Shown here: piece after piece, positions 1-35,265 of the stretch | How the letters are laid out: each line of letters opens with the position of its first letter | Numbering within the stretch: the stretch's first letter is position 1 | IMG/VR virus record: IMGVR_UViG_2579778866_000006 | DNA: 35,265 nt | Source of the DNA: a virus | Lineage: Duplodnaviria > Heunggongvirae > Uroviricota > Caudoviricetes | Direction: 5' to 3' (one strand) | Program-made: the position numbers and the translations under genes | Notes under the pieces: generated by a model | What the model saw: only the letters and a program-made list of their open reading frames with translations | The model's database searches: none | What the model was told of the DNA's origin: nothing

Positions 1-280
1 GGTCATAACTCCTCATGTGTGTGGGGTGCTCGATGGCTCTCGTTATCTGGTTAAGTGTTTTGCAGCGCGGACATTTTATTTCAATGTAGTGAAATGAGGC
101 GCGGGCAAGTAGTTTGTTGCAATTTTTGCATCGTACATTTTGCGTCATTTGCGGCACCTCTTGTGTGGTTACTGCTGCCGATATGATAACAAATCGATCG
201 TTTTTATCGATCGGATTTATTGCATCGATCTGTTATGCCTATTGCTTATGTATGGTGCCCTCATTTGTGAGGGTAGCAAA

Positions 281-320
281 AAGAAAACCCGCAGTTTTTA
301 CGCTGCGGGTTTGTTGTTCA
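281..320. terminator. Bidirectional rho-independent terminator-like hairpin at the left flank
   Basis: Stem aaacccgcag / ctgcgggttt with 8-nt loop, A-run upstream and T-rich tract downstream (about 285-318). Confidence 0.5.
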
Positions 321-729
321 TGTCTGTGAGATAGGGTGCCGTTTCGACCAACCTTAGCAACCGATTGACGGGGGATTACTCCCCCGTCGCGGTTATCTTA
401 CTTATTACATAGTAAGAATGCCGCAATTTCCGTGCCAGCAAACCTGAATCGTAACTCGCACGGTGATGTGTGGAGGATCCAGATTATCGCTACCGCAGTT
501 ATGCAAAGTAACAGGGTTTTTAACGGAATTTGCGTCATAACGCTTGTCTCCTGAGAGGAGAGGCGCTAACCTTCTACTTGCGAAGGTAAGAAGTGTTAGG
601 GCCTCGGTTAAACAGAAATGTTTTCCGGGGCCTTTCCACATCTGGCCTTCGGGTATTCCCTCCGACCATCAGCCGAAAGGCACCCGCGCGTAATCTATCG
701 CTTTTTTGTTACTCCGGCAATTCTGCCTG

Positions 730-990
730 TTAATTCTGAGATAAAGGCAAACTCATCTGATTGTTTCCCCTGTGTGAAGCTGGCAGATCATGCCACGGGA
801 TACCTTCTGAAGAGTGAACGCCGGAGGCGTGTTTTGATGTGAATTTATGGAAAGCTTCCAGTGTTGAGAAGCATACGCCGCATTCCAGGTTGTTACACTG
901 GTAATACTTTTGCCGCACGGTGTTTGAATCATTTTCCGGACGACTGGTGCGGATACGGGCAGATGCGCCACAAAGCGGACAACGGAACAT
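730..990 (-). CDS. ogr: Ogr/Delta-family zinc-finger late transcription activator
   Basis: N-terminus MFRCPLCG...YYQCNNLECGVCF matches the P2 Ogr pattern MFHCPLCQ...YHQCQNVNCSATF (C-X2-C ... C-X4-C); sits next to D as in P2. ORF is 86 aa against about 72 aa for P2 Ogr. Confidence 0.75.
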   Translation of the reverse strand: MFRCPLCGASARIRTSRPENDSNTVRQKYYQCNNLECGVCFSTLEAFHKFTSKHASGVHSSEGIPWHDLPASHRGNNQMSLPLSQN

Positions 991-1032
991 AGCGACCTCC
1001 CTTAACGTGGTGCTGCCGCTATTCTAAGTTGC

Positions 1033-2163
1033 TCACTCTGTTTCCGCTATCCATTCCGGGATTTTTGCCTCAAGCTCAAGCTGCGTGGTAAAGCCGCTGT
1101 TATCAATGGTGTGCTCGGCTTTCGCAATAATCCAGTCCTGATTATCAATCTCGCTTTTAAATCCTGTTACCGTGCCATGCATTTCGGGGTAGAGTTCTGC
1201 GCGTCCGCGTGCCAGTGTGATGGAGAATGATGCGGCTCCGCGTTGTAGTTGTTGCCACTTTGCCGCCGCTGCGCGTCTTGCTGCCTGCTCGTTCTGATAA
1301 GTCTTGCGTAACACAAACACATTGCCTTCCGCGCCTTCCATATAATCACCTTCACGGCTGCTGCTTTTCTCTTTTTTCGGTTTTGGCGGTTTGCGGCGTT
1401 TCACGCTGACTTTTTTCTTTTTCCCGTAATTAAGATCAAGCCAGTAAGCGCGTACCCCCGTATACGCCTCGCGGTCAGCAATGCGGAACTGATGGCGATC
1501 GCCGCTGCTGCGTGTGATGGCGAACGATGGCAACGGCTGGCCCTGTGCGTTCACGCCACCGCCGGGCATGATGAATAACAGATTACCGCTTTTTACCGTG
1601 GTGATTGCGCCCAGCATTTCCGCCATGCGCGTAAGGAAGGACATGTCGCTTTCTTCGGTCTGGTCGGCGTGGTCGATTTCAATATCCATCAGCATTTCGC
1701 TGATTTGCGGTTTCAGGCCGTATCGGTGAGCAATTGCAGACACCACGCGTTCAACGGTCACATCATGCCAGGATACTTCGCGCTTGACGTTAAATTCATC
1801 CCGAAAATCTGCGCTTCTGGCTGAAATGGTCAGTCTGTCGGGCGGTCCTTCATGAGCAATTTCATCAACAATGTAAGTGCCTTTTTCTGTCAGCGGTTCT
1901 CCTTTCCAGCCAATGAGAACCGTCAGGCGCGCGCCCCGTGGCGGTAGCTGCAACTGACCATCCGCATCATCCAGCGTGATGGTGAGCTGGTCCGCTTCAA
2001 ATCCCCGGTTGTCGGTCAGTGACAGGCTCATCAGGCGCTCTGCCACGCCGGACAGCGTTTCCCCCTCCGCGAGAATATCAAAATCCGGCATTTTCACGGG
2101 GTCTGTGCCCTGACTGAGCAATTGCATGGTGGTGTCGGTCATCTTTCCCTCCCTGTGCAGCAT
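1033..2163 (-). CDS. D: Tail protein D (phage late control gene D family)
   Basis: 376-aa ORF with gpD-family motifs (LSLTDNRGFEADQLTITLDDADGQL, SARSADFR, SWHDVTVE, SDMSFLTRMAEMLGAITTVK). Confidence 0.9.
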   Translation of the reverse strand: MLHREGKMTDTTMQLLSQGTDPVKMPDFDILAEGETLSGVAERLMSLSLTDNRGFEADQLTITLDDADGQLQLPPRGARLTVLIGWKGEPLTEKGTYIVDEIAHEGPPDRLTISARSADFRDEFNVKREVSWHDVTVERVVSAIAHRYGLKPQISEMLMDIEIDHADQTEESDMSFLTRMAEMLGAITTVKSGNLLFIMPGGGVNAQGQPLPSFAITRSSGDRHQFRIADREAYTGVRAYWLDLNYGKKKKVSVKRRKPPKPKKEKSSSREGDYMEGAEGNVFVLRKTYQNEQAARRAAAAKWQQLQRGAASFSITLARGRAELYPEMHGTVTGFKSEIDNQDWIIAKAEHTIDNSGFTTQLELEAKIPEWIAETE

Positions 2164-2298
2164 GGTCGCATGTGCGTGCGGAGGGGGTTACTGCTTTTTG
2201 TTGTCGCCGTGGCGGGAGAACGGCGCGGGGGTGAGATTACGCGCGTGGTGGGTGATGATTGTTGCCGAATCATTTAACGGATACAAGGGGCTGAAGCT

Positions 2299-3483
2299 AT
2301 GAGTGAAACTCGTTTTCATGGTGCCCGTGTTACGGAAAGTACCGACCTGGTAACAGCGATTAATGATGTTGATTCCAGTGTTATCGGTATCGTGGCAACG
2401 GCGGATGATGCGGATGCGGAGCTGTTCCCGCTGAACAAGCCCACACTGCTGACCCGCGTCAATGACGTGCTGGGAAAATGCGGAACAACGGGGACGCTTT
2501 ATCGTGCGCTTAAGGCCATCGCAGACCAGGTGAGCACAAAGGTGATCGTCGTTCGCGTGGCTGAACACAAAGAAGAAGACGGAAAAACGCAGGATCAACT
2601 GGTTATCGGTGGTTCTGAATCTGACGGCAGCTATACGGGGATGTATGCGCTGCTTGTTGCAGAGCAGGATGAAAGCATCGGATACCGTCCGCGTATTCTG
2701 GCCGCGCCGGAGCTGGACACGGAGGCGGTAACAAAATCCCTGTGCGTGATTGCGGGTAAACTGCGCGCGTTTGTGTATGCCTCATGTCACGGCTGTAACA
2801 CGATGGCTGAGGCGATTACCTACCGCCAGAAATTCAACGAACGTGAGGTGATGCTCTTATGGCCGGACTTCATCGCCTACAACCCGAAAAGTGGCAAAAA
2901 CGAAACGTTCCCCGCGCCTGCCTATGCGTGCGGCCTTCGTGCGTACATTGACCATGAGCAGGGCTGGCACAAATCGCTGTCCAACGTTCCGGTTAAAAAT
3001 GTGCTGGGGATGTCCAGGCATGTGTTCTGGTCGTTGCAGGCCGAAGACAGTGATGCCAACAGCCTCAACAACAAAGAAATCACGACCATTATTCGTCGCA
3101 ACGGGTTCCGTTTCTGGGGCAACCGCACCCCGGAAACGAACGCCTACATCTTTGAGGTGTATACCCGAACCGCACAGGTGCTGGCTGATTCAATTGCGGA
3201 AGCGCAGTTTGAAACCATCGACAGTCCACTGACGCCTGCGAACGTGAAAGATGTTATCAGTGCCATCAGGGCAAAACTGGATTCACTGGTTACTGCCGGG
3301 AAACTGATTGGGGCGTCGTGCTGGTATGACGTGGTGGATAACGGCACCACGAATTTACGTCAGGGGCGCGTGCGTATTCGCTACAAATATACGCCTGTTC
3401 CCCCGCTGGAAGACATGGAGCTTTACCAGTCGTTTACTGATGAATTCTTTGGTCCCGCATTTGCGGTGCTGGGAGGTGCCTGA
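2299..3483 (+). CDS. FI: Contractile tail sheath protein FI
   Basis: 394 aa; conserved blocks shared with P2 FI (ADDADAELFPLNKP, RAFVYASCHGCNTMAEAITYRQKF, WPDFIAYN, EQGWHKSLSNV, RRNGFRFWGNRT, YTPVPPLE). Confidence 0.95.
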   Translation: MSETRFHGARVTESTDLVTAINDVDSSVIGIVATADDADAELFPLNKPTLLTRVNDVLGKCGTTGTLYRALKAIADQVSTKVIVVRVAEHKEEDGKTQDQLVIGGSESDGSYTGMYALLVAEQDESIGYRPRILAAPELDTEAVTKSLCVIAGKLRAFVYASCHGCNTMAEAITYRQKFNEREVMLLWPDFIAYNPKSGKNETFPAPAYACGLRAYIDHEQGWHKSLSNVPVKNVLGMSRHVFWSLQAEDSDANSLNNKEITTIIRRNGFRFWGNRTPETNAYIFEVYTRTAQVLADSIAEAQFETIDSPLTPANVKDVISAIRAKLDSLVTAGKLIGASCWYDVVDNGTTNLRQGRVRIRYKYTPVPPLEDMELYQSFTDEFFGPAFAVLGGA

Positions 3484-3995
3484 TGGCTGTACCAAAACAT
3501 CTTCGCTTTTTTACGCTGTTTGTGGATGGTGAAAACGAAGTGGGTAAGGTGACGTCTGTCACTCTACCTAAGCTGACGCGCAAAACCGACAGCTACCGGG
3601 GTGGTGGCATGATGGGTGCGGTAAGTATTGATCTCGGTCTGGACGACTCCGCGCTTGATGCGAGCTTTGTCATGGGGGGCGCAGTTCGTGAGCTGTTCCT
3701 TAAGTATGGCGGCACGATTGACGGCACGCTGCTGCGTTTTGCGGGTGAATACTACACCGATGCAGAAAGCGACCTGTATGAAGTCGAAATGCGCGGACGT
3801 GTGACGGAAATTGATATGGGGGAAGCCAAACAGGGCGAAGCCACATCACACACTTACGCCATTAAAAACACCTACTACAAGCTGAGTGTTAACGATCGCC
3901 CGTTGTGGGAGATTGACCTGCTGAACTTCATTTACCGGAAGGACGGCAAGGACATTGTGCCCGATCGCATCCGTTCCGCGCTCGGGCTTGGCTGA
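3483..3995 (+). CDS. FII: Tail tube protein FII
   Basis: 170 aa; P2 FII-like (SVTLPKLTRKTDSYRGGGM, LGLDD); start overlaps the FI stop. Confidence 0.9.
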   Translation: MAVPKHLRFFTLFVDGENEVGKVTSVTLPKLTRKTDSYRGGGMMGAVSIDLGLDDSALDASFVMGGAVRELFLKYGGTIDGTLLRFAGEYYTDAESDLYEVEMRGRVTEIDMGEAKQGEATSHTYAIKNTYYKLSVNDRPLWEIDLLNFIYRKDGKDIVPDRIRSALGLG

Positions 3996-4049
3996 TAAGT
4001 AATATGCAGGCGGCGCAGTGCGTCGCCTCTGACTGAAAGGAGTTTCCTG

Positions 4050-4415
4050 ATGAAAGAGACGAAAAACATCGATACCGAAAACACGGTAGTTACTGACACT
4101 GTGAAAGAAACCAGTGAGCGTGGCGTAAAACTTACCCAACCAATTGAGCGAGGCGGCGAAAAAATCACGTATGTGGAGATCACCGGGGCTATTGAGCAGG
4201 CTGGATCTCTGCGAGATTTGTCGCTGTCTGATGTGCTGAATCTGAAAGCGGAATCCATGTTTACGCTGCTGTCACGCGTGACATCACCGCGACTGGATGA
4301 AGTGACGATCAAAAAAATGGCATCCCGTGACTTTATTCAGTTATGTGTGGTTGCCGTAAATTTTTTGAGCGGTGCGGACTCTGGCGGGAAGAACGAACAG
4401 GCGACGGAAGCCTGA
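4050..4415 (+). CDS. E: Tail assembly chaperone E (zero-frame product)
   Basis: Small ORF between tube and tape-measure genes, as in P2; contains the slippery heptamer near its 3' end. Confidence 0.8.
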   Translation: MKETKNIDTENTVVTDTVKETSERGVKLTQPIERGGEKITYVEITGAIEQAGSLRDLSLSDVLNLKAESMFTLLSRVTSPRLDEVTIKKMASRDFIQLCVVAVNFLSGADSGGKNEQATEA

Positions 4416-4579
4416 TCACGGTTGTGTGCTTTGAGCACATAGAAGACTTTGTGGCGGATATTGCCGCCATTTTTAACTGGTCGCCCGCCGAAATCTTCAT
4501 GATGACGCCCGGCGAAGTGGTTAGCTGGCGTGAGCGGGCGGCACTTCGCAGCGGGAATGCAGACAATGAAGACTCTTGA
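4050..4579 (+). CDS. E: Tail assembly chaperone E+E' produced by programmed -1 frameshift at T TTT TTG (about 4361-4367)
   Basis: Slippery TTTTTTG inside E; the -1 frame stays open (FFERCGLWREERTG...SWRERAALRSGNADNEDS) to 4579 and overlaps the tape-measure start, the conserved P2 E/E' arrangement. Confidence 0.75.
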
Positions 4580-7373
4580 TATCCGGGTCGCTTTCAGCGC
4601 CGTTGACAGGCTGACCCGGCCTGCCGAAAACGCCCGCCGCCTGATGGGGCAGTTTGGTGACTCCATCCAGCGAACGCAGGGGGCGATCAAAAATCTCGAG
4701 CGTCAGGCGCGATCATTTGAGCGCGCCCGCGACGCTGTCAGTAAAGCGGATGCGGGTATCGTGAAAGCACGACGCCAGCTTAACGCCCTTAATCAGTTAC
4801 AACGCACGGGTACAGTGCTCAGCGAAAAACAACAAAAGCTGATGCAGCAGTTAAGCACCCGGCTTGAACGCCTGAATGAATCGCGCACACGGGAAATTCA
4901 GAAAATGCGGGAGCTTGGCGGAGAGCTGAAACGCCACGGCATTTCCCTGACAGGCAGCGATAACACCATCCAGCAGGCCATCAGACGCACCGAACAGTAC
5001 AACAACCAGCTTGAACGCGAACGGCAGGCGCTTGCGCGTGTAACGCGGGCGCGTGAGCGGTATTCGCGCGCGCAGGAAACAGCGGGAAAACTGAAAACAG
5101 GTGGTGCGCTGGCAATTGGTGCGGCAGCGGCTGGCGGCTATGCTGCCGGACGTTTTTTGCAGCCCGCGATCGGGTTCGGGAAAGAGATGTCCCGCGTTCA
5201 GGCACTGACGCGAATCGACCAGAACAGCCCGCAGTTTAAGGCGCTGCGTGAGCAGGCGTTAAAACTTGGCTCTGAAACACAGTTTACTGCGAGTGATGCC
5301 GCCAGTGGGCAGAGCTTTCTGGCAATGGCTGGTTTTACTCCGCAGGCCATTCAGGCCGCATTGCCCGGTGTTCTTAATATGGCGCTGGCAGGTGGCGTCG
5401 AACTCGGCGAGACGGCTGATATAGGCTCCAATATCCTCACACAGTTCAACCTGACAGCCGATCAAATGGACCGGGTTGGCGATACGCTGACAGCGGCATT
5501 CACCCGGACCAATACTGATTTACGCGCGCTGGGCGAAACCATGAAGTATACCGGTCCGGTTGCCGCAAAACTTGGTATCAGTCTTGAAGAAGCGGCAGCC
5601 ATGGCCGGGATGCTTGCCAATAATGGTCTTCGCGGAAGCGATGCTGGTACGGCCATGCGCGCAAGTCTGTCCCGCCTTGCATCACCGCCAAAAGCTGCGG
5701 CTGATGCGCTGAAAGAGCTGGGAGTGTCAGTTGCTGACGCCAGAGGCAAAATGCGCCCGATGGAGGATGTGCTGGTTGATCTCTATAAGGCGACACAAAA
5801 ATACGGACAGGTGGACCAGGTTTCCTTCTTCAAGGACATCGCCGGAGAAGAGGCGTTCGTTGGTTTGCAGACGCTTGTTGCGGCGGCCGGTTCAGGAGAG
5901 CTGCAAAAACTGACCAGAGAATTGCAGGAGGCAAGGGGAGAGGCCGATCGCGTCGCAAAAGTAATGGCCGATAATCTTGATGGGGACCTGAAAAATCTCG
6001 ACAGCGCATGGGAAGGTCTTCGTATTCGCATCAGTGATCTGGTTGACGGTCCGCTGCGTTCTGTCACGCAGTGGCTCACGCGGGTGCTTGAAAAAATCAC
6101 CTCGCTGGCGCAGGCCCATCCGGTGCTGACGCGCCAGCTACTGATAGCAGGCGGTGCGTTGCTGGCAATGACTGCAACGATTGGCTCGTTGTCGCTGGTT
6201 ATTGGGGTGCTTTACGGGAAGCTGGCCACGCTGCGTCTTGGTTTTGACATTCTTACCCGGTCAATGAATGTCGTCAGGGTGTTGCCTGCGCTGTGGGGAA
6301 TGGTGACGGGTTCCGTTTCTTTACTGGGAGGCGCTATCGGGGCGCTGTTCAGTCCGGTTGGTCTTATCGTGGCTGCGCTTGCCGGAGCTGCCGTTCTTAT
6401 CTGGAAATACTGGGATCCCATCAGGGCATTTTTTGCCGGGGTGTTCAGCGGGATCATGGAAAGGCTGACCCCGTTGCGCGAAACCTTTGAACGGTTTGGT
6501 CCTGTTTTTGACGCAATCGGAAGCGGGATCAGCCAGGTGTTTAACTGGTTTAAATCGCTGCTGTCACCGATGGAGTCCAGCAAGGAAACGCTGGATAAAT
6601 GTACCAGTGCTGGCGAGATATTCGGTAACGTTCTTGGCGGTGCGTTACAGCTTGTTCTGACACCTGCCAAAATGCTACTGGATACGCTGGCGTGGATACT
6701 TGAAAAACTTGGCGTCCTTCCGGATGAAGCGGAAAGGGCGCGCAAGAAAATCGAAGACGCACAGCGTGCGGCCATTCTTCAGGACAAGGTTGCCTTGCTT
6801 CAGGGGGACCTTGCGAAAATCAATCCACCGAAGCCTGTGGAAAATGGCAATGGCACCGGAGGTGATAAACCCAAAGACAACAAACCGCTCACAGACAGCA
6901 ATACCGGGACGCTACGCAGACTCAGCAAAATTGCTGATAACACAGGTAAGCTGGTTGATGAGACGAAAAAACGCATTGGCCCCGGCGATATTGTCTTTAA
7001 GAACCTGCCCCGCGCACTTGCTGTTCGTGGGGAGTGGCAGGAGCGGAAGATTGCGCAGGTCAGTAAGCCTGCCCCCGCAATTAATATCACACCCGTAGTC
7101 CCGGCTCCGCTGCCTCCGGCGCTGGTCCCTGTTGTTGCGGCCAGCTCCCGCCCGGTGGCGGAGGCCATACGATCGCCAGTGGCATCAGTTCCTGCAGCTT
7201 CCCGTAATCGGGAGCCTGCTGTCTCCGGATTTGGCGGTGAAATTCATGTTCATCTGCATAACGTTGTTACGCAGAATCCCCGCGAACTGGCGAAACTGGT
7301 CGGTGAAATGGTCAGGGCAGAGATGGAACGGCGCGCCCGTGCCGGACGTGGCAGTTTTTACGATAAAGATTGA
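4530..7373 (+). CDS. T: Tail tape measure protein T
   Basis: 947-aa ORF with coiled-coil N-terminal region, Gly/Ala-rich hydrophobic central segments and a proline-rich C-terminal tract; positioned between E/E' and U. Confidence 0.9.
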   Translation: MSGRHFAAGMQTMKTLDIRVAFSAVDRLTRPAENARRLMGQFGDSIQRTQGAIKNLERQARSFERARDAVSKADAGIVKARRQLNALNQLQRTGTVLSEKQQKLMQQLSTRLERLNESRTREIQKMRELGGELKRHGISLTGSDNTIQQAIRRTEQYNNQLERERQALARVTRARERYSRAQETAGKLKTGGALAIGAAAAGGYAAGRFLQPAIGFGKEMSRVQALTRIDQNSPQFKALREQALKLGSETQFTASDAASGQSFLAMAGFTPQAIQAALPGVLNMALAGGVELGETADIGSNILTQFNLTADQMDRVGDTLTAAFTRTNTDLRALGETMKYTGPVAAKLGISLEEAAAMAGMLANNGLRGSDAGTAMRASLSRLASPPKAAADALKELGVSVADARGKMRPMEDVLVDLYKATQKYGQVDQVSFFKDIAGEEAFVGLQTLVAAAGSGELQKLTRELQEARGEADRVAKVMADNLDGDLKNLDSAWEGLRIRISDLVDGPLRSVTQWLTRVLEKITSLAQAHPVLTRQLLIAGGALLAMTATIGSLSLVIGVLYGKLATLRLGFDILTRSMNVVRVLPALWGMVTGSVSLLGGAIGALFSPVGLIVAALAGAAVLIWKYWDPIRAFFAGVFSGIMERLTPLRETFERFGPVFDAIGSGISQVFNWFKSLLSPMESSKETLDKCTSAGEIFGNVLGGALQLVLTPAKMLLDTLAWILEKLGVLPDEAERARKKIEDAQRAAILQDKVALLQGDLAKINPPKPVENGNGTGGDKPKDNKPLTDSNTGTLRRLSKIADNTGKLVDETKKRIGPGDIVFKNLPRALAVRGEWQERKIAQVSKPAPAINITPVVPAPLPPALVPVVAASSRPVAEAIRSPVASVPAASRNREPAVSGFGGEIHVHLHNVVTQNPRELAKLVGEMVRAEMERRARAGRGSFYDKD

Positions 7374-7379
7374 GGAGTC

Positions 7380-7874
7380 ATGGCCATGATGATGATCTAC
7401 GGCATGTTTGTTTTTGAGCTGCGCACATTGCCGCATCAGCAGTTACAGCAAAACAAAAGCTGGCGGCATGTGAAAAATGAACGCGTTAACCGCTCAGCAA
7501 GCTGGCAGTATATCGGTGCAGGTGATGATCGCATTGTGCTTTCTGGCGTGCTTTATCCTGAAATTACAGGTGGCGAAGTGTCGCTTTCGTTGCTGACCAC
7601 GCAGGCATATACAGGACGCCCCTGGCCTCTGATTGATGGTGTCGGGCAGATTTACGGCATGTATGTGCTGACTGAAACGAATACGACCCGTTCCGAGTTT
7701 GATCGCTACGGTAAGGCGAAAAAGATAGAATTTTCACTGACCCTTGAACGCTGTGATGAGGATTTGCGGGAGCGCCTGCAATCCTCATCGTTCAGCGATA
7801 TGCTGTCCGGCTTCAAAGATAAGGTGACATCATCTCTTAACAGCGCGGCCAGTTCAGTTAAAGGGCTGTTCTGA
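7380..7874 (+). CDS. U: Tail protein U
   Basis: 164 aa; similar to P2 gpU (MMM..GMFVF.L.T.P.Q.LQ....WRH, GDD.I.LSGVL.PE.TGG, YGMYV, KIEFSL.L.R.DE). Confidence 0.85.
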   Translation: MAMMMIYGMFVFELRTLPHQQLQQNKSWRHVKNERVNRSASWQYIGAGDDRIVLSGVLYPEITGGEVSLSLLTTQAYTGRPWPLIDGVGQIYGMYVLTETNTTRSEFDRYGKAKKIEFSLTLERCDEDLRERLQSSSFSDMLSGFKDKVTSSLNSAASSVKGLF

Positions 7875-7880
7875 TTTAAC

Positions 7881-7920
7881 ACAAAAACCGCTAATGGTCA
7901 GATTAGCGGTTATTTTGTTT
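7881..7920. terminator. Bidirectional intrinsic terminator between convergent U and invertase genes
   Basis: Perfect 10-bp stem aaccgctaat / attagcggtt with 6-nt loop, A-run on one side and T-run on the other. Confidence 0.7.
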
Positions 7921-8515
7921 CCTGACTCTTCTCTATTGTTCCGCTTGATTCTCCTGCGGGGTGGTAACGATAAATCGTCGATATACCAATGCCGTAAATT
8001 ATTGCCAGTTGTTTTCTGTCGTGCCCGTTTTTGATCAGCCTTGCTATTTGCTCATGCTGTTCTTTTGTCAGCTTCGGGCGACGTCCGCCTGTGCGCCCCC
8101 GTGCGCGCGCTGCCGCCAGTCCGGCCAGTGTACGTTCAACAATTAATTCACGTTCCATTTCAGCCAGGGCACCCATCACGTGGAAGAAAAAACGCCCCAT
8201 TGGAGAAGATGTATCTATGCTGTCGGTCAGACTGCGAAAATTAATCCCTCGCTCCCGTAGTTCCCCGACGAGAGAAATCAGATGTTTCATGCTTCGCCCG
8301 AGGCGATCCAGTTTCCAGACAACCAGCGTGTCACCTTTTTGAAGGCGCTTTAAAGCGCGTTTTAATCCCGGTCGGTCTGTCTTTGTCCCGCTTAATTTAT
8401 CTTCAAATATTTGTTCACATCCTGCACAAACAAGAGCGTTTCGTTGCAGGTCTGTATTCTGGTCATTTGTTGATACCCTTACATAGCCAATCAGCACGCT
8501 GAATCTCCCGTCCAA
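7910..8515 (-). CDS. Serine recombinase, DNA invertase of the Gin/Cin/Pin/Hin family
   Basis: 201 aa; N-terminal resolvase catalytic domain (GYVRVSTNDQ with the catalytic Ser, LVVWKLDRLGRS) and C-terminal HTH (GISTIYRY); adjacent to a gix-like crossover site. Confidence 0.95.
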   Translation of the reverse strand: MDGRFSVLIGYVRVSTNDQNTDLQRNALVCAGCEQIFEDKLSGTKTDRPGLKRALKRLQKGDTLVVWKLDRLGRSMKHLISLVGELRERGINFRSLTDSIDTSSPMGRFFFHVMGALAEMERELIVERTLAGLAAARARGRTGGRRPKLTKEQHEQIARLIKNGHDRKQLAIIYGIGISTIYRYHPAGESSGTIEKSQETK

Positions 8516-8551
8516 AAGCGTAAATCATGCCATGCAGGTCAGAAACGACCA

Positions 8552-8577
8552 TTATCTAAAACCTCGGTTTACGAGAA
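8552..8577. other. gix/hix-like 26-bp inversion crossover site (left end of invertible segment)
   Basis: TTATCTAAAACCTCGGTTTACGAGAA; its reverse complement TTCTCGTAAACCGAGGTTTTAGATAA closely matches Mu gix TTCCTGTAAACCGAGGTTTTGGATAA. Coordinates about +/-2 bp. Confidence 0.8.
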
Positions 8578-9273
8578 CTCGGCACAAGCGGGGAGAAAAT
8601 ACCGTTACTCAGTACAGCGAATACCTGGACTAATCGACAAACATTCAGCGGTGGCCTTTCTGGTGAACTATCCGGCAATGCTTCTACAGCTGCAAAATTA
8701 AAAACTGCCAGGAAAATAAGCAATGTGGCTTTTGATGGTTCCTCCGATATCACATTAAAAGCAAGTCATGTTGGTGCGTTTGCCTTAGGGAAAACAGGAA
8801 GCACCGTTGCGAATGATAAAGCAGTTGGATGGAACTGGAGTAGCGGAGCCTATAACGCAACTATTAGTGGTGCATCAACGTTAATTATTCATTTTTATAT
8901 GGGAGAAGGAAGTTGTCCTGCAGCTCAGTTTCGGATTAATTATAAAAATGGCGGTATTTTTTATCGTTCAGCCCGTGATGGTTATGGTTTTGAAGCCGAC
9001 TGGTCCGAATTTTACACCACCACCAGAAAACCTTCAGCAGGAGATGTTGGTGCATATACTAAAGCGGAATGTAATTCACGATTTATTACAGGTGTCCGTT
9101 TAGGAGGACTGTCATCTGTTCAAACATGGAATGGGCCTGGTTGGTCTGATAAGTCAGGTTATGTCGTTACAGGTTCAGTTAACGGAAACCGTGACGAATT
9201 AATTGATACAACTCAGGCAAGGCCAATTCAGTATTGCATTAATGGGACGTGGTATAACGCGGGGAGTATTTAA
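8566..9273 (+). CDS. Alternative tail-fibre C-terminal variable cassette (Sv'-like); no start of its own, expressed only after inversion
   Basis: Track ORF 8725..9273 starts at the first GTG of a frame that is open back to the crossover site at about 8566 and closed by TAA just upstream. C-terminal motif RPIQYCINGTWYNAGSI parallels RPIQKYINGTWYNVAQV of the H gene. Confidence 0.7.
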   Translation, partial: GLRELGTSGEKIPLLSTANTWTNRQTFSGGLSGELSGNASTAAKLKTARKISNVAFDGSSDITLKASHVGAFALGKTGSTVANDKAVGWNWSSGAYNATISGASTLIIHFYMGEGSCPAAQFRINYKNGGIFYRSARDGYGFEADWSEFYTTTRKPSAGDVGAYTKAECNSRFITGVRLGGLSSVQTWNGPGWSDKSGYVVTGSVNGNRDELIDTTQARPIQYCINGTWYNAGSI

Positions 9274-9275
9274 CG

Positions 9276-9809
9276 ATGATGCACTTAAAAAACATTACTG
9301 CTGGCAATCCTAAAACAAAAGAGCAATATCAGCTAACAAAGCAATTTAACATCAAATGGCTTTATACAGAGGATGGAAAAAACTGGTATGAGGAACAAAA
9401 GAATTTCCAGTCTGATACGTTGAAAATGGTCTATGACCATAACGGCGTTATTATTTGTATTGAAAAGGATGTTTCAGCAATTAATCCAGAAGGCGCAAGC
9501 GTCGTTGAATTACCTGATATTACAGCAAATCGCCGGGCTGATATTTCGGGTAAATGGATGTTCAAAGATGGCGTAGTGGTAAAGCGAACTTATACCGAGG
9601 AAGAGCAGAGGCAACAAGCGGAAAATGAAAAGCAAAGCTTGCTACAGCTCGTCAGGGATAAAACCCAGCTATGGGACTCACAGCTACGGCTGGGCATCAT
9701 TTCCGACGAGAATAAACAAAAATTAACAGAGTGGATGCTCTACGCGCAGAAAGTCGAATCCACAGACACCTCCAGCCTGCCAGTAACATTTCCCGAACAA
9801 CCTGAATGA
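9276..9809 (+). CDS. Tail fibre assembly protein, alternative copy (G'/U'-like)
   Basis: 177 aa; N-terminus [24 protein letters not shown] is nearly identical to the oppositely oriented 9838..10365 gene; C-terminus diverges. Confidence 0.85.
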   Translation: MMHLKNITAGNPKTKEQYQLTKQFNIKWLYTEDGKNWYEEQKNFQSDTLKMVYDHNGVIICIEKDVSAINPEGASVVELPDITANRRADISGKWMFKDGVVVKRTYTEEEQRQQAENEKQSLLQLVRDKTQLWDSQLRLGIISDENKQKLTEWMLYAQKVESTDTSSLPVTFPEQPE

Positions 9810-9810
9810 G

Positions 9811-9840
9811 ACAAGGCCCGCTATCGGGCCTTAATTTTTA
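9811..9840 (+). terminator. Terminator-like hairpin between the two convergent tail fibre assembly genes
   Basis: Stem aggccc / gggcct followed by taattttta. Confidence 0.45.
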
Positions 9841-10365
9841 TTCAGGCTTTTGTGGCCATTCGGGATTTGCTGTATCCACACGGCTGACCAGAACGCTGTA
9901 GCGTTCCCATGACTCCAGTCGTGCGCGTTCCTCATCCGTCGCCATGTTCAGCCTGACAGCGCGTTCCAGTGGCTGGATAACTGATTCAGCTTCGGAAAGT
10001 AATGCGGCCTTTTGTGATTTGGCCTGTTGTTGCTGTTCGTCTGCCGTATAAATCCGCTTAACTACAGCCCCGTCCTTAAACATCCACTTACCTGAATCAT
10101 CGGCACGGCGATTAGCTGTAATATCAGGAACTTCAACGACGCTATAGCCTTCAGGGTTAAGCGTGGAGGCATCTTTGGTGATGGCGACAATAATATTATT
10201 CTCGTCATAAAGAATTTTTATTGTGTCTTCCTGAAAGTTCTTTAATTCCTCGTACCAGTTTTTCCCATCTTCTGACCACAACCAGATAACATCAAAATTC
10301 TTTGTTAGCTGATATTGCTCTTTTGTTTTAGGATTGCCAGCAGTAATGTTTTTTAAATGCTGCAT
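9838..10365 (-). CDS. G: Tail fibre assembly protein G, currently expressed copy
   Basis: 175 aa; immediately downstream of H on the same strand; N-terminus [24 protein letters not shown]. Confidence 0.85.
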
Positions 10366-10368
10366 GAT

Positions 10369-12387
10369 TTATACCTGTGCAACGTTATACCATGTGCCAT
10401 TGATGTATTTTTGTATTGGTCTGAACACAGCCGGATCATCGCCATCAACTTCGCCGACAATGCCAAGCCCCGTAATTGCATGGCCTGATTTTTCATACAT
10501 CACGCCTTTTTGCATAGTTTGAACAACACGCGTGCCAAGTCTGACATCTCTCACATAGCGTGAATCAAAATTCCCCCAGTTGCTGGGTTGTATCTGACCG
10601 TTTACAGCAAATATCACCGAGTTATCTGTATTTCGCTGACTATAGAAATGCCAGCCTGAATCATCACCAAGCTCTGCAACAGTTGGTCTTGATGAAGTGC
10701 CCCATAAATTAAACCCTACGTTCTTCGTGGAGTTGTTGGAGCTGGATAGCGTGAATTTTTTACCATCCCCAGCCTGAATATTTTTAAAAGCAATAGCCAC
10801 TCCATTCTGAAAGCGGAATACACGCTGACTATTAGCATAAACATCAAGAATACCGTCTCCATTCTGTTTAAATCCGGTATCATTATCACCAAGAGCAATA
10901 GAGCTACCACCTAACGCATTCGTCGTACCAACTCCAAGGCTGCCATTAATGACGGCATTAACAAGAATATTTAGTGCATCCCATTTCAGCGTCATCAGGT
11001 CTTTTGTTGTGGTGCTTTGTTTGCTTCTCCATTTGAAATATTCATTGCCGTTGTCACCTGTCTCAAACCACATGTATGAATCAGTGTCACCATCGGCATC
11101 ATTTTTAAATCCAATCTTCGCCCAGTCAGTATTTCGAATCCAGGCAAGGATTGAGTCATTTTCAAAAGTAAGCCCACCGGACAAAGTATCGCCATTTTTT
11201 TGCACGGCGTTACCAGCCCTGTTTACCGTTTCCTGTAAACCGAGGTATTCGATAACGGCAGCAACGGTCGATTTCGCAAGAATATCCCGCCCGACTTTTG
11301 TCAGGGTTGCCAGGCTGGCGACATCATTCCCCGTAAAATACGGAAACTTGTCTGCCGCAGTAGCAAGCCCGGCCAGCGCCGTCAGGGTGGCATCTTTCGG
11401 TTGCTTACCCGCAAGCGCGTTAGTCATGGTGGTCGCAAAATTCGGGTCGTTTCCCAGCGCCGCCGCTAACTCGTTCAGTGTATTCAGTGCGTCAGGTGAC
11501 GAATCTACAAGGGCGGCAATCGCAGCCATAACGAAAGCCGTGCTTGCTATTTGGGTATTATTCGTTCCCTGTCGCGCAGTTGGCGTTGTTGGCGTTCCGG
11601 TCAGCGCAGGACTGTTTAAGGGCGCTTTCTTGTTCGTTTCATCCATTACCGCCTTAACCGCTTTCGATGTCGCGGCCAGTGTTTCAGACGTGCTGTTGGT
11701 GGCACTACTGAGCTGGACTATCCCTTTTTGTGCCGTCGTGGCGTCCTGAGCGGTATATTTTGCGTTAGCCAGGTCATACGCGGCCTTAACCGCTTTCGGC
11801 GTTGCAGCCAGCGTTTCAGAATCGCTGTTAGTGGCGCTACTGAGTTGAACAAAGCCTTTTGCGGTCAGCGAGGCGTCCGGGTGACGTCGTGACTGTTCAT
11901 GCTCTTTCAGTTTGTCATCCACGTAATCCACTGTGGCCATCACCATGGTGTTATCCACGGTAAGCGCCACGGTGGCAGTGCTGGATACGGTCAGAATGGT
12001 GCGAAATGTTTGTGCACGCCCGGACCCTTCGGCAACGGCTGGCTTGTAACTTTCGGCAGTATTGCCCACCGCGATTAAATCGCCGTGCTCATCAAATACA
12101 CCAATTTCCCGGATCCAGAATCCGCCCGTTTCAGGAGGAATAACCAGCTCCGCAATAATGCGGTTCTGATGTGTTGCGTCCAGGATGACGCGATTAACAG
12201 TGTGTCGCCACACCTCATGCACCAGACGGGTCTGCTTACTGTCTGGTGTGGGCAATGTACCGCCACCATCGCCCACGGCCATATGAGTCAGGCGGACAGG
12301 CTTACCATCTGGCGCGGCTGCCTGCGCTAATTTTTTGGTACCAGTATCAGTGATAATGGTTTTAAATTTTCGTGTTGTGGTACTCAT
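10369..12387 (-). CDS. H: Tail fibre protein H (constant N-terminal part plus currently joined variable C-terminal cassette)
   Basis: 672 aa; internal tandem Ala/Thr/Ser-rich repeats (GFVQLSSATNSDSETLAATPKAVKAAYD, duplicated); gix-like site lies in-frame at codons about 379-386 (IEYLGLQE). Confidence 0.9.
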   Translation of the reverse strand: MSTTTRKFKTIITDTGTKKLAQAAAPDGKPVRLTHMAVGDGGGTLPTPDSKQTRLVHEVWRHTVNRVILDATHQNRIIAELVIPPETGGFWIREIGVFDEHGDLIAVGNTAESYKPAVAEGSGRAQTFRTILTVSSTATVALTVDNTMVMATVDYVDDKLKEHEQSRRHPDASLTAKGFVQLSSATNSDSETLAATPKAVKAAYDLANAKYTAQDATTAQKGIVQLSSATNSTSETLAATSKAVKAVMDETNKKAPLNSPALTGTPTTPTARQGTNNTQIASTAFVMAAIAALVDSSPDALNTLNELAAALGNDPNFATTMTNALAGKQPKDATLTALAGLATAADKFPYFTGNDVASLATLTKVGRDILAKSTVAAVIEYLGLQETVNRAGNAVQKNGDTLSGGLTFENDSILAWIRNTDWAKIGFKNDADGDTDSYMWFETGDNGNEYFKWRSKQSTTTKDLMTLKWDALNILVNAVINGSLGVGTTNALGGSSIALGDNDTGFKQNGDGILDVYANSQRVFRFQNGVAIAFKNIQAGDGKKFTLSSSNNSTKNVGFNLWGTSSRPTVAELGDDSGWHFYSQRNTDNSVIFAVNGQIQPSNWGNFDSRYVRDVRLGTRVVQTMQKGVMYEKSGHAITGLGIVGEVDGDDPAVFRPIQKYINGTWYNVAQV
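11230..11255. other. gix-like 26-bp inversion crossover site inside H (right end of invertible segment)
   Basis: TTCCTGTAAACCGAGGTATTCGATAA on the plus strand, inverted relative to the site at about 8552-8577; 22 of 26 positions match Mu gix. Confidence 0.8.
11638..11856 (-). repeat. Tandem in-frame duplication (two units of about 44 codons) within tail fibre gene H
   Basis: Protein repeats GFVQLSSATNSDSETLAATPKAVKAAYD and GIVQLSSATNSTSETLAATSKAVKAVMD; the DNA units are visibly similar. Confidence 0.6.
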
Positions 12388-12389
12388 GC

Positions 12390-12953
12390 TTAATCGTCCG
12401 GATAAATGGTAATGACTTCACCGTCGTAAGTTGCTGCCGCTGCGAAAATATCTCCCGGGATCTCCTGAATGATATTCAGCCCTGTCATGTGGCGGCTGAC
12501 CGGGCGGGCATCAGCAATCAACCGCTCCATTTCCAGATACATTTCCTCCGTCACGCCACTGTCCAGCGTGCCGACTTCAACGGTAAATGTTCCCGGTTCT
12601 CCGCCGAACTCCCACCACTCAGACACGCGAATGAGGTATCCCAGCGGCTCAATGGCCCGGCGCAGTGCGCTGATGGTCCCTTTGTGTCGGTGTATCAGCC
12701 ATGCATCACGAATCACCTGTCGCTTTGTCTCTTCCGGCCAGTTGCGATCCCAGCGGTCAACGGAAAACGCCCAGGCGAGATAAGGCAGCAGATGCACCGG
12801 GCAGGTATCCGGCAACCACAGCGTGTTGAGGTCTACCGGAATGTCTGTAATGCGCGTTCCGACAGCTTCGGCACAACGCATGAAATTGCTGGCTGATGGC
12901 GGTAACAGTGAATTACTCATTACGCCCACCTTCGCTGATGGTGAATGACTCAC
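12390..12953 (-). CDS. I: Baseplate assembly protein I
   Basis: 187-aa ORF between J and H as in P2; the true start is probably an internal Met, since the track ORF overlaps J. Confidence 0.75.
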   Translation of the reverse strand: MSHSPSAKVGVMSNSLLPPSASNFMRCAEAVGTRITDIPVDLNTLWLPDTCPVHLLPYLAWAFSVDRWDRNWPEETKRQVIRDAWLIHRHKGTISALRRAIEPLGYLIRVSEWWEFGGEPGTFTVEVGTLDSGVTEEMYLEMERLIADARPVSRHMTGLNIIQEIPGDIFAAAATYDGEVITIYPDD

Positions 12954-13809
12954 AGCGCGCCGCCTGTATGTCGCTGATGGCCATATTTTGTGTGGGTTCG
13001 ATTATCTCCACGCGTTGCACACCGTGCACATGCAGTGCGGCAGCAATGGCGGACAACGCCACGTCCTGACCGATAAGCCCCTGCTCAGACAGCCACTTCC
13101 TGAACGACGATTCCGCCGCGGCCAGAATAGGTTCGGATTCCGGGCCGGGGTAAAAGTACAGTTTTGCATTCAGCCGCCATGTCACGATTCTGGCACTCTG
13201 TACGGTCAGGCGGTCGGCCACCGGGCGGGTATCCTCTGCATTCAGAACGGCGCGAACGGTATTAAGCAACGCCTCCGTTGCTGTGCCGTCGCCCTCAGTG
13301 GACAGGATGGAAACCGTCACATTTGCCGGAGACGGACTGATAGCCCGCGCATCACGCACCAGACCGCTGGCGCTGCGGGCAAAATACTCGTATGCACCTG
13401 ACGGGCCAGCAACACTCAGGCCGTCGTACGCCCGTTGCGCCCGCAGTCTCAGCGAGGTGTCGCTTTCCATCACCGCGTCGGTGGTATCCGTTGCCGGAGT
13501 GATGGTCAGGCGCTTTGTGTTCATATTGCCCGCGAGGTTGTCCAGGTCTGTCCCGGCGCTGTGGCTTAACATGCAGGCGCGTGCACCCTCATTGACCCGC
13601 TGGCGTAACAGCATTTCACGAAACGCTGTTGTCTGGGCGATAACGTTCAGAGGTTCCGATTCCAGCTCCAGCGCGGCGGAGACGGCTTCACGCTGTTCGG
13701 CGGGATAAGCCGCAATCATCATGGCCTTTGTGTCAGCCAGAATTGCCTCAAAGTCAGGCTCCGCGATGATGGCGGGGTCCGGTAACTGTGAAAGGTCAAC
13801 GGCGGGCAT
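12913..13809 (-). CDS. J: Baseplate assembly protein J
   Basis: 298 aa; position and size match P2 J (W-J-I-H order). Confidence 0.8.
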   Translation of the reverse strand: MPAVDLSQLPDPAIIAEPDFEAILADTKAMMIAAYPAEQREAVSAALELESEPLNVIAQTTAFREMLLRQRVNEGARACMLSHSAGTDLDNLAGNMNTKRLTITPATDTTDAVMESDTSLRLRAQRAYDGLSVAGPSGAYEYFARSASGLVRDARAISPSPANVTVSILSTEGDGTATEALLNTVRAVLNAEDTRPVADRLTVQSARIVTWRLNAKLYFYPGPESEPILAAAESSFRKWLSEQGLIGQDVALSAIAAALHVHGVQRVEIIEPTQNMAISDIQAARCESFTISEGGRNE

Positions 13810-13812
13810 GAT

Positions 13813-14163
13813 TTACTCCCTCAGCGTGATGGTTAATTCAACATTCTGCATGGTCTGCATGACAGTGCCCGACAGCGTCACCCTGGCGCGGCCTCCCGCC
13901 TTCCAGACAACGTCGATGGCATCCAGGGCAATGCGGGGTTCCCATCGTGTCAGCGCAATCACGGCAGCACTCATGCATTGCAGACGCGTGGTGTTATTCA
14001 TGGGTTCGTCAATCAAATCAGGTACAAGGCTGCCATATTCCCGTCGCATAACCCGGCTTGCCAGCGGGGTGGTCAGGATGTCTCTGACTGACTGTTTCAG
14101 GTGCTCCATATCGTTCAGGTTTCCCGTCCCGTCCGGATTCATTCCTGTGTAGCGGGTTGTCAC
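13813..14163 (-). CDS. W: Baseplate wedge protein W (gp25/lysozyme-like family)
   Basis: 116 aa; position between V and J; size matches P2 W. Confidence 0.8.
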   Translation of the reverse strand: MTTRYTGMNPDGTGNLNDMEHLKQSVRDILTTPLASRVMRREYGSLVPDLIDEPMNNTTRLQCMSAAVIALTRWEPRIALDAIDVVWKAGGRARVTLSGTVMQTMQNVELTITLRE

Positions 14164-14741
14164 TGCGGGCCTCCTGTCGAATCGCTGCCGCCTTTCACGC
14201 CACCGTGTTTATGCGTATGCACTGTGATGCCGTTTGAGGTGAAATCGCCGCCGCTGTGCGTGATATTGCCGCTCATCTTTCCCCCTTTTGTGACGTCAAG
14301 CGTCGCTGTTCTCAGAAGGTCTGTGCATTCCACGACAGGCGTGTCCAGTGTCACGCTGACGGATGCCTGCAGGGTGGCCGTTTTCATGCCGCTGGCGCTC
14401 AGTGCGCCTGCGTCCGCGTCGTAGCGGAACACCGCGCCATCCGGCGCGCTGACCACGATTTCTTTCAGGCTTTTGCCGGGGGCCGGACTGGCATCACTCC
14501 ACAGGCTGCCAATTATCATGGCGGTTTCCGGGTTGCCGCCGATGCAGGCAATTACCACCTGTTCGCCTGGTGATGGCGGCAGCCACACATTGAAGGCTCC
14601 CGCGCGCGTGGTGTTCCAGCGCAACCAGCCTGTTTCCAGTTCGCCGCTGCGAACGCGAACGCGCCAGGATTCCTCATCAACTTCAGAGATGATCCCGGTG
14701 CGGATGATGTTGCTCAGTAGCCGCATGAGTTCTGCGCTCAC
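14160..14741 (-). CDS. V: Baseplate spike / assembly protein V
   Basis: 193 aa; C-terminal Gly-rich tip (HTHKHGGVKGGSDSTGGPQ) typical of spike proteins; position as in P2. Confidence 0.8.
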   Translation of the reverse strand: MSAELMRLLSNIIRTGIISEVDEESWRVRVRSGELETGWLRWNTTRAGAFNVWLPPSPGEQVVIACIGGNPETAMIIGSLWSDASPAPGKSLKEIVVSAPDGAVFRYDADAGALSASGMKTATLQASVSVTLDTPVVECTDLLRTATLDVTKGGKMSGNITHSGGDFTSNGITVHTHKHGGVKGGSDSTGGPQ

Positions 14742-15382
14742 CGTACAGCCTCCGCAATCCGGCCCAGCACCGTGTTATAAATCAGGCGTTCATCTGCCTG
14801 ACTGATGCCCAGCAGCTCACGTACCGGGTAATCGGTGAAAATGCCCGGCGCAACCTGATCGCGCTCACCGAACTGATGAACGCGTGCAATACGTGCAGCC
14901 ACGCCGCTGTAACCCACCGTCACACCGGAAGCATCCGCACGGGCTTTCAGGTAGCGGGTGGTGCGCAGTTTTACGAACATGGGGACGCGCTTTGTGCTGT
15001 CCTGGTTGATGCGCCGGGTGCGTATTTCCAGAAAACGGTCGATGTCATCCCGGTAAAACGTGCGGATATTGTTTTTATCCTCATCCCACCCGGTAATGGT
15101 TCGCCCGTATTTCCCCGTGTCGTGATGCCAGTTTTTCAGCGTGCGTGCTTCGTTATTCCAGATAAAGCGAATGCGCTCCTGTATCCGGGTTATGCGGCGT
15201 CTGCGTGGTGTCCATGCGGTCCCGTCCGGCGCTTTCTGTGACCGGATACGTGCCTGCTGGGCGCGACGTAAATCCCGTGCCAGCTTTCTGGCGATGTTAT
15301 TGATGGCCTGCTGATTCAGGCTGTCGCGGATGGCCTCAAAGGTTTCATCCACACGGGTGAATGCCTTATCCATCGCTTTCAC
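14738..15382 (-). CDS. S: Tail completion protein S
   Basis: 214 aa; position after R in the P2 order; start overlaps the R stop. Confidence 0.7.
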   Translation of the reverse strand: MKAMDKAFTRVDETFEAIRDSLNQQAINNIARKLARDLRRAQQARIRSQKAPDGTAWTPRRRRITRIQERIRFIWNNEARTLKNWHHDTGKYGRTITGWDEDKNNIRTFYRDDIDRFLEIRTRRINQDSTKRVPMFVKLRTTRYLKARADASGVTVGYSGVAARIARVHQFGERDQVAPGIFTDYPVRELLGISQADERLIYNTVLGRIAEAVR

Positions 15383-15833
15383 CCCACGTCACATCCTGGA
15401 ATACATGCGACCAGTCGCCTTCGGAAGAGGGCAGACGGGGTTTTGGCTCCGGCAGGTGTTCTGCCTGCGGCGTGCCCTGACTGCTGCGCGTGATGCGAAC
15501 GCGTTCCCGCAGAGGGAGCGTAAACAGGAGATCGGCGCTGTCATCGTCATTGATAACGGCGGAGAATTTGATGTCCTGATTACGCTCCGGATTGAGCAAC
15601 AACTGTGGCTGATTTTCGGATAACCACGCCAGTAGCGGCAGCGTGAGGTCGTCCAGCTCCCCGGCGTAATCCATGACAAACATCACCATCTGATAGCGGT
15701 AAACAAACGAGGGAGTTTCTCCGGTCGTTTCAATGTTGCCGCTCTCCACGAAAATGGTGAATTTTTCCGGGTTAGCCTGACACCATCGGCATGAACGGGT
15801 CATGGCTTCACGCAGGGAATCAGTTTTCAGCAT
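15366..15833 (-). CDS. R: Tail completion protein R
   Basis: 155 aa, same size as P2 R; lies between the lysis cassette and S. Confidence 0.75.
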   Translation of the reverse strand: MLKTDSLREAMTRSCRWCQANPEKFTIFVESGNIETTGETPSFVYRYQMVMFVMDYAGELDDLTLPLLAWLSENQPQLLLNPERNQDIKFSAVINDDDSADLLFTLPLRERVRITRSSQGTPQAEHLPEPKPRLPSSEGDWSHVFQDVTWGESDG

Positions 15834-16140
15834 GGTTGTTGTCCTCGTTGTTCAGTCGTTGCAGCCTGCGCTGTTCCAGTAATTCAATGGCCCGTTTATC
15901 CGCGTTACAGGTTTCCAGTGCATCCAGAAGGCGGTCGCCCCATATACCGAGATTTCCCCATGTGGGAGTGTCAGGGAAGGGGGGAGGCGTTACCGGTATG
16001 GTCAGCGTCTGCGGTATAAGCCGGACTGACGGCGCTGGCAGTGGCGCGTTCTGCGTGCCTGCGCAACCTGTCAGTAAAACGAGCGTCAGGCAAAGCGTGG
16101 GCGCATTCATCTTTTGCAATATCGTTGCGTAGCTGTTCAC
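15820..16140 (-). CDS. Outer-membrane spanin (LysC/Rz1-like lipoprotein), overlapping the i-spanin in another frame
   Basis: 106 aa; signal peptide with lipobox LLTGC; proline-rich; starts inside the 15971..16366 gene, the classic overlapped spanin architecture. Confidence 0.6.
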   Translation of the reverse strand: MNSYATILQKMNAPTLCLTLVLLTGCAGTQNAPLPAPSVRLIPQTLTIPVTPPPFPDTPTWGNLGIWGDRLLDALETCNADKRAIELLEQRRLQRLNNEDNNHAEN

Positions 16141-16366
16141 GTCTGGCCTCTCCGTCCTGATTGCGTTGCTGATTTTCCGCGCGGAGTTGTGCCAGCACCT
16201 GCTGCATATCCTGTACCCCGGCGCTGATGATATTCAGGGTGTCGACGGTACGTTTCAGGGTGCTGGCCTGCGCTTCGTTTCTGGCGTTCTCCCGGCCCAG
16301 CGACCACGACAGACGCAATGCGGCAATCAGAAGAAAAGCGACGCCCAGAGAAGTCCATAACTTCAT
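15971..16366 (-). CDS. Inner-membrane spanin (LysB/Rz-like)
   Basis: 131 aa; N-terminal TM segment (LWTSLGVAFLLIAAL) followed by a charged coiled-coil region; downstream of the endolysin. Confidence 0.6.
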   Translation of the reverse strand: MKLWTSLGVAFLLIAALRLSWSLGRENARNEAQASTLKRTVDTLNIISAGVQDMQQVLAQLRAENQQRNQDGEARREQLRNDIAKDECAHALPDARFTDRLRRHAERATASAVSPAYTADADHTGNASPLP

Positions 16367-16908
16367 GCTGCCACGCGTTCCTTTATCCAGCCGTAGACAA
16401 ACGACTCGTTGGCTTCGCGTTTTTCCGCCAGCTCCAGATAGCGTTCACCCTGTGTACAGTTCAGTGCTGTTAACATCACCATCTCGCCGTCCCGACCGCG
16501 TTTTTCCAGATATGCACGCAATGCGTTAATCGTGCGTGGGCCAGTGCGTCCGTCCGTGTCCATATCGGGATACAGTTTCCCGCCCTGATTGAATACGTTC
16601 AGCCAGCGCTGAAGCATTCTGGTTGCCACAGACGGCCCCATATTTACTCCGGTGTCACACAGTTCTGCGGCAATATCCGGGGACAGCTTCGCTATCTGAT
16701 CAAAACGCGGTCCGTACCAGTAATCAGCTTCAAGGATTTCCAGTGCCTGTCCGCGCGTTAAATCACGCATATCGCCACGGTATCCGTGCGCTCGTGCCAC
16801 CTTTTCAGTGATGCCCCATTTTGTCGGACCGCCTCTGTCATCCGGGTGATTGACGTAGCCGCCTTCTTTGCCAAGAACGGCATCAAAAATTTCGTCTTTC
16901 GATTTCAT
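16363..16908 (-). CDS. Endolysin, glycoside hydrolase family 108-like N-terminal domain with C-terminal peptidoglycan-binding domain
   Basis: 181 aa; N-terminus IFDAVLGKEGGYVNHPDDRGGPTKWGIT is the GH108-type signature; sits in the lysis cassette after the holin. Confidence 0.75.
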   Translation of the reverse strand: MKSKDEIFDAVLGKEGGYVNHPDDRGGPTKWGITEKVARAHGYRGDMRDLTRGQALEILEADYWYGPRFDQIAKLSPDIAAELCDTGVNMGPSVATRMLQRWLNVFNQGGKLYPDMDTDGRTGPRTINALRAYLEKRGRDGEMVMLTALNCTQGERYLELAEKREANESFVYGWIKERVAA

Positions 16909-16962
16909 TTCGTCACCTCTGTGAATGATTTTTATGGTGATTACCGGCTTTAATCCTGTGGC

Positions 16963-17286
16963 TTATTCATCTCCCTTTTGGGTTATGCGGTTAAAGGCGG
17001 CAATGATCTTGTCGCGTGCTTTTTCTGCGCCCATAAAACCGATAGATGCGCCGAAAAACGTCACGGCATCCTCAGGAACTCCGAAGAAGCGCAACGACCC
17101 GGCCACGGCCATGGCAAGAACGCCGCACGCCAGCGATCCCGTTACGGTCTGAACCAGCGTTCGTCCGTCATAAAGACTCATCAGCGCGGAAATGCTGACT
17201 GCCGCGCCTGCTGCATACACCGTTGGCAGGTGGTCAAAGAGCCACGCAATAACCTGCTCTGTGATCCCTGTTTGAATGGTGCTCAC
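16963..17286 (-). CDS. Holin (probable; start placed at an internal GTG preceded by GGGGGAG)
   Basis: Track ORF 16963..17505 overlaps X; the product from the internal start (about 107 aa) has three hydrophobic segments and a charged C-terminus; position X-holin-endolysin as in P2 X-Y-K. Confidence 0.55.
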   Translation of the reverse strand: MSTIQTGITEQVIAWLFDHLPTVYAAGAAVSISALMSLYDGRTLVQTVTGSLACGVLAMAVAGSLRFFGVPEDAVTFFGASIGFMGAEKARDKIIAAFNRITQKGDE

Positions 17287-17288
17287 TA

Positions 17289-17495
17289 CTACTCCCCCCA
17301 CAACTGAATCATTTCTCGTTTCTTCTTCTCCGGCTCCGGCATCTCCACGTCCTGTCCGGCGTCCAGAAATACCTGCTGACAGAGTCCGGGGTTGGCATCC
17401 AGCACCTTTTCGGTGACGCCCTGCGTCGTGCCGTAGTACCGGAAACAGAGCGAATCCACGGTGTCGCCTTCCAGTGCCTTCACTTTCATCAGCAC
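17289..17495 (-). CDS. X: Tail protein X (LysM-like)
   Basis: 68 aa; similar to P2 gpX (ALQGDTLDAICVRYYG.T.GVVE.VL.ANPGL pattern: KALEGDTVDSLCFRYYGTTQGVTEKVLDANPGL). Confidence 0.85.
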   Translation of the reverse strand: MLMKVKALEGDTVDSLCFRYYGTTQGVTEKVLDANPGLCQQVFLDAGQDVEMPEPEKKKREMIQLWGE

Positions 17496-17992
17496 AGCTC
17501 CGCAAAAATTCGCGGGCGGCGCAGAATGTCAGAGATGGCCCAGCTCACATCGCGCCACAAATCCGATGTCTGTATATCCAGCGCGTCCGCCCGGCGGTCG
17601 CCCTTATCCGTTGTGTCCGCATCGCGGTAACGCTCCAGAATCAGGGCGCGTGTGGCGGTATAAACAGCATTGCGCCAGTGCCAGAGATTGACGCTTTCTC
17701 CGTTAATTACGGGTGCCGGAACATCGGCCAGCGTCTGATGGCCAGCCGCCTGCTGTTCCTGCTGCCACGCTTCCAGCTCGCGGGTAACGTGTGCCACGGC
17801 CCCGGTGGCGGTATGCAGCAGGCGGGAGGTGGTCACACGGCCCGGCAGTCGTATCGCCAGACGCAGCTCACGCAGCACAATATCCGGCCAGAATGCACCC
17901 GCTGAAATACGGGTATCACCATCATCGGTATCGGTGATGTCGTCCTCTGCGGGTCCGGGGTTGGTTCTGGCAACCATACTCATGGGGTTCAC
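17489..17992 (-). CDS. L: Head completion/stabilisation protein L
   Basis: 167 aa; position between M and X, size as P2 L. Confidence 0.8.
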   Translation of the reverse strand: MNPMSMVARTNPGPAEDDITDTDDGDTRISAGAFWPDIVLRELRLAIRLPGRVTTSRLLHTATGAVAHVTRELEAWQQEQQAAGHQTLADVPAPVINGESVNLWHWRNAVYTATRALILERYRDADTTDKGDRRADALDIQTSDLWRDVSWAISDILRRPRIFAELC

Positions 17993-18084
17993 TCCTGAAA
18001 AAATCGGGCGGTGGGTGCACGGTGTAAACGGTCACGGAGTCAAACCGGAACACCGCGCACGCCGCCCGCTGACGGGGTCAGTCG

Positions 18085-18885
18085 TTAACCGCGCTTCGCC
18101 TTCTGCGTCGCGGTGGTTTTTCGTGTTGCAGGCTTCCGCGTTGTCTTTTTACTTTTGCTGCTTTCGTCCTGCGCCTGCTGTGCGCTGTCGTCTTCTGGTT
18201 CGGTTGCGGAATCGGCTTTTTTCAGGGCGCGGGAAAGGGTTGCAATCTCGCGTTTCACACCTGCGTTCGGGTTCAGGTGCATTGCTTCACGCAGCAGCTT
18301 CAGTGACAGGGCCATGCTGTCCGCATCGCTCAGGCCACGGCGGGCAAAGGCGCACGCCTTGCATAATTTGGCGCGCACTTCGTCCGGCATGTCCTGGTCG
18401 GTGACAATCTCCCGGAGGGTGTCCAGTGGTTCGATAAAGGCGGACAAATCCGCGTCGGCATCCGTCCCGGCCTGCGTCAGTACCGGATTGCAGATTTCTT
18501 CGGTCAGTACCGTGGCAGCAGTACGGCCAAAGTTATCCGGCATGATGAGGTTGTGACGGACCACATACGCACCAATACGCAGCGCAAGCGGAAGATCGCC
18601 GCAGTCAATCGCCCACACCATCAGCGTGGCAATCACTTCGTCCTGCTGCCCGCCGTCAGCCTCCAGCGTTCCCTCAATCCAGCCGGAAAAGTCCGGCAAC
18701 AACTCTTTTTTGATGGCGGCTTTCGCGCTTCTGGCCTGTACGCCCTTAAGCCGGGCCTGTGCCAGACGCAGACGATACAGCACCTCTTCATGCGCGGTAC
18801 GCGCGGCATGGTCCACGCCTTCATTCGCCCGGCCTGCGCGCTGTGCCATCACGTTCTGCCAGTGTTGCTGTGCAGGAGTAATCAT
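18085..18885 (-). CDS. M: Terminase small (endonuclease) subunit M
   Basis: 266 aa; position after the capsid gene in the P2 order O-N-M-L. Confidence 0.8.
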   Translation of the reverse strand: MITPAQQHWQNVMAQRAGRANEGVDHAARTAHEEVLYRLRLAQARLKGVQARSAKAAIKKELLPDFSGWIEGTLEADGGQQDEVIATLMVWAIDCGDLPLALRIGAYVVRHNLIMPDNFGRTAATVLTEEICNPVLTQAGTDADADLSAFIEPLDTLREIVTDQDMPDEVRAKLCKACAFARRGLSDADSMALSLKLLREAMHLNPNAGVKREIATLSRALKKADSATEPEDDSAQQAQDESSKSKKTTRKPATRKTTATQKAKRG

Positions 18886-18900
18886 TTTTTCTCTCCGTTA

Positions 18901-18923
18901 CAGGCGGGCATGATGCCCGCCGT
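18901..18923. other. Perfect 19-bp palindrome between capsid gene N and terminase gene M (potential RNA stem-loop)
   Basis: GGCGGGCATGATGCCCGCC lies between the N stop and the M ribosome-binding site; no clear T-tract follows. Confidence 0.5.
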
Positions 18924-18930
18924 GAGTTGA

Positions 18931-19983
18931 TTAGCTGTCGGCGAACTTCAGGCCAGTGACCATCGCGCACTTGCCATAGTCTTCAACGACATAAGCGTCA
19001 TTGATGGACTGGTAGGTGGCGATGCGGTTGTATTCCGGTTCGTCTTTCATCAGACGACGCATTGAACCTTTCTGCCAGTAAATCGACAGGTTGTTGAACG
19101 AGGTGATCAGCATCGTTGAATCCGGGAAGAACGGCGCAAGGAACACGCCCAGCCCGCCAATGGTGCGCGATGACAGAATGAGCTGCCCGGCGAGTAATTC
19201 CGCATTGGGATTCTGGCCGCTGATGCTGTTCAGCACGGGCAGACGCAGCGAGTTAAACAGGTTGCGCCCCATAATCACCACGAGGTCGTCAGCTTCCTTG
19301 TGCCATTCATCCAGCAGGGATGAGCGCGCGTCCTGTACCAGTGCATCAGCGTTCGCATACTTACCCGCGTGCGCCACGGTGTTGTCCATGTTACGGGAGG
19401 TCAGCGTCACGTCATTCATAACGCGTTCGCTGGCGTCGGTTCTGATGTGCTCCAGCCAGCCCACGTTAACGTCCTGAAGCAGCTTGTTGGTGCTGAAGTT
19501 AGACTCATCCGCGTGAGACGTGCCGTTGAAACCGATCATGATGCGGTCAAGTGCCACCTGTCGGGCAATCTGTGCGCTGATGCGGGACTGAAAATCAGGG
19601 TGTGCCGCCCAGGCATCAAGCTGCGGATATGAAATAAACGTGTCGTAGTTCACCTGTTCGCACTGGTATTTGCGGTTTTTCAGATCAACCACGTTATTCG
19701 GGTTACGGCGTTTTGTGCCGTCATAACTGGTATTCGTGCGCGCAATCGGCCCGGTGGTATCCAGGAGGATTTTTTCGCCTTTCTGGTCGGTCACGCCGAT
19801 CACGTTAATTCTTTTTGTAAATTCGGTGCTTTCCTTTGAGGCGTTTTCAAAACGCTGCTGTACCGAGGGTTCCACGGTAAATCGCGATACCAGTGCGGAA
19901 ACCGGGATATTGTTAAGCGACGCCTGCTGCGCCATATAGCAACCCAGCTTGTTGCGGGTAATATCTGACATCACCAGATTCAT
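18931..19983 (-). CDS. N: Major capsid protein N
   Basis: 350 aa; position and size as P2 N. Confidence 0.85.
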   Translation of the reverse strand: MNLVMSDITRNKLGCYMAQQASLNNIPVSALVSRFTVEPSVQQRFENASKESTEFTKRINVIGVTDQKGEKILLDTTGPIARTNTSYDGTKRRNPNNVVDLKNRKYQCEQVNYDTFISYPQLDAWAAHPDFQSRISAQIARQVALDRIMIGFNGTSHADESNFSTNKLLQDVNVGWLEHIRTDASERVMNDVTLTSRNMDNTVAHAGKYANADALVQDARSSLLDEWHKEADDLVVIMGRNLFNSLRLPVLNSISGQNPNAELLAGQLILSSRTIGGLGVFLAPFFPDSTMLITSFNNLSIYWQKGSMRRLMKDEPEYNRIATYQSINDAYVVEDYGKCAMVTGLKFADS

Positions 19984-20006
19984 AAAAAATTTGCTCCTTT
20001 GTCTTA

Positions 20007-20876
20007 TCAGAAGTCAGCCAGCTGGTCGGAGGCTGCGCCCGTTGCGGTGAACCGGTTCTGCGGATCGCCGTCCTGCGTGCGCAGTTTTTCCTTCAGTGCT
20101 GCCAGCTCTGTGGTCAGTGACGTAATTTTCTGGCGGTCCTGCTGATGGCGGGTTTCCAGTGCATTAAAACGGTCGATAATGTCGGCCTGTGACGTTGCGA
20201 CGCCTTCCACCGCTTCCTGAATGCGGGAGAAACTGGCGTCATCCGCTTTGCGGCCACGGCCAATAATCCCCATTACGCGGTTAAACCACTGGGTGCCTTC
20301 TTCCTGGCGTTGTTCTGCCATTTCGATGATTTCAGACTCGATGGCTTCGGAGATAAGCGGTGCTTCACCCTGGACACTGTTGAACGTCATCACCGCCTGA
20401 CGTTGCTGTGCCGTGAATTTCAGGCGCTCAGTGCCCAGGCTTGCCGGGGTGTCGGTCATCGCCAGCCCGACCAGATAGGCGCGCCCGTTAACGGAGAACT
20501 GCGGGTGCAGTTCGATACTGGAATAGATTTTCTTGCCGTCAGCGACAAGCTGCTTCATGCGCTCGGTCGGTTCGATTTCTGCATACAGCGCAGTACGTCC
20601 GGCCAGCGGGCCTTCCGTAATATCTTCCGTACTCAGCGCGGTGACATCGCCCATTGCGGAAAATTCGCTTGACGGGCATGGCGAGAGATAGTGCTCAACG
20701 TTCACGCGGGCAGCGTAAACATCCGGGTTGAAGTTCTCGGCGGCTTCACGCAGATGTACCGGACTGATTTCGCGGCCATCAACAGTTGATCCGGAGACAG
20801 CCACGCGAAACTTTTTGCGGGATGTCTTTTTTTCATTAGCCATAGTTTTTGCCCCTCTGACTGGTTCTTCAGTCAT
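20007..20876 (-). CDS. O: Capsid scaffolding protein O
   Basis: 289 aa; first gene of the head operon, divergent from P. Confidence 0.85.
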   Translation of the reverse strand: MTEEPVRGAKTMANEKKTSRKKFRVAVSGSTVDGREISPVHLREAAENFNPDVYAARVNVEHYLSPCPSSEFSAMGDVTALSTEDITEGPLAGRTALYAEIEPTERMKQLVADGKKIYSSIELHPQFSVNGRAYLVGLAMTDTPASLGTERLKFTAQQRQAVMTFNSVQGEAPLISEAIESEIIEMAEQRQEEGTQWFNRVMGIIGRGRKADDASFSRIQEAVEGVATSQADIIDRFNALETRHQQDRQKITSLTTELAALKEKLRTQDGDPQNRFTATGAASDQLADF

Positions 20877-20997
20877 GATGGCAAAGCGTAACAGGCTGAT
20901 ACAAAGGGCTTTTGTTGTAAGAAAACGGCCAGAACAGGGGGTTAAGGAGAACGGTTTCGCGCGCGGGTAATCTTCCTGTAATTACTCAGGGGGAGCA
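20877..20997. promoter_or_regulatory. Divergent late promoter region between O and P (expected Ogr-dependent promoters)
   Basis: 121-bp intergenic region between divergently transcribed head operon and terminase/portal operon; the position is equivalent to P2 PO/PP. No exact TGT-N12-ACA element was found by eye. Confidence 0.5.
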
Positions 20998-22749
20998 ATG
21001 ATTCAGGACGCTTTTGTGCGCCAGCGTGCGCGGCAACTTTACTGGCAGGGTTATCCGCCCGCAGAAATATCACGTCTGATGGGAATAAACCCGAACACGA
21101 TTTATGCGTGGAAAAAACGCGACCAGTGGGATGAAACGCCACCCGTGCAGCGTGTCACGCAGTCCATTGATGCGCGCCTCATCCAGCTTACTGAAAAACA
21201 GAATAAAACAGGCGGTGACTTTAAGGAAATAGACCTGCTGACCCGGCAGCTTAAAAAGCTGCATGATGGCCAGCCGGATGTGATGGCCGCAGGAAAGAAA
21301 GGCCGGGCGAAAAAACTCAAAAATCATTTCACGCCGGAACAGATTGCCGCACTGCGGGAAAAAATCATCAGCAGGCTGGAGTGGCATCAGCGGGGCTGGT
21401 TTGACTCCCTGACCCTTTGCAGGGAAGCCGGGATACGTAACAGGATGATCCTGAAATCCCGACAGATTGGGGCGACCTGGTATTTTGCACAGGAAGCACT
21501 GCTGATGGCGCTGCGTGACGATGTGGCGCAACCTTACCAGCGTAACCAGATTTTTTTGTCTGCGTCGCGTCGTCAGGCGTTCCAGTTTAAAAGCATTATT
21601 CAGAAGGCCGCGGCTGAAGTTGATGTGGAGCTGAAAGGGGGCGATAAAATCATCCTCTCCAACGGCGCAGAGCTGCATTTTCTCGGCACTTCTGCTGCGT
21701 CGGCACAGTCCTATACGGGCAATTTTTATTTTGATGAATTTTTCTGGGTCAGTCGCTTTGCTGAACTGCGCAAGGTGGCTGGCGCTATGGCAACCCTCAG
21801 CGGACTGCGGCGCACCTACTTCTCCACGCCATCCACCGAAACGCACGAGGCATACGCCTACTGGAACGGCGACCGCTGGAACGAGAAAAAGGCCTCGCAT
21901 AAACGCCAGCGTTTTTCTGTGGACTGGAAGACGCTGCATAACGGACTTATCTGCCCTGACCGGACATGGCGGCAGATTGTCACGCTGGAAGATGTGGTTA
22001 ATCACGGCTGGAAACACACCGATATTGACGAAATCCGTGATGAAAACACCGAAGACGAGTTCCTCAATCTCTACATGTGTGAGTTTGTCCGCGAAGGGGA
22101 ATCGGCATTTAACCTGAATATCCTGATTGGCTGCGGCGTTGACGGATACGACGACTGGAAAGACTGGAAACCTTTTGCTCCCCGCCCGATGGGAAATCGT
22201 CCGGTATGGATTGGGTATGACGCAAACGGCAGCAGTGGCAATGGCGACAGCGGCGCTGTGTCCGTGGTGGTTCCTCCGGCTGTTCCTGGTGGCCGTTTTC
22301 GAACGGTGGAGACGCGACGCGTTCAGGGGCTGGAGTTTGAAGAACAGGCCAGAGTCATTGAAGAGTTCACGTGTCGCTACAACGTGGAACACATCGGTAT
22401 TGATGTGACGGGCGGGAACGGGGAGGCTGTTTATCAGATAGTGAAACGGTTTTTCCCTGCTGCTATTCCGTACACCTTCACGCTGTCATCAAAACGGTCG
22501 CTGGTACTGAAAATGCTGCAAATAATGCGTGCCGGGCGGTGGGAATACGATCGCGCCGAACGCGAGCTGGTCGCGGCCTTTAACGCCGTGCGTAAGGTGA
22601 AAACACCGGGCGGCTTTATCACTTACGAAACGGACCGCGCGAGGGGGATCAGCCACGGCGACCTTGCGTGGGCAACCATGCTTGCTGTCATTAACGAACC
22701 GATTGGCGGCGAAGGAGAAAACGAGCGTTTCACGGTTATGGAGTTCTGA
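20998..22749 (+). CDS. P: Terminase large (ATPase) subunit P
   Basis: 583 aa; divergent from O and followed by the portal gene with overlapping stop/start, as in P2. Confidence 0.9.
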   Translation: MIQDAFVRQRARQLYWQGYPPAEISRLMGINPNTIYAWKKRDQWDETPPVQRVTQSIDARLIQLTEKQNKTGGDFKEIDLLTRQLKKLHDGQPDVMAAGKKGRAKKLKNHFTPEQIAALREKIISRLEWHQRGWFDSLTLCREAGIRNRMILKSRQIGATWYFAQEALLMALRDDVAQPYQRNQIFLSASRRQAFQFKSIIQKAAAEVDVELKGGDKIILSNGAELHFLGTSAASAQSYTGNFYFDEFFWVSRFAELRKVAGAMATLSGLRRTYFSTPSTETHEAYAYWNGDRWNEKKASHKRQRFSVDWKTLHNGLICPDRTWRQIVTLEDVVNHGWKHTDIDEIRDENTEDEFLNLYMCEFVREGESAFNLNILIGCGVDGYDDWKDWKPFAPRPMGNRPVWIGYDANGSSGNGDSGAVSVVVPPAVPGGRFRTVETRRVQGLEFEEQARVIEEFTCRYNVEHIGIDVTGGNGEAVYQIVKRFFPAAIPYTFTLSSKRSLVLKMLQIMRAGRWEYDRAERELVAAFNAVRKVKTPGGFITYETDRARGISHGDLAWATMLAVINEPIGGEGENERFTVMEF

Positions 22750-23795
22750 TGAGCAGAAAAAATAAAAAAGTGCGCATGAGTTCACGCATTGATCTCGCTG
22801 ATGCGCTCAGGAAAGAATCATCGCTCAGTGCATTCACATTTGATGGTCCTTATCGCCTGACCGGGCATGACCTGCTGGACAATATGTACTGTGCTGATAA
22901 CGGGCGGTGGTATGAAACCCCGGTGGACTGGTACGGTCTGGCAAGAGCTGCCCGGCAAACGTCCTGGCATCAGTCTGCGCTTTACTTTAAGCGTAATGTA
23001 TTGCTCGGCTGCTATATTCCGCATCCGCTGCTTTCCCGGCAGGATTTCTCGGCGCTGGCGCTGGACTGGTTTGTGTTCGGTAACGCATTCCTTGAGCTTC
23101 GGAGCAATATGCTCGGCGAACCGCTTAAATTACGGCACGCCCTGGCGAAATACATGCGACGCGGAAGCGATCTTGAATCATGGTGGTATGTGCAGGATGG
23201 CAAGGACGCGTTTCAGTTTCGCCCTGGCAAAGTGTGCCACCTGATGAATCCTGACATTAACCAGGAAATCTACGGCATGCCGGAATATCTCGGCGCATTA
23301 CTCTCGGCCAGCCTGTCTCATTCGGCGGACATGTTCAGAAAACTGTATTACGACAACGGATCCCACGCCGGGTGTATCATCTACATCGGTGCAGCGCAGG
23401 TAAACCGCGAAAGCATGGACTCCCTGAAAGAAACGCTACAGGGTGCACGTGGTGGTGGTGCGTTTAAAAACGTGCTCATTCATGCGCCCAACGGGGGCAA
23501 AGAAGGTGTGCAAATTTTGCCGTTCCAGCAGATCACCGCAAAGGATGAGTTCATGAATGTTAAGGCGGCATCCCGTGATGATGTGCTGGCTGCGCACCGC
23601 GTTCCGCCGCAACTGATGGGGGCGATGCCGGGTGAAAAAAGTGCGTTTGGTGATGTGGAAAAGGCCGCGCGGGTTTACGCAATTAACGAGCTGATGCCCG
23701 TTATGGAGGCCATGAAGCACATCAATGACTGGCTTGGCGAAGAGGTGATCCGTTTTAATTCTTATGCTCTTCTTGATGAAAAAACAGCCCCGTGA
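22749..23795 (+). CDS. Q: Portal protein Q
   Basis: 348 aa; immediately follows P; size matches P2 Q. Confidence 0.9.
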   Translation: MSRKNKKVRMSSRIDLADALRKESSLSAFTFDGPYRLTGHDLLDNMYCADNGRWYETPVDWYGLARAARQTSWHQSALYFKRNVLLGCYIPHPLLSRQDFSALALDWFVFGNAFLELRSNMLGEPLKLRHALAKYMRRGSDLESWWYVQDGKDAFQFRPGKVCHLMNPDINQEIYGMPEYLGALLSASLSHSADMFRKLYYDNGSHAGCIIYIGAAQVNRESMDSLKETLQGARGGGAFKNVLIHAPNGGKEGVQILPFQQITAKDEFMNVKAASRDDVLAAHRVPPQLMGAMPGEKSAFGDVEKAARVYAINELMPVMEAMKHINDWLGEEVIRFNSYALLDEKTAP

Positions 23796-23815
23796 TGGGG
23801 CTGTCCTTTTTACCA
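23781..23815. terminator. Bidirectional terminator shared by convergent Q and the 175-aa cargo gene
   Basis: Stem cagcccc / ggggctg with 5-nt loop, flanked by an A-run and a T-run. Confidence 0.65.
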
Positions 23816-24335
23816 GAGTTGAACCATTTTCTGGGTGCCGTCAGGCTTGAGATTATCAATTTCAGAGAGAACGTAATATTGAATGGCTTCACAAACGGTG
23901 GTGTATGGTGAATTACCTTCTTTAAGTGGCACGATATTATTATTAACGCGAACCTGTATTTCATCGTTATACATTGCGATCGAAAGAGGAGTATGCACGA
24001 AGGCGACTTCGCCAGGTGTGTCGTCAACCACTGTCTCAATGCTGAAAATCAGTTTTCGCTCATCATTGCCGCCCCTTGCTTTGGGGGTAGCGGCAGGAAT
24101 CTGAGATAAAGGCATTCTGCGAAACCCTTCAGCCGTTTCCAGTCCGCATGAAACGTAATGCTGGCGATTACCGTCGCTATCCGTCCATGTCTGTGATGGC
24201 AGCTCCAGAGAGATTTCATAAGCATCAACAATTCCCTGGGCAATGCGTACAAGCGGGGTCAGGTCTTCATTGCGGCGAAAACTCTCCTTTACCTGATCTC
24301 GTTTTTCTCGTAACTGCTTGTAATTAATGACCATA
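23810..24335 (-). CDS. Hypothetical protein (175 aa), cargo gene at the Q-proximal accessory hotspot
   Basis: Start placed at the ATG (MVINYKQL) preceded by GGAGG with a 7-nt spacer; no similarity to anything I recognise. Confidence 0.6.
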
Positions 24336-24832
24336 GAACAGCCTCCATTGATTTCTTTGCTCGTATTTTGCACTTATGAAGTGTGGTCGGCAAGGTGCCG
24401 CATCACTGACGCGCTTCGCTTGTCTGCTGCTTCGCCGGGGCATAAAAAATTTATGCCCCGACTCTCCAGCTCCTGTATCAATCAGATAATTTCGCGACGT
24501 CTTCCGACTTATCGCTATCATCGACGGCCAGACTCTTACACAATCCCGCCGCGCTGACTGCATGTTCTCGCCGCCTCAGTGCGATTTTGACGGCCTTACC
24601 TTTCATCCCATCAAATCAGAACACCTTACGTCTTTTTCACGCTCAGCGTGAGCGATACAGCCATTCTGTTGTGTCGCTGCGACATCGTTCAGGGAATGCT
24701 ATTTACCCCCTGAAACGCGGGCTGTTCCCCCGTCACCTGCGCGCAGAAAAAACGCGTTTTTTTGTGCACGCACGGATCCCTGACGGATCCAGCCGCCACG
24801 CGGGCCGGAAGGGCAAAAAGTCGTTCAAAAAA

Positions 24833-24862
24833 ATTGTGCAAATTTGTGCACTATTGTGCATT
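24833..24862. repeat. Three helically phased direct repeats of TTGTGCA (10-bp period)
   Basis: attgtgcaaatttgtgcactattgtgcattg in the non-coding region downstream of the 135-aa gene. Confidence 0.5.
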
Positions 24863-24893
24863 GAAATAAACGCTCTGGAGGAGGGCGTTTTAC

Positions 24894-25301
24894 TTATCTT
24901 TTATAGCCTTGCCCCTTCCTGGCCAGCGCCCTGATGGCCGGGCGTGCCAACACCATATTTTGGCAATGATGAATTGCCCGGCAAAATTCATCTCTACCCA
25001 TTGGATGCTCAACTGGCAATGTTAAATACAGGTTCCATGCGTCGCCTAAAAGTTGGGCTATCTTTTGTTCTTCAGATGTCAGCAAGCAAGCGGTATCCGT
25101 AAAATAATCATACTTTTCATGTATGTTATTTAACGGTTTTGTCTGTAGTGCAGCCTGAGCTATACGGTATGCCTGAAGCATACGGGCGTCGTTGATATCC
25201 ATTCCGAACGGAATTTCTGATGATTGTGACTCTGCATCTTCAAGCCTGGCAATTTCTTTACGTAAGAAGTATTTCAACTCTTGTTTCTGTTTTCTGTTCA
25301 T
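24894..25301 (-). CDS. Hypothetical protein (135 aa), cargo gene
   Basis: ORF on the same strand as A/parMR, with a ribosome-binding site; followed by a terminator-like hairpin; no recognisable domain. Confidence 0.55.
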   Translation of the reverse strand: MNRKQKQELKYFLRKEIARLEDAESQSSEIPFGMDINDARMLQAYRIAQAALQTKPLNNIHEKYDYFTDTACLLTSEEQKIAQLLGDAWNLYLTLPVEHPMGRDEFCRAIHHCQNMVLARPAIRALARKGQGYKR

Positions 25302-25369
25302 GCTTTTTTTCCTTTTTCTCTGTCAATGTGTTGCATTGTGTCCCCCTTGTTTATGTTCCCGGATTAAAG

Positions 25370-25394
25370 TCATCAGGGCGGATGCGCCCTGATG
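25370..25394 (-). terminator. Hairpin directly downstream of the parR-like gene
   Basis: Stem catcagggcg / cgccctgatg with 3-nt loop; weak T-tract. Confidence 0.4.
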
Positions 25395-25399
25395 TTGTG

Positions 25400-25711
25400 T
25401 TATTCGGGAAATAACGCCCGGATATTTCCGGCCATCTGACTGGTTATCTGTGCGGTTGATACTGGCTGTGACGCGGGGCATTCTGTCCTGGTTTGTGTCA
25501 CTGATAACGCCTCATCGTCAGCCCATGCAGCCAGTCGGTAAGCCTCTGCCGGATTCATTTTCAGAAGTGCCAGCCCGGCCAGAAAAGCCACGCGTTGGCC
25601 GCTTTTGCGGGCTTCTGGTGTAAGGCTGTCCAGCCAGGCGCATGCTTCGCTTTCGTTCTTGACGGCCGCAGGCTTCAGATAGAAACTTATCCGTCTGGTT
25701 GGTGTCGTCAT
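25400..25711 (-). CDS. ParR-like small protein downstream of parM (putative centromere-binding adaptor)
   Basis: ATG (MTTPTRR) lies 4 nt after the parM stop, with AGGAG overlapping that stop; about 103 aa. Assignment rests on position and size only. Confidence 0.45.
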   Translation of the reverse strand: MTTPTRRISFYLKPAAVKNESEACAWLDSLTPEARKSGQRVAFLAGLALLKMNPAEAYRLAAWADDEALSVTQTRTECPASQPVSTAQITSQMAGNIRALFPE

Positions 25712-25715
25712 TGGT

Positions 25716-26675
25716 TTACTCCTTGTCCATTGCGTACAGCCCATTAACCAGAGCAAACTGTGGCACCCCGTCCGCGATGAAAGTCGCATTAACTCCGCAG
25801 GCTTCGCGGATAGCGGGTGCCACAATCTCCGTCCCGCCACCGACAACCATCACCCGCCCGTAACCCGAAAAACCCGCCAGCGCGCGGATCACGCGTTGTT
25901 TCAGTGTTTCTTCCTTTTCACGAATAACCGCCATCAGGCTGGCGTAATGCGCGTCATTGTGGATGTGCTGGCGCAGCCAGGCTTCATCATGGCGATGTTC
26001 GATAATGGTATTGGCGATGTGGTGACTGGTGCGCATACCGTTAGTGGCCATCACCGACAGTACGGCATCGGCCATCAGAGAAACGCCTACGTGTGGATCG
26101 CAAAACACCTGGCTGATACCTGCCAGTTGCCCCTGAACCTTTGCCACATCCAGCGTGGTTCCGCCCAAATCCACAATCAGCAGGGATTCAAACGGACTCA
26201 TGTCAGCCAGTGCTTTAAAGCCAGCCGGAATAGATTCAGGCATAACCCGCACGTTACGGATAGTGAATGCCTCGCCGTTCTGGTACTCCACCGGGCGCAT
26301 AACGTTCGCTTTTTTGCGGTTGATGTTGGCCATGTCCGGCTGTGCGTTTGTGTCGAAATACTCGCTCAGTGGCAGGGTGACAACCACATCCACCTCCTGT
26401 GGCGTGATGCCTGATTTGACCAGCGCATGATGAATGGCAATGACATTCACATCGCTGTACTGGTATTGCGTGTCGGTCGTCTGGACAAAGCGATCGCTGA
26501 CCGGATCAAAACCATAGCGCACGCCATCAAGCATGTAGTTCGCGGGCTGCGTGCCACCGAACGGCGCAGACCATTCCGACTTGAAGCTGTTCGGGCTGAT
26601 GGCGTTGCGGCGTTCGCCGTTCTCAGTCCATGCCAGCTTGATGTTGGTGGAGCCGTCGTCGATACAAATTTTCAT
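25716..26675 (-). CDS. parM: ParM/StbA-family actin-like ATPase (plasmid segregation protein homologue)
   Basis: 319 aa; strong resemblance along the whole length to plasmid R1 ParM (IDDGSTNIKL, SPNSFK, QYSDVNV.A.HHAL, ANF/ANV, VMPESIPAG, LLI.DLGGTTLD, FSGY..VMV.GGG, LVNG.Y). Confidence 0.85.
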   Translation of the reverse strand: MKICIDDGSTNIKLAWTENGERRNAISPNSFKSEWSAPFGGTQPANYMLDGVRYGFDPVSDRFVQTTDTQYQYSDVNVIAIHHALVKSGITPQEVDVVVTLPLSEYFDTNAQPDMANINRKKANVMRPVEYQNGEAFTIRNVRVMPESIPAGFKALADMSPFESLLIVDLGGTTLDVAKVQGQLAGISQVFCDPHVGVSLMADAVLSVMATNGMRTSHHIANTIIEHRHDEAWLRQHIHNDAHYASLMAVIREKEETLKQRVIRALAGFSGYGRVMVVGGGTEIVAPAIREACGVNATFIADGVPQFALVNGLYAMDKE

Positions 26676-26751
26676 GTCGCTTTTCCTTATGTTGATTAAT
26701 TAATCGTTTACAGGATTTTTAAATCCCACTTTTGCCTGTTTTGTGCGCGCT

Positions 26752-29592
26752 TCATATATCGCTGCGCGTTTTTTGCTCATTTACGGGATTCGTGAGTCCC
26801 GTTTCTGTCTGTTTTTTGTTTCCACTGGTCAGGCCACCCCGCAGCAGGTCTGCTTTGCGGCTGGCGCGTTCAGTGGTTTCACTGATTCTCTGTGTGTGCT
26901 CTGCGTCGCGGATGGCGCGCAGCATGTCAGAAAGCACGGTAACGGGTGTTTTCATGGTGTTCTGGTCCTGCTGAAGTGTGGATGCCAGGCGTGCGGCGGC
27001 TTCAGGGTCTGATGCCCCCAGCTGTGCCAGATAGCTGGCGACCGGGTTATGGCGGATCTCCGTGCTGCTTACGCCATGATTACGGCTCAGGCGCTGCCAG
27101 AGCTGCGTGATTCGGCTGTCCGGGCGGGTATCCGGTTTGCGTACAATTTCAAATCCCTGCGGTGCAATGATGCTGCCGTCAACGTACAGACTGCCGCCCC
27201 GTAACAGGTGCTGCATCTGTTGTTCACCGATATGCAGGCCGAGAGATTCAGCAGACTCCCGCCATTCTTTAGCGAGTAATTCGTGGTTATCAGGCAAAGG
27301 CCGCTGCTGTTTACGGCTCTGTGTCCAGCTCTGCATTTCATCACTGCTGTTTTTTGCCTGTTTGTCACGAAGCGAACGCATCAGCGCCCGGCGTTCGTGC
27401 CGTTTCAGTGAGCGCATCCATTCGTTCACTTCAACGCCGTCAGGGAGCTGCGGCCACGGTACTGGCCGTTCTTCCGGCTGTTCTGTCCCGTTGTTGTCCG
27501 TTTCCTGTACACGGGGACAGTTATTGCCACGAGTCCAAGGGGCGGCAGGGCCGCCCTGAAGGTCAAAACCATTTTCGCGGGCGCTGTCTTCCGCTTCCGG
27601 TTTACGTCTTACCAGCTTCCAGTTATCCGGGTGCGTGCACACGCGGGAAGACTCCCCGATGAGCGGCGACCAGATCCCGTAAATCTGTACACTCTGCTCG
27701 CCGTAATCGTTCAGCTCATCTGCGAGGTCGTAGGCGGTGCGAATCAGGTAGTCTTTGCGTGGAACAAGTACGCCACCCTGTTTCTCAATGTAGGTGGCAA
27801 AACATCCGGCATCAGCGGCAGCGAGTACCGCGTCCATTGCGTCATCCTTCAGCCGTTGCGGGCCTTCCGGGTTGCGTGCCATCTGGCTGGCAAGGCGGCG
27901 CAGTTCACGCCACACCTGACGGGAGGGGATACCAAAGAACTGGAACTGGCGGACCCGGTGAAGGCGCGCCCAGCCGATGGCGCGTTCCACGCTCTCGGCC
28001 ATTGATTTTCCGGTTTCGTGGTCAACGCGTGGCTTGCCCGTTTTCGGGTCGATGCCATCCACGGCGCGGCTGTCCAGGTTCTTTCCGATGTAGGTGGCGA
28101 TGTAGCTGGTTGGTGTGCCTTTTGAGCCGTCGACATACTCCACCTTAAAGCGCGGAGTAATATCATTGCCCAGCTCGTGGCGGTCTTCCTGAATGGCAAT
28201 ATCGCGGGTGATGGCCACGATGCTGTCGATTTCTTCCGGATGAGCAAAGACCATCATGTGCCAGTGCACGGTGCCGTCATGGTGAGGCTCCACCGTGCGG
28301 ATGCCATACCAGCGCAGGCCGTCGCGGTTCAGTTTTTTGCGGACCGCCGCAAAAAACGTGTTAACCAGGTAATCGCTGGAGTCGCGCATGGTGGCCCCGT
28401 TCCATTTGGGGTTCGGATGACCGTTCTCCGTTGTTGCGTGGTATTTTGACGGGCAGGTGACAGTCAGAAACACCGCTCTGTCGCCACGGGCTTCGGCCAG
28501 AAGTTCCAGTCCCTTCATGGTGGCCATCATTTCTGCCTTACGGTGGACCGGGTTACTTACTCCCGCGTAATACACCGTCTCGAGATCAATCGTGAACCCG
28601 TCTTCGTTTTCCAGCATGAAACTTTTCAGGAAATCGCGTGTTTTCTCGCGCTGTGCGCGAAACTCGCTTAACGCGTCCTGGCTCAGATAGGGCGATGTTT
28701 TTCTGGAAACCAGACAGGCGGCGCGGAGTTGTTCTTCCCGCCACTCGCAACGTAACAGCCACAGTTTGCGTTTCCACCATTCTGCACAGGTCAGGCGGAG
28801 GATTGCGCCCGGCAGCAGTTCCGTGTCCGGTTCGTTCTTGCGGTCTTTGTCTGTTGTCAGTGCGTCATAATGTGGAGGCATGGCGTGCAGGTGTAACGCC
28901 ATGCGGGCCAGCATCTGATACGCCTTCAGTGCCACCTCCATGGTCAGCTCACCATCGGTCGCGCCAAAGCCATCGCAGAGTTTTTCGAAGGTGCTGCTGA
29001 ACATCGCCGCCGTCATGGTGGCCAGCGTCTGTATCTGGTGCTTGTTGAGCTGCGGCAGGTAAAGCAAATCATCCAGGCGTTCGCGTCCGGCAAGGGAGCG
29101 ATAACCCGGTGTCAGCCAGCGGTGGTCGGTGCGGTCCAGGCGTTCGAATATTTTGCGCAGGGTTCCGCGCGCGTAGCGTTCAGCCTGCCAGCTCTTTTTG
29201 CCTTTCTGGCGATCGGCTTCCTGTTTTTTGCGCAGGAAAGAGAGGTGGCGGCTCAGAGGTTCACGCAGATAAACGGGAAGCACCTTCAGTGTGGCAAAAG
29301 CACGGGCTACCGGGTCTTGTTCTGTTGCCCGGCGCTTACTGATGATGCTCTGAGCCAGCTTTTCACGCTGTCCGGCTTCCTCAAGGGATGCCATGAGTTT
29401 TTTACCCATGGCGGATTGTGCGAAAAAGGCTTCCTCCTTCGCTTCCTGTTCTTCCCGGGCCTTTTTGTCCGCCTCAAGGTAGTAACGGATGGCGCGTTGC
29501 AGGTCGGTTTCAGTTTCCTGCCTGCGCTCCGTAAATCTGGCCGGATCAATGGCTGGTCGTGGTTCATTCCAGCTCCATGCAAACTCACTCAT
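26752..29592 (-). CDS. A: Replication initiation endonuclease A (rolling-circle initiator)
   Basis: Large ORF at the end of the early operon with P2/186 A-family features (HWHMMVF histidine motif, YIATYIGKNLD); start placed at MSEFAWSW, whose ATG overlaps the upstream stop (ATGA). Longer than P2 A. Confidence 0.85.
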   Translation of the reverse strand: MSEFAWSWNEPRPAIDPARFTERRQETETDLQRAIRYYLEADKKAREEQEAKEEAFFAQSAMGKKLMASLEEAGQREKLAQSIISKRRATEQDPVARAFATLKVLPVYLREPLSRHLSFLRKKQEADRQKGKKSWQAERYARGTLRKIFERLDRTDHRWLTPGYRSLAGRERLDDLLYLPQLNKHQIQTLATMTAAMFSSTFEKLCDGFGATDGELTMEVALKAYQMLARMALHLHAMPPHYDALTTDKDRKNEPDTELLPGAILRLTCAEWWKRKLWLLRCEWREEQLRAACLVSRKTSPYLSQDALSEFRAQREKTRDFLKSFMLENEDGFTIDLETVYYAGVSNPVHRKAEMMATMKGLELLAEARGDRAVFLTVTCPSKYHATTENGHPNPKWNGATMRDSSDYLVNTFFAAVRKKLNRDGLRWYGIRTVEPHHDGTVHWHMMVFAHPEEIDSIVAITRDIAIQEDRHELGNDITPRFKVEYVDGSKGTPTSYIATYIGKNLDSRAVDGIDPKTGKPRVDHETGKSMAESVERAIGWARLHRVRQFQFFGIPSRQVWRELRRLASQMARNPEGPQRLKDDAMDAVLAAADAGCFATYIEKQGGVLVPRKDYLIRTAYDLADELNDYGEQSVQIYGIWSPLIGESSRVCTHPDNWKLVRRKPEAEDSARENGFDLQGGPAAPWTRGNNCPRVQETDNNGTEQPEERPVPWPQLPDGVEVNEWMRSLKRHERRALMRSLRDKQAKNSSDEMQSWTQSRKQQRPLPDNHELLAKEWRESAESLGLHIGEQQMQHLLRGGSLYVDGSIIAPQGFEIVRKPDTRPDSRITQLWQRLSRNHGVSSTEIRHNPVASYLAQLGASDPEAAARLASTLQQDQNTMKTPVTVLSDMLRAIRDAEHTQRISETTERASRKADLLRGGLTSGNKKQTETGLTNPVNEQKTRSDI

Positions 29593-29978
29593 GGCTGGTA
29601 TCCCGTCACGCGCTGCCACTCCTGCGAGAAGATGGCGGAAAGGCGGTCAAATTCAGCGGTGTATTCACTCAGCGAGGCACACCCGCCAGCAGTGCGATGC
29701 GCCAGTATTGCCGCAAATACGGAGGCCGGGGAGTCGTAATACGCCAGTAGTGATTCGCCGTGTGGTGTCAGGCAGTGCAACGCCAGCCCGTGTGGTGTGA
29801 AGTCCACGCGGTAGCAGTCGTCTACTGTGAAATAAAGGGTGTCTGCATTCTCCGGTTTTGTGGTGCGTGCTCTGTTGTCACGACCACGGATGTAGAGATC
29901 AAATAATCCCTGAAGAACGGGAGCCAGACGGGTGTCCTGTGTGCGCACCCATCTTGTGAAGTCATGAGCGTCAATCAT
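29589..29978 (-). CDS. Hypothetical early protein (129 aa)
   Basis: ORF translationally coupled to A (ATGA overlap). Confidence 0.6.
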   Translation of the reverse strand: MIDAHDFTRWVRTQDTRLAPVLQGLFDLYIRGRDNRARTTKPENADTLYFTVDDCYRVDFTPHGLALHCLTPHGESLLAYYDSPASVFAAILAHRTAGGCASLSEYTAEFDRLSAIFSQEWQRVTGYQP

Positions 29979-30050
29979 GCTGCAATTCTCTTTACTACAG
30001 ATGTGCGAAGGCCTCCCGCCGCAAGGTGCAGGAAAGGCCCGGAACAGGAA

Positions 30051-30281
30051 TTAATGGAGTTTGTTTTGCTGCTGGAAGAGCTGCTGAAGCTCGCGCAGAT
30101 CATCCGCCAGATAGCTGAAAACAGCGGATGAGTAGAGGTTTGAAAGTTCGCAGCTACGCTCATGCAGCATATTGATGTGCATGATTTTAGCGACGCGGAA
30201 TGCGCGGGAAAGTCTGCGGTTGATTTCAGTCTGGATGTGACGACGCTCCGCGATAGCGCGGTGCTGTTTGCGGTCTGCCAT
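30051..30281 (-). CDS. Hypothetical early protein (76 aa)
   Basis: ATG preceded by AAAGAGG; basic helical protein. Confidence 0.55.
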   Translation of the reverse strand: MADRKQHRAIAERRHIQTEINRRLSRAFRVAKIMHINMLHERSCELSNLYSSAVFSYLADDLRELQQLFQQQNKLH

Positions 30282-30458
30282 GGTGTGGCCTCTTTGGTTG
30301 TAAGTTTTGAAAACTCACCATCCAGAGCTGCGAAACAGTGGGTGGCGAGACGTACGAGGTTCGCAGTACCGGCAACCAAAGAACCCGGCCCGACCGAAGT
30401 CGGCCCCGTACGCCCCGCCATAATTCGTGTGCGAAAAAGACGTGGCAATACAGTACGC

Positions 30459-30483
30459 ACAAAAAAACCGCTGGCGCGGTTGT
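30459..30483 (-). terminator. Intrinsic terminator-like hairpin inside the early operon
   Basis: On the minus strand: stem aaccgc / gcggtt (loop gcca) followed by TTTTTTT. Confidence 0.5.
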
Positions 30484-30601
30484 GCGCTTTGGTTGTCAGC
30501 AGGCTGCGAAACCCGGCACCCGTTTTATGAGGTGCAGCGGAAATGTAACCTGACTGATTGCGGCATGGCAAGCGGTTTTTTTGTGTGTACATGATGCTCA
30601 T

Positions 30602-31153
30602 TCAGTTTGGAAGCAGTTCGTATAACAGGGCGTCGGCAGCGGTTCGGCGGTTGTAAAGCCACCACGCTGTGCTGTATGCCATCTGTATCCCTGTGATTTT
30701 GTGTATATGTCTGCTTATTTCCCTGAATGGCATGCCGTGCCCATCACGCAATTCAGTTACCAGATGAACAATATGATCGTCGTATTTAGCAGCATGATGT
30801 ATGCCTCCACACTTCATTGCGCTGTAACCACGATCGCGGAGTATTTTTTGTATGGTGCATTTGCTACATTTCATTTCCCGCGCCATATCCCTCTTGCTTT
30901 TTCGGTGGCGGTTGCTGATTATTTCTGCTATTGCCTTTTCATCCAGCCGCTGGCGTTTCCGGCCAATCAGTCCTCGCTTGCGCAAGGTGATAAGGCGCTG
31001 CCCCGTTGCATGAAATGAGCGATTAAGTCTGGATGTCATTTCCCTGATGCTGTGTTTCGGGTACATGCTTATCAGCAACGCGTCTTCCTGTTTCGTCCAT
31101 TGTTTAACGTGTCTTGGTGCTTGACCGGGGATGCCCATAGGTTTGAGTTTCAC
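30602..31153 (-). CDS. Hypothetical protein (183 aa), possibly DNA-binding
   Basis: Basic protein with HTH-like segments; function not recognised. Confidence 0.55.
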   Translation of the reverse strand: MKLKPMGIPGQAPRHVKQWTKQEDALLISMYPKHSIREMTSRLNRSFHATGQRLITLRKRGLIGRKRQRLDEKAIAEIISNRHRKSKRDMAREMKCSKCTIQKILRDRGYSAMKCGGIHHAAKYDDHIVHLVTELRDGHGMPFREISRHIHKITGIQMAYSTAWWLYNRRTAADALLYELLPN

Positions 31154-31167
31154 TGTGATTTGCTCCC

Positions 31168-31467
31168 TTACTGGTTCAGAAAAAAATCAAAAACCTTGTC
31201 AATGCGTTGCAGCAGCTCTTTCTGTATTGCTTCCGGCGTTTCCGGTTCGCCTGGCGCCTCCAACGTCGCGCAGAAATCCTCGATTTCATGACGGAGCGTC
31301 AGGCGAATGGCGAGAGGTGTGGTTTTGGCGTGCTCCAGCTGATCCAGCAGTGCCAGCACAGCAGACGGCGAGAGCATTGCGCGAAATGCCAGTAATTTTT
31401 GAGGAGTTGCCATTCGTTGCAGGGCAAATGCCAGTTCGCGTAGCTTCTGGTGGTTGGTGGTGCTCAT
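31168..31467 (-). CDS. Hypothetical protein (99 aa)
   Basis: ORF in a co-directional, tightly packed array; start overlaps the upstream stop. Confidence 0.55.
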   Translation of the reverse strand: MSTTNHQKLRELAFALQRMATPQKLLAFRAMLSPSAVLALLDQLEHAKTTPLAIRLTLRHEIEDFCATLEAPGEPETPEAIQKELLQRIDKVFDFFLNQ

Positions 31468-31730
31468 GTTCTGGCTTCCTTCAGTAGCTGGTTAAACATG
31501 TGAGTAAGTGGATTGCTACACCCGAACGGCATCGGGTTTACGTGGTAAGAAGCCTGGCCTCCAGTTTTGCGAGCGCGACCACCTGTGCTGCGGTTTGTTC
31601 TGATGACTAAGCCGCCGCGCCAAAGTCGGCGTAACTCAGTATTAATAGCTGTGGTTGGGGTGTTCAGTGCTGCGGCGATCTCTCCGCCGCTACACCCCGG
31701 ATGAGTAGCGATGTAGTCCAGAATGGTCAT
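31464..31730 (-). CDS. Putative winged-helix DNA-binding protein (88 aa)
   Basis: wHTH-like N-terminus (ILDYIATHPGCSGGEIAAALNTPTTAINTELRRLWRGGLV); overlapping start/stop with neighbours. Confidence 0.55.
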   Translation of the reverse strand: MTILDYIATHPGCSGGEIAAALNTPTTAINTELRRLWRGGLVIRTNRSTGGRARKTGGQASYHVNPMPFGCSNPLTHMFNQLLKEART

Positions 31731-31930
31731 CTGCGTGGCTCCTGTACCTGTCGGATAAGATTCACCCGCGCCACGTTGGTGGCGCAGAAGTAAGTGCCGT
31801 CAGTGAGGTAGATGTGGTGTGCATCCTTTTCCGAACGATGTTTGTCGATAGTGGTAATCAGGCGTTCGTCGACCTCGTATTCGCGCCCTCTGGAGGTAAA
31901 GCGAACGACGGGAAAATGCTTAATTGCCAT
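31727..31930 (-). CDS. Hypothetical protein (67 aa)
   Basis: ORF in the coupled array. Confidence 0.5.
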   Translation of the reverse strand: MAIKHFPVVRFTSRGREYEVDERLITTIDKHRSEKDAHHIYLTDGTYFCATNVARVNLIRQVQEPRR

Positions 31931-31953
31931 TGCGCCCCCTTTGTCCAGTAACC

Positions 31954-32370
31954 CTATGCGTTAAATGCGGCACGTTGCGCGTCATCAATGAATACAGCTT
32001 GAGAGCGTTCTATCAGGCGGAGATTTGTCAGAAGCTCTGACTCTTTTGTGTGGTAAGGCGTTATCAGGTATTTGCCGTGCAGTTCGGCAATAATGGTGTA
32101 TTGCAGCATCATTGCTGAACCAAGAATATAAATGCAGCGTCCAATGCTGGACGGATTCATGGCTGCAACTGTTGACTGTGTTTTAAGAGTGTCGATTTCT
32201 TTGCTCTGTTCCTCAATAATTTTGGCTGCGTCAGCGGTGATTTTTGCAATGGTCAGTGCGTGAAGTGCTGCCATATGTTGGCTACGCTTCACGGCATCTT
32301 TAGCTATTTCAGCTTCCGCTTCTGATATTTTTTTTAATGTGTCGATAATGCCTTCTTCTTTTGCATTCAT
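31954..32370 (-). CDS. Hypothetical protein (138 aa)
   Basis: ORF in the early operon; helical N-terminus. Confidence 0.55.
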   Translation of the reverse strand: MNAKEEGIIDTLKKISEAEAEIAKDAVKRSQHMAALHALTIAKITADAAKIIEEQSKEIDTLKTQSTVAAMNPSSIGRCIYILGSAMMLQYTIIAELHGKYLITPYHTKESELLTNLRLIERSQAVFIDDAQRAAFNA

Positions 32371-32462
32371 TTTATATCTCCGTTATTTACGTGTGCGAAT
32401 ACCTCCGCGAATGCGGATAGTTTTCAGGTTTTCGGGTTTAATCTGGTGTTTTGTTTAAGCTG

Positions 32463-32576
32463 TTATTCGTCAGTGAAAAAGCGTTCAATCTTTTTTACTG
32501 AATGAATAATTCGCATAATCCCAATGGCGCAGGCCACCGAAATAATCAGAGCAAGCCATGAGATAAATATACTCAT
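32463..32576 (-). CDS. Small hydrophobic peptide (37 aa), single predicted transmembrane helix, translationally coupled (ATGA) to the upstream ORF
   Basis: Not in the ORF track (below its length cutoff). My translation of the minus strand: MSIFISWLALIISVACAIGIMRIIHSVKKIERFFTDE; start ATG overlaps the TGA of 32573..32815. Confidence 0.45.
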   Translation of the reverse strand: MSIFISWLALIISVACAIGIMRIIHSVKKIERFFTDE

Positions 32577-32815
32577 GCGATATTCCCCAGCTTATACGGT
32601 TCAATGTGTTCCCCGCATTCTGCGGCACAGATCAGCTCGGAAAGTTCGTTAAGTGCATCCAGATCATCAGCGTAAAAAGCCACGTCATACAGACTCCGGA
32701 TTGCCCTGGTCAATGAGTCGCGGGCTGCACGTTCAGCATGAGCGCCTGATGCACTTAAGCGAAAATAAAAACGCTCAAGTGCTTTGTTAATGAGAGTTTT
32801 ATATTCTTTGCCCAT
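32573..32815 (-). CDS. Hypothetical protein (80 aa)
   Basis: ORF in the early operon. Confidence 0.5.
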   Translation of the reverse strand: MGKEYKTLINKALERFYFRLSASGAHAERAARDSLTRAIRSLYDVAFYADDLDALNELSELICAAECGEHIEPYKLGNIA

Positions 32816-32826
32816 CGCAACGCCCT

Positions 32827-33117
32827 TTAATCTGCTTTCTGAATTTCAGTTTCTGAATCCATACAAATAATTTCGATATAGGGTTCATCGCCATTAACCT
32901 GGCGTGCCTTTTCAGCTTCGCTAATAATTTCTCGTACGGTCTGGTACGGAAGTTCCACAAGCAGTCGCGTGCCGTTCAGATAAACGTAAGTGGCTTCGTC
33001 GGCTCCGTTTTTACCCGCCGGAGTCACTCCATCAATAGCGGATGCACGTAATAACAGTTCACCGCGAAAATCAATAAAACGGATAAATACACCTTGTGCA
33101 TGCTCTTTGGTCATAAC
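32827..33117 (-). CDS. Hypothetical protein (about 96 aa from an internal Met)
   Basis: Track ORF 32827..33174 overlaps the upstream gene; a likely start is MTKEHAQGV. Confidence 0.45.
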   Translation of the reverse strand, partial: VMTKEHAQGVFIRFIDFRGELLLRASAIDGVTPAGKNGADEATYVYLNGTRLLVELPYQTVREIISEAEKARQVNGDEPYIEIICMDSETEIQKAD

Positions 33118-33124
33118 GCACCTG

Positions 33125-33466
33125 TTATAAATCAGTCTGTTTAATAAAACTTTGCCCGCGAAGCAGACGATCAACTGTGCGTAATGCTTCGTATAATGTG
33201 AAATCCTGCCCGAACTGATTGTCGCCGCAGCTCAATGCAAAAATGCGGTTTCCGGTAAACGGATTGCGTGGGCATTTGTGGACCACAATTCCAGCTTTCT
33301 CAATCAGCCAGGCATGCTCGCCGATTTGTTTTACTGGGTAGCCATCCGGCGTTGCGTGTGTATCACTCAGGCTGTAGCGGATGTTGCTGCGTGATGCACT
33401 GGTAGCAAAACGGTTAGCGTGGCGTTCAGCACCATTACGAAAGCGTGAATTACGTTGCTGTTTCAT
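33125..33466 (-). CDS. Hypothetical early protein (113 aa), first gene after cox
   Basis: ORF directly downstream of the cox-like gene. Confidence 0.55.
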   Translation of the reverse strand: MKQQRNSRFRNGAERHANRFATSASRSNIRYSLSDTHATPDGYPVKQIGEHAWLIEKAGIVVHKCPRNPFTGNRIFALSCGDNQFGQDFTLYEALRTVDRLLRGQSFIKQTDL

Positions 33467-33484
33467 ATCAAAACCCCCTGCATC

Positions 33485-33811
33485 TCATGCAGCAAAATTA
33501 AGAAAGCCTAATCCCAAATCTTCCGCCAGCTTCTTGGCTTTCTTAAGCCAGTGGTTGCGCCAATCTTTACGCTCAGGAGGAAGCTGTTTCGTTGCGTCAT
33601 AGACCATTTCGAGCCACTCATTCCAAAGGATGAGAAGACGGCGCGAACTCCCTTCCTCGCCTAAAACCTCGCGCTCAGTAGTTAGAGGGATGAGTCGACG
33701 CTCTACCAACTTTCTTACGGCTGATTCGGTCTTACCTGTGCGGCGGGAAAACTCATCGACGGTGATGGGGTCTGGGATCTTAAACAATGCCCTCAATAGT
33801 TCTTCATTCAT
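33485..33811 (-). CDS. cox: Cox-like excisionase / early regulator
   Basis: Divergent from the C repressor; from the internal Met (MNEELLRALF...) the protein shows a P2 Cox-like HTH (ESAVRKLVERRLIPL) and tryptophan-rich C-terminal part. Confidence 0.6.
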   Translation of the reverse strand: MNEELLRALFKIPDPITVDEFSRRTGKTESAVRKLVERRLIPLTTEREVLGEEGSSRRLLILWNEWLEMVYDATKQLPPERKDWRNHWLKKAKKLAEDLGLGFLNFAA

Positions 33812-33880
33812 GTGATAATCTCCCTGTTTGGGGTATTTCTTGCGACGGATGCCCCAAATCAAACTCATTTGTATAAACAT

Positions 33881-33891
33881 TAATACAGACG
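33881..33891. promoter_or_regulatory. Immunity switch region between divergent cox and C (expected Pe/Pc promoters and operators)
   Basis: Position between divergently transcribed repressor and cox-like gene, as in the P2 genetic switch; sites not resolved. Confidence 0.4.
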
Positions 33892-34209
33892 TTGGAGAAT
33901 TGCAACATGCGTATGACTATTGGAGAGCGCATAAAAATCATGCGTGAAAGCGAGAGACTTACTAGCCTCCCGGATACAGCAAAAATGCTTGGTTTAAACC
34001 GTGATGCTCTGTGGAGATATGAAAGCGGTAAAACCATCCCTAATGCTGAAGTAATTGAGCAAATACTAAACAACCCCAGATTTGAGAAATATGCGTTGTG
34101 GTTTATGACTGGAAAAATTGCGCCTGAATCCGGGCAGATAGCTCCGGCTCTCGCACACTATGGGCAAGAGCCAACGGACTTACCCCCATCCGAAAAGAAA
34201 ATTGGTTAA
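33892..34209 (+). CDS. C: Immunity repressor C
   Basis: Strong match to P2 repressor C, including the near-identical C-terminal block FMTGKIAPESGQIAPALAHYGQ (P2: FMTNQIAPESGQIAPALAHFGQ). Confidence 0.9.
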   Translation: MENCNMRMTIGERIKIMRESERLTSLPDTAKMLGLNRDALWRYESGKTIPNAEVIEQILNNPRFEKYALWFMTGKIAPESGQIAPALAHYGQEPTDLPPSEKKIG

Positions 34210-34242
34210 CCCTTTATTATTCTTACGTTTTACAAACTGGAA

Positions 34243-35265
34243 ATGTCTTTCCTCGTTTCACCGGAGGGCTTGCCAATGGCAATTAAAGCGCTCGATGGTG
34301 GACGGTATAAAGTGGATGTTAGACCGCGTGGCCGAAGTGGACGTCGGATTCAGCGGATTTTTAAGAAAAAGGCAGATGCAGTGGCCTTTGAGCGTTATGT
34401 TCTCAGCCACATGCACGATAAGGAATGGCTTGAAAAGCCAACAGAGCAACGTCATCTCTCAGATCTGCTTCCGTTATGGTGGGAATTGGGTGGACGCAAT
34501 AAGCCATATGCTAACGGCGTTCTAACCAGGTTGAAAAAAATCATCAAAGAAATGAATGATCCAAGGGTTAGCCAGATTAATGCTCGTTTCATGGCCGCTT
34601 ATCGAAGCTCCCGTTTATCCTTGGGAGTAAAAGAGTCTACTGTTCGGCGTGATGAGTCGGATCTCGGAGGAATGTTTACACTCCTGACAAATGCTGGGGA
34701 ATTTCACGGAGAAAATCCGCTCCGCGCCCTCCCCTCTTTGAAACGAAAATCACCCGAAATGACGTATCTCACCACGGAAGAAATCGCCAAATTACTGGAT
34801 GCAGTAAGCGGTGATGCCCGGCGGATTACGCTACTTTGTCTCAGTACTGGTGCGAGATGGGGAGAGGCGAAAAATCTGCGCGCGGAACACATCATCAATA
34901 ACCGCGTGACGTTTAACAAAACTAAAAACGGAAAAGTTCGAATTATTCCTGTCTCTGATGAAGTTGTTAGCGAGATCAAAACAAAGAAATCCGGCCTTTT
35001 GTTTGACGTCAATTATGAGGAATATCGCAAGGTGCTCCGCAGTGTTAAGCCTGACCTACCAAAAGGACAGGCTGTACATGTTCTACGCCATACCTTTGCA
35101 GCTCACTTTATGATTAATGGAGGAAATATACTTACGCTCCAGCGAATTATGGGGCACGCCACGATCCAGCAAACTATGACCTATGCACACCTCGCTCCTG
35201 ATTTCCTCCAGGATGCAATTTCACTTAATCCGTTAAAAGGAGGCATCCACATTTCATCCACATAA
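34243..35265 (+). CDS. int: Tyrosine integrase (P2 Int family)
   Basis: 340 aa; catalytic region with conserved R...HxxRHT...Y arrangement (LRHTFAAHFMINGGNILTLQRIMGHATIQQTMTYAHL); downstream of C as in P2. Confidence 0.9.
   Translation: MSFLVSPEGLPMAIKALDGGRYKVDVRPRGRSGRRIQRIFKKKADAVAFERYVLSHMHDKEWLEKPTEQRHLSDLLPLWWELGGRNKPYANGVLTRLKKIIKEMNDPRVSQINARFMAAYRSSRLSLGVKESTVRRDESDLGGMFTLLTNAGEFHGENPLRALPSLKRKSPEMTYLTTEEIAKLLDAVSGDARRITLLCLSTGARWGEAKNLRAEHIINNRVTFNKTKNGKVRIIPVSDEVVSEIKTKKSGLLFDVNYEEYRKVLRSVKPDLPKGQAVHVLRHTFAAHFMINGGNILTLQRIMGHATIQQTMTYAHLAPDFLQDAISLNPLKGGIHISST

Follow-up and report, generated by a model that had tools for sequence, protein, structure and literature searches.

In the P2 record the genes FI-FII-E-T-U-D-ogr are co-directional. 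In both P2 and 186 an Ogr-type activator site precedes the FI ATG by ∼83-88 bp, and transcription from pF in P2 starts 57-59 bp from the center of the P2 site. Elsewhere in P2, a single activator site stands between the divergent promoters pP and pO, its center at a distance of 55.5 bp from each of the two mapped starts. A different layout occurs in the Xuanwuvirus members P88, P884B11, 500465-2, 520873 and Citrobacter phage phiSM (Shae_phiSM), in which D and FI diverge and U converges on an invertase gene. We analyzed a 35,265-nucleotide stretch of viral DNA (IMG/VR record IMGVR_UViG_2579778866_000006; hereafter the window) that has this second layout and that, judged by its sequence, is a P88-like prophage of the genus Xuanwuvirus, family Peduoviridae. 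It shows only allelic and cargo differences from these phages, for example in the content of the tail-fiber segment, and is another member of the group.

The P2-type tail gene set of the window is complete, with orthologues of FI, FII, E/E' with a −1 frameshift site, T, U and D recognized by Pfam and by tblastn against the P2 proteins (32-49% amino acid identity). On the minus strand lie an ogr-type late activator gene (730-990; Pfam Ogr_Delta, E = 5e-14; 42% identity to P2 Ogr) and D, the baseplate hub/late control protein (ORF 1033-2163; Pfam Phage_GPD; 49% identity to P2 gpD). Only 42 bp separate ogr from the stop codon of D, and ogr, being downstream, is probably co-transcribed with it. 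The true start of D is likely the ATG at 2142, corresponding to Met8 of the ORF, which is conserved and is preceded by the Shine-Dalgarno sequence AGGGAGG at 2148-2154. On the plus strand follow the tail sheath gene FI (2299-3483; Pfam Phage_sheath_1 and related domains; 46% identity to P2 FI), the tail tube gene FII (3483-3995; Pfam Phage_tube, E = 7.5e-47; 42%), and the tail assembly chaperone genes E (4050-4415; 32%) and E' (to ∼4579), with the slippery sequence TTTTTTG, also common to P2 and 186, at 4361-4367; the P88 annotation has two ORFs, E and E', at the equivalent positions. The tape measure gene T (∼4566-7373; Pfam PhageMin_Tail, E = 2.4e-56; 33%) has an ATG at 4566 that matches the annotated start in P88, and U (7380-7874; Pfam Phage_P2_GpU, E = 5.5e-39; 46%) is the final gene of the plus-strand block. 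Beyond it a Gin-like serine DNA invertase (7910-8515; Pfam Resolvase and HTH_7) and the genes G, H, I, J, W, V onward to O are all on the minus strand.

The gene identities and strands thus bear out the initial annotation, which had described FI, FII, E, T and U as inverted relative to P2 and 186 while ogr, D and the O-to-G genes are on the minus strand, and the ORF map likewise agrees that FI diverges from D and U converges on the invertase. D-ogr is placed as in P2 and 186 relative to att/int, and because ogr, D, C and int all occupy their P2 positions, the inverted segment is FI-to-U only. A single co-directional seven-gene operon running from pF is absent from the window, and with D on the opposite strand the FI promoter does not reach it, as had been proposed, and it needs a promoter of its own. 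Unlike its counterparts in P2 and 186, D is outside the FI operon and is not translationally coupled to U, having its own Shine-Dalgarno sequence and a putative promoter. The left inversion junction is the divergent D/FI control region (2143-2298; 156 bp); the right one, where U and the invertase gene converge, is a bidirectional intrinsic terminator (7878-7919), with a 10-bp stem (AACCGCTAAT/ATTAGCGGTT) and T-runs on both strands, which was also recovered as inverted repeat I14.

The same arrangement was found throughout the closely related prophages. The ogr-to-invertase region (8.4 kb) aligns in one piece with Shae_phiSM, P884B11, 500465-2 and P88 (megablast; 92-97% nucleotide identity, 94-100% coverage), and the P88 and phiSM annotations give the same strands and the same order: ogr and D (minus), FI to U (plus), the invertase or other cargo, then G, H and onward (minus). 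Thirteen phage records share the junctions of the inverted layout, and of 5426 complete E. coli genomes, 1355 are collinear with the window across the D/FI junction. An assembly artefact in the window, which the initial annotation had considered, is refuted by these identical junctions in independently sequenced phages and complete genomes, and its probability is negligible; we found nothing in its favor. A synthetic query for the P2-like D|U junction was matched in none of the 1417 E. coli genomes that carry the genes. Among 160 loci compared, all 80 from IMG/VR are inverted (D 62-100% identical to that of the window), and the 80 from genomes divide into 48 inverted loci (D 61-98%) and 32 canonical ones (D 47-54%), so that overall the inverted layout accompanies D at ≥61% identity in 128 of 128 cases and the canonical layout accompanies D at 47-54% in 32 of 32. 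The hosts of the 48 inverted genome loci include Salmonella, Serratia, Erwinia, Pantoea, Enterobacter, Klebsiella and Pectobacterium as well as Xenorhabdus, Photorhabdus, Providencia, Morganella, Hafnia, Yersinia and others. Divergent D and FI genes also occur in other genera and hosts, namely in Senquatrovirus SEN4, Serratia phage KSP20/prophage PP4 and the Klebsiella phages Kp48xx, where D is 62-80% identical to that of the window and the cargo beside U is different. The layout is standard for a prophage family that about one-quarter of complete E. coli genomes carry, among them those of O157:H7, O104:H4, UTI89 and E2348/69-type strains, and that also occurs in many further Enterobacterales; we regard it as almost certainly a fixed trait of a P2-like lineage.

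The invertase gene adjoins U and is 92-96% identical in nucleotide sequence to those of Mu and D108, and one reading of the locus is that this Gin-like enzyme uses cryptic sites to flip the FI-U block, with the orientation varying within populations. Searches for gix-like sites and inverted repeats nevertheless gave neither at either junction, in agreement with what had been noted earlier for the D/FI junction. The only inverted-repeat pair linking the two junctions (1745-1771/7460-7486; 74% complementary) falls within the coding sequences of D and U and is no better than expected by chance. A search for gix-like matches with up to 3 mismatches returned nothing besides 8552-8577, and the sole gix-like pair, 8549-8577 and 11230-11258, forms inverted repeat I3 (29 nt, 83% complementary) around a segment (8549-11258) whose plus face carries gp37_C and Caudo_TAP ORFs and whose minus face carries G and H, offering an alternative fiber C terminus and assembly genes. 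This resembles the Mu G segment and the P1 C segment, acted on by Gin and Cin, which likewise have gix-like inverted sites and alternative fiber and assembly genes, and the Mu/P1-type system of the window would act on this tail-fiber segment, not on the FI-U block. The FI-U orientation is moreover the same where the invertase is missing, as in O104:H4 and O157:H7 prophages and Salmonella phage SEN4, so the orientation is independent of the enzyme. With the flipped junction also absent from all 1417 E. coli genomes at the assembly level and all 128 clade loci in one orientation, both the suggested link of the block to the invertase and the suggested heterogeneity of its orientation fall away, and flipping by the invertase is very improbable. 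On the sequence evidence the real substrate of the invertase is the tail-fiber segment, and the enzyme is cargo, not the cause of the FI-U inversion; it is best read as tail-fiber host-range cargo.

A neighbor-joining tree of the D proteins has one branch that parts 124 inverted from 31 canonical sequences, a monophyly based on one protein and on a distance tree without bootstrap support. This clean split points to a single ancient inversion that would mark an Enterobacterales clade. In 388 of 526 phage records U lies next to D on the same strand, and because these span beta- and gamma-proteobacterial hosts, the canonical U-D order is taken as ancestral. The ancestral breakpoints would have been just upstream of the pF activator site and at the U/D boundary, splitting the P2 F operon into one unit that would run from pF through FI-FII-E/E'-T-U to the terminator at 7878-7919 and a new second unit, D to ogr. 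Alternatively, FI-U could have been replaced, in the opposite orientation, by the tail module of a different P2-like phage, given that P2-like genomes are mosaic and that H and G, at 86-92% identity to P2, stand apart from the rest of the window (32-61%), which shows a recent module exchange next door. Within the block, however, FI to U are 32-46% identical to the P2 proteins, which is comparable to D (49%) and to the head genes (36-47%), and this equal distance, shared also by the baseplate genes, favors inversion in place over a module swap. The pF site has also been kept, as has its spacing from FI, and the FI and D identities co-vary over the 160 loci. Such a replacement is therefore improbable, and an old replacement in reverse by a donor that was itself equally distant from P2 has a similarly small chance of being correct. 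The D/FI versus U-D junction offers a simple and clean marker that divides P2-like phages into two clades. The arrangement itself is ordinary, and our main contribution is a correction, in that P2 as the sole template makes a normal layout look anomalous. In the openly accessible literature we covered, which includes the P88, phiSM, SEN4, Serratia PP4 and Burkholderia P2-like papers, we found no explicit description of the inversion, nor of how it splits the operon and serves as a clean synapomorphy for a large Enterobacterales clade of Peduoviridae.

Between D and FI lies a predicted Ogr-type activator palindrome, GTTGT-N12-AGAAC (2200-2221, centered at 2210.5), that resembles the activator sites of P2, such as GTTGT-N12-CCAAC at pF. 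The pattern GTTGT-N12-ASAAC has two matches in the window against 0.12 expected, one here and the other in the O/P intergenic region (20914-20935), which has the same design as P2 pP/pO. The strict P2 consensus TGT-N12-ACA gave 7 matches in the window against 8.6 expected, none of them in the relevant intergenic regions, and missed the site because that of this lineage reads GTTGT-N12-AGAAC. All 76 distinct related D/FI intergenic regions carry an Ogr-type site, its center 78-89 bp from the FI ATG and 66-84 bp from the Shine-Dalgarno-preceded D ATG (nearly all 66-80 bp, mostly 68-72 bp). Site sequence and distance to the FI ATG are thus conserved and match P2 (TGT-N12-ACA family), the distance in the window corresponding to that in P2 and 186. 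In 48 representatives less than 85% identical to each other, conserved blocks flank the central site on both sides, and −10-like hexamers are kept 43-49 bp from the center in either direction. Toward FI the candidate pF −10 element is TGATGAT (2253-2259, plus strand; consensus GAtnAT in relatives; 43-49 bp from the center), with a predicted start near 2265-2266. Toward D the candidate pD −10 hexamer is GACCAT (2162-2167, minus strand; 43.5-48.5 bp from the center), which agrees with TATAAT at 3 of 6 positions; its equivalent in relatives is AATCAT, within a conserved block (CGCGCGCGTGAAATCAT) that runs throughout the inverted clade and is absent from the canonical relatives. The predicted pD start is near 2155, leaving a D leader of ∼13 nt that would begin at the Shine-Dalgarno sequence. 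A simple sigma-70 consensus scan listed no site within 2143-2298, so that any promoter there is non-canonical. Such a null result is what one would expect of promoters that depend on an activator.

To judge by these conserved elements, D is most likely transcribed from a late promoter of its own. The initial annotation had named, as evidence against its reading, intact relatives with the arrangement as their norm and a defined D promoter; the former proved to be the case, and for the latter the relatives offer a conserved candidate in the sequence. The D/FI region resembles P2 pP/pO in having one GTTGT-N12-type palindrome midway between divergent late genes with weak −10-like hexamers on both sides, and differs in having arisen, as it would seem, secondarily by inversion and in having starts that are predicted from sequence. 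We think it probable that the one palindrome centered at 2210.5 activates pF and pD alike (predicted starts near 2265 and 2155, respectively), working as the single site of P2 does for pP and pO. A pD acting independently of the palindrome would be uncoupled from pF, for instance as a sigma-70 or extended −10 promoter within the 156-bp region (TGn-AATCAT in relatives), either constitutive or under a different control. Consistent with this, the D-side block of most relatives (CGTGAAATCAT) resembles an extended −10 element, and the sigma-70 scan was empty. No −35-like element was detected, however, and the distance from the center to the D hexamer (44-49 bp) mirrors both the FI side (43-48 bp) and the pP/pO geometry and stays constant while the surrounding sequence diverges, which makes an Ogr-independent pD rather unlikely.

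With the shared palindrome as the preferred reading, the inversion may, by a slight balance of the evidence, have made a second pP/pO-style bidirectional late promoter, in which one Ogr dimer site at 2200-2221 co-activates pF and a newly evolved pD for D-ogr, D is uncoupled from U in translation and stoichiometry, and late positive feedback on ogr is kept. Such an operon, split by inversion and rescued through a common activator site, would make the D/FI palindrome a testable example. Taken as a whole, a fixed inverted lineage with a pD that uses the shared site is very probably the best explanation. If the palindrome activates both promoters, D, and ogr by read-through, would remain under late control and tail assembly would be normal. 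The earlier proposal that tail assembly might be impaired in this orientation is contradicted by P88, which forms plaques and has a contractile tail of ∼137-140 nm by electron microscopy (PMC5285337), and by phiSM, an active phage (PMC6456863); particles of SEN4 and of Serratia PP4 have likewise been seen by electron microscopy (PMC5261728, PMC9826266).

Mapping the window from its ORF listing, Pfam scans, and tblastn searches with P2 proteins placed ogr (730-990) and D (1033-2163 as the longest ORF) on the minus strand and FI (2299-3483), FII (3483-3995), E (4050-4415), T (∼4566-7373), and U (7380-7874) on the plus strand. A P2-type slippery TTTTTTG lies within E at 4361-4367, with E' reaching ∼4579. 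The ORF listing and Pfam then gave a resolvase-family invertase gene (7910-8515, minus strand) and alternative fiber and assembly ORFs (8725-9809, plus strand). Beyond 9809, G, H, I, J, W, V, and onward to O were found on the minus strand; P and Q follow O on the plus strand, C and int occupy the right end, and the replication genes lie between P/Q and that end. Compared with the annotated P2 genome, order and relative orientation are retained outside FI-to-U, and the prophage-end genes ogr and int are no exception. Only FI-to-U departs from this arrangement, and the observation in the initial annotation that this 5.7-kb segment is inverted as one block relative to P2 is therefore correct. By tblastn, the amino acid identity of FI, FII, E, T, and U to P2 (32-46%) falls in a similar range to that of D (49%), the head proteins (36-47%), and the baseplate proteins (44-61%), which argues for inversion in place and not for import of a foreign module.

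Loci surrounding relatives of D were collected, 80 from IMG/VR and 80 from genomes, and FI, FII, T, U, D, and ogr were located on each. All loci with a D 61-100% identical to that of the window (80 + 48) read U- T- FII- FI- followed by D+ ogr+, whereas those with a D 47-54% identical read FI+ FII+ T+ U+ D+ ogr+ (32 of 32). A neighbor-joining tree of 155 distinct D proteins divides 124 inverted from 31 canonical sequences by a single branch, and hosts of the inverted set include Salmonella, Citrobacter, Enterobacter, Klebsiella, Kosakonia, Serratia, Erwinia, Pantoea, Pectobacterium, Brenneria, Edwardsiella, Hafnia, Morganella, Providencia, Xenorhabdus, Photorhabdus, and Yersinia. On these comparisons, the inversion appears to mark a deep Enterobacterales clade cleanly. 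A fused U+D protein query against 50,697 phage records placed U and D side by side and in the same direction in 388 of 526 records, including phages of Burkholderia, Ralstonia, Pseudomonas, Vibrio, Mannheimia, and Xanthomonas, a breadth indicating that the inverted order derives from an ancestral P2 order. Among named phages, those with the inverted order include Xuanwuvirus, Senquatrovirus SEN4, Serratia KSP20, and several Klebsiella phages. Two of the loci are decayed prophage copies: in E. coli O157:H7 F6294 (L003), IS30 truncates D, T carries a frameshift, and the head genes have been replaced, and in E. coli O104:H4 2009EL-2050 (L004), an inserted DUF3800 gene separates ogr from a shortened D. 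Symbiopectobacterium purcellii MEX carries the inverted-type tail region three times in one chromosome (L093, L094, and L096), once with a disrupted FI-FII interval. One locus 97% identical to this prophage (L089, NZ_JBQPOM010000071.1) comes from an assembly labeled as the Gram-positive Vagococcus sp. WN89Y, which is probably contaminated or mislabeled.

The initial annotation had also raised an assembly artefact, a heterogeneous population, and impaired tail assembly, all of which are refuted by the comparisons that follow. The 8.4-kb stretch that begins at ogr and ends with the invertase gene forms a single collinear alignment (92-97% identity) with P88, P884B11, 500465-2, and Citrobacter phage Shae_phiSM, and annotated gene strands in these independently sequenced P88-type phages agree with the window. 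A 1.2-kb probe spanning the D/FI junction aligns collinearly with 1355 of the 5426 complete E. coli genomes, which with the phage junctions rules out an artefact. With a synthetic probe joining the D 5' end to the U 3' end, the P2-like D/U junction expected of the alternative orientation was found as one place in 0 of 1417 E. coli genomes carrying the pieces. P88 forms plaques, with a burst size of ∼65 and a contractile tail of ∼137-140 nm (PMC5285337), phiSM is temperate and active (PMC6456863), and myovirus particles are also known from SEN4 (PMC5261728) and the Serratia PP4/KSP20 phages (PMC9826266); therefore, the layout leaves tail assembly unimpaired. The inverted FI-to-U block is the normal and fixed state of this lineage of phages, which is already known and very common.

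The first ATG of the longest D ORF (2163) has no ribosome-binding site, whereas the Met-8 ATG at 2142 is preceded by AGGGAGG, is the conserved start in relatives, and is used by P88 and most of them. We take 2142 as the true start, which sets the D/FI control region at 2143-2298. In its middle lies a candidate activator site, GTTGTCGCCGTGGCGGGAGAAC (2200-2221). The motif GTTGT-N12-ASAAC has exactly two matches in the 35 kb (0.12 expected), here and in the divergent O/P gap (20914-20935). The activator site of P2, 186, and P4 is TGT-N12-ACA, of which the perfect palindrome GTTGT-N12-ACAAC of more distant relatives is an extended form; P2 itself has GTTGT-N12-CCAAC at pF, the FI promoter, and GTTGT-N12-CCATC at pP/pO, its divergent late promoters. 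A GTTGT-N12-type site is found in each of the 76 distinct D/FI regions taken from IMG/VR. Despite divergence of the neighboring sequence, the FI ATG stays 78-89 bp from the site center, and the D ATG that follows a Shine-Dalgarno sequence stays 66-84 bp from it (66-80 in nearly all regions, and mostly 68-72). A similar sequence, spacer included, is CGTGGTCGCTGGGCCGGGAGAACG (16285-16308, minus strand) in the lysis-gene region upstream of R; because S and V overlap, leaving no intergenic gap ahead of V, it may serve as a third late promoter site standing in for P2 pV.

Stacking 48 representatives (<85% identical to each other) on the site center revealed a conserved -10-like hexamer on each side, GAtnAT at +43 to +48 toward FI and AATCAT 44 to 49 from the center toward D, the latter inside the conserved block CGCGCGCGTGAAATCAT and reading GACCAT in the window (2167-2162). 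In the P2 record, pO and pP share one annotated activator site, and each mapped start lies 55.5 bp from its center. This design recurs in the D/FI region and predicts starts near 2265 for FI (leader ∼33 nt) and near 2155 for D (leader ∼13 nt, opening at the Shine-Dalgarno sequence). Canonical relatives retain the pF site ∼80-86 bp upstream of the FI ATG; on its far side their sequence is unrelated and often contains a terminator, so that the conserved D-side block is confined to the inverted clade. On balance, we favor a reading in which D would have been rescued after the inversion through joint use of the pF activator site, as part of a bidirectional promoter of the pP/pO kind. This putative rescue and the inversion as a clade marker are the only modestly new points; the layout itself can be seen in deposited, annotated genomes going back at least to the records of KSP20 and P88, and we found no published comment on it in the literature searched, the P88, phiSM, SEN4, and PP4 papers included. 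Because ogr starts 42 bp after D, a transcript from the D promoter would read into it, as the P2 F-operon transcript does. A sigma-70-like match, GTAACA-18-GATAAT (9/12; 1141-1170, minus strand), is a candidate independent ogr promoter; it lies within the D 3' end, ∼150 bp upstream of ogr, whereas that of P2 lies in the D-ogr gap.

The invertase, which the initial annotation had noted as abutting the block, is a bystander to the inversion. The U/invertase junction occurs in only 620 E. coli genomes, about as many having other cargo after U; this position holds a serine O-acetyltransferase gene in the O104:H4 and O157:H7 prophages and nothing comparable in SEN4, and in all three FI-to-U has the orientation seen in the window. 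Scans found no gix-like site (a Gin-type crossover site) or meaningful inverted repeat at 2143-2298, as originally noted for the D/FI junction, or at 7875-7909. The only gix-like pair in the window (8549-8577 and 11230-11258) bounds a 2.7-kb tail-fiber segment with alternative fiber C termini and assembly genes on both strands, the plus-strand ORFs 8725-9273 and 9276-9809 facing G and the H C terminus on the minus strand. With the invertase gene (92-96% identical in DNA to those of Mu and D108), 8549-11258 resembles the Mu G segment as an invertible tail-fiber cassette. H and G (9838-12387) are 86% and 92% identical in amino acid sequence to those of P2, against 25-61% for the other structural proteins, which indicates a recent exchange of the tail-fiber module with a P2-type phage. 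The site between U and G (7875-7909 in the window, with equivalents in L003, L004, and a further relative, L086) is a cargo hot spot corresponding to the Z/fun moron locus of P2.

Follow-up and report, generated by a model that had tools for sequence, protein, structure and literature searches.

The window analysed here, a 35,265 nt stretch of viral DNA (IMG/VR record IMGVR_UViG_2579778866_000006), is a P2-like prophage of the genus Xuanwuvirus, resembling phage P88 and Citrobacter phage Shae_phiSM (PhiSM). It very probably carries a functional Gin/Din-family inversion switch for tail-fibre specificity, essentially the G-segment module of phage Mu set into a P2-like prophage. The device itself is ordinary and well understood, and leaves our understanding of the mechanism unchanged.

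The switch is bounded by two 26-bp crossover sites of the gix type, recovered where the initial annotation had put two such inverted sequences. Site 1, proximal to the invertase gene, lies at 8552-8577 and reads TTATCTAAAACC-TC-GGTTTACGAGAA on the plus strand, with the central TC at 8564-8565. Site 2, within the tail-fibre gene H, lies at 11230-11255 and reads TTATCGAATACC-TC-GGTTTACAGGAA on the minus strand; its central dinucleotide (GA on the plus strand) is at 11242-11243. The two are inverted with respect to each other, agree at 22 of 26 positions and share the central TC. Against the Mu gix sequence, TTATCCAAAACCTCGGTTTACAGGAA, which is present twice in the Mu record NC_000929, site 1 is identical at 23/26 positions and site 2 at 24/26. 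A degenerate 26-nt pattern allowing up to three mismatches found these two sites alone in the 35-kb window, and nothing in 100 dinucleotide-preserving shuffles of it; across the same 35 kb there were no extra crossover sites of the kind that would make up a shufflon of several cassettes, such as those of p15B and of one E2348/69 prophage. Both sites encode Leu-Gly-Leu (CTC GGT TTA) in the fibre frame, and site 2 is read in frame within H (…E Y L G L Q E…). The segment between them measures 2,678 bp (approximately 2.68 kb) and has the contents ascribed to it earlier: the 3′ part of H with an assembly gene in one direction, and a start-less cassette with a second assembly gene in the other.

Gene H is listed as a 672-aa ORF on the minus strand (10369-12387). 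Its constant N-terminal part (11244-12387, minus strand; Pfam Phage_tail_fib, 1e-53, with Phage_fiber_2 repeats) lies outside the segment and is collinear with all relatives compared. The variable C-terminal part (10369-11243, minus strand), which belongs to the same ORF and is currently expressed, lies within the segment and is 47% identical to Mu Sv, the first ~100 aa being nearly identical. It is followed by the currently expressed assembly gene (9838-10365, minus strand; 175 aa; Pfam Caudo_TAP, 4e-36), which is of the P2 G/Mu U type; its product is 93.7% identical to Mu U, and the gene shares 86% nucleotide identity with P2 H-G. Facing these genes is a silent, start-less alternative C-terminal cassette resembling Mu S′v (8560-9273, plus strand; Pfam gp37_C), open for 237 codons from inside site 1, where a TAA at 8557-8559 just precedes the open frame. 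Over its last 165 aa, identity is 90% to Mu S′ and 88-92% to the counterparts in P1, P7 and D108. The product of the alternative assembly gene behind the cassette (9276-9809, plus strand; 177 aa; Caudo_TAP, 7e-37) is 97.7% identical to Mu U′. In the gap where the two assembly genes converge, a consensus scan picked out a terminator-like hairpin (9813-9832, plus strand), with a T-run on the plus strand only. NCBIfam held no specific model for the invertase, fibres or chaperones, every match being below the cut-off.

When the segment was inverted in silico at the central dinucleotide of the sites, the constant part of H joined the silent cassette in frame, as had been predicted. The flipped product is 617 aa long, against 672 aa at present; the first 384 residues are common to both and the sequences then diverge. 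The frame across 8566-8725, which the initial annotation had marked for rechecking, proved sound: the plus-strand frame is open throughout 8560-9273, with no stop between the crossover point and 8725. The fusion is thus in frame in both orientations, and each 3′ cassette has its own assembly gene after it.

The DNA invertase, a Gin-type serine recombinase of 195 aa, is encoded just outside the segment (7910-8497, minus strand; Pfam Resolvase, 1.5e-50, and HTH_7, 1.8e-13), in line with the earlier placement. The mechanically called ORF runs from 7910 to a TTG at 8515; the start codon is probably the GTG at 8497, and site and start codon lie 54 nt apart, as in Mu. Residues 1-120 are identical to Mu Gin at 118 of 120 positions and the whole protein at 157 of 195, the best matches among solved structures also being to Gin (4M6F and 3UJ3, E ~1e-101). 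The enzyme keeps the wild-type Ser9 and Met114; in Gin, S9 is catalytic and M114V confers Fis independence (PMC3575834). With its catalytic domain so closely matched and Ser9 in place, there is no sign of a dead invertase. By comparison, the DNA-binding domain (residues ~130-195) is only ~50% identical to that of Gin.

The start of the invertase gene may contain a recombinational enhancer. Its 5′ 200 nt (8298-8497) match the corresponding part of Mu gin at 197 of 200 positions, and the Fis-dependent enhancer of Mu reportedly lies within the 5′ part of gin. Because of this identity the Mu enhancer sequence should be kept here; inversion may depend on Fis and the enhancer. In a simple scan, two degenerate Fis consensus patterns matched the region, but without the expected spacing.

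Inversion at exactly these sites occurs naturally in sister prophages. A prophage of Escherichia coli FDAARGOS_1252 follows the window collinearly as far as 8572, has 8549-11259 in inverted orientation and resumes the window's order from 11235. Its sites, TTATCTAAAACCTCGGTTTACAGGAA and TTATCGAATACCTCGGTTTACGAGAA, are exact reciprocal hybrids of those in the window, which confines the crossover to the interval between positions 9 and 22 of the sites. Its H gene is annotated by RefSeq as the fused form, 92% identical to our in-silico product. Among complete E. coli genomes, 226 contain the recombinant H-cassette junction made in silico as one contiguous stretch (at least 80% of 600 nt), and 356 contain the present junction. 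The prophage in the window presumably inverts in the same way.

It could be argued that the layout is inherited and that the segment no longer inverts here at a meaningful rate, owing to a mismatch between the helix-turn-helix domain and the half-sites, changes in the enhancer or a lack of invertase expression in the lysogen. The divergence of the C-terminal DNA-binding domain from Gin, the differences between the sites at 4 of 26 positions and the failure of a consensus scan to detect a sigma-70-like promoter upstream of the invertase gene would all fit such a frozen state. We nevertheless consider it improbable: invertases and sites of the same types are found in prophages of both orientations with clean reciprocal exchange of half-sites, the sites in EC31 are identical to those of the window, and both the catalytic domain and the enhancer region are virtually those of Mu.

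Less likely still is that the segment inverts but yields a non-functional fibre, the silent cassette being a decaying remnant. The first 72 residues of the cassette are indeed unrelated to Mu S′, and it is ~90 residues shorter than its Mu counterpart; the PhiSM record leaves it without annotation, and RefSeq pipelines call it a pseudogene or partial gene, in EC31 'incomplete, missing N-terminus'. That label counts neither way, since any start-less cassette would be so called. Against decay, the chance of 237 codons without a stop would be about (61/64)^237, or ~1e-5, the receptor-binding 165 aa keep both their likeness to Mu S′ and an intact gp37_C match, and the cognate chaperone is likewise intact. 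Other Xuanwuvirus and P2-like phages have full-length versions of the cassette at 85% identity, and in hundreds of genomes this cassette is the expressed one. Finally, the segment contains longer inverted homologies (the assembly genes share a 357-nt repeat at 73%, and the fibre 3′ ends one of 40 nt), but an incidental inverted repeat, with orientation differences arising from RecA-dependent recombination of homologous fibre sequences or from independent acquisition, is very hard to reconcile with FDAARGOS_1252 breakpoints inside the 26-bp sites rather than the longer repeats, reciprocally swapped half-sites, the close match of both sites to Mu gix and an intact Gin homologue next door.

Our data are therefore best read as a working fibre switch, for which we propose the following model. 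Dimers of the invertase would bind the two inverted sites and, with host Fis on the enhancer in the 5′ end of the enzyme's own gene, cut both at the central TC/GA dinucleotide; rotation and religation of the ends would then flip the 2,678-bp segment. The late operon V-W-J-I-H would run into the segment from 12387 downwards. In the present orientation it would yield the 672-aa H with a tip of the P2-H/Mu-S type, together with the G/U-type assembly chaperone; in the flipped orientation, the 384-residue N-terminal part would be joined in frame to a 233-residue tip of the Mu-S′ type (617 aa), followed by the U′-type chaperone. With two fibre forms set by orientation, a lysogen population would therefore release particles of two receptor specificities. 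By homology of the silent tip to Mu S′ and of the active fibre to PhiSM H, each orientation may have a host range of its own. PhiSM, whose H is 95.4% identical to that of the window and in the same orientation, offers a lead: its receptor is the Glc-III (WaaR-dependent) residue of the E. coli K-12 lipopolysaccharide core (PMC9659904).

The initial annotation also held that the module occupies the position of Z/fun in P2, which is right on one side only. G is indeed immediately upstream of the module, but on the far side stands gpU instead of FI, since phages of this genus have the FI-U operon (2299-7874 here, plus strand) converging on the H-G operon (minus strand), as in PhiSM. The module thus does not sit at the G-FI boundary of a collinear V-W-J-I-H-G-FI-FII-E-T-U-D order, the position that defines Z/fun and in which an invertase is seen in a P2-like remnant of E2348/69. 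That the FI-U orientation stems from a further, larger inversion catalysed by the window's invertase was considered and rejected, since PhiSM and other Xuanwuvirus records share this gene order; a pattern scan of the 35 kb gave no gix-like site near 2200 or 7880.

The findings bear on how such prophages are annotated. In hundreds of E. coli genomes, the 'partial' or pseudogene fibre fragment beside the recombinase is best regarded as a live alternative cassette, and the orientation of the segment decides which H protein is annotated. P88-type phages are in use as chassis for host-range engineering and would be expected to show a bimodal host range. The module also makes a clean example of an apparent exchange between Mu-like and P2-like phages. 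A tentative extension, which we put forward as possible but somewhat doubtful, is that the Mu G module as a whole, made up of the first two-thirds of gin (enhancer included), the two gix sites, the chaperone pair and the S′ tip, moved between a Mu-like transposable phage and the Xuanwuvirus lineage, with a breakpoint at about codon 125-130 that produced a natural chimeric invertase, and that the flipped form confers a cross-genus host range like that of Mu G(-), on Citrobacter, Shigella sonnei or Enterobacter-type lipopolysaccharide cores. If true, module transfer and cross-genus range could help to explain the near-identical phages in E. coli and Citrobacter rodentium.

Switching of fibre tips by Din-family invertases is familiar from other phages and particles with P2-type tails, including Salmonella Fels-2 (Fin) and SopE-phi and carotovoricin Er. 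Like the e14 Pin segment, the P2-like prophages of enteropathogenic E. coli E2348/69 swap the fibre C-terminus by means of an invertase, and both orientations coexist in clonal cultures by sequencing and PCR (Goldberg et al. 2014, PMC4272514, whose references include Kutsukake 2006 and Nguyen 2001). Those prophages carry pix-type repeats (AAACCTTGGTTTGGGAGAA) and segments of ~1.9 kb and keep the P2 genes in classical order, their invertase lying between the assembly gene and FI, whereas the window has gix-type sites and gpU as neighbour; on the grounds of sites and gene order we rejected them as the same lineage. The C segments of P1, P7 and D6 share the Din-family mechanism and an S′v-type tip at 88-90% aa identity, D6 having the full-length cassette at ~80%, and in P1, P7 and D108 the same tip is annotated within the invertible segment. 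P1, P7 and D6 are, however, plasmid prophages with another invertase (Cin) and cix sites; the comparison covered their tips.

The Xuanwuvirus phages P88, P884B11 and PhiSM resemble the window at genus level across the genome and at 91-93% nucleotide identity in the module. In GenBank their annotation includes a DNA invertase and two genes each for fibre and fibre assembly. Across 6500-13500, PhiSM and the window are collinear and in the same orientation; in the PhiSM record the silent cassette is left unannotated. The PhiSM paper merely lists 'a predicted DNA invertase', published host-range work on P88 makes no mention of the invertase and takes no account of inversion, and we found no analysis of inversion in any of the three phages in the searchable literature. 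Beyond the genus, the G segment and Gin of Mu (also of D108) provide the parallel. The window is P2-like rather than transposable, its constant fibre part is that of P2 H and not Mu S, the middle of its active cassette (10404-10942) resembles P2 H, and its segment is 2,678 bp as against ~3,058 bp in Mu; to these differences are added the diverged helix-turn-helix domain of the invertase and the unrelated start of the silent cassette. Nucleotide identity to Mu is nonetheless ~90% at 8109-8572, 8775-10404 and 10942-11255, and the two share the same order throughout: constant fibre part, gix, Sv-U, U′-S′v, gix and invertase.

The inverted gix-like site pair described in the initial annotation was borne out. 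A repeat search of the window returned an inverted pair at 8549-8577 and 11230-11258 (29 nt, 83% complementary), within which lie two 26-mer crossover sites, TTATCTAAAACC-TC-GGTTTACGAGAA at 8552-8577 (+ strand) and TTATCGAATACC-TC-GGTTTACAGGAA at 11230-11255 (- strand). The two core 26-mers are identical at 22 of 26 positions and have the central TC in common. They were the only matches in the 35-kb window to a degenerate 26-nt site pattern with up to three mismatches, and the same pattern gave no match in 100 dinucleotide-preserving shuffles of the window. The crossover site of phage Mu, TTATCCAAAACCTCGGTTTACAGGAA, is present twice in NC_000929 and agrees with the window sites at 23/26 and 24/26 positions. 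Between the centres of its two sites, the invertible segment spans 2,678 bp, compared with about 3,058 bp in Mu.

Just outside the segment lies an invertase ORF (7910-8515, - strand) with Resolvase and HTH_7 domains. Alignment with the Mu invertase gene, gin, places the start at GTG 8497, giving a protein of 195 aa and a site-to-start-codon spacing of 54 nt, the same as in Mu. Residues 1-120 are identical to Mu Gin at 118 positions (157/195 over the whole protein), and the best solved-structure matches are to Gin (4M6F and 3UJ3, E about 1e-101). Both the catalytic nucleophile Ser9 and Met114 are wild type; the M114V substitution frees Gin from Fis dependence (PMC3575834). At the nucleotide level, 197/200 positions match gin in the first 200 nt of the gene and 363/390 in the first 390 nt; beyond that point the figure drops to 89/192, and Mu homology stops abruptly at 8109, at about codon 130. 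This puts the end of the Mu-like block within the invertase gene, at about the point where the catalytic domain gives way to the HTH domain, and marks the predicted enzyme as a natural chimera in which a Gin catalytic domain is joined to a different HTH domain. The Fis-dependent enhancer of Mu reportedly sits in the 5′ part of gin, and the 5′ identity suggests that a Mu-type enhancer is kept in the window's invertase gene; a crude Fis-consensus scan of this 5′ region was uninformative. The gpU and invertase genes converge, with a bidirectional terminator-like hairpin (7878-7919; 10-bp stem, T-runs on both strands) in the gap that separates them.

The tail fibre gene H (10369-12387, - strand; 672 aa) encodes Pfam Phage_tail_fib, two Phage_fiber_2 repeats and Gp34_trimer, and is followed by the current assembly (chaperone) gene (9838-10365, - strand; 175 aa, Caudo_TAP). 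On the other strand, a silent cassette encoding a start-less alternative fibre C-terminus (open frame 8560-9273, + strand; gp37_C match) precedes an alternative assembly gene for a second Caudo_TAP protein (9276-9809, + strand; 177 aa). The stop before the cassette, TAA at 8557-8559, falls inside the crossover site. A recheck of the frame across 8566-8725, about which the initial annotation had expressed doubt, found no stops: the frame from 8560 (N L G L R E L G…) runs through 8725 and is open to 9273. Across its own site (11230-11255), H reads …I E Y L G L Q E T…. In-silico inversion of 8564-11243, translated from 12387, yielded a 617-aa protein that is identical to current H over 384 residues and continues as …EYLGL/RELGTSGEK… to …NGTWYNAGSI; the predicted fusion of H with the cassette is therefore complete and in frame.

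The constant part of H contains the Phage_fiber_2 repeats as a 132-nt tandem pair (77% identical; 11651-11746 and 11783-11878). The relatives EC31 and E. coli FDAARGOS_1252 have one further 132-nt copy (+44 aa), so the length of the fibre shaft changes with repeat copy number. A terminator-like hairpin with a T-run on the + strand only lies between the convergent assembly genes (9813-9832, +). It would end transcription past the chaperone in the flipped orientation only; with the segment as it now lies, late transcripts could continue toward the invertase gene.

Inversion has also occurred naturally in sister prophages. The sister prophage in FDAARGOS_1252, with flanks 97-99% identical to the window, is collinear with it to 8572, inverted over 8549-11259 and collinear anew from 11235. 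Its sites, TTATCTAAAACCTCGGTTTACAGGAA and TTATCGAATACCTCGGTTTACGAGAA, are exact reciprocal hybrids of the window half-sites, so the crossover must have taken place within the 12 bp that separate polymorphic positions 9 and 22, a stretch that includes the central dinucleotide. The RefSeq annotation gives the H of this sister prophage in fused form, with 661 aa and one extra 44-aa repeat, and this protein is 92% identical to the in-silico inverted product. Among complete E. coli genomes, the in-silico recombinant junction (600 nt) is contiguous in 226 (best match 99.8%) and the present junction in 356. Longer inverted homologies exist inside the segment, namely a 357-nt repeat (73%) between the chaperone genes and a 40-nt repeat at the fibre 3′ ends, and RecA-type recombination was considered as a cause of the flip; the breakpoints lie outside both internal repeats, which argues against it.

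A separate observation concerns E. coli O111:H21 15A (NZ_CP077477.1, 14000-44000), where the segment forms the centre of a mirror duplication, portal…I-H / tfa tfa / H-I…portal. The same protein accessions occur on both arms, and both junction types are found 2 kb apart. The probable cause is an artefact of assembling long reads from a mixed-orientation population, and such an artefact would be a hint of active flipping; alternatively, the inverted duplication could be real.

The window represents a nearly complete P2-like prophage belonging to the genus Xuanwuvirus (Peduoviridae). Phages P88, P884B11 and Citrobacter rodentium phage Shae_phiSM (PhiSM) are 91-93% identical to it over the switch region, and 564 complete E. 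coli genomes contain 80% or more of its first 25 kb. Its genes are arranged in the order ogr and D (-), FI-FII-E-T-U (+), invertase (-), segment, then H-I-J-W-V… (-), with an Ogr/Delta-type zinc-finger ORF at 730-990 (-) and gpD at 1033-2163 (-). Whereas P2 is collinear, FI-FII-E-T-U (2299-7874, +) converges here on the V-W-J-I-H-G operon; Shae_phiSM has the same converging order, so it is normal for the genus. The module had been assigned to the position of Z/fun in P2, and it does lie downstream of G, but its other neighbour is gpU.

Elsewhere, this integrase-bearing prophage carries a plasmid-type partition pair (25400-26675, -), consisting of a 319-aa ParM/StbA actin-like ATPase (StbA_N 1.8e-82, ParM C-terminal domain 5.6e-68) and a Plasmid_stab_B ORF. 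A C4 antisense RNA (30338-30425, -; 84.5 bits) and isrK (30461-30535, -; 65.9 bits), both above the Rfam gathering threshold, adjoin an Ash-family ORF (29975-30601); together they resemble a c4-type immunity/antirepressor module of the P1/P7 style, here carried by a P2-like phage.

In megablast and blastn searches, 8109-8572, 8775-10404 and 10942-11255 matched the Mu G region at about 90% nucleotide identity, and 9838-12159 matched P2 H-G at 86%. The current chaperone shares 93.7% protein identity with Mu U and the alternative chaperone 97.7% with Mu U′. The last 165 residues of the silent cassette are 90% identical to the alternative Mu tip, S′, and 88-92% to the D108, P7 and P1 counterparts. 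Its first 72 residues, in contrast, are unrelated to Mu S′ and are common to other Xuanwuvirus or P2-like phages and to phage D6.

The silent tip is thus of the Mu S′ / P1 Sv′ type. Mu particles bearing the S′ tip infect Citrobacter freundii, Shigella sonnei and Enterobacter cloacae rather than K-12. The active fibre shares 95.4% identity with its counterpart in PhiSM, whose segment lies in the same orientation, and PhiSM is reported to require Glc-III, a WaaR-dependent residue of the K-12 LPS core (PMC9659904). Two receptor specificities are a reasonable expectation for this prophage.

Overall, the observation made in the initial annotation is confirmed and its interpretation as a fibre switch is supported. 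In the literature on Xuanwuvirus phages that could be searched, the P88 host-range study nowhere mentions inversion and the PhiSM paper lists a predicted invertase, nothing more; GenBank records for the genus annotate the invertase and duplicate fibre and assembly genes. The module is widespread in E. coli, and its practical bearing is on annotation and host-range work on P88-type phages. Invertase-driven fibre switching has been shown by experiment in P2-like prophages of EPEC E2348/69 (PMC4272514). Those prophages have pix-type repeats and an invertase between the assembly gene and FI, and so their lineage differs from that of the window. Apart from the enhancer, whose retention is suggested by the gin identity, the sequence-level defining features of the Din family (Gin, Cin, Pin, Hin) were all found in the window, and its architecture and predicted mechanism are those of that family. 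The module amounts in practice to a Mu G segment carried on a P2-like chassis, a kind of system already very well known.

Follow-up and report, generated by a model that had tools for sequence, protein, structure and literature searches.

In phage P2, the interval between the replication gene gpA and the portal gene gpQ, beside cos, carries the genes old and tin, which are non-essential and variable between relatives, as are the genes described below, and whose transcription starts at a promoter near cos and proceeds towards gpA. Old is an ATPase/nuclease of 586 aa, and the portal side of the P2 cos holds no gene, only 167 bp and a terminator. In the study of Rousset et al. 2022 (PMC9122126), the cos-proximal gpA-gpQ interval of P2-like prophages of E. 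coli is described as a hotspot, Table S5 holds loci with StbA and Plasmid_stab_B, of the type analysed here, with at least 489 mentions, and the table of tested systems contains no StbA-containing arrangement.

The DNA analysed here, called the window in what follows, is a stretch of 35,265 nucleotides (IMG/VR record IMGVR_UViG_2579778866_000006) from a P88-like prophage of E. coli (Xuanwuvirus, a relative of P2). On one side of the locus lies the portal gene gpQ (22749..23795, plus strand, 348 aa, PF04860), and on the other side, all on the minus strand, lie the genes of a ParR/StbB-like partition protein (25400..25711; PF10784, E 4e-24), of the actin-like partition ATPase ParM (25716..26675; PF06406, E 2e-82) and of the replication endonuclease gpA (26752..29619; PF05840, E 1e-130). 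Between them are two genes, gene 1 and gene 2. An earlier sequence-only reading had announced two co-oriented reading frames here, and both are present, on the minus strand: gene 2 exactly as given (24894..25301, 135 aa), and gene 1 with ends one base off, since 23810..24335 and 175 aa had been proposed and the conserved ATG yields 23810..24334, that is, 174 aa and a stop. The same reading had found no family for either protein, which holds for Pfam, NCBIfam and PADLOC but not for PHROG, where gene 1 belongs to phrog_5091 and gene 2 matches phrog_13916 and phrog_660, all of them unannotated or mis-labelled. A literature search for these PHROG identifiers returned nothing, and the few papers that name Xuanwuvirus or P88 are silent on both genes.

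The window's locus is one instance of the published hotspot, and the variability that had been proposed between gpA and the portal is real. In 66 sibling loci, the slot that separates a conserved core block from ParR or gpA varies in length between 85 bp and 3.7 kb, and dozens of ORF clusters are found in it. Its cargo in siblings includes IetA/IetS, PD-Lambda-5_B with an ATPase, AbiLi-like proteins, PDC-S20 (a KAP NTPase), PDC-M11A and PDC-M04A, all matched at E-values between 1e-27 and 1e-131. The marks of the hotspot of Rousset et al. 2022 are all found here: the position at gpA/gpQ and cos, variable content, and known defence systems in the slot. That study (PMC9122126) takes everything from gpA to gpQ as a single locus. 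Here, the interval resolves into three parts: next to gpA a multi-cargo slot, then a conserved core, and next to the portal gene a binary slot that shows only two states in 80 sibling loci, gene 1 or empty.

We consider it probable that genes 1 and 2 are unrelated accessory genes that flank a conserved cos block, and that they do not form a two-gene system. The block between them, 24401..24860, is conserved at 92-99% identity in 80 of 80 sibling loci of IMG/VR and is found in 1,142 of 5,426 complete E. coli genomes. The spacer had been counted as part of a cargo island and is instead phage core. It had been described as a structured region of 520 bp: the structure stands, since the spacer folds better than all 100 shuffled versions (z = -4.3), and the length becomes 559 bp (24335-24893). 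The block occupies the place of cos in P2, between old and Q, and the ends of the linear record P88_4B11 map between 24815 and 24816; cos probably sits within 24401-24860, a placement whose whole basis is conservation and the ends of this one linear record. A fuzzy search for the 19-mers of the P2 and 186 cos sites, with up to five mismatches allowed, found neither, and the spacer gave no BLAST match to the cos junction of P2. A candidate for the cos core is the most invariant stretch of 30 bp in the block (24716..24745), with 90% of columns invariant among 70 distinct copies. If cos is so placed, the position of old and tin, which had been attributed to both genes, is that of gene 2 only, and gene 1 lies between cos and the portal, on the side where P2 has no gene.

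A hairpin with a perfect stem of 11 bp (24436..24460), an inverted repeat formed by invariant columns, lies where conservation within the block is best. In phages without gene 1 it is about 30 nt 3' of the portal stop, and a segment of 65 bp here is also found after ogr in a different peduovirus. A P4-type satellite was considered as the source of these 65-bp partial matches and rejected, because the matching locus is that of another peduovirus, in which ogr adjoins the portal gene. A minus-strand ORF of 42 aa (24478..24606), annotated as hypothetical in P88, PhiR44_2 and P88_4B11, falls where the block is conserved least, and its coding status is doubtful. At the edge of the block, a sequence scan found three TTGTGCA repeats on the plus strand with an exact spacing of 10 bp (24834..24860); the window holds seven copies of this motif, four of them in 24762-24860. 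The flanking terminators that had been proposed correspond to terminator-like hairpins at 23784-23804, at 24868-24890, right after the stop of gene 2 (stem of 9 bp, resembling a terminator on the plus strand), and at 25371..25394; nine such hairpins were found in the region, and 3.0 are expected. A search of 23700-25500 against Rfam gave no match.

Gene 1 is carried by a cassette of about 640 bp (23760..24404) that is present or absent as a unit, as shown by empty sites in siblings; its left edge, located approximately, falls within the last part of the portal gene, at the 3' end. In siblings that lack gene 1, the portal stop abuts the equivalent of 24401-24406, and such clean empty sites, with the portal stop directly against the core block, occur in 48 of the 80 sibling loci, as is characteristic of morons. 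The cassette re-codes the C-terminus of the portal protein, which ends in EKTAP in the window and in TQPTS at empty sites, and its GC content is 46%, compared with 53% in the core. The portal stop codon is in the loop of a hairpin (23784..23804; 9-bp stem with 6 GC pairs, followed by a T-run on the plus strand) that would serve the portal gene and gene 1 as a common, bidirectional terminator. On the other side of gene 1, and on its strand, a Shine-Dalgarno sequence GGAGG (24342..24346) precedes the ATG by 7 nt, and its GGAG is invariant in homologues down to 60% amino acid identity. A sigma-70 promoter is predicted at 24365..24393, minus strand, with the -35 element TTGCCG at 24393-24388, a 17-nt spacer and the -10 element CAAAAT at 24370-24365; among five diverged upstream regions, CTTG and CAAAAT are the sole invariant islands, at a fixed spacing of 17 nt. 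This promoter matches the consensus at 8 of 12 positions and was missing from our promoter scan because the threshold of the scan was 9 of 12. With promoter, Shine-Dalgarno sequence and terminator all predicted, gene 1 appears to be a stand-alone transcription unit.

The classic morons, such as bor and lom of lambda and gp15 of HK97 (Juhala et al. 2000; Cumby et al. 2012), encode membrane proteins or lipoproteins. Gene 1 is like them in being a single gene with its own predicted promoter and its own predicted terminator, placed between genes that are adjacent in relatives, and of deviant GC content. It differs from them in its product, which is predicted to be cytoplasmic: a soluble, mildly acidic protein (pI 5.0) with no hydrophobic segment of the kind that spans membranes. 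The structural model of this protein, of good confidence, shows two helices followed by an antiparallel sheet and a helix at the C-terminus, and has no fold match; sequence profiles run against the PDB found nothing, and the family alignment contains no catalytic motif.

Gene 1 is found in 397 of 5,426 complete E. coli genomes (about 7%), and in these genomes it is present at 403 of the 1,308 P88-like places that have the conserved block, about 31%. All its homologues have 172-179 aa and start with MVINY. Compared with 20 other alleles, its dN/dS is 0.06-0.24, with no stops, and 21 of 21 distinct alleles are intact: gene 1 is under strong purifying selection. The protein matches phrog_5091 over the whole profile (E 8e-66, positions 1-164 of 164), and 57 of 57 distant relatives, whose identity to gene 1 is 22-36%, match this family too. 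In lambdoid and Mu-like prophages, such relatives are found at sites typical of morons, next to the tape-measure gene or following the lysis cassette, and in three other peduovirus lineages gene 1 has the position that it has here, convergent with the portal gene. A scan of genome contigs, for its part, found distant relatives at just two loci. With gene 1 and the 57 relatives as queries, Pfam and NCBIfam gave nothing usable; against PADLOC-DB 2.0, gene 1 matches no family, and the relatives give one marginal match (E 0.009).

In the reading that we prefer, gene 1 would be a moron cassette set at the portal stop, with a weak sigma-70 promoter, a strong Shine-Dalgarno sequence and a bidirectional terminator. 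Its transcription would take place in the prophage state and would not depend on the late operon, and its product, a small, soluble, non-enzymatic alpha/beta protein, would act by binding another protein. Its most likely role, proposed tentatively and with less than even confidence, is lysogenic conversion, for example the exclusion of other phages. As an exclusion or anti-defence protein expressed from the prophage, gene 1 is a reasonable but unproven candidate. The distant relatives are co-oriented with late genes, and could therefore be late-expressed or virion proteins instead of morons expressed in the lysogen. For phrog_5091 as a whole, it is possible, though doubtful enough to be held loosely, that the family is a new group of prophage-encoded effectors, of a fold absent from solved structures, that exclude competing phages or neutralise a host defence by binding a target protein; in peduoviruses they would have a promoter of their own near cos, at the end of the genome, and in lambdoid and Mu-like prophages they would be made at moron sites.

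A related but rather unlikely alternative is that gene 1 is an anti-defence gene, whose product, made from its own promoter when the genome enters the cell, blocks a host defence by stoichiometric binding. A small, acidic, soluble and non-enzymatic protein with no fold match fits such a role, as do the position of gene 1, the first gene inward of the probable cos end, its own predicted promoter, and the lack of any match in PADLOC-DB 2.0, candidate defence families included. However, gene 1 is present in only a minority, about 31%, of prophages that are otherwise nearly identical, and comparison of the loci of its relatives shows no regulator and no known anti-defence gene next to it.

Gene 2 encodes a basic, all-helical fusion protein in which a leader (residues 1-65) precedes a phrog_13916 domain (residues 70-134). 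The domain matches positions 2-66 of the 67 of phrog_13916 (E 9e-30), and the label 'DNA ligase' carried by this family is implausible for a profile of 67 residues; residues 1-64 match phrog_660 (E 8.5e-7). Elsewhere, the modules are found in separate proteins: the leader is 88-100% identical to that of proteins bearing at least three other C-termini, and the domain is 63-84% identical across Hafnia, Yersinia, Pectobacterium and Enterobacter, with 14 residues invariant across genera and phage families. Full-length gene 2, with a GC content of 43%, is found in 88 complete E. coli genomes, or about 7% of P88-like prophages. It has no match in Pfam or NCBIfam, and PADLOC-DB 2.0 returns RT_UG36 alone, at the level of noise (E 0.019). 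Its AlphaFold2 model is poor (pLDDT 55.6) and was for this reason kept out of the fold search. A His/Cys metal site (H99, C107, H111, C113) was considered and dropped: H111 and C113 are not kept in the Pseudomonas homologue.

The architecture of gene 2 resembles that of the lambdoid early proteins of the Ead/Ea22 type (PF13935), which also join a helical N-terminal leader to swappable C-terminal domains, and in sibling prophages the slot of gene 2 is filled by proteins that PGAP names 'ead/Ea22-like'. The likeness is one of architecture only, and membership is not supported: gene 2 has no PF13935 match, and BLASTP against an Ea22-like neighbour protein gives E 1.9.

Upstream, gene 2 is chained to the replication and partition genes. 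Its ATG overlaps, by ATGA, an ORF of 12 codons on the same strand (25298..25336), MQHIDREKGKKA and a stop, which alignment with E. coli STEC1590 identifies as the remnant of a deleted ClpX-type zinc-finger gene; in STEC1590 this gene is intact, 333 bp long, and overlaps gene 2. The Shine-Dalgarno site and start codon of gene 2 are intact, as are those of gene 1. Between ParR and the remnant ORF lies a GC-rich hairpin with a 10-bp stem (25371..25394), and the distance from this hairpin to the next start codon is too short for a promoter. Contrary to gene 1, gene 2 does not have the promoter and terminator of its own that mark a moron, since the ATGA overlap chains it to the upstream ORF. It has the orientation of the gpA/parMR transcription unit and is linked to this unit by translational chaining, while old and tin of P2 run the opposite way.

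The domain of gene 2 is found alone in other phages, where it overlaps or follows gpA, as in prophages of Yersinia and Hafnia and in the Yersinia phage YenM_42.18. In these peduoviruses of Yersinia and Hafnia it holds the position of orf91 and the other small early genes that follow gpA in P2; orf91 itself is a DUF3850/ASCH protein unrelated to gene 2, and in the window, unlike P2, parMR and the deleted zinc-finger gene separate gpA from gene 2. The domain is also present in the virulent, T5-like Erwinia phage KEY, and in 200-kb (jumbo) Pseudomonas phages, between the clamp loader and DHFR; in virulent phages it lies within clusters of early or replication genes. Its presence in virulent phages and after gpA argues against a role in prophage defence. 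Gene 2 would be the gene that closes the gpA-parM-parR transcription unit, and may serve the early programme of the phage, as a replication accessory, in host take-over or in counter-defence, instead of defending the lysogen. With somewhat better than even confidence, the explanation that we favour for the whole locus is that gene 1 is a moron and gene 2 a gene of the early unit, with no relation to each other.

The sequence-only reading had proposed gene 2, like gene 1, as a candidate for defence, exclusion or anti-defence. It is improbable, in our judgement, that gene 2 is defence or exclusion cargo of the hotspot and that a parMR promoter drives it in the lysogen. The hotspot context does raise the prior for defence of anything found there, gene 2 included: the same slot holds Iet, PD-Lambda-5, AbiL-like and other systems in siblings, the GC content of gene 2 is low, and the gene is present in only about 7% of P88-like prophages. 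An autoregulated promoter of parMR, if there is one, could drive gene 2 in lysogens too. However, gene 2 is in one unit with gpA/parMR, and its domain, shared with strictly virulent phages and found directly after gpA in other peduoviruses, fits the phage's own cycle better; moreover, the protein has only 135 aa and shows neither enzymatic nor membrane features, and the PADLOC check, convincing for neither family, gives it nothing above noise.

That the two genes and their spacer constitute a single defence or exclusion island, analogous to old and tin of P2, is highly improbable. Both genes are indeed co-oriented within the gpA-gpQ hotspot, and true defence systems occupy the same interval in sibling prophages. 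But their distribution contradicts such an island: they lie on opposite sides of 460 bp that are core in every relative, they assort independently, and they are found apart far more often than together: the whole query of 1,605 bp is covered by 11 records among the matches listed, compared with about 27 joint occurrences expected under independence, and among the five IMG/VR loci with full gene 2, gene 1 is present in two and absent from three. Gene 1 has its own predicted promoter, whereas parMR is the unit to which gene 2 is chained. Comparison of the gene 1 family with Tin by hhalign gave a probability of 0.4%, and thus no homology; neither product contains an OLD, AAA or TOPRIM domain according to Pfam and PADLOC, no PADLOC model matches the pair, and the enzymatic features of Old are absent from both. 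Just as far from likely is the idea that one or both ORFs are decaying, functionless remnants, which the deletion of the adjoining zinc-finger gene and the truncated copies of both proteins in databases might suggest, and against which stand the dN/dS and 21 intact alleles of gene 1, a gene 2 domain that is kept, with 14 invariant residues, between genera and between phage families, and the intact translation starts; for gene 1 the idea is already contradicted.

Gene 1 occurs in about 7% of complete E. coli genomes and in almost a third of P88-like prophages, is strongly selected, and has no recognisable fold or family, so that screening it with a phage panel or for anti-defence would be inexpensive and clearly defined. 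Should both genes turn out to lack a phenotype, ordinary early and accessory genes would simply be part of this hotspot too. In this lineage, the hotspot is refined into a multi-cargo gpA slot, a fixed core that probably contains cos, and a separate portal slot with two states, and surveys that pool all of gpA-gpQ will join unrelated genes into false "systems".

This DNA comes from a temperate phage related to P2, of the P88 type (Peduoviridae, genus Xuanwuvirus). A megablast search with window 23400-26000 detects Escherichia phages PhiR44_2, P88 and P88_4B11 and Citrobacter phage Shae_phiSM at 94-96% identity, each alignment being interrupted by gaps in its middle. Genes for the large terminase (20998-22749) and for the portal protein gpQ (22749-23795) occupy the plus strand; gene 1 (23810..24334, 174 aa from a conserved ATG), gene 2 (24894..25301, 135 aa), ParR (25400-25711), ParM (25716-26675) and gpA (26752-29619) lie on the minus strand. 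The two ORFs of the sequence-only reading are both found, and the terminators it placed around them correspond to terminator-like hairpins at 23784-23804, 24868-24890 and 25371-25394. Its statement that neither gene can be assigned to a family holds for Pfam, NCBIfam and PADLOC, which match neither protein, but not for PHROG: gene 1 falls in phrog_5091, and gene 2 in phrog_660 (residues 1-64) and phrog_13916 (residues 70-134), all families without credible function.

Between the two genes lies a conserved block, window 24401-24860. A portal-baited search of IMG/VR supplied 80 sibling loci, onto which the parts of the window were mapped. Each locus that extends far enough has the block, at 92-99% identity, and the block also occurs in 1,142 of 5,426 complete E. 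coli genomes. The spacer had been described as a structured region of 520 bp within a cargo island. It is structured, its folding beating 100 of 100 shuffles (z = -4.3), but it measures 559 bp, and it is phage core and no part of an island. The block probably holds cos: its position is that of cos in P2, between old and Q, and the sole P88-type record deposited as linear, LR595891 (P88_4B11), starts and ends at the junction of window positions 24815 and 24816. The cohesive-end sequences of P2 and 186 were not found in the block, whose most invariant stretch is 24716-24745.

Other features of the block can be noted. At its edge, adjoining the mapped ends of the linear record, the motif TTGTGCA occurs three times at an exact spacing of 10 bp (24834-24860), with another copy at 24762-24768; these repeats resemble iterons and possibly bind the small subunit of terminase or some other protein. 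A minus-strand ORF of 42 aa (24478-24606), annotated “hypothetical protein” in P88, PhiR44_2 and P88_4B11, may not be a gene, since the block is least conserved there and many residues in the C-terminal half of the ORF vary among relatives. Finally, the 65 bp around a perfect hairpin (24436-24460), window 24406-24470, are 94% identical to positions 7001-7065 of L120, a locus of an unrelated peduovirus lineage, where they come after an ogr/Delta-like gene, itself between portal and cos; this segment is thus more widely shared than the remaining block.

On the portal side of the block, a locus either carries gene 1 or is empty. The stop codon of the portal gene directly adjoins the block in 48 of the 80 sibling loci; the other 32, and the window, carry an insert of about 640 bp, with a GC content of 46% versus 53% for the core, that changes the last five portal codons, so that the portal gene stops inside the loop of a bidirectional terminator. 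Within window 23757-23795, the final six portal codons common to both states (SYALLD) show five synonymous differences between gene 1-bearing and empty genomes, which places the recombination joint of the cassette inside the portal gene rather than at its stop codon. Comparison of five homologous regions, with protein identity down to 60%, leaves as only invariant islands upstream of the gene 1 ATG the motifs CTTG, CAAAAT exactly 17 nt on, and GGAG, from which a sigma-70 promoter (24393-24365) and a Shine-Dalgarno sequence (24346-24342) are predicted. Gene 1 has a dN/dS of 0.06-0.24 against 20 other alleles, with no stop in any allele, and is found in 397 of the complete E. coli genomes, occupying 403 of the 1,308 block-bearing places. 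Homologues with identities of 85%, 62% and 60%, again convergent with the portal gene, fill this site in three further peduovirus lineages, none of which has parMR. All this points to a moron cassette.

An exhaustive HMMER search yields 78 cluster representatives related to gene 1, mostly of 155-175 aa and 22-36% identical. In IMG/VR these relatives lie past the lysis cassette and ahead of HNH/terminase, between a Q antiterminator or methylase and a holin, or next to the tape-measure gene, which are usual moron sites. All 57 aligned family members belong to phrog_5091 and none to a Pfam family; the alignment conserves Y40, S43, L44, L46, W51, G56, Y61, V62, F98 and T102, and no catalytic-looking motif was found in it. 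The protein, computed to be soluble and mildly acidic, has a confident AlphaFold model (pLDDT 77.5, pTM 0.72), with two N-terminal helices, an antiparallel sheet and a C-terminal helix, for which structure searches found no real neighbour. We infer that it is a binding protein, not an enzyme.

On the gpA side, the stretch from the block to ParR or gpA varies between 85 bp and 3.7 kb in length among 66 sibling loci, with PADLOC matches to IetA/IetS, PD-Lambda-5, AbiL-like, KAP NTPase (PDC-S20), PDC-M11 and PDC-M04. The variable defence hotspot proposed earlier is thereby borne out, and it is already published: the gpA-gpQ interval is the hotspot described by Rousset et al. 2022 (PMC9122126), and Table S5 of that paper already contains StbA + Plasmid_stab_B arrangements. 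Cargo loci of this slot include L056/L085, L068/L074, L076/L078, L055, L033, L073, L016 and L042. In P88-like prophages, the AbiL-like ATPase comes with a small partner and PDC-M11 with an ASCH-like one; putative pairs resembling Fic/Doc toxin and antitoxin, and HTH-peptidase M78 and PIN, also occur in the slot, and a 485-aa protein of L065 has no PADLOC match. In the window, the ParM/ParR pair directly follows gpA (25400-26675), in an integrating P2-like prophage. About 8 of the 66 loci (L015, L016, L021, L023, L055, L065, L068, L074) lack the pair, which thus behaves as accessory cargo; the conserved block occurs in loci without it too.

Gene 2 lies in this second slot. In E. coli STEC1590, a gene for a ClpX-type zinc finger stands between ParR and gene 2, whose start it overlaps by ATGA; this C4 zinc-finger gene is 333 bp long there and in P88 (gp19). 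Comparison of window 25298-25400 with L116 2985-3410 reveals that in the window a deletion bounded by short direct repeats (GACAGAGAAAAAG / GACAGACAAAAAGG) removed 295 bp of it. What is left is a 12-codon ORF (25336-25298), which continues to overlap gene 2 by ATGA. The gap between ParR and this remnant is only 63 bp and contains a hairpin, so transcription of gene 2 must come from upstream, and the arrangement identifies gene 2 as the tail of the gpA/parMR unit.

The protein is a fusion of two modules. Residues 1-65 are shared, at 88-100% identity, by proteins that continue into at least three other C-termini, and residues 70-134 recur behind a different leader, or alone in proteins of 75-86 aa. 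The lone form overlaps or follows gpA in P2-like prophages of Yersinia and Hafnia and in Yersinia phage YenM_42.18; the domain is also found in the tRNA/early region of the T5-like Erwinia phage KEY, and between clamp loader and DHFR in 200-kb Pseudomonas putida phages, with 14 residues invariant in all of these copies. The label “DNA ligase” is taken from the PHROG name, and 67 residues are too few for it to be credible; the structure model of gene 2 is too poor for use. Since strictly virulent phages keep the domain, a role in prophage defence is unlikely.

The two genes are also distributed independently. Full-length gene 2 is found in 88 complete E. coli genomes, versus 397 for gene 1; among the records listed, 11 cover the whole 1,605-bp query, versus about 27 joint occurrences expected by chance, and gene 1 is present in two of the five IMG/VR loci with full gene 2.

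No family, profile or structure search that was run assigns a function to either gene. The finding is real but of an ordinary sort, two orphan accessory genes located in a hotspot that was already known; the addition made here is that a fixed core divides the gpA-gpQ interval into two slots. The more likely role of gene 2 is in the early programme of the phage itself, and gene 1 makes a clean, testable candidate for an exclusion protein expressed in the lysogen, or for an anti-defence protein.

Follow-up and report, generated by a model that had tools for sequence, protein, structure and literature searches.

The cos site of phage lambda is organised as cosQ, cosN and cosB, with an IHF site and with R3, R2 and R1 sites to which gpNu1, the small terminase subunit, binds. 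The cos sites of P2, 186 and P4 have 19-nt 5' cohesive ends and a 55-bp core that Ziermann and Calendar reportedly described in 1990. In the P2 helper and its satellite P4, cos is the only shared sequence, and a cos-adjacent cargo hotspot lies between gpA and gpQ (PMC9122126). According to the passages of PMC5694545 that cite them, Dodd and Egan (1996) recognised the interval from cos to Q as a site of foreign DNA uptake, and Fujiwara et al. (2008) mapped a cohesive end of the Ralstonia phage phiRSA1 that starts GGTGAGGCGGGG. Our literature search, whose reach did not extend to the 1990 paper of Ziermann and Calendar, returned no description of a P88-type cos or of a TGCA-box geometry, and no report of gpM binding to TGCA boxes in any P2-like phage.

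Here we analyze a locus within a 35,265-nt stretch of viral DNA (the window) that belongs to a P88-like prophage (Xuanwuvirus, Peduoviridae). An earlier note, made from the letters alone, had described positions 24336-24893 as a single structured non-coding hub, and had offered four roles for it: a cos/packaging site, a parC-like centromere, an operator array or a small RNA. The sequence features that it listed are all present, with small corrections to coordinates and count. The hub is better described as five adjacent parts, of which one is the cos core; the others are the leader of an inserted cargo gene, a displaced post-portal hairpin, a spacer specific to the lineage and a terminator that belongs to the cargo (Table 1). 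We conclude, with a probability of roughly 85%, that 24701-24860 is the cos site of this P2-family prophage, with nicks and terminase binding that are predicted from sequence. This is the first of the four roles, and location, box spacing, conservation and satellite sharing all agree with it. P2-family cos sites are well known, and this element is a diverged example of them, essential but ordinary. What might be new is a four-box geometry that is kept across very divergent packaging proteins, and box flavours that are common to helpers and satellites.

Table 1. Features of the locus in window coordinates, followed by TGCA offsets (nt) in five elements
Feature	Position	Strand	Basis or remark
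TerS (gpM)	18085-18885	minus	Pfam
TerL (gpP)	20998-22749		Pfam
Portal	22749-23795		Pfam
Cargo insertion between portal and cos	23759-24405		647 bp replacing 33 bp of P88; local alignment
Terminator-like hairpin from the insertion	23784-23804		terminator scan
174-aa cargo ORF	23810-24334	minus	
Leader upstream of 174-aa ORF	24336-24405		first 70 nt of the interval
Perfect 11-bp hairpin	24436-24460	plus	CGGGGCATAAA/TTTATGCCCCG, loop AAA
Lineage-specific non-coding spacer	24461-24700		holds dyad 24637-24653
Palindrome	24639-24653		CGCTCAGCGTGAGCG
Most invariant block of the family, holding the predicted nick segment	24701-24744	minus	conservation and cos19 similarity
Predicted cohesive-end segment	24719-24739		reads 5'-GGTGACGGGGGAACAGCCC on minus strand (24737 down to 24719); predicted within about 2 nt
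Segment from nick region to R4	24737-24772		palindromes CTGCGCGCAG and AAAAAACGCGTTTTTT form an imperfect dyad with 15-nt arms
Palindrome	24737-24746		CTGCGCGCAG
Palindrome	24747-24762		AAAAAACGCGTTTTTT
Box R4 (fourth TTGTGCA)	24762-24768	plus	TGCA at +37 from C-run
R4-to-triplet spacer	24770-24825		length fixed, sequence variable; holds GGATCC-N5-GGATCC (24774-24790)
Palindrome	24774-24790		GGATCCCTGACGGATCC
A-tract and box triplet (distal arm of cos)	24826-24860	plus	R1 24834-24840, R2 24844-24850, R3 24854-24860
Hairpin just past stop of 135-aa ORF (cargo terminator-like site)	24868-24890	minus	
135-aa cargo ORF, right after R3	24894-25301	minus	
ParR/StbB-like (Plasmid_stab_B)	25400-25846	minus	Pfam
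ParM	25716-26675	minus	Pfam: StbA_N E 1e-82, ParM_N E 6e-68
Replication gene A homologue	26752-29619		
TGCA offsets, window	+37, +109, +119, +129		
TGCA offsets, P2	+37, +109, +119, +131		
TGCA offsets, 186	+37, +109, +119, +128/132		
TGCA offsets, P4	+37, +109, +119, +132		
TGCA offsets, phiRSA1 (Ralstonia)	+37, +108, +118, +137		

The location of the core is established by gene order. The portal gene is followed by the core and then by gene A, and the same layout, with cos after the portal gene, is found in P2 and 186. In P88 and most relatives, the portal stop codon leads straight into the stretch that matches 24406-24860, at the location of cos in P2 and 186. In the window it is set apart by inserted cargo: local alignment matches 23501-23758 and 24406-24727 to P88, and the insertion between them rewrites the last ~12 codons of the portal gene. 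Portal-to-cos distances in other relatives are usually 192-319 nt, with further values of 487, 892 and 932 nt. On the other side, the sequence past 24860 differs between relatives and travels with the cargo variant, so the hairpin there belongs to the cargo and not to cos; 24861-24893 is a cargo terminator, accessory to cos. Neither the 174-aa nor the 135-aa cargo ORF had a match in Pfam or PADLOC. Of the 143 related loci that carry the box array, 14 have the 174-aa ORF and 27 the 135-aa ORF. The 559 nt between the ATG of the former (24334) and the stop of the latter (24894) are probably non-coding, as the earlier note had it, the only ORF that relatives annotate inside being one without codon-position bias.

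The hairpin that precedes the core has the perfect stem described earlier, at a position 8 nt higher than the approximate 24428-24452 first given. As RNA it folds with -26.4 kcal/mol (z = -3.9), and none of 200 shuffled sequences was as stable. In P88-type relatives it lies ~35 nt past the portal stop, and each of the other lineages carries a GC-rich hairpin of its own there, some with T-runs. In P2, the terminator tQ, which follows the P-Q (terminase-portal) operon, is annotated 5 nt after Q. The hairpin is the positional equivalent of tQ, displaced from the portal gene by the insertion. No T-run follows it on either strand and the terminator scan did not call it. It fails the canonical definition of a Rho-independent terminator and may nonetheless act as tQ does. 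The spacer that separates the hairpin from the core is ~92% identical among P88-like phages and cannot be aligned with that of other lineages.

The TTGTGCA boxes give the core its most regular feature. The exact 10-bp phasing of the distal copies is as the earlier note described; the count is four and not three, with the additional copy (R4) lying toward the portal gene. The window contains seven TTGTGCA copies on both strands combined, against 9.3 expected, and four of the seven fall within 99 nt on one strand. Because the window-wide count is unremarkable, this clustering is far beyond chance. The other palindromes reported were all found (Table 1); most palindromes are lineage-specific, and the GGATCC pair and the AT palindrome occur in the P88 lineage only.

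The geometry of the boxes is shared with P2, 186 and P4. We circularised the ends of these three genomes, read them in the portal direction and took the C-run of the cohesive-end segment (CCCCG) as the zero point for offsets. Alignment with the cos regions of P2 and 186 had been proposed as a check, and in it the TGCA boxes are colinear. This colinearity holds despite the divergence of the packaging proteins, which are 36% (TerS), 44% (TerL) and 47% (portal) identical to those of P2. The 12-13 nt after GCGCGC differ between lineages, and the T-run and GTGCA that follow are invariant (TTTT.GTGCA, in alignment A1 and in 36 representatives of less than 90% identity). The spacer between R4 and the triplet is constant in length to ~1 nt in most lineages, with at most three gap columns in the most divergent rows of the 36 representatives; the ~65 nt that match it also differ among P2, 186 and P4. 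The A-tract and box triplet are kept in all lineages examined and in satellites. One IMG/VR locus (L071) has lost 82 nt, so that R4 directly abuts the R2/R3 boxes (...GCGCGTTTTTTGTGCACTATTGTGCAG...), the product expected if the direct TTGTGCAC repeats recombined. This locus has only a 30% portal match upstream; its cos may be crippled and the element itself decayed.

We identified a candidate cohesive-end segment within the most invariant block. The earlier note had found no match to the P2 cohesive end; a candidate match lies at 24719-24739, on the expected strand and side of the portal gene. The segment GGTGACGGGGGAACAGCCC is identical to the P2 end GGCGAGGCGGGGAAAGCAC at 13 of 19 positions without gaps, and at 10 of 19 in the register set by spacing, a likeness of sequence only. 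It is oriented as expected, with the 5' end of the G-rich strand on the portal side, and it starts with GGTGA, as does the phiRSA1 end. The equivalent of the 19-nt P2 end falls at 24721-24739 by box register and at 24719-24737 by sequence, a disagreement of 2 nt, and the nick positions and overhang length given here are predictions. Two loci from IMG/VR (L138 and L176) have CCCCGCCTCGCC at the position of the nick segment, which matches P2 cos19 at 12 of 12 nt. Both appear as hybrid cos sites, with a half-site identical to P2, a P88-type flank (TGCGCGC) and TTGTGCA boxes. Their TGCA boxes lie at +37, +109 and +119, the spacing of P2, and their packaging genes are ~67% identical to those of the window.

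Conservation of the core extends well beyond this prophage. The 155 bp from 24716 to 24870 are present in 1150 of 5426 complete E. coli genomes, and similarity across these 1150 stops at 24860-24863, just past the third box, with diverse cargo beyond. This boundary agrees with the cos-adjacent hotspot between gpA and gpQ. A scan of IMG/VR with 17 nt of the core gave at least 120 loci, with at least 104 distinct downstream sequences among the matches listed; nearly all of the matches listed lie behind portal genes 67-100% identical to that of the window. Across 74 sequences, polymorphism is zero at 24728-24742, by construction, as these positions are inside the 17-nt collecting pattern, and amounts to one site at 24713-24727, outside it. 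The block 24701-24744 is kept beyond the search pattern in the 36 representatives and in satellites. In the representatives it reads ...GCG.GGGCT...CCCCCGTCACCTGCGCGC and is followed by 12-13 variable nt, TTTTT.GTGCA, a ~65-nt spacer of fixed length and largely free sequence, the distal end CAAAAAAA-TTGTGCA-N3-TTGTGCA-N3-TTGTGCA, and then unrelated cargo.

The core is also shared with satellite-like elements, as is cos between P2 and P4. A 145-bp core at 79.5% identity was detected in an E. coli island next to hpt (L009; NZ_CM132655.1, ~2727883-2736881). The island encodes an integrase, a toprim primase, an Icd-like protein, an ogr/Delta-like zinc finger and a P2-family major capsid protein, and no portal, terminase or tail genes were found in it. 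Four further satellite-like loci (L040, L163, L179 and L185) carry the core and have neither portal nor terminase genes, and one of them has a P4-like integrase. The capsid-encoding island looks like a relative of P4-like satellites matched to P88-type helpers.

The other roles proposed for the interval would place its function outside packaging. ParM and ParR-like genes lie 0.5-1.8 kb from the TTGTGCA repeats, and short phased repeats are typical of centromeres, so the array could be a parC-like centromere bound by the ParR-like protein. We consider this extremely unlikely. In type II loci (R1 parMRC, NR1 stb) the centromere is upstream of parM; here the repeats lie ~540 nt downstream of parR and are separated from it by another ORF. 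A better candidate is directly upstream of parM, where two 42-nt repeats, each with a dyad, span 26704-26818. These direct repeats are 74% identical, 73 nt apart and contain the dyads GGGACTCacGAATCCCG and GGGATTTaaAAATCCTG; on the upstream side of parM, which starts at 26675, they run into the 3' end of gene A, and they are a candidate parC or operator for the ParM/ParR system. Nor is the box array co-inherited with ParM: of 74 relatives that carry it and for which at least 4.5 kb of sequence past it was available, 34 have no ParM homologue in that stretch, and the array occurs in satellite-like islands as well. TGCA boxes lie at the same offsets in P2, 186, P4 and phiRSA1, and P2, 186 and P4 are not known to encode ParMR. 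The interval might instead serve as a small RNA, a small protein or an operator array for the flanking cargo genes, a reading that the stable hairpin, the promoter that the 174-aa ORF must have within its leader, and hypothetical ORFs of 42-47 aa annotated in P88 and P88_4B11 would favor. It too is very unlikely. A search of both strands of 23700-25400 against Rfam (E up to 1) gave no match, and we found neither a sigma-70-like site within 24336-24893 nor a promoter-plus-terminator pair in the interval, which leaves the small-RNA and operator-array readings without support. The conserved elements persist whatever the cargo on either side. In the 42-aa ORF (24478-24606, minus), polymorphisms are spread over codon positions as 18:19:15 with no codon-phase signal; its start codon is variable, and the frame is broken by stop codons or frameshifts in several homologues. 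Hypothetical small ORFs that the annotations of P88 (L002, KP063541: locus 3077-3205 and 3225-3368) and P88_4B11 place in the spacer are probably spurious.

A different objection accepts a cos site and concerns where it is cut. The linear record LR595891 (P88_4B11) is cut exactly between 24815 and 24816, inside the cos spacer, and P2-type records of the same study start at or within cos19. The adjacent G-rich 24797-24815 (ACGCGGGCCGGAAGGGCA) is loosely like GGCGGGGAAAGCAC and is conserved in one satellite family, so the nicks could lie in the R4-triplet spacer. We regard this as unlikely. Nucleotide 1 of LR595891 was chosen relative to reference genomes and not from read termini (PMC6969025), which makes the break, 76 nt off, weak counter-evidence to 24719-24739. 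The segment 24797-24815 is not conserved in several lineages (L016, L017, L036, L088, L099 and L117) that keep all boxes and the 24701-24744 block, and nicks there would break colinearity with P2, 186, P4 and phiRSA1. Contig ends at 24781, 24783 and 24798 (L119, L060 and L025) were considered as physical ends and discarded: L060 and L140 proved to be neighbouring pieces of a single contig, and so the ends of IMG/VR loci are storage boundaries and not DNA ends. A search of the phage collection with the core of another lineage returned no further linear records ending in the site. One record, LR595869.1 (P2_2H4; L132 and L133), has Nextera adapter remnants at both ends and a break inside cos19. 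Nicks at the AT palindrome (24747-24764) or at 24784-24802 (GCGTGGCGG, 186-like) were also rejected. These positions came from an alignment anchored on TGCGCGC, on the basis that in P2 cos19 is followed by TGCGCGC-TGACGG, and the TGCA offsets gave the colinear register.

Taking 24701-24860 as cos, we propose a mechanism in which it would act in cis as the element by which terminase recognizes replicated DNA, makes two staggered nicks, and starts or ends packaging. Read in the portal sense, it has the P2-family layout: a predicted nick segment, a short dyad, R4 at +37, a free spacer of fixed length, and three boxes one helical turn apart. Terminase would read R4 together with the phased triplet R1-R3. 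From the analogous R sites in the cosB of lambda, we infer that the box-binding protein is most likely the small subunit gpM, and the triplet is a probable terminase (gpM) binding array. The fixed spacer may set the geometry by which the box-bound protein positions the large subunit gpP on the nick segment. There gpP would nick within the invariant block, leaving 5' cohesive ends of ~19 nt (predicted at 24719-24739).

More tentatively, the four TGCA boxes could be a geometry-locked terminase code that is common to all Peduoviridae, in which box flavour (TTGTGCA in the P88 type, GTGCAT in P2, 186 and P4) and cohesive-end variant together define packaging 'specificity types'. We hold this somewhat short of even odds. 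If true, specificity types would decide which satellites a helper mobilises, and hybrid cos sites such as those of L138 and L176 would be switches between them.

Assignment of the cos site fixes the expected genome ends, and with them the correct linear map, for a prophage lineage that roughly one in five complete E. coli genomes carries; the linear break points of public records of the P88-type lineage are arbitrary. It also delimits both cargo hotspots, one of which starts at 24861, after R3, and the other of which is bounded by the portal stop and the post-portal hairpin. Overall, the locus offers a compact model, open to test, of how the terminase of P2-like phages recognizes its DNA and of how helpers and satellites are matched.

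As in type II parC loci, there are short phased direct repeats near parM and parR, but the array stands on the opposite side of the operon from a centromere, is not tied to ParM across relatives, and is kept with packaging genes and in satellites. The likeness to lambda cos is one of outline, by analogy: a nick site is flanked on one side by short repeats of fixed spacing that recruit, or here would recruit, terminase. In contrast to lambda, which has 12-nt ends, the ends predicted here are ~19 nt; repeat number, orientation and spacing differ, there is no sequence homology, and gpM binding here is putative. The phiRSA1 cos is closer. Its end and the segment predicted here both start GGTGA(G/C), and its TGCA boxes likewise lie at +37 and near +108 and +118, whereas the phage belongs to another genus and host, its R4 is of the TTTTAATGCA type, as in 186 and P4, and its last box is at +137.

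The closest relatives are the cos sites of P2, 186 and P4, from which the site differs in detail. The box is TTGTGCA(A/C) here and (G/T)TGCAT in those three phages, and the third distal box is at +129 instead of the +131/132 of P2 and P4. The 19 nt from nick to R4 form an AT-rich palindrome, unlike the GC-rich hairpin CCGCCCCGTGAAGCGGGCGG of P2, and GCGCGC adjoins the nick segment on the R4 side and not, as in those phages, on the portal side. The cohesive-end segment, with ends predicted from sequence, is identical to that of P2 at 10-13 of 19 positions, and the portal-to-cos distance is ~930 nt, against ~310 nt in P88 and 167 nt in P2. What the site shares with P2, 186 and P4 is its plan: it lies past the portal gene, toward gene A and the cargo hotspot; its predicted cohesive-end segment is G-rich and has a GGxGA...CGGGG.AA core of like orientation; and its TGCA boxes lie at exactly +37, +109 and +119 from the C-run, with a last one near +130. 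As in P2 and P4, the core is common to helper phages and satellites.

Follow-up and report, generated by a model that had tools for sequence, protein, structure and literature searches.

In the window (the whole stretch of 35,265 nucleotides that was analysed), a P2-like prophage carries a parM–parR gene pair directly downstream of its replication gene. We put at about 55% the probability that this pair is a complete and functional type II (ParMRC) partition module, expressed together with the early operon, whose task is to position or segregate phage DNA in its circular, extrachromosomal form. The system is of a known kind in an understudied context: public records already carry annotations of it, and a literature search for a functional study of the P88-like parMR module found none.

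The parM gene (25,716–26,675, minus strand) encodes an actin-fold partition ATPase of 319 residues. The protein matches the Pfam families StbA_N (residues 1–157, E = 1.8e-82) and PF21523, the ParM C-terminal domain (residues 159–316, E = 5.6e-68), as well as PHROG 691, 'partition protein' (E = 9e-90). Its alignment to the solved ParM of plasmid R1 (1mwk) runs end to end (E = 3.2e-92), with 46% identity across 315 residues, and bears out the homology claimed in the initial annotation. The nucleotide-binding motifs IDDGSTNIK, DLGGTTLD and GGG are unbroken. Among P88-like alleles omega is approximately 0.065 (44 allele pairs), and a value of about 0.07 indicates strong purifying selection on parM. 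Truncated variants form sizeable clusters (P0006, P0010 and P0017), which shows that parM is dispensable for the host.

Pfam, PHROG and profile matches predict that the next gene, parR (25,400–25,711, minus strand), encodes a ribbon-helix-helix (RHH) centromere-binding adaptor of 103 residues. The ORF lister gives a longer, 148-residue ORF with a TTG start at this place; the ATG at 25,711 is the start in all annotated relatives. This start lies 5 nt past the parM stop, the AAGGAG Shine–Dalgarno sequence overlaps the 3' end of parM, and parR is probably translationally coupled to parM. ParR matches Plasmid_stab_B, the StbB/ParR family of Pfam (E = 1.7e-24), and PHROG 2515 (E = 1.5e-57), and a profile of ParR relatives matches the solved ParR of pB171 (2jd3, 'StbB protein') over nearly the full length (residues 8–130, E = 9.6e-14). 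What had been described as a small, coupled, ParR-sized gene is thus one half of a true ParM/ParR pair. The N-terminal strand RRISFYLKP is conserved, as is a C-terminal tail, N-x-x-x-(L/F)-F-P, that aligns with the C-terminus of 2jd3; within the wider motif N-x-x-x-(L/M/F)-F, N96 and F101 are invariant across phage, ICE and plasmid ParRs. By analogy this tail is the predicted ParM-binding peptide. Both it and the DNA-binding strand are kept across phage, ICE and plasmid homologues; the linker is hypervariable, and several mosaic ParR allele types occur.

The host element is a P88-like (Xuanwuvirus) P2-like prophage, and its earlier description as integrative holds: int (34,243–35,265), a C-type HTH repressor (33,892–34,209) and Cox (33,485–33,880) are all present. 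P2-like phages are textbook integrating temperate phages that replicate by the rolling-circle mode and package their DNA from monomeric circles. For PhiSM, a close relative, integration at pdxB is experimentally established (PMC6456863). Directly upstream of parMR and co-oriented with it lies gene A (26,752–29,619, minus strand), which encodes the rolling-circle replication endonuclease (Pfam Phage_GPA, E = 1.2e-130). Gene A itself probably begins near 29,574–29,592, downstream of the GTG listed at 29,619, since in relatives it is annotated as 2823 or 2841 nt long. Gene A ends at 26,752, which leaves a gap of 76 nt before parM, in agreement with the estimate of about 75 bp made earlier. A search for the P2 ori nick-site sequence gave no match at up to three mismatches.

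On its other side the module ends abruptly. A GC-rich 10-bp hairpin (25,371–25,394, minus strand) lies directly past the parR stop, where the conserved module gives way to a variable moron slot, and positions 25,374–25,400 mark the breakpoint of homology with other P88-like phages. The slot is variable only from after parR; parMR itself is constant. No PADLOC defence model matches ParM or ParR, and on these grounds we rejected an anti-phage defence system in the P2 A-to-cos hotspot. Further downstream is a triple of TTGTGCA/TGCACAA repeats (24,834–24,860), which the initial annotation had seen and offered as a possible centromere. The repeats adjoin the genome ends of linear P88_4B11 whatever the neighboring morons, and an almost identical triple is found in Enterobacter phage phiT5282H. 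Since the latter is a P2-like phage that lacks parMR, we assign the repeats to cos and not to par, and reject them as parC. Across the window the heptamer is not enriched.

The module is common. Of 5426 complete E. coli genomes, 1307 carry it, pathogenic lineages included (about 24%, a share of the genomes and not of their P2-like prophages), with up to three copies per genome, and it almost always adjoins a 'replication endonuclease' gene. The single-protein scan of genome contigs covers close relatives only; distant ones were reached by protein searches and contig look-ups. All P88-like phage records carry parMR, and ParMs of 54–62% identity show the same gpA–parM–parR–(variable)–portal synteny in P2-like prophages of Plesiomonas, Hafnia, Serratia and Enterobacter, with one or two other genes between A and parM in Hafnia and Enterobacter. 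ParM homologues at 50% identity or below are found in the setting of ICEs or plasmids. At least 5000 plasmid records have ParM homologues; among the matches listed, plasmid ParMs are at most 52% identical, save for prophage copies on chimeric plasmids. The ParMs of P88, Plesiomonas and Hafnia form a clade with a bootstrap of 100/100. The union of the two prophage subclades, expected for a single origin of all prophage ParMs, reaches only 46/100, so that one or two acquisitions are possible.

These comparisons indicate that the module has long been conserved as a backbone part, both in the P88-like lineage and in P2-like prophages further removed, and that its place is invariably between gpA and the portal gene. 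The view of it as unexpected cargo is therefore not supported, and the distance from plasmid ParMs speaks against its being captured plasmid DNA. The initial annotation had named, as an outcome that would count against it, a common and conserved part of this phage lineage with a known function: the module proved common and conserved, and a known function for it did not emerge. Classical P2, 186 and phiT5282H have no parMR; as these phages manage without it, any role in replication or packaging would be auxiliary rather than essential.

Type II partition combines an actin-fold ATPase, an RHH adaptor encoded directly 3' of parM, and a low-copy extrachromosomal replicon. Judged by their profile matches, ParM provides the ATPase and ParR the adaptor in the expected position. 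The carrier, by contrast, is not a low-copy extrachromosomal replicon: it has int, C and cox, and in complete E. coli genomes the module occupies 1453 chromosomal places and 2 plasmid places.

The region upstream of parM has, as had been reported, no classical tandem iteron array. It does contain two conserved palindromic boxes, which the initial annotation overlooked, and we propose these as the candidate ParR site, that is, as a putative centromere/operator (parC). Both follow the 16-bp pattern GGGAY-N6-AYCCC. Box A (GGGACTCACGAATCCC; 26,785–26,800, minus strand) is 125 nt upstream of the parM ATG, within the last codons of gene A, and box B (GGGATTTAAAAATCCT; 26,712–26,727, minus strand) is 52 nt upstream; the spacing of the two is 73 bp. 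The final base of box B is degenerate in the window; most relatives have GGGATTTCAGAATCCC or GGGATTTAAAAATCCC. Pairs of boxes near -125 and -52, spaced by 72–73 bp, recur in three lineages with non-aligning flanks (E. coli, Plesiomonas and Hafnia). In Plesiomonas (L010) the counterpart of box A is at -131; in Hafnia (L012) it is at -128, inside a different ORF, and the boxes there stay with parM and not with gene A. They are the sole matches to the pattern in the whole 35.8-kb P88 genome, and the sole two matches at up to one mismatch in the 17-kb Hafnia locus. The half-sites and the DNA-reading strand of ParR are identical across all E. coli alleles. In the Serratia/Enterobacter subclade the upstream repeats are of a different kind. 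Further matches in E. albertii (L007) and in Plesiomonas were dismissed as chance; they lie within the portal and terminase genes, and the window does not share them. The boxes are few, unlike the ten iterons of R1 parC.

The palindromes could equally be an RNA hairpin, as the fold of the sense RNA (z = -2.06) would allow, or the site of another protein. The antisense strand is terminator-like in E. coli and Serratia; intrinsic terminators were rejected, the T-tract being missing in Plesiomonas and Hafnia. Between box B and the parM ribosome-binding site lies a conserved leader motif, ATTAATCAA (26,692–26,700, minus strand). Prophages of E. coli, Plesiomonas and Hafnia share it in this position, with flanks that cannot otherwise be aligned; it might be a weak -10 element or serve as the site of a factor.

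A crude scan detected neither a sigma-70-like promoter nor a sense-strand terminator between A and parM in the window, and no sigma-70-like promoter upstream of parM in Plesiomonas or Hafnia. The matches in Serratia and Enterobacter overlap the start codon and were rejected as a promoter of parM's own. We infer that parMR is probably part of the same early transcript as gene A. There may also be a weak or ParR-regulated promoter overlapping box B, in which case expression in lysogens would be possible.

How might the module work? As part of the early operon, parMR would be transcribed once a cell has been infected or the prophage induced, and would stay silent in the repressed lysogen. Dimers of ParR would bind both boxes, about seven helical turns (73 bp) apart, and so mark each circular phage genome. 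The C-terminal tail of ParR would then capture filaments of ParM-ATP, and, on the R1 paradigm, pairs of phage circles would be pushed apart. The benefit would fall in the extrachromosomal phase: spreading out or positioning the replicating monomeric circles would make their replication and packaging efficient, and, should the cell divide before integration or lysis, both daughter cells would receive a copy. Such a mechanism matches the findings for AlpAC of prophage CGP3 and SrpMRC of SXT/R391. That an actin-type segregation machine is kept under purifying selection in a large branch of P2-like phages suggests that their extrachromosomal phase needs active DNA positioning.

It is also conceivable that ParMRC, gpA replication and a hok/sok-like locus together maintain a low-copy circle whenever the phage is not integrated, be it that attB is absent or occupied or that the pre-integration state is prolonged. 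One database record presents a complete P88-like genome, int included, as a circular 'plasmid' (34,461 bp) from E. coli Z1323PEC0009, and the ParM of phage-plasmid D6 is 47.5% identical to that of the prophage. The prophage also has a Hok/Gef toxin ORF with a sok-like RNA, and with parMR it therefore possesses homologues of both stability loci of plasmid R1. The 1453 chromosomal places as against two on plasmids argue the other way. The other 'plasmid' matches that were inspected, or are conspicuous by size, are a chimeric plasmid with a chromosomal block, a linear phage fragment, and records of 228 kb to 1.4 Mb; the lone circular record could be excised, replicating phage DNA from spontaneous induction, and a module identical to its own sits integrated in another strain. 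In P2, moreover, C represses gene A in lysogens, so that no plasmid replicon would be active. Lysogens of PhiSM are integrated (PMC6456863). One 34.5-kb circular record set against about 1450 chromosomal copies is a faint hint of the episomal lifestyle that had been suggested, and we regard such maintenance as unlikely; that P88-like phages are facultative phage-plasmids, segregating as low-copy circles for many generations before or instead of integrating, seems slightly less likely still. Were this true, a phage with a hidden episomal phase would be present in about one in four strains of E. coli. In a milder form, the two palindromes, spaced by seven helical turns, may constitute a type II centromere of a new, minimal sort that organizes rolling-circle phage replication.

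The invariant place of the module directly after gene A would be explained if ParM and ParR mainly aided the HUH endonuclease gpA, by stimulating nicking or by recruiting it to a cellular site. In R1, the HUH relaxase TraI is a binding partner of ParM and ParR: they enhance its nicking, and it stimulates the ParM ATPase (PMC4949242). Replication of CGP3 is lower on loss of AlpAC (PMC4446434). Although parMR follows gpA in every lineage examined, the one or two genes between A and parM in Hafnia and Enterobacter, with the repeats staying with parM, weigh against such a role, as does the fact that gpA is very unlike TraI. We find it just as doubtful as outright phage-plasmid life; it is compatible with segregation or positioning as the main explanation. 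A shade less credible is a function in the lysogen, with ParMR acting on a chromosomal locus or excluding related phages or plasmids that have similar centromeres. The known variable moron/defence slot of P2-like phages next door, the mosaic ParR alleles with their hypervariable linker, and the multiple copies per genome could all be read in this way. Yet the module is constant where the adjoining slot varies, PADLOC returns no defence model, the crude scan detects no promoter of its own, the ParR strands and iterons of plasmids differ, and the identity of DNA-reading strand and half-sites in all E. coli alleles gives no hint that specificities have diversified. Recently captured plasmid DNA, or decaying cargo without function, is very improbable: the family is otherwise typical of plasmids and truncated variants exist, but the identity ceiling of 52% to plasmid ParMs among the matches listed, synteny kept down to 54% identity across several genera, the low omega and the conservation of both functional ends of ParR effectively refute it on comparative grounds.

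Some practical consequences follow. Chromosomal ParM/ParR annotations should not be taken as plasmid remnants, and plasmid-detection tools based on par genes will misfire on P88-like prophages. A functional answer in P88 or PhiSM would extend the findings on AlpAC and SrpMRC to the best-studied bacterial host, and could reveal an unusually small ParR centromere.

Among known systems, ParMRC of R1 (parA/stb) has a homologous ATPase (46% identity, full-length) and the same order, parM then parR, and ParMR of pB171 has a homologous RHH adaptor (profile match to 2jd3 at 9.6e-14). Both share with the prophage module the conserved ParR tail and cis repeats directly upstream of parM. They differ in being borne by low-copy plasmids, whereas parMR here resides in an integrating phage, has a shorter ParR (103 residues) and is without a recognisable promoter in the repeat region. 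A tandem array of 11-bp iterons, such as a plasmid-type relative (L016) has, is missing here; the repeats are limited to a pair of 16-bp palindromes spaced by 73 bp. Phage-plasmid D6 likewise has its ParM homologue in a temperate enterobacterial phage; unlike the prophage studied here, D6 persists as a plasmid in its prophage state and has no relationship to P2, and its ParM is no closer to the prophage ParM than are plasmid ParMs.

SrpMRC of SXT/R391 is, similarly, a type II system conserved on a normally integrated element. It stabilizes the transient excised circle, which is replicated in rolling-circle mode by an HUH enzyme; for a centromere it has just four 13-bp repeats, direct or inverted, and it is accompanied by a toxin-antitoxin stabilizer (PMC4489591), as the prophage has its Hok/Gef ORF. 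In contrast to the prophage proteins, SrpM and SrpR are only distantly related to ParM and ParR of R1, and SXT/R391 is conjugative, not viral. Since a phage that excises normally goes on to lyse its host, the advantage gained from the prophage module must be of another sort than that of SrpMRC.

AlpAC/alpS of the Corynebacterium glutamicum prophage CGP3 is also a prophage-encoded actin-like ATPase with an adaptor. AlpC and AlpA are distant actin-like and adaptor proteins of an actinobacterial element, whereas the pair described here are close homologues of canonical ParM and ParR, and the two systems share neither gene order nor centromere sequence. The alpAC genes are switched on early, the adaptor binds DNA upstream of the operon that encodes it (here there is only a candidate adaptor site), and efficient replication of CGP3 depends on the system (PMC4446434). 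As it supports the replication of excised circular phage DNA (PMC4446434, PMC5539076), we regard AlpAC as the best functional analogue of the prophage parMR module.

The gene at 25716-26675 (minus strand) encodes a 319-aa ParM: it matches Pfam StbA_N (E 1.8e-82) and PF21523 (E 5.6e-68) as well as PHROG 691 'partition protein', aligns over its full length with plasmid R1 ParM, for which a structure is solved (E 3.2e-92, 46% identity), and has the motifs for phosphate and adenosine binding both intact. On the same strand parR (25400-25711; 103 aa) starts 5 nt past the parM stop, is preceded by an AAGGAG ribosome-binding site, and matches Plasmid_stab_B of the StbB/ParR family (E 1.7e-24). Used as a single-sequence query against the PDB, ParR gave no match; a profile built from ten ParR relatives matched pB171 ParR (2jd3) over nearly the whole chain (E 9.6e-14). 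Upstream, gene A (Phage_GPA, E 1.2e-130) stops 76 nt short of parM, close to the 75 bp or so first estimated. The domain matches, the structure matches and the position of gene A together confirm the initial annotation, which had recognized an R1-type ParM followed by a small coupled ParR-sized gene.

Across aligned ParR sequences from phages, ICEs and plasmids, the N-terminal strand and helix region is invariant at R6, F10, Y11, L12, P14, R35, R40, A42, A45, G46, A48 and L49, as is a C-terminal N96...F101 motif; the linker joining these parts is hypervariable. At least four mosaic ParR types, differing mostly in the linker, occur in prophages of E. coli and E. albertii (25400-25660, minus strand, in the window; relative loci L002, L004 and, from E. 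albertii, L007). The recombination breakpoints are intragenic, at about codon 18 and further on, while parM is 98–99% identical. ParR contacts DNA through its N-terminal RHH domain and ParM through its C-terminal peptide; the retention of both ends argues for a working adaptor in the window.

The host element is a P88-like prophage (genus Xuanwuvirus, Peduoviridae), and its parMR DNA is 95–98% identical to copies in P88, P88_4B11, PhiSM and others. Integrase, C-type repressor and Cox are all present, in keeping with the integrative P2-like prophage with int and C originally described. The closest genomic match is an integrated prophage adjoining pdxB; integration at pdxB has been demonstrated experimentally for PhiSM, which thereby lysogenises K-12 (PMC6456863). 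The genes are already known from public records and the type of system is familiar: the P88 RefSeq record annotates a 'plasmid segregation protein ParM' and a 'partition protein', flanked by genes for the replication endonuclease and the portal, and the P88 paper makes no mention of the module. What appear to be undescribed in the searchable literature are the depth and breadth of parMR conservation in P2-like phages, a two-box centromere candidate, and the assignment of the TGCACAA repeats to cos.

The initial annotation had regarded the module as unexpected cargo, perhaps captured plasmid DNA, and had proposed a survey of its prevalence. Neither view is supported. The module is present in 1307 of 5426 complete E. 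coli genomes, at 1453 chromosomal versus 2 plasmid places, and a 'replication endonuclease' gene always adjoins it. In the plasmid collection ParM homologues occur in at least 5000 records with identities below 60% (52% for the best among the matches listed), a handful of prophage copies being the exceptions. ParMs of intermediate identity, traced to their contigs, come from four further genera, Plesiomonas (62%), Hafnia (62%), Serratia (58%) and Enterobacter (54%); each is encoded by a P2-like prophage, within the gpA-to-portal interval, and is followed by a Plasmid_stab_B gene. Homologues of 48–50% identity were located in an ICE and an integrated plasmid. A neighbour-joining tree groups the P88, Plesiomonas and Hafnia ParMs with a bootstrap of 100/100 and those of Serratia and Enterobacter likewise (100/100); the union of the two groups reaches just 46/100. 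Among P88-like alleles parM has a dN/dS of ~0.065, and homology among P88-like phages ends just past parR, at a GC-rich hairpin (25371-25394) where a variable moron slot starts. On the basis of the genome counts, plasmid identities, cross-genus synteny, dN/dS and this homology break, we conclude that parMR is an old backbone component under selection and not newly captured plasmid DNA.

One of the exceptions in the plasmid collection is a Salmonella IncHI2 plasmid (NZ_CP110658.1, 99744-140700), in which a SopE-encoding P88-like prophage is integrated in a chromosomal block (ffh, rpsP, trmD ... pheA) with IS26 adjacent; either the plasmid captured the block from a chromosome or the record is misassembled. 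Three large clusters of truncated ParMs (P0006, P0010 and P0017; 188–261 aa, 414–649 members each), which include copies on megabase contigs, suggest that parM has repeatedly become a pseudogene in some clonal E. coli lineages. In the window the parR-to-portal slot holds ORFs of 187 aa (23810-24373, minus strand; PHROG 5091) and 135 aa (24894-25301, minus strand; PHROG 13916/660); in relatives the slot is occupied by other genes, for example those for HicAB, a KAP NTPase, a zinc-finger protein of ClpX type or Ead/Ea22-like proteins.

The absence of a classical iteron array upstream of parM, noted at the outset, is borne out: the repeat finder returned no tandem iteron array there, only a 42-nt direct repeat with one copy intergenic and the other within the final codons of A. 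The core of this repeat is a 16-bp palindrome, GGGAY-N6-AYCCC, which forms a distal box at 26785-26800 (-125 from parM) and a proximal box at 26712-26727 (-52), 73 bp apart. All P88-like loci share this layout, with a spacing of 72–73 bp, as do Plesiomonas (boxes at -131 and -59) and Hafnia (boxes at -128 and -55); the surrounding sequences are unalignable between the three, and the distal box is found in three distinct coding contexts. Because the Hafnia distal box is inside a 167-aa ORF separating A from parM, the boxes go with parM and not with A. Across the whole P88 genome GGGAY-N6-AYCCC is matched only by the two boxes; allowing up to one mismatch to GGGAT-N6-ATCCC, the 17-kb Hafnia locus has no match beyond its two boxes (0.41 matches expected), and the window has three, of which the boxes are two. 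From this conserved paired layout, near-uniqueness and linkage to parM we infer that the boxes are a candidate ParR operator/centromere (parC); srpC is a validated centromere with just four short repeats (PMC4489591). The Serratia/Enterobacter subclade, in which the ParR strand reads RKISFYL (versus RRISFYL), has different, GGGAAC-containing repeats, and a plasmid-type relative has a classical 11-bp iteron array. The boxes may instead act as an RNA hairpin; a reading as terminators fails beyond E. coli and Serratia.

A consensus scan found neither a sigma-70-type promoter nor a sense-strand terminator between A and parM in the window, Plesiomonas or Hafnia, and a conserved short motif, ATTAATCAA, lies ahead of the parM ribosome-binding site. 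The simplest reading is that parMR would be co-transcribed with the early operon, and would then stay silent in a repressed lysogen. The early region also holds adjacent C4 antisense and isrK Hfq-binding RNAs (30338-30535, minus strand; Rfam 84.5 and 65.9 bits), which overlap a Phage_ASH-domain ORF (29975-30601): a P1/P7-type antisense immunity element within a P2-like prophage.

Three TGCACAA (TTGTGCA) heptamers with 10-bp spacing lie at 24834-24860 (minus strand), beside the probable cos (~24790-24815). The triple is found in every P88-like locus irrespective of the adjoining morons, and ~20–45 bp from the end junction of the linear P88_4B11 record. Enterobacter phage phiT5282H, which lacks parMR and instead encodes an AAA ATPase and an S8 peptidase between A and the portal gene, keeps it near-perfectly, with diverged cos-like surroundings and flanks only ~75% identical. 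The repeats exist as first reported, but their proposed role as a parC-like centromere is rejected, since they are cos-linked, moron-independent and kept in a phage lacking parMR. Possibly they are a terminase or host-factor site.

Following infection or induction, ParMR would in the best-supported model handle the circular phage DNA outside the chromosome: the candidate boxes would be occupied by ParR, and the circles would be separated or positioned by filaments of ParM. A related idea, that ParMR may be functionally coupled directly to the HUH endonuclease gpA, draws on the functional link of R1 ParM/ParR to the relaxase TraI (PMC4949242). A minority possibility is that P88-like phages are facultative plasmids. 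In its favour, a complete P88-like genome from E. coli Z1323PEC0009, comprising the structural genes and hok as well as int, C, cox, A and parMR, is deposited as a circular 34,461-bp 'plasmid' (NZ_CP148288.1); this circle may be a true episome, or it may be phage DNA that has excised and is replicating. Also in its favour is a hok/sok-type type I toxin-antitoxin locus that adjoins ogr in the prophage (398-685, minus strand), comprising a 46-aa Hok/Gef ORF (398-538, minus strand; Pfam HOK_GEF 2.5e-8) and a sok-like RNA (527-685, minus strand; Rfam RF01794, 47.4 bits, E 3e-9, short of the gathering score of 59). The two classical stability loci of plasmid R1, parMRC and hok/sok, thus both have counterparts by homology in the prophage. 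Against facultative plasmids stand the overwhelming chromosomal majority of module copies in complete E. coli genomes and the presence of an identical module, in integrated form, in a strain other than Z1323PEC0009. We find little support for parMR as junk or as a function in defence or exclusion.

For action on phage circles there are experimental precedents, AlpAC and SrpMRC, with the same kind of function in integrated elements. AlpAC of prophage CGP3 is induced early, has its adaptor site upstream of its own operon, and is needed for efficient replication (PMC4446434); SrpMRC of SXT/R391 ICEs stabilises the excised form, which replicates via a rolling-circle HUH enzyme (PMC4489591).

Follow-up and report, generated by a model that had tools for sequence, protein, structure and literature searches.

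A predicted P4/P1-type antisense-RNA immunity cassette in the early operon of a complete P2-like Escherichia coli prophage

Within its early operon, a complete P2-like Escherichia coli prophage has a 320-bp non-coding gap that very probably carries an antisense-RNA immunity cassette of the type described for P4 and P1. RNA immunity of this kind, as represented by P4, P1 and Gifsy-1, is itself known, whilst its host here, a helper-type P2-like phage, is one from which it had been unreported. The stretch of DNA analysed (hereafter the window; 35,265 nucleotides; IMG/VR virus record IMGVR_UViG_2579778866_000006) is a complete prophage related to P88 and Xuanwuvirus, and carries gpA, gpD, Ogr, Cox, C and Int alongside a full set of late-gene-sized ORFs. 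It does not have the make-up of a P4-like satellite, which would comprise an alpha primase-helicase, sid, psu and delta with structural genes absent. The gap at 30282-30601 had been recognized in the preliminary description and is real, being bounded by the end of a 183-aa ORF at 30602 and the start of a 76-aa ORF at 30281. The suggestion made at the time that it might be a small RNA locus was right, with two Rfam families, isrK and C4, each matching here across the whole model and exceeding its gathering score. On one strand, the gap and its flanks present the P4-type order of a promoter, seqA (a1 and b1), a terminator, a CI RNA, seqC (a2 and b2), epsilon and a replication gene (Table 1). A search for tRNA and tmRNA genes found none. 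The C4 RNA, the pairing at the ribosome-binding site of the 76-aa gene and the epsilon-type identity of its product did not feature in the preliminary description.

Table 1. Positions of the cassette elements and neighbouring reading frames in the window
Feature	Position	Strand	Remarks
183-aa HTH gene	30602..31153	-	Optional cargo directly upstream of the cassette and outside it; weak HTH matches
-35 hexamer TTGCCA, putative IsrK promoter	30566..30571	-	From consensus scan; equivalent in position to P4 PLE
-10 hexamer TACATT	30542..30547	-	18-nt spacer; predicted transcription start ~30535
IsrK/seqA-like sRNA (Rfam RF01394)	30461..30535	-	5' hairpin, a1 and b1 boxes, terminator
a1 box UUUCGCAG	30504..30511	-	In IsrK; core 30504-30510 pairs with C4 a'
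b1 box CAACCAAAG	30487..30495	-	In IsrK; pairs with C4 b' loop
Terminator	30459..30481	-	Stem-loop AACCGC-GCCA-GCGGUU 30481..30466, then U7 30465..30459; 3' end of IsrK
C4 antisense RNA / P4 CI-like RNA (Rfam RF01695)	30338..30425	-	Long closing stem around two hairpins
b' box CUUUGGUUG	30373..30381	-	C4 hairpin 2 loop; specificity determinant
Another natural b' type (example) CUUGUGUAG			
a' box CUGCGAA	30360..30366	-	Single-stranded C4 junction; specificity determinant
a2 box UUUCGCAG	30328..30335	-	Leader, directly 3' of C4
b2 box CAACCAAAG (30300..30292) with Shine-Dalgarno AAGAGG (30294..30289)	30289..30300	-	Read from sequence
76-aa epsilon-like 'derepression protein' gene	30051..30281	-	Predicted C4 target
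208-aa ORF	29975..30601	-	Overlies the RNAs and the epsilon-like gene; not a gene
129-aa ORF	29978..29589	-	From ORF map; same transcription unit, downstream
Replication gene A	29619..26752	-	Phage_GPA 435.7 bits; same transcription unit, downstream

The upstream RNA is an IsrK/seqA-like sRNA, recovered by cmscan at 65.9 bits (gathering score 50) over model positions 1-77 of 77. Its putative promoter is sigma-70-like, with a 9/12 consensus match and hexamers that are invariant across 48 relatives, and the predicted transcription start is the first base of the isrK match. The arrangement TTGCCA-18 nt-TACATT ends 7 nt ahead of that base, a geometry also seen in P4, in which TTGCCT, an 18-nt spacer and TATAGT are followed by 6 nt to the first isrK base. 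Two other candidates in this region were rejected: a second promoter-like match (TTGCCA 30448 ... AATTAT 30420), for which the start would fall inside C4, was taken as chance, and the Rfam c4-a1b1 model reached only 20.5 bits on the IsrK region against a gathering score of 46.7, leaving the isrK model as the better description.

The minus-strand terminator reported previously is also genuine, with a hairpin energy of -8.4 to -9.0 kcal/mol. By itself the terminator pattern proves little, and a simple terminator scan is noisy here (14 matches versus 6.7 +/- 2.2 in shuffles). The hairpin is nevertheless more than a chance match, because it constitutes the 3' hairpin of the full-length isrK alignment, and all six of its stem pairs are invariant among 36 distinct relatives. 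It separates the promoter from the antisense-RNA gene and follows the a1 and b1 target boxes by a few bases, so that read-through would be needed for C4 synthesis. We take it to be the positional equivalent of the P4 terminator t1, the details of which reportedly go back to Briani et al. (2000). On this analysis, the attenuator originally offered as one explanation of the hairpin is plausible by homology, whilst a hairpin closing an inserted cargo module finds no support: the hairpin has a conserved putative promoter of its own, and the cassette was present in 80 of 80 IMG/VR loci encoding the epsilon-like protein, whatever gene lay upstream. Across 61 related loci, that upstream slot was occupied by the 183-aa gene in 7, by an SPFH gene in 14 and by a 99-aa gene abutting the cassette directly in 40. 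The accompanying premise of a single Pe transcript in P2 was imprecise, as the P2 record annotates a putative rho-independent terminator in its early operon, after gene B.

The second RNA was assigned to the C4 family at 84.5 bits (gathering score 45), the alignment taking in model positions 1-87 of 87. Its minimum-free-energy fold (-46.8 kcal/mol; z = -4.08) reproduces the Rfam structure, none of 200 shuffles folding as well, and its closing stem and hairpin 1 are 100% paired among relatives, with two pairs in each changed on both sides. Both C4 of P1/P7 and CI of P4 are RNase P substrates, matured in this way from a longer precursor (PMC5499578). As is characteristic of RF01695, the exposed a' and b' boxes are complementary to a1 and b1 upstream and to a2 and b2 downstream, the latter at a ribosome-binding site. 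Throughout the 35-kb window, CAACCAAAG occurs only at b1 and b2, and its complement only in the C4 loop. The b2 box runs into the Shine-Dalgarno sequence AAGAGG, located 7 nt 5' of the ATG of the 76-aa gene, and the duplex between b' and b2 extends to 11 bp (30383..30373 with 30290..30300).

Comparison with related loci provides strong evidence that the box pairings are functional. The six boxes covary three ways, with 95.7-100% of alignment cells paired among 36-49 distinct relatives. Between a' and a1, 7/7 pairs were formed in 100% of cells (36 sequences), four of them having changed on both sides, whilst between b' and b1 the corresponding figures were 9/9 pairs in 100% of cells (36 sequences) and seven pairs, with up to five pair types per position. 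Downstream, the seven a'-a2 pairs were formed in 100% of cells (four changed on both sides) and the b'-b2 pairs in 95.7% (six changed on both sides). In total, both-side changes were recorded in 154 cells versus 40.9 +/- 5.5 in shuffles, with 0/500 shuffles reaching 154, and slid controls were ~40% paired versus 97% in the proposed structure. Pairing within a locus was complete in 49/49 distinct sequences (9/9 for b'-b1, 7/7 for a'-a1 and 7/7 for a'-a2), compared with means of 5.85/9 and 4.57/7 when differing boxes were paired across loci. The columns that vary coincide exactly with the six boxes, at 0.317 differences per site versus 0.083 in the scaffold. Among the relatives, 11 distinct b' boxes and five distinct a' boxes were identified, forming at least 14 a'/b' combinations on a scaffold with ~8% pairwise divergence. 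A conserved a2-b2 hairpin was also considered; it is predicted in the window, yet is 76-79% paired in the alignment, and no claim is made for it.

The predicted target of C4, the 76-aa gene, has a coding-like third-position excess of variable sites (16/14/31 by codon position). By sequence comparison its product is an epsilon homologue of modest similarity and a predicted anti-repressor: it matches the Pfam family Derepression (PF25738) with 29.1 bits against a cut-off of 27, no other Pfam family exceeding its cut-off, it is 32% identical to P4 epsilon over 50 aa by BLASTP (E = 2e-8), and it scores 151 bits with PHROG 3688. Homologues fell into 108 clusters and, where named by their source, are called 'derepression protein'. 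The repressor encoded by the prophage shares 52% identity with P2 C and retains the W-F-M-T-x-x-I segment, which includes residues affecting P4 E binding (PMC2995052). Epsilon-like clusters were not found to track repressor type, and a strictly self-specific anti-repressor is therefore unlikely; no association was found between box type and C-repressor type either. One of the repressor clusters, C2, is probably a mis-picked ORF.

Further downstream in the transcription unit, the 129-aa ORF, for which no homology to P4 orf151 was found, and replication gene A may be affected by polarity or termination, their control by C4 being one that we infer. LexA boxes (CTGT-N8-ACAG) were at chance level (13 versus 10.9 +/- 3.0 expected), with none near the cassette, and none of the small ORFs of the window tested matched a Tum/DinI-type anti-repressor. 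In coliphage 186 and related P2-like phages, it is the Tum anti-repressor through which the prophage enters lytic growth (bioRxiv 10.1101/2024.06.12.598711; PMC7067206). Tum is LexA-controlled and encoded elsewhere in the genome, whereas control of the anti-repressor in the window is predicted to be exerted by antisense RNA.

The steps by which the cassette would operate are drawn from the characterized homologues in P4, P1/P7 and Gifsy-1. Transcription from the promoter just upstream, together with Pe read-through, would produce IsrK, with most transcripts ending at the hairpin, and those transcripts that read through would give rise to stable C4 with a 5' end cut by RNase P. By pairing with a2 and b2, C4 would occlude the ribosome-binding site of the epsilon-like anti-repressor gene and keep it silent, and would probably also lower expression of the 129-aa ORF and replication gene A. 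Pairing of C4 with a1 and b1 of nascent IsrK would provide termination feedback, presumably as at P4 t1. Free IsrK would titrate C4 and so switch epsilon on, and the epsilon-like protein would then inactivate the P2-C-type repressor, leaving the prophage derepressed.

Read from the layout, C4 may act by blocking translation as in P1, by termination as in P4, or by both. That it works in the P4 mode only, mainly terminating nascent transcripts via a1/b1 and a2/b2 and thereby controlling replication gene A, so that immunity would come from blocked replication, with epsilon translation secondary, is a real possibility, although one that we lean against. P4 CI has been described as acting via transcription termination at seqA and seqC (PMC4825925; PMC3632133), and the window has the element order of P4, with the terminator 5 nt 3' of b1 and gene A following in the same unit. 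However, the overlap of b2 with the Shine-Dalgarno sequence is the translational layout of P1, and the leader contains no obvious second intrinsic terminator, there being no hairpin-plus-U 3' of a2/b2; rho-dependent termination is not a property that can be read from the sequence.

A cassette able to block translation would have its counterpart in the immI region of P1/P7 (c4 - icd - ant), with which the window shares C4, the a1/b1 and a2/b2 boxes and, by prediction, an anti-repressor as target. In immI, C4 is said, on the authority of Citron and Schuster (1990) and Heinrich et al., to be processed from a transcript carrying its own targets, with a1/b1 reportedly upstream and a2/b2 downstream, where b2 covers the ribosome-binding site of the ORF that comes first. 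What is controlled is reportedly an anti-repressor, and box differences between P1 and P7 are said to result in hetero-immunity. In contrast to P1/P7, where the icd leader ORF is coupled to ant, the window is without an icd-like ORF, its predicted anti-repressor is epsilon-type rather than Ant, and its upstream target region is an IsrK-type terminated sRNA.

The Salmonella prophage Gifsy-1 offers a second comparison in its isrK - STnc1160/orf45 - anrP region (Hershko-Shalev et al. 2016, PMC4825925), where IsrK has a leaky terminator and the downstream anti-repressor gene stays untranslated until it is activated by IsrK in trans. When IsrK is provided in trans, the anti-repressor is translated more than 100-fold more strongly and the prophage is induced, whilst the C4-like STnc1160 is processed from the read-through transcript (PMC4825925); both RNAs show high expression in lysogens under every condition tested (PMC7067206). 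Within the isrK family, Hfq binding and trans-activation of a read-through mRNA have been shown only for Gifsy-1 IsrK (PMC4825925). Unlike the window, Gifsy-1 is a lambdoid prophage with an anti-repressor, AnrP, that is not epsilon-type, and its translation is coupled via orf45 overlapping the C4-like RNA, no such coupled ORF being evident in the window. The AntQ antiterminator consequence of Gifsy-1 also has no counterpart in the window, and the small translation-coupling leader ORF of P1, P4 and Gifsy-1 is absent from it.

The Rfam pair of the window recurs in P4 with order and strand unchanged (isrK 60.8 bits, C4 74.9 bits). As in the window, its a1 and b1 boxes precede an intrinsic terminator, C4 presents b' from the loop of its second hairpin and a' from the junction, the a2 and b2 boxes follow further 3', b2 coinciding in part with a Shine-Dalgarno sequence, and an epsilon-family gene is followed by a replication gene. 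The boxes of P4-like elements are also hypervariable and covarying, with three a types and at least eight b types. The two differ in that the window is a complete P2-like phage, equipped with head, tail and lysis functions as well as Ogr, gpA, Cox, C and Int, whereas P4 is a satellite, and in replication protein (gpA versus alpha primase) and terminator-C4 spacer (35 nt versus ~107 nt). In P4, furthermore, seqC and epsilon are separated by a small ORF; in the window, b2 sits directly over the epsilon-like Shine-Dalgarno sequence. The box sequences of the window and P4 differ, and no cross-immunity is therefore predicted.

The presence of homologous cassettes in P4-like satellites and in a P2-like phage would accord with an anti-satellite device, in which helper C4 cross-reacts with satellite seqA/seqC, or the reverse, and so controls the parasite. 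We consider this improbable, though the idea was raised by Barquist et al. for lambdoid prophages (PMC3632133), as a comparison of 80 P4-like with 80 P88-like loci revealed no box common to both in the same orientation, and no b box common to both in either. One a-box type is shared with swapped polarity, the helper a' GUGGAAA being the satellite a1 and the satellite a' UUUCCAC being the helper a1, and direct RNA-RNA cross-talk between CI and C4 is therefore possible; this match was, however, noticed post hoc and could be chance (~1-2% by rough estimate, with fixed flanks allowed for).

It is very unlikely that the gap represents an Ash family protein or its remnant, even though the 208-aa ORF running across it matches Pfam Phage_ASH (PF10554; 27.2 bits against a cut-off of 26) and several PHROG 'transcriptional regulator' families, and RefSeq/PGAP labels the equivalent stretch an 'ash family protein' pseudogene, some phage records also annotating it as Ash family. 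These matches are confined to the RNA-occupied stretch, and the old P4 'cI protein' ORF, which overlies the CI RNA, matches the same Phage_ASH family. The frame is open across the gap in 42/48 relatives, but closed in the other six, of which five have no frame open across the gap and one is open in a different frame only. Variable sites in the ORF are evenly spread over codon positions (38/45/45), without third-position bias, the variation is compensatory at the RNA level, and the ORF runs over the real epsilon-like gene in a different frame, all of which bears out the earlier impression that this long ORF is spurious. Phage_ASH, like several of the PHROG 'regulator' families, apparently consists of translations of these RNAs, and the RefSeq 'ash family protein' pseudogene label is an annotation error applied to RNA genes. 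Scant credence can likewise be given to an ordinary intrinsic terminator or attenuator, or the 3' terminus of an upstream cargo gene, operating without RNA-based regulation, since despite the hairpin and U7, the optional nature of the 183-aa upstream gene and the putative early-operon terminator of the P2 record, the hairpin belongs to an isrK match that spans the whole model and has a conserved putative promoter of its own, is invariant whichever gene lies upstream and is flanked by boxes that covary with C4.

The antisense-RNA immunity module was detected in 1392 of 5426 complete E. coli genomes, or about a quarter, and in only 3 species-representative genomes by a scan that used a narrower alignment with P4 epsilon left out. 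Its boxes are hypervariable and freely reassorting, and therefore suggest trans action between competing phages and a second immunity specificity. We tentatively propose that P88-like (Xuanwuvirus-type) phages possess a second, RNA-based immunity that gates the epsilon-like anti-repressor and possibly the replication operon, with boxes diversifying independently of C type, which would imply trans exclusion among rival helper phages, and with possible cross-talk between satellite CI and helper C4.

P2 is the textbook non-inducible prophage and P4 the textbook parasite of P2. Overall, a common group of P2-like prophages carries the kind of RNA switch and anti-repressor that P4 uses against P2, which suggests cassette exchange between satellite and helper. 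The cassette is a testable candidate for how such prophages stay silent and then induce without LexA or Tum, and its relatives offer at least 14 orthogonal antisense/target specificities, all built on one scaffold, as a natural panel. If true, RNA cross-talk between satellite and helper would provide an RNA route to helper derepression or satellite sensing.

The 320-bp gap (30282-30601) that the ORF list leaves between the 183-aa ORF (30602..31153, minus strand) and the 76-aa ORF (30051..30281, minus strand) is an IsrK-C4 cassette of the P4/P1/Gifsy-1 type within a P2-like helper-type phage, predicted to control an epsilon-type anti-repressor directly. Exactly two Rfam matches reached gathering level in the whole window, isrK and the C4 antisense RNA, both full length and both inside the gap (see table). 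The preliminary description had called the gap non-coding, placed a minus-strand intrinsic terminator within it and raised the possibility of a small RNA locus, all of which is borne out: a terminator scan recovered the hairpin, followed by seven U (-8.4 to -9.0 kcal/mol), which forms the 3' end of the isrK structure. On its own the hairpin pattern would be unpersuasive, because the background of a simple scan is high here (14 matches vs 6.7 +/- 2.2 in shuffles). The premise of a single early transcript in P2 was loose, as a putative rho-independent terminator is already annotated in the P2 reference record, in the gene B / orf80 interval of the early operon (L245 2981-3008; 26980-27007 in P2 coordinates), giving internal terminators in P2-type early operons a precedent.

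Folded alone, C4 adopts the family structure of two hairpins within a long closing stem (-46.8 kcal/mol, z = -4.08), with none of 200 shuffles folding as well. The putative promoter directly upstream of isrK stops 7 nt short of the isrK match, and across 48 related sequences its -35 and -10 hexamers were invariant and its spacer variable. A second minus-strand promoter-like match (30420-30448; TTGCCA, 17 nt, AATTAT), with a start at ~30413 inside C4, is probably a chance match, although it could yield a 5'-truncated C4.

Features of the cassette, in window coordinates
Feature	Position	Strand	Sequence	Detail
Putative sigma-70-like promoter, -35	30571..30566	-	TTGCCA	18-nt spacer
Putative sigma-70-like promoter, -10	30547..30542	-	TACATT	
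isrK (RF01394)	30535..30461	-		65.9 bits, gathering score 50
a1	30511..30504	-	UUUCGCAG	within IsrK, just ahead of terminator
b1	30495..30487	-	CAACCAAAG	within IsrK, just ahead of terminator
Terminator hairpin	30481..30466	-	AACCGCGCCAGCGGUU	
C4 antisense RNA (RF01695)	30425..30338	-		84.5 bits, gathering score 45
b'	30381..30373	-	CUUUGGUUG	loop of C4 hairpin 2
a'	30366..30360	-	CUGCGAA	junction 3' of C4 hairpin 2
a2	30335..30328	-	UUUCGCAG	leader downstream of C4
b2	30300..30292	-	CAACCAAAG	leader downstream of C4
Shine-Dalgarno	30294..30289	-	AAGAGG	7 nt upstream of 76-aa gene ATG

The single-stranded C4 boxes (a' and b') have partner sites in both IsrK (a1, b1) and the leader (a2, b2), and the order a1 b1 / b' a' / a2 b2 is the classical C4 layout of P1/P7. 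Box b2 extends into the Shine-Dalgarno sequence of the 76-aa gene, and CAACCAAAG is absent from the rest of the 35-kb window beyond b1 and b2. In the predicted MFE fold of the 276-nt read-through RNA, a1/b1 are paired with b'/a' in cis, a predicted arrangement that resembles the inactive 'structure A' of Gifsy-1 (PMC4825925).

The cassette was detected in 80/80 IMG/VR loci coding for a protein closely related to the 76-aa one (86-99% identity), with homology beginning just upstream of the -35 hexamer (~30585-30593 in the window). Among 49 distinct sequences the scaffold was conserved and the variable columns were exactly the six boxes, with pairwise differences per site of 0.317 in boxes, 0.083 in scaffold and 0.010 in the terminator; 11 b' types and 5 a' types occurred in 14 combinations. 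Within loci, pairing was complete for b'-b1 (9/9; mean between loci with different boxes 5.85/9), a'-a1 and a'-a2 (both 7/7; 4.57/7), and averaged 10.5/11 for b'-b2 (7.60/11). Covariation was counted formally in a 36-sequence alignment with 500 shuffles and slid controls. The a1-a' and b1-b' helices were 100% paired, with both-side changes in 4/7 and 7/9 pairs, respectively, and up to five pair types per position in b1-b'; a'-a2 was 100% and b'-b2 95.7% paired, against ~40% in slid controls. Both-side-changed cells numbered 154, compared to 40.9 +/- 5.5 in shuffles (reached by 0/500). Such three-way compensatory change provides strong evidence that C4 pairs with both target sites and shows box specificity to be under diversifying pressure.

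The sole long ORF across the gap (29975..30601, 208 aa), already suspected of being spurious, was rejected as protein-coding: variable sites spread 38/45/45 over its codon positions (16/14/31 for the 76-aa gene in its own frame), and its frame is closed in 6/48 relatives, five having no open frame across the gap and one more having another frame only. Its match to Pfam PF10554 Phage_ASH (27.2 bits, cut-off 26) is confined to the RNA stretch, PHROGs 821, 995, 6928, 29966 and 3960 ('transcriptional regulator/repressor') match the translated isrK-C4 region only, and the obsolete P4 'cI protein' ORF (L003 8168-8584), lying over the CI RNA, matches Phage_ASH and those PHROGs too. This pattern makes the protein families look artefactual, the product of translating a conserved RNA, and through them the stretch enters RefSeq as an incomplete 'ash family protein' pseudogene beside 'derepression protein', with no ncRNA annotated. 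In phage record PhiR44_2 the long ORF is called in place of the 76-aa gene. The cassette is thus mis-annotated.

Pfam places the 76-aa protein in its Derepression family (29.1 bits, cut-off 27); the protein shares 32% identity over 50 aa with P4 epsilon (E = 2e-8), and has homologues only in Escherichia, Shigella, Salmonella and Serratia, named 'derepression protein' in every source giving a name. An enterobacterial-type epsilon-like gene (82% identity) in the Gram-positive 'Vagococcus sp.' record NZ_JBQPOM010000071.1 probably reflects contamination of that assembly. Taken whole, the window constitutes a complete P2-like prophage (with Ogr, gpD, late region, 955-aa gpA, Cox, HTH repressor and Int), closest to P88 / Xuanwuvirus phages; isrK and C4 were not found in the corresponding region of P2. 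The prophage repressor shares 52% identity with P2 C, with W-F-M-T-x-x-I preserved; T67 and I70 of P2 C are residues that affect how the P4 E anti-repressor binds (PMC2995052). Among the 63 loci with a recoverable repressor gene there were at least six HTH repressor types, with which neither box types nor epsilon clusters were associated. The lack of covariation between the epsilon-like protein and repressor type suggests that this protein recognises a conserved surface. P2-C-family repressor types of close relatives (window 33892-34209; L168-L244) share the C-terminal motif F.KY..W...P..GQI.P.L.

Immediately upstream of the IsrK promoter, 30585-31153 forms a small cargo site. A 99-aa Ead/Ea22-like gene abuts the cassette directly in 40 related loci, a 276-aa SPFH-domain gene occupies the slot in 14, as in P88, and a 183-aa HTH gene in seven, window included. 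Two genes just downstream of replication gene A (25400-26675), one for a ParM-type actin-like segregation protein (319 aa, StbA_N + ParM_N) and the other of the Plasmid_stab_B type, suggest that the phage can persist or be partitioned in plasmid form.

In satellite P4 both Rfam families recur on a single strand, isrK (8692..8615) corresponding to seqA plus t1 and C4 (8507..8420) to CI RNA, with epsilon downstream and with matching promoter geometry, box placement and overlap of b2 with a Shine-Dalgarno sequence. In P4, however, that sequence serves a small ORF overlapping the epsilon start, whereas in the window it serves the epsilon-like gene itself. The 80 P4-like loci showed the same box hypervariability (3 a types, at least 8 b types), and none of their boxes recurred in like orientation among the helper-type loci. 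In a comparison of L008, L071 and L076 with L131, L151 and L107, one a-box type was common with polarity swapped (helper a' GUGGAAA, targets UUUCCAC; satellite a' UUUCCAC, targets GUGGAAA), a second pair agreed at 6/7 (UUGAGAA vs GUGAGAA), and the b boxes did not match. Satellite CI and helper C4 RNAs of these types could, from sequence, pair together; the swap was noticed post hoc and may be a chance resemblance. Genome 2671181114 carries both helper-type (L054) and P4-like (L116) cassettes. The cassette also lies, at ~70% identity, upstream of anti-repressor/Rha genes in Stx and other lambdoid phages of the phage collection, one record annotating 'isrK' and 'C4' side by side. IsrK and seqA, and C4 and CI, have already been equated, and the pair reported from P4-like, lambdoid and PICI elements (PMC4825925; PMC3632133; PMC10111431). 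In the literature we found no report of the pair in P2-like phages; the terms derepression, antisense, IsrK, sRNA and epsilon are all absent from a survey of P2-like viruses published in 2026.

What is shown comprises the RNAs, their complementarity, the ribosome-binding-site overlap, the covariation, homology to epsilon and the presence of a P2-C-type repressor in this phage; a mechanism can be proposed by analogy with the homologues. The promoter would be active in the lysogen, as in Gifsy-1, whose lysogens express IsrK and the C4-like STnc1160 at high levels under all tested conditions (PMC7067206). The hairpin would end most transcripts to give IsrK, and RNase P, known to process C4/CI RNAs (PMC5499578), would process read-through into C4. 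C4 would then cover the epsilon-like ribosome-binding site, keeping the anti-repressor off. Its pairing at a1/b1 beside the terminator may provide feedback as at P4 t1, where feedback was reportedly described by Briani et al. in 2000. Excess IsrK would titrate C4 and so turn on epsilon expression; IsrK supplied in trans in Gifsy-1 causes >100-fold more anti-repressor translation and prophage induction (PMC4825925). Polarity on the 129-aa ORF and gene A is possible. No LexA box was found near the cassette.

The module is common, occurring in 1392/5426 complete E. coli genomes, at least 80% of it in 1154. Its hypervariability and independence of repressor type fit a second, trans-acting immunity specificity, as with immI in P1. 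Whilst the RNAs themselves are textbook, their context, combinatorial specificity repertoire and P2/P4 link raise testable questions.

Follow-up and report, generated by a model that had tools for sequence, protein, structure and literature searches.

The window analyzed in this work, a 35,265-nt stretch of DNA from a tailed virus of the class Caudoviricetes (IMG/VR record IMGVR_UViG_2579778866_000006), carries between positions 30602 and 33466 nine minus-strand ORFs, with a coding density of about 95%. In the order of transcription, their products comprise 113, 95 (115 from an upstream TTG), 80, 37, 138, 67, 88, 99, and 183 amino acids. These nine ORFs are real genes because each is preceded by a Shine-Dalgarno-like sequence, because PHROG families (for eight of the nine, with E values of 1e-38 to 1e-79, and of 2e-31 for the MarR-type protein) and Pfam families match them, and because variation among relatives is in excess at third codon positions, which hold a fraction of 0.43 to 0.83 of the variable sites, the 138-aa ORF with just 0.37 being the exception. 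Overlaps of 4 nt, which the initial annotation had attributed to many of the ORFs, occur at three of the eight junctions within this range, and the others consist of four gaps of 10 to 23 nt and one of 92 nt.

The array lies between a C/cox-type switch and an A-type replication gene (Table 1). The 105-aa repressor occupies the position that C has in phages P88 and PhiR44_2. The first gene of the operon is Cox-like; its product probably has 108 aa and starts at the ATG at 33811, the listed ORF extending to 33880, and an identical 108-aa CDS has been annotated in E. coli H22. Its match to the Phage_Cox family PF10743 (24.6 bits) stays under the cut-off of 27.5 and that to phrog_272 is modest (E 3e-4), and its position and orientation fit a Cox/Apl-type first gene. 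Transcription of the early operon would proceed on the minus strand from the switch at about 33.8 to 33.9 kb, and the transcript would contain, in this order, cox, the nine small genes, a non-coding RNA module, an epsilon-like gene, a 129-aa gene, and finally A.

Table 1. Features of the early operon and its flanks, in window coordinates
Feature	Position	Strand	Evidence and remarks
C-type immunity repressor, 105 aa	33892..34209	+	Divergent from early operon; HTH_31, HTH_3; phrog_147 E 9e-32
Cox-like gene	33485..33811	-	First of early operon; phrog_11919 E 1e-69 over aa 24-131
DUF4761 protein, 113 aa	33125..33466	-	PF15958 232 bits; 86/87 relatives
phrog_3800 protein, 95 aa from ATG (115 aa from TTG at 33174)	32827..33114	-	phrog_3800 E 1e-61 over aa 21-115; 86/87 relatives
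DUF4754 protein, 80 aa	32573..32815	-	PF15946 181.7 bits
Single-pass membrane peptide, 37 aa	32463..32576	-	Overlaps DUF4754 gene by 4 nt
138-aa protein	31954..32370	-	Slot 1 (between 37-aa and 67-aa genes); phrog_9338 E 2.5e-79
67-aa protein	31727..31930	-	phrog_3459 E 1e-45; 87/87 relatives
MarR-type winged-helix protein, 88 aa	31464..31730	-	MarR_2 PF12802 31.6 bits (cut-off 27); phrog_1687 E 2e-31
Ead-like protein, 99 aa	31168..31467	-	phrog_4144 E 3e-59; 73/87 relatives
Triple Myb/GcrA-N-like HTH protein, 183 aa	30602..31153	-	Slot 2 (between Ead-like gene and IsrK promoter); rare cargo
Promoter-like site TTGCCA-18-TACATT	30571..30542	-	Promoter scan; before IsrK-like RNA
IsrK-like small RNA, a1/b1 sites	30535..30461	-	Rfam RF01394 65.9 bits (gathering score 50)
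Intrinsic terminator of IsrK-like RNA	30481..30466, then T run	-	Terminator scan
Promoter-like site TTGCCA-17-AATTAT	30448..30420	-	Promoter scan; second site, before C4
C4 antisense RNA, b' loop CUUUGGUUG, a' linker CUGCGAA	30425..30338	-	Rfam RF01695 84.5 bits (gathering score 45)
Target sites a2 (UUCGCAG) and b2 (CAACCAAAGAG)	30282..30337	-	Pairing with C4 a'/b'
Homologue of P4 epsilon, 76 aa	30051..30281	-	PF25738 29.1 bits (cut-off 27)
129-aa gene	29589..29978	-	phrog_3237 E 6e-59; 4-nt overlap of its stop with the A start codon
A-type rolling-circle replication initiator, 946 aa from ATG 29592	26752..29592	-	PF05840 435.7 bits; operon end

To establish which genes are constant, 87 related loci were compared that had been collected with the DUF4754 protein as anchor at 76 to 100% identity, a sampling that biases the frequencies of apparently constant genes toward close relatives. 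The presence table and the gap-length classes of these loci divide the array into two parts. Seven of the nine ORFs, namely, the DUF4761, phrog_3800, DUF4754, 37-aa, 67-aa, MarR, and Ead-like genes, form the backbone of the lineage. For the DUF4761 gene, the third-position share of variable sites amounts to 0.53, and the DUF4754 protein has 236 relatives in IMG/VR. The 37-aa peptide is without a family match in Pfam/PHROG-type profile searches and is present in all 87 relatives with 84 to 97% identity; in P88 it is annotated as a membrane protein. The 67-aa protein also aligns to positions 84 to 135 of the 246-aa family phrog_19053, the C-terminal part of which (162 to 243) aligns to the gene that follows it. 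This next gene, present in 73 of the 87 relatives in two allele classes, encodes the winged-helix protein that the initial annotation had recognized and that the MarR_2 match bears out. It also exceeds, with 22.2 bits, the HTH_24 cut-off of 21.9, and it corresponds to the DNA-binding core only, without the MarR dimerization helices. The ead/Ea22-like name of the 99-aa protein was taken from the annotation of relatives; the protein itself fails the Ead_Ea22 profile PF13935 (17.2 bits over 28 residues only, cut-off 27).

The remaining two genes, encoding the 138-aa and 183-aa proteins, are cargo that resides in two discrete, fixed insertion slots. Slot 1 is empty (about 89 nt) in 46 of the 87 relatives and harbors a 136/138-aa gene in 35; the 138-aa gene was found in 789 of 5426 complete E. 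coli genomes, and its protein family is confined to Escherichia and Citrobacter. According to the AlphaFold2 model (pLDDT 76), the 138-aa protein is a coiled coil, formed by a helical hairpin at residues 3 to 64, plus a small beta domain; this C-terminal domain is predicted with moderate confidence (pLDDT 55 to 75), and the fold matches are weak and SH3/KOW/Tudor-like only. In 40 relatives, slot 2 is empty (71 nt); its other occupants are genes for an SPFH lipoprotein and a membrane protein. The 183-aa gene is rare: it was detected in 11 of the 5426 genomes, as compared to 1560 with operon-like DNA, and E. coli H22 has the same operon without it. Its product had been proposed to be a DNA-binding protein, and the predicted structure (pLDDT 82.8) agrees, consisting of three 3-helix HTH modules with fold matches to the DNA-binding domains of Tc3, Pax, and CENP-B and to phage multi-HTH proteins; arrays of the same repeat occur in longer proteins, as retrieved by profile search. 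Judging from this model, the 183-aa protein most likely binds DNA as a regulator. As cargo, the two genes are the first candidates for exclusion or anti-defense activity.

In comparison to PhiR44_2, P88, and other P88-like phages such as vB_EcoM-569R5 and P884B11, nucleotide identity is 86 to 93% over the matching parts, which cover 24 to 63% of the query, and gene order is shared from cox through A and ParM. The Xuanwuvirus order of DUF4761, phrog_3800, DUF4754, 37-aa gene, 67-aa gene, MarR, Ead-like gene, IsrK/C4, derepression gene, A, and ParM was recovered in full and with high nucleotide identity, the ParM gene being recognized by PF06406 and PF21523. On the basis of these sequence comparisons, the stretch is the middle part of an early operon of the kind that is standard for P88-like (Xuanwuvirus, P2-family, Peduoviridae) E. 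coli prophages. Differences to P88 are found in the slots: P88 lacks an insert in slot 1 and holds the SPFH lipoprotein and membrane protein genes in slot 2, whereas slots 1 and 2 of the window are occupied by the 138-aa gene and the rare 183-aa gene, respectively. The cox/C immunity type also differs, and the 129-aa gene upstream of A, present in 23 of the 87 relatives, is replaced in P88 and others by an unrelated 121-aa gene. The description of the ORFs as unrecognized holds in part: in P88-like phages and E. coli genomes they bear the putative labels DUF4761, DUF4754, MarR, ead/Ea22-like, and DNA-binding protein.

P2 (cox-orf78-B-orf80..83-A) and 186 (apl-cII-fil-dhr-...-orf84-A) possess a divergent repressor/Cox switch, to which the repressor and the Cox-like gene of the window would correspond, and likewise have small coupled genes and an A-type initiator in last position; according to an annotation note, the last small gene of 186, orf84, is coupled to A by a stop/start overlap as in the window. 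The A protein is 32 to 35% identical to those of P2 and 186. It is the only early protein for which tblastn against the early regions of P2 and 186 returned a match below E 0.25; homologues of orf78, B, and orf80-83 of P2 and of cII, fil, dhr, and orf79-84 of 186 are absent. Matches of all ORFs to conserved P2/186 early genes, which would have refuted the initial annotation, were therefore not obtained. Its size comparison falls because the interval was miscounted. From the cox stop at 33485 to the start of A (ATG at 29592 or GTG at 29619) there are 3.9 kb; the 6.7 kb given runs to the end of A at 26752, and the P2 interval measures 1753 nt rather than roughly 2.5 kb. That of 186 comprises 3340 nt with nine genes.

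These data bear on the reading from which this study departed, namely, that the entire array is accessory cargo that expands a P2-type operon and serves host takeover, superinfection exclusion, or anti-defense. The absence of matches between the small ORFs and P2/186 early genes, as well as of PDB or NCBIfam matches for these ORFs, would agree with it, as would the GC content of 0.42 to 0.47 across 32.0 to 33.5 kb, which is below that of the late genes, and the presence of two truly variable genes. However, seven of the nine ORFs occur in nearly all relatives and in a fixed order, which is the behavior of a backbone, the interval is close to the 3.3 kb of 186, and a search of PADLOC-DB produced no meaningful match to the early operon: cox and MarR gave weak hits below significance (E 0.004 to 0.008), and the cargo genes gave no hit. 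We therefore consider this reading improbable. What stands of it is that nine real minus-strand genes fill the stretch and that two of them are cargo, while the expansion was overstated: rather than a P2 operon swollen by cargo, the locus is the standard operon of another Peduoviridae genus.

Adjoining the array, the cox-to-A interval contains a 320-nt apparent gap (30282 to 30601), which harbors an IsrK-like RNA and a C4 antisense RNA 5' of the epsilon-like gene; this non-coding module had been missed in the initial annotation. The minimum free energy fold of C4 reproduces the secondary structure of the family, and C4 is conserved in 67 to 70 of the 87 relatives. For the upstream a1/b1 element, the narrower model c4-a1b1 scored below threshold (20.5 versus 46.7 bits). 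The derepression gene has its Shine-Dalgarno sequence, AAGAGG, within the b2 site CAACCAAAGAG, 6 to 11 nt before the ATG. The promoter-like sites are as frequent as in shuffled sequence (5 found, 5.1 expected), and the argument for them is their placement, not their number. The 76-aa gene and the IsrK element co-occur, each being present in 70 of the 87 relatives, and the module is missing entirely in the other 17.

The pairing sites vary in a concerted manner. Predicted pairing between a1/b1 and C4 was maintained in 100% of 736 cells, with both sides changed in 11 of 16 pairs, and that between a2/b2 and the C4 a'/b' sites in 97.1% of 828 cells, with both sides changed in 10 of 18 pairs, as compared to 41 to 53% for slid controls. 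Duplex energies were -24.6 kcal/mol for cognate and -12.1 kcal/mol for non-cognate combinations. The a1/b1, a'/b', and a2/b2 sites thus covary three ways and define 18 specificity types; among 46 sequence variants, at least 5 x 14 site alleles occur in 18 combinations. We assign a probability of about 80% to the joint reading that the locus is a P88-like early operon of seven backbone and two cargo ORFs adjoining an IsrK/C4 RNA immunity module. Taken as a whole, the operon is ordinary, and its RNA immunity module is of a kind already known.

The same DNA can be read as protein-coding, since a 208-aa ORF (29975 to 30601) spans the region and could encode an "Ash family" protein instead of RNAs. 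This ORF passes the cut-off of Pfam Phage_ASH (PF10554; 27.2 bits versus 26), matches several PHROG "regulator" families, carries a CDS annotation in PhiR44_2 and the name ash family protein in some genomes, and is open in 43 of the 46 variants. Coding selection on it was nevertheless rejected: outside the a/b sites the variable columns are distributed evenly over the codon positions (30/30/29), whereas real genes are third-position-rich, and the variation is concentrated in covarying base-pairing sites. Furthermore, the C-terminal half of the ORF overlaps the conserved 76-aa gene in another frame, PGAP marks it as a non-CDS feature in PV468777, and its P4 equivalent, the "cI" ORF, extends over the CI RNA region. 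An Ash protein in place of the RNAs is thus most improbable, and the corresponding annotation at this locus is probably the translation of an RNA gene.

The mechanism of the IsrK-C4 class of RNAs has been described (PMC4825925, PMC3632133). By analogy with P1 immI, P4 CI, and Gifsy-1 IsrK, C4 may be made from its own promoters in the lysogen and would pair with a2/b2 over the ribosome-binding site of the derepression gene, blocking its translation and, via polarity, probably lowering the expression of A. The a1/b1 sites of IsrK would be decoy copies able to titrate C4. From this block of the derepression gene and A, together with titration by IsrK, the module is proposed to act as a second, RNA-based immunity determinant that is independent of the C repressor. 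In contrast to the window, the early regions of P2 and 186 contain neither a C4 nor an IsrK RNA.

One parallel is the satellite P4 (seqA-CI RNA-seqC-epsilon-orf151-alpha), in which the replication gene is likewise preceded by an IsrK-like element, then a C4-family RNA, and then the gene for a derepression protein; the 76-aa protein shares 32% identity over 50 aa with P4 epsilon (BLASTP E 2e-8). However, the module of the window is part of a helper-type phage with a C repressor of its own, C4 and the derepression gene are separated by 56 nt as compared to about 245 nt in P4, the gene that follows has no relationship to orf151, and the replication gene is A and not alpha. Another example is provided by P1/P7 immI (c4-icd-ant) and Gifsy-1 (isrK-orf45/STnc1160-anrP), where an a'/b' antisense RNA, upstream a1/b1 sites, and a2/b2 sites at the ribosome-binding site are arranged as in the window. 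P1 and P7 are known to differ in c4 specificity, for which the lineage of the window has at least 5 x 14 alleles in 18 combinations. In both systems the controlled gene counteracts repression, but that of the window is epsilon-like and not Ant/AnrP, and a leader ORF such as icd or orf45 is absent. The IsrK element has been reported to have its own terminator with read-through (PMC4825925), and an intrinsic terminator is also predicted here.

What the epsilon-like protein acts on is a matter of more tentative readings. P4 epsilon derepresses P2. The homology to this protein, as well as regulation by a C4-type RNA, a trait shared with P1 ant and Gifsy-1 anrP, would suggest that the 76-aa protein is the phage's own antirepressor, so that relief from C4 would inactivate the resident C and render the lineage, unlike P2, inducible. 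The recovery of P88 after mitomycin C treatment (PMC5285337) is in agreement with this possibility. On the other hand, the derepression allele is only weakly linked to the C/cox type of its prophage (AMI 0.12), and one allele cluster (90% identity, single linkage) was found with 15 of the 16 immunity types, which is unexpected for a specific antirepressor of the own C. In addition, no LexA box was found in the early region, and 17 of the 87 relatives are without the module. A function as own antirepressor is therefore possible, although we lean against it.

Since the epsilon-like allele does not track the own repressor, the protein may target satellites or other P2-family prophages residing in the host. 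A broader proposal, which is speculative and which we regard as rather unlikely, is that a second, RNA-based immunity of the satellite P4 type (IsrK, C4, and the epsilon-like gene), the combinatorial specificities of which assort independently of C, is carried by P88-like helper-type phages, which are found in about 29% of complete E. coli genomes, and that the module serves for attack or protection when prophages and satellites come into conflict and is not a simple switch for self-induction. For the array as described initially, little changes: the early operon of a prophage lineage that is very common in E. coli is formed entirely of genes known by family or annotation only. The RNA module matters more than the small-gene array. 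With at least 18 matched antisense/target specificities occurring naturally on one conserved scaffold, it offers a ready system for studying the evolution of RNA-based immunity specificity, and it could explain how P2-family prophages in a common host evade or take advantage of one another. As with the derepression allele, C4 type and C/cox type are almost unlinked (AMI 0.13).

The flagged range is filled by nine consecutive ORFs encoding 113, 95, 80, 37, 138, 67, 88, 99 and 183 aa, whose eight junctions comprise three ATGA overlaps of 4 nt and five gaps, four of them 10-23 nt and the fifth 92 nt long. All nine are preceded by a Shine-Dalgarno-like sequence, eight match PHROG families (E 1e-38 to 1e-79) and two match Pfam DUFs (DUF4761, 232 bits; DUF4754, 182 bits). 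Third codon positions account for an excess share of the variable sites among relatives (0.43-0.83), except in the 138-aa gene (0.37). Based on these ribosome-binding sites, family matches and substitution patterns, the nine ORFs are real genes and not chance ORFs. One of them encodes a MarR-type winged helix (31.6 bits, cut-off 27). The GC content is 0.42-0.47 at 32001-33500, as compared to 0.55-0.61 in the structural genes.

The initial annotation had considered this array an expansion of the early operon and had estimated a cox-to-A interval of about 6.7 kb. The array stands, but its size had been mis-measured: the distance from the end of the Cox-like gene (33485) to the start of A (either GTG at 29619 or ATG at 29592, where 4 nt are shared with the stop of the 129-aa gene) is 3.9 kb, and 6.7 kb is reached only at the end of A (26752). 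The interval is thus about twice that of P2 (1753 nt, six genes) and close to that of 186 (3340 nt, nine genes).

The closest relatives of the region were found among the P88-like phages (genus Xuanwuvirus), since megablast matched it to PhiR44_2, P88, vB_EcoM-569R5, P884B11 and Citrobacter phiSM, with 86-93% identity over matching parts that correspond to 24-63% of the query, and with identical gene order. Similar DNA is carried by 1560 of 5426 complete E. coli genomes. When every early protein was compared by tblastn to the early regions of P2 and 186, A alone matched (32-35% identity). The outcome that would have refuted the initial annotation, a correspondence of all ORFs to P2/186 genes of known function, was thus not observed. 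As judged from these comparisons of sequence, the small ORFs are conserved genes of another Peduoviridae lineage rather than additions to a P2 operon, and what they form is an ordinary early operon, belonging to a prophage lineage that is very common. The spread across species was judged from IMG/VR and the E. coli genomes, and a scan of genome contigs for DUF4754 provided at least two loci.

To distinguish backbone from cargo, each window protein was mapped onto 87 related loci. Of these, 80 came from IMG/VR with DUF4754 as anchor, two from genomes and five from annotated records. DUF4761, phrog_3800, DUF4754, the 37-aa peptide and the 67-aa protein were present in 86-87 of them, and the MarR and Ead-like genes in 73, frequencies that are biased to close relatives by the use of a near-identical DUF4754 as anchor. 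The IsrK element and the derepression gene were each detected in 70 loci, which are the same loci. Much lower frequencies were observed for the 138-aa gene (36), the 129-aa gene (23), the cox allele of the window (10) and the 183-aa gene (4). Gap lengths form discrete classes in these loci and define two slots, both of which are occupied in the window. The suggestion of early-operon cargo consequently applies to two of the nine genes, encoding the 138-aa and 183-aa proteins, the rest being ordinary P88-like operon. Among the 5426 E. coli genomes, 789 contain the 138-aa gene and only 11 the 183-aa gene, and E. coli H22 possesses the same operon with the same cox allele without the latter.

Features of the early region and its surroundings, with the occupancy of the two variable slots in the 87 loci compared
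Feature	Position	Strand	Details
C/cox region	33467-34260		repressor/Cox immunity region
Nine small ORFs	30602-33466	minus	
138-aa gene	31954-32370	minus	
67-aa and MarR-like genes	31464-31930	minus	
RNA module	30282-30601		adjoins the flagged range; minus strand
Promoter-like site before IsrK	30571..30542	minus	
IsrK RNA	30535..30461	minus (operon strand)	Rfam 65.9 bits, gathering score 50
Promoter-like site before C4	30448..30420	minus	
C4 antisense RNA	30425..30338	minus (operon strand)	Rfam 84.5 bits, gathering score 45
208-aa ORF	29975-30601	minus	
A	26752-29592	minus	
ParM/StbA gene	25716-26675	minus	
Slot 1	between 37-aa and 67-aa genes		empty (~89 nt) 46; 105-aa gene 5; 136/138-aa gene 35; two genes 1
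Slot 2	between Ead-like gene and IsrK		empty (71 nt) 40; 183-aa HTH gene 4; SPFH/Band-7 lipoprotein + small membrane protein ~20; other 2

The 183-aa protein belongs to a small family of 29 clusters confined to Escherichia and Shigella. Its AlphaFold2 model, generated from a 20-sequence alignment (pLDDT 82.8), contains three 3-helix HTH modules and a terminal helix, and its best matches among solved structures were bipartite DNA-binding domains, namely, those of Tc3 transposase (E 7e-3), Pax, CENP-B and Mos1. In BFVD, the model matched a Myb-like protein, the portions of phage endonucleases that bind DNA, and uncharacterised phage proteins. When 1.8 billion representatives were searched with a profile, 2249 relatives were retrieved, and many of these are long and contain the same Myb/GcrA-N-like repeat 3-11 times. 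According to this model, the protein is a predicted DNA binder that lacks a catalytic domain. The 138-aa family is larger (86 clusters in Escherichia, E. albertii and Citrobacter), and in the model, residues 3-64 form a helical hairpin with good confidence, accompanied by a small beta domain that is less confidently predicted. No function was assigned to this protein, as its Foldseek matches were all weak and generic (SH3/KOW/Tudor-like, E at least 0.03) and confidence is low for the C-terminal domain. The gene may be evolving fast, because its third-position excess is almost nil; its N-terminal helical hairpin is variable and its C-terminal half conserved.

In P88 and many relatives (positions 4177-5207 of locus L002 and about 20 IMG/VR loci), slot 2 harbors genes for a 274-276-aa SPFH/Band-7 lipoprotein and a 67-70-aa membrane protein, a pair that looks like candidate exclusion or membrane-associated cargo. 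In another locus (L049), the slot 2 variant includes a 203-aa ORF whose composition makes it look spurious. The 67-aa and MarR-like genes both match the 246-aa phrog_19053, at positions 84-135 and 162-243, respectively, and may represent a split form of one larger protein of other phages. PDB sequence searches for solved relatives of DUF4761, DUF4754, phrog_3800 and the 67-aa, Ead-like and 129-aa proteins gave chance-level matches only, an NCBIfam scan of all early proteins gave nothing meaningful, and PADLOC defence models had no meaningful match among the early-operon and alternative slot proteins. A literature search retrieved no paper naming DUF4761 or DUF4754 and none on the P88 early operon.

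Directly adjoining the flagged range is a module that was absent from the initial annotation. It consists of an IsrK RNA that ends with an intrinsic terminator, a C4 antisense RNA and, 56 nt downstream of C4, the 76-aa gene, whose product belongs to the Derepression family (PF25738, 29.1 bits, cut-off 27) and shares 32% identity with P4 epsilon across 50 residues. The C4 loop CUUUGGUUG can pair with CAACCAAAG at the Shine-Dalgarno sequence of the 76-aa gene (site b2), and the same CAACCAAAG is present in IsrK (b1), where it is likewise complementary to the C4 loop. Similarly, the C4 linker CUGCGAA is complementary to UUCGCAG both upstream of the 76-aa gene (a2) and in IsrK (a1). Three-way covariation of these sites was observed among 46 distinct sequences. 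The C4 recognition sites a'/b' formed 97.1% standard pairs with a2/b2, and both partners had changed in 10 of 18 pairs; with a1/b1, pairing was found in 100% of 736 cells, and both partners had changed in 11 of 16 pairs. The corresponding values in slid controls were 29-54%. These sequences combine 5 a' alleles with 14 b' alleles in 18 ways, and the mean duplex energy was -24.6 kcal/mol for cognate and -12.1 for non-cognate partners.

A 208-aa ORF that covers the IsrK and C4 RNAs, and whose distal half overlaps the 76-aa gene, was considered as an Ash protein in view of its matches to Phage_ASH (27.2 bits) and to PHROG "regulator" families, yet it evolves like non-coding DNA, its variable columns outside the pairing sites being distributed 30/30/29 across codon positions. 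The ORF most plausibly represents RNA genes in translation, as does the historical "cI" ORF in P4, and the same probably holds for other "Ash family protein" annotations here.

The module shares its arrangement with P1 immI (c4-icd-ant), Gifsy-1 (isrK-orf45/STnc1160-anrP) and P4 (seqA-CI-seqC-epsilon ... alpha), the last of which gives the same Rfam matches in the same order upstream of epsilon; it is absent from P2, 186 and 17 of the 87 relatives. IsrK and C4 have been described as structural homologues of seqA and CI, and a translationally inactive read-through transcript is relieved by short IsrK (PMC4825925; PMC3632133). The module thus belongs to a known kind of RNA immunity system. From these arrangements and the IsrK/C4 literature we propose that C4 made in the lysogen would occlude the ribosome-binding site of the epsilon-like 76-aa gene and, through polarity, limit A, and that IsrK would serve as a decoy for C4.

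This module and the C/cox immunity region assort almost independently. The latter falls into 16 sequence clusters among 84 relatives with almost identical DUF4754, and immunity types are therefore freely swapped onto the same early operon. The C4 type shows almost no co-variation with the C/cox type (AMI 0.13). A second immunity determinant that is RNA-based and subject to diversifying selection would be expected to show such a multitude of specificity types, independent of the C/cox type. The specificity alleles form an unusually rich natural set, which of all parts of the locus most deserves follow-up. Alternatively, the epsilon-like protein could be the phage's own antirepressor. P88 was obtained after mitomycin C treatment (PMC5285337), which is compatible with induction through an antirepressor. 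LexA boxes, sought with one mismatch allowed at most, numbered 13 in the whole window versus 10.9 expected, and the early region (29.9-34.3 kb) contained none. However, this idea is weakened by the allele distribution: the epsilon-like alleles hardly co-vary with the C/cox type (AMI 0.12), and a single allele cluster (90% identity, single linkage) is combined with 15 of 16 C/cox types. An epsilon-like allele is thus not tied to the immunity type of its own prophage, and the resident C repressor would be no more than a putative target.

Downstream of the module, the A protein comprises 946 aa, whereas its P2 and 186 counterparts have 761 and 694 aa, respectively (from CDS coordinates), and its GPA domain accounts for residues 194-518 only, with long N- and C-terminal extensions beyond. 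Directly downstream of A, as in P88, is a gene for a ParM/StbA actin-like plasmid segregation protein, the presence of which next to A is unusual for a P2-family phage that integrates and may point to a plasmid-like stage.

Follow-up and report, generated by a model that had tools for sequence, protein, structure and literature searches.

MgrB, AcrZ, SgrT and CydX are examples of small proteins that regulate larger membrane proteins. Phages too have membrane proteins that are directed, early on, at the host or at other phages, among them T4 Imm and Sp, P22 SieA and HK97 gp15; in size, the known exclusion proteins far exceed the 37-aa peptide considered here. Regulators of the first kind form a reviewed class of small membrane proteins, and the same review describes the type I toxins, which are shorter than 60 aa, have one transmembrane (TM) helix with short extensions, and are in some cases prophage-borne (PMC12648545). 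The type I toxins reviewed comprise Hok/Gef, Ldr, TisB, DinQ, ShoB, Ibs and ZorO, together with the prophage-borne BsrG/TxpA/YonT of B. subtilis (PMC12648545).

The gene analysed here encodes a molecule of a kind already known, a phage-encoded single-pass small membrane protein. It is like the type I toxins in being a small hydrophobic peptide with one TM helix, but differs from them in having no sequence membership, no antisense RNA and no promoter or leader of its own, in a helix without polar residues, and in being coupled within a lytic operon. With the small membrane-protein regulators it shares a length below 50 aa, a single helix and a conserved face suited to TM-helix binding and, by analogy, this is the class that it most plausibly works like, although those regulators are chromosomal host genes with known partners, whereas this gene is phage-encoded, would be expressed in early lytic growth and has no sequence similarity to them. 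Like T4 Imm and Sp, P22 SieA and HK97 gp15, the product is phage-encoded and non-structural, and would act at or through the envelope or host physiology. In phage 186, itself of the P2 family, fil and dhr have a similar place in the early operon, but Fil and Dhr are without a comparable TM helix. We found no comparable small hydrophobic ORF in the early operons of P2 and 186, and as these phages do without such a gene, it is an accessory, lineage-specific one.

The window, a stretch of 35,265 nt (IMG/VR record IMGVR_UViG_2579778866_000006), belongs to the P88 type of P2-family prophages (genus Xuanwuvirus, Peduoviridae), for which the closest phage records were Citrobacter phage phiSM, P88 and Xuanwuvirus P884B11. 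In E. coli chromosomes the corresponding region adjoins pheA and carries an integrase and a P2-type C repressor. The minus-strand gene order in the window is a Cox-like gene (33485-33880), DUF4761, a phrog_3800 protein, DUF4754, the small ORF, variable small genes and a GPA-type replication protein (26752-29619), with intergenic distances from −50 to +92 nt on one strand as far as a 183-aa HTH gene. The placement of the small ORF within the early operon, as originally predicted, was recovered, between the Cox-like and gpA-like replication genes of a P2-type prophage.

The small ORF, a member of the P88 gp07 family recognized by its intact frame, its pN/pS ratio and public annotation, was present where it had been described, at positions 32463..32576 (37 codons plus stop); the strand, which had been left unstated, is the minus strand, and its translation is MSIFISWLALIISVACAIGIMRIIHSVKKIERFFTDE. 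The start codon of the small ORF (ATG, 32576-32574) and the stop codon (TGA, 32575-32573) of the 80-aa DUF4754 gene that precedes it (32573..32815, minus strand, Pfam E=2.8e-54) have two bases in common, forming an ATGA at 32573..32576 on the minus strand. This start/stop overlap, also noted in the original prediction, was seen here and in every relative checked (138 of 138 loci and all five diverged clade loci), and it implies that the two genes would be translationally coupled by termination-reinitiation. A purine-rich, Shine-Dalgarno (SD)-like GGGGAA lies within the last DUF4754 codons (32583..32588, minus strand), 8 nt 5' of the ATG; 16 of the 84 close loci had the weaker GGGAAA, while the diverged clades carried a purine-rich motif at the equivalent place (GAGGAG, AAGGGG, AGAGG, CAGGAGG) despite different upstream protein ends. 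We also observed an inverted repeat, CAUGAG(N9)CUCAUG (32555-32577, minus strand), whose 6-bp stem encloses the start codon and retains about five pairs in the diverged clades, as read by eye from the sequences. This stem could tie initiation to the upstream ribosome; the RNA fold around the start, inverted repeat included, was no more stable than shuffled sequence (z=−0.02).

The description of the ORF as unannotated held solely for the ORF track used at the time, since PGAP, P88 and UniRef records of it exist. PGAP annotates a 114-nt CDS for a "hypothetical protein" in E. coli genomes (WP_000021654.1, the V9 allele), and the P88 gp07 "membrane protein" (YP_009113050.1) is the same gene, with 94.6% identity over 37 aa by tblastn, the same slot after DUF4754, the same 4-nt overlap and the same 37-aa length. 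Compared with the P88, RefSeq and UniRef records, the peptide of the window differs by a few residues, with A9 in place of the V9 of most alleles. The exact peptide corresponds to UniRef A0A069FJJ5 (A0A069FJJ5_ECOLX) and occurs on at least 1000 contigs, and related UniRef entries are named "Prophage membrane protein". Of 5426 complete E. coli genomes, 1376, about a quarter, carry the pair formed by DUF4754 and the small ORF, O157:H7 and ST131 strains among them; in 1336 of the 1376 a single match covered at least 80% of the query. The public records carry no functional information, and our literature search returned nothing on the function of DUF4754, the peptide or P88 gp07.

We compared 138 loci, taken from E. 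coli chromosomes, one E. albertii locus and IMG/VR contigs, and in all of them the small ORF came after a DUF4754 gene, the two overlapping in an ATGA. The ORF was 37 aa long in 127 loci, 45 aa in ten and 30 aa in one. The original prediction had pointed to loss of the frame in homologous regions as evidence against the gene; when this comparison was run, the frame was instead kept in 138 of 138. An open frame of 37 codons is in itself unremarkable, with 89 ORFs of at least 25 aa in the surrounding 5.8 kb, and the small ORF stands above chance because it is conserved, not because the frame is open. Over codons 1-33 the pairwise pN/pS ratio was 0.23 in the annotated frame, as compared with 1.60 and 1.13 in the other sense frames, and that of DUF4754 was 0.11. 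When distinct changes were counted, 24 were synonymous and 31 non-synonymous, where 25.7% synonymous would be expected (binomial p=0.003), a modest event-based excess of synonymous changes. The replacements were conservative (I/M, L/F/I, V/I/A and A/S/T/V).

Two overlapping frames were considered as alternative genes and set aside. The antisense ORF at 32524..32652 (plus strand) had neither a conserved start nor a conserved length among relatives; its pN/pS of 0.32 comes near the constraint of the small ORF, an expected artefact because the two share third codon positions. The 47-aa GTG ORF at 32485..32628 (minus strand) was rejected since pN/pS exceeded 1 in both alternative sense frames.

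The length variants trace largely to homopolymers. A T5 run (CGC TTT TTC, 32476..32480, minus strand) is the source, through one-base deletions, of recurrent 45-aa tail variants, one T being lost in 9 of the 138 loci, on several haplotypes, so that the frame runs on to a TAA eight codons later. This run, at codons 33-34, is five or six T long in the loci compared. One more 45-aa locus showed no deletion in the T run, and the 30-aa variant arises from expansion of an A6 run (32487-32492). Loci with homopolymer length changes include L031, L057, L072, L073, L075, L078, L092, L095 and L124. The 45-aa alleles also appear as 45-aa proteins in NCBI, and these variants, together with the 30-aa form, may be true tail-switching alleles or homopolymer sequencing errors. 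As the frameshift alleles replace the last four residues, the extreme tail would appear dispensable, or else some of the records are erroneous. Proteins that appear to fuse DUF4754 to the peptide were discarded as Rosetta-stone evidence, since in each case a frameshift in a low-quality assembly carries the reading into another frame.

Beyond the close relatives, a profile search of 1.84 billion representative proteins gave 17 matches, all within the small-ORF family. The peptide had no significant match in Pfam, PHROG, NCBIfam, PADLOC or PDB sequences, and a Pfam scan to E=0.1 returned YiaAB alone, below threshold at E=0.075. Four diverged clades (P0141, P0142, P0148 and P0147), all from E. 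coli prophages, encode products of 41-59 aa, and in each the gene lies in a P2-type early region, flanked by Cox and GPA genes, and overlaps by 4 nt the 80-aa DUF4754 or DUF4754-like gene that it follows. Between clades, synonymous sites were saturated (pS 0.5-0.8) with pN at 0.2-0.37, and peptide identity was 44-64%, as compared with 26-46% for the adjacent DUF4754. Phage 503458 (L139, NC_049341.1) was rejected as a distant homologue at 54% identity since the region is full of frameshifts; in this record they fall in DUF4754, the small ORF and the replication gene (125-470), and the annotation there is unreliable. One 226-kb contig labelled "Vagococcus sp. WN89Y" (L003, NZ_JBQPOM010000071.1) carries the small ORF together with a DUF4754 gene that is 98% identical to that of E. 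coli, and this Firmicute label probably reflects assembly contamination or mislabelling.

These comparisons bear on the view that the peptide has no function, either because its translation merely keeps ribosomes on the mRNA (polarity before the 92-nt spacer) or because it is a linked chance ORF. Chance ORFs of such length are common, and most close relatives are more than 95% identical in DNA, so that an intact frame among them proves little. Against this, there is selection on the amino acid sequence, and the 44-64% peptide identity persists through saturated synonymous divergence, above that of a neighbouring bona fide protein; in addition, none of the other small ORFs among the window's 190 was as hydrophobic, and the conservation of the peptide is specific to one helical face. 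We consider an absence of function very improbable. The intact frame and the substitution pattern show that the small ORF is a genuine conserved protein-coding gene.

The constant neighbour of the small ORF raises the question of a joint function. The AF2 model of DUF4754 is a two-helix hairpin (pLDDT 89), and a fold search with this model gave no match at E≤0.001. If the two proteins were made in fixed proportion by coupled synthesis and joined in a complex, the 16-residue tail of the peptide might hold the soluble DUF4754 hairpin at the inner membrane, perhaps so as to localize some early process of the phage. In favour of such a tether, neither the adjacency nor the ATGA varied across the 138 close loci or the five diverged clades, no other function can be assigned to the small, soluble hairpin of DUF4754, and the tail motif is conserved in four clades. 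However, the junction between DUF4754 and the small ORF is itself a recombination joint: between L146 and L147 the small ORF was identical at 125 of 126 nt while DUF4754 was only 44% identical, with identity switching at the ATGA. The occurrence of one small ORF with divergent DUF4754 alleles makes an obligate co-evolved complex less likely. In addition, the 45-aa frameshift alleles swap the end of the tail, and ATGA overlaps occur at three operon junctions, that of the small ORF included, so that coupling says little for a complex. Judged on both sides, a tether is improbable, and the small ORF, always in this slot, is not bound to one DUF4754 allele.

The surroundings on the other side are variable. 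Homology with many relatives ends near 32390, about 73 nt 3' of the small-ORF stop and within the 92-nt spacer (32371..32462, minus strand) that separates it from the next gene, which may be a member of a 136-138-aa family, a 67-aa gene or another. Mosaic joints thus flank the small ORF on both sides, near 32390 and at 32573-32576 (around 3981-4020 in the comparison of L146 with L147).

The peptide itself is predicted to span the membrane once. Its putative TM core, defined by the Hessa sum and the AF2 helix, comprises codons 3-21 (32514..32570, minus strand; IFISWLALIISVACAIGIM) and contains no charged or strongly polar residue. The position-independent Hessa insertion sum for residues 3-21 was −2.5 kcal/mol, and when the ATG-ORFs encoding 30-60 aa were taken from the six frames of the whole window, the small ORF ranked 1 of 190 in hydrophobicity. 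It is also the sole early-operon product with a hydrophobic segment. An AlphaFold model built with 19 family members gave one continuous helix over residues 2-35 (pLDDT 86). Together with the conserved frame and the pN/pS ratio, the hydrophobicity and the helix model support the original prediction of a small gene for a single-pass membrane peptide. The core is followed by a juxtamembrane tail, codons 22-37 (32466..32513, minus strand; RIIHSVKKIERFFTDE), which carries a motif common to four of the five clades. Of the architecture first proposed, a transmembrane-like helix followed by a basic tail, the single hydrophobic helix stood, while the tail proved only weakly basic, with four K/R, one H and three D/E in residues 22-37, its membrane-proximal part being basic and its extreme C-terminus acidic. 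There is no basic residue before the helix, and R22, K28, K29 and R32 follow it; because the basic residues lie after the helix, we infer from the positive-inside rule that the N-terminus would be outside and the tail in the cytoplasm.

The family core, M-[SN]-[IV]-[FL]-x-S-W-...-A-[IV]-G-x-[MV]-[RK]-[IV]-I, with its single N-terminal TM helix, is present in the window. M1, S6, W7, L10, A17 and I24 were invariant or nearly so in the five clades, and positions 3, 14, 21 and 22 changed conservatively. On a helical wheel, I3, S6/W7, L10, V14, A17, M21 and I24 form a heptad-like face with a spacing of 3-4, and between-clade conservation was concentrated on one helical face by a permutation test (p=0.006), a result that is suggestive only, given five clade representatives, and in which part of the signal is due to the general demand for hydrophobic residues. 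Variation within the main clade fell mostly off the face, at positions 5, 8, 9 and 15. The tail motif, K-x-I-E-x-[FL]-F-T-[GD]-[DE], was found in four of five clades, the fifth and the frameshift alleles having other tails. C16 is kept in three of five clades, and the helix also contains the small residues A17 and G19.

These features recall in part the membrane-damaging peptides with which the product had first been compared, and the size, the single TM helix and the short extensions fit the description of type I toxins (PMC12648545). In such a case, oligomers, which C16 (in three of five clades), A17 and G19 could support, would dissipate the proton-motive force in the manner of a type I toxin, or act as a holin-like timer, with growth arrest or an effect on lysis timing. 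The likeness turned out to be one of architecture alone: an own promoter, an antisense RNA and a toxin family were sought and not found. The small ORF has neither a promoter nor a structured leader of its own, its start overlapping the preceding stop inside a long operon, and no Pfam family (apart from the sub-threshold YiaAB), PHROG, NCBIfam or PADLOC entry was matched significantly. In a consensus scan, which an atypical promoter could escape, no plus-strand promoter-like site lay over the small ORF and the regional count was at chance, so that an antisense promoter is not above chance; nor was there an Rfam match at E≤1 over 32200-32900. On the minus strand near the small ORF, promoter-like and terminator-like sites were likewise at chance by consensus scan, no terminator was found in the 92-nt spacer, and RNA at the locus and spacer folded like shuffled sequence (z=−0.02 and −0.46); explanations at the RNA level, whether an sRNA, an attenuator or a terminator, were accordingly set aside. 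Moreover, the TM core is without charged or strongly polar residues, and de-energizing the cell from the early operon would presumably hinder replication of the phage. The suggested kinship with lysis-regulating peptides also lacked positional support, since a full lysis cassette (holin/antiholin, endolysin and two Rz-like spanins) lies in the late region at 15820-17505, about 15 kb from the small ORF, which itself matched no holin or antiholin PHROG or Pfam family. We therefore regard a toxin or lysis timer as decidedly unlikely.

The position and the mosaic surroundings direct attention to other phages and to host defence. During lytic growth the peptide might block DNA entry by later phages (superinfection exclusion) or neutralize a membrane-bound effector (anti-defence). 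It is an early, lineage-specific accessory micro-gene with mosaic joints on both sides and a variable region adjoining, which is a typical accessory-gene pattern, and an inner-membrane location would suit interference with DNA entry. However, PHROGs, PADLOC and the profile search gave no similarity to known exclusion or defence proteins, the last returning only the family itself; with promoter-like sites no more frequent than expected (three found, 3.6 expected), the gene is not placed for expression from a repressed prophage, its position predicting expression in early lytic growth only; and it is unusually conserved for an arms-race gene, better than DUF4754. Exclusion or anti-defence as the specific role is thus unlikely.

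We favour, at an even chance of being right, a reading in which the product, a microprotein of the inner membrane, is made early in lytic growth and works through helix-helix binding of a partner in the membrane. This mode of binding is suggested by the position of the gene, its coupling, the predicted topology and the face-specific conservation. The peptide would be made only on derepression of the early promoter, upon infection or induction, when ribosomes ending DUF4754 would restart at the overlapping ATGA. It would insert in the inner membrane so that the two N-terminal residues face outward and the 16 residues of the tail stay cytoplasmic, and would make specific helix-helix contact through the stripe I3-S6/W7-L10-V14-A17-M21-I24 together with the K-x-I-E-x-F-F-T-G-D/E tail. 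The partner would most likely be a host inner-membrane protein, and the role that of an accessory host-takeover or entry-blocking factor modulating a membrane machine, not that of an RNA-controlled pore-forming toxin. It is possible, although on balance doubtful, that the peptide is the founding member of a group of phage TM microproteins that, early in lytic growth, dock via a heptad-like face on one specific machine of the host inner membrane.

If this were true, the target could be a component of division, transport, DNA entry or membrane-bound defence, and a new mechanism of host takeover, exclusion or anti-defence would lie silent in roughly one in four complete E. coli genomes. Were a host membrane machine targeted, the peptide would be a natural inhibitor of small size and would hint at what the envelope must provide to P88-type phages early in infection; if there were no phenotype, it would be one more conserved hypothetical gene. 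Small membrane proteins have systematically received too little study, and the target is known for very few of those that phages encode, whereas this gene is abundant, better conserved than its neighbour DUF4754 and endowed with a clear candidate interaction face, and it is also carried by the inducible phages P88 and Citrobacter phiSM.

Several further features were observed elsewhere in the window. Downstream of the small ORF, two plus-strand elements, one of them promoter-like and the other a hairpin (TCCGCGAATGCGGA) that ends in a T-rich tail, at 32322-32349 and 32404-32417 (plus strand), lie on the strand opposite the ribosome-binding region for the 138-aa gene (31954-32370, minus strand); both are consensus matches only, at chance frequency. 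Between the replication and portal genes (25400-26675, minus strand) lies a plasmid-type segregation pair, consisting of a ParM/StbA actin-like ATPase (319 aa, E=1.8e-82) and a Plasmid_stab_B protein (148 aa, E=4.3e-24); PADLOC gave no defence match in this region, which is the variable-cargo position of P2-like phages and the one in which P2 carries tin and old. Finally, at 30338-30535 (minus strand), within an "ORF" at 29975..30601, we obtained gathering-level Rfam matches to the C4 antisense RNA (RF01695, 84.5 bits, 30338-30425) and the isrK Hfq-binding RNA (RF01394, 65.9 bits, 30461-30535), and the 208-aa ORF over these RNAs looks like non-coding sequence. They are located between the 183-aa HTH protein and the gene at 29589-29978, the slot of "derepression protein" genes in related prophages, and the arrangement recalls, by analogy, P1/P7-type c4/ant or Gifsy isrK-type antirepressor control, here in a P2-type phage.
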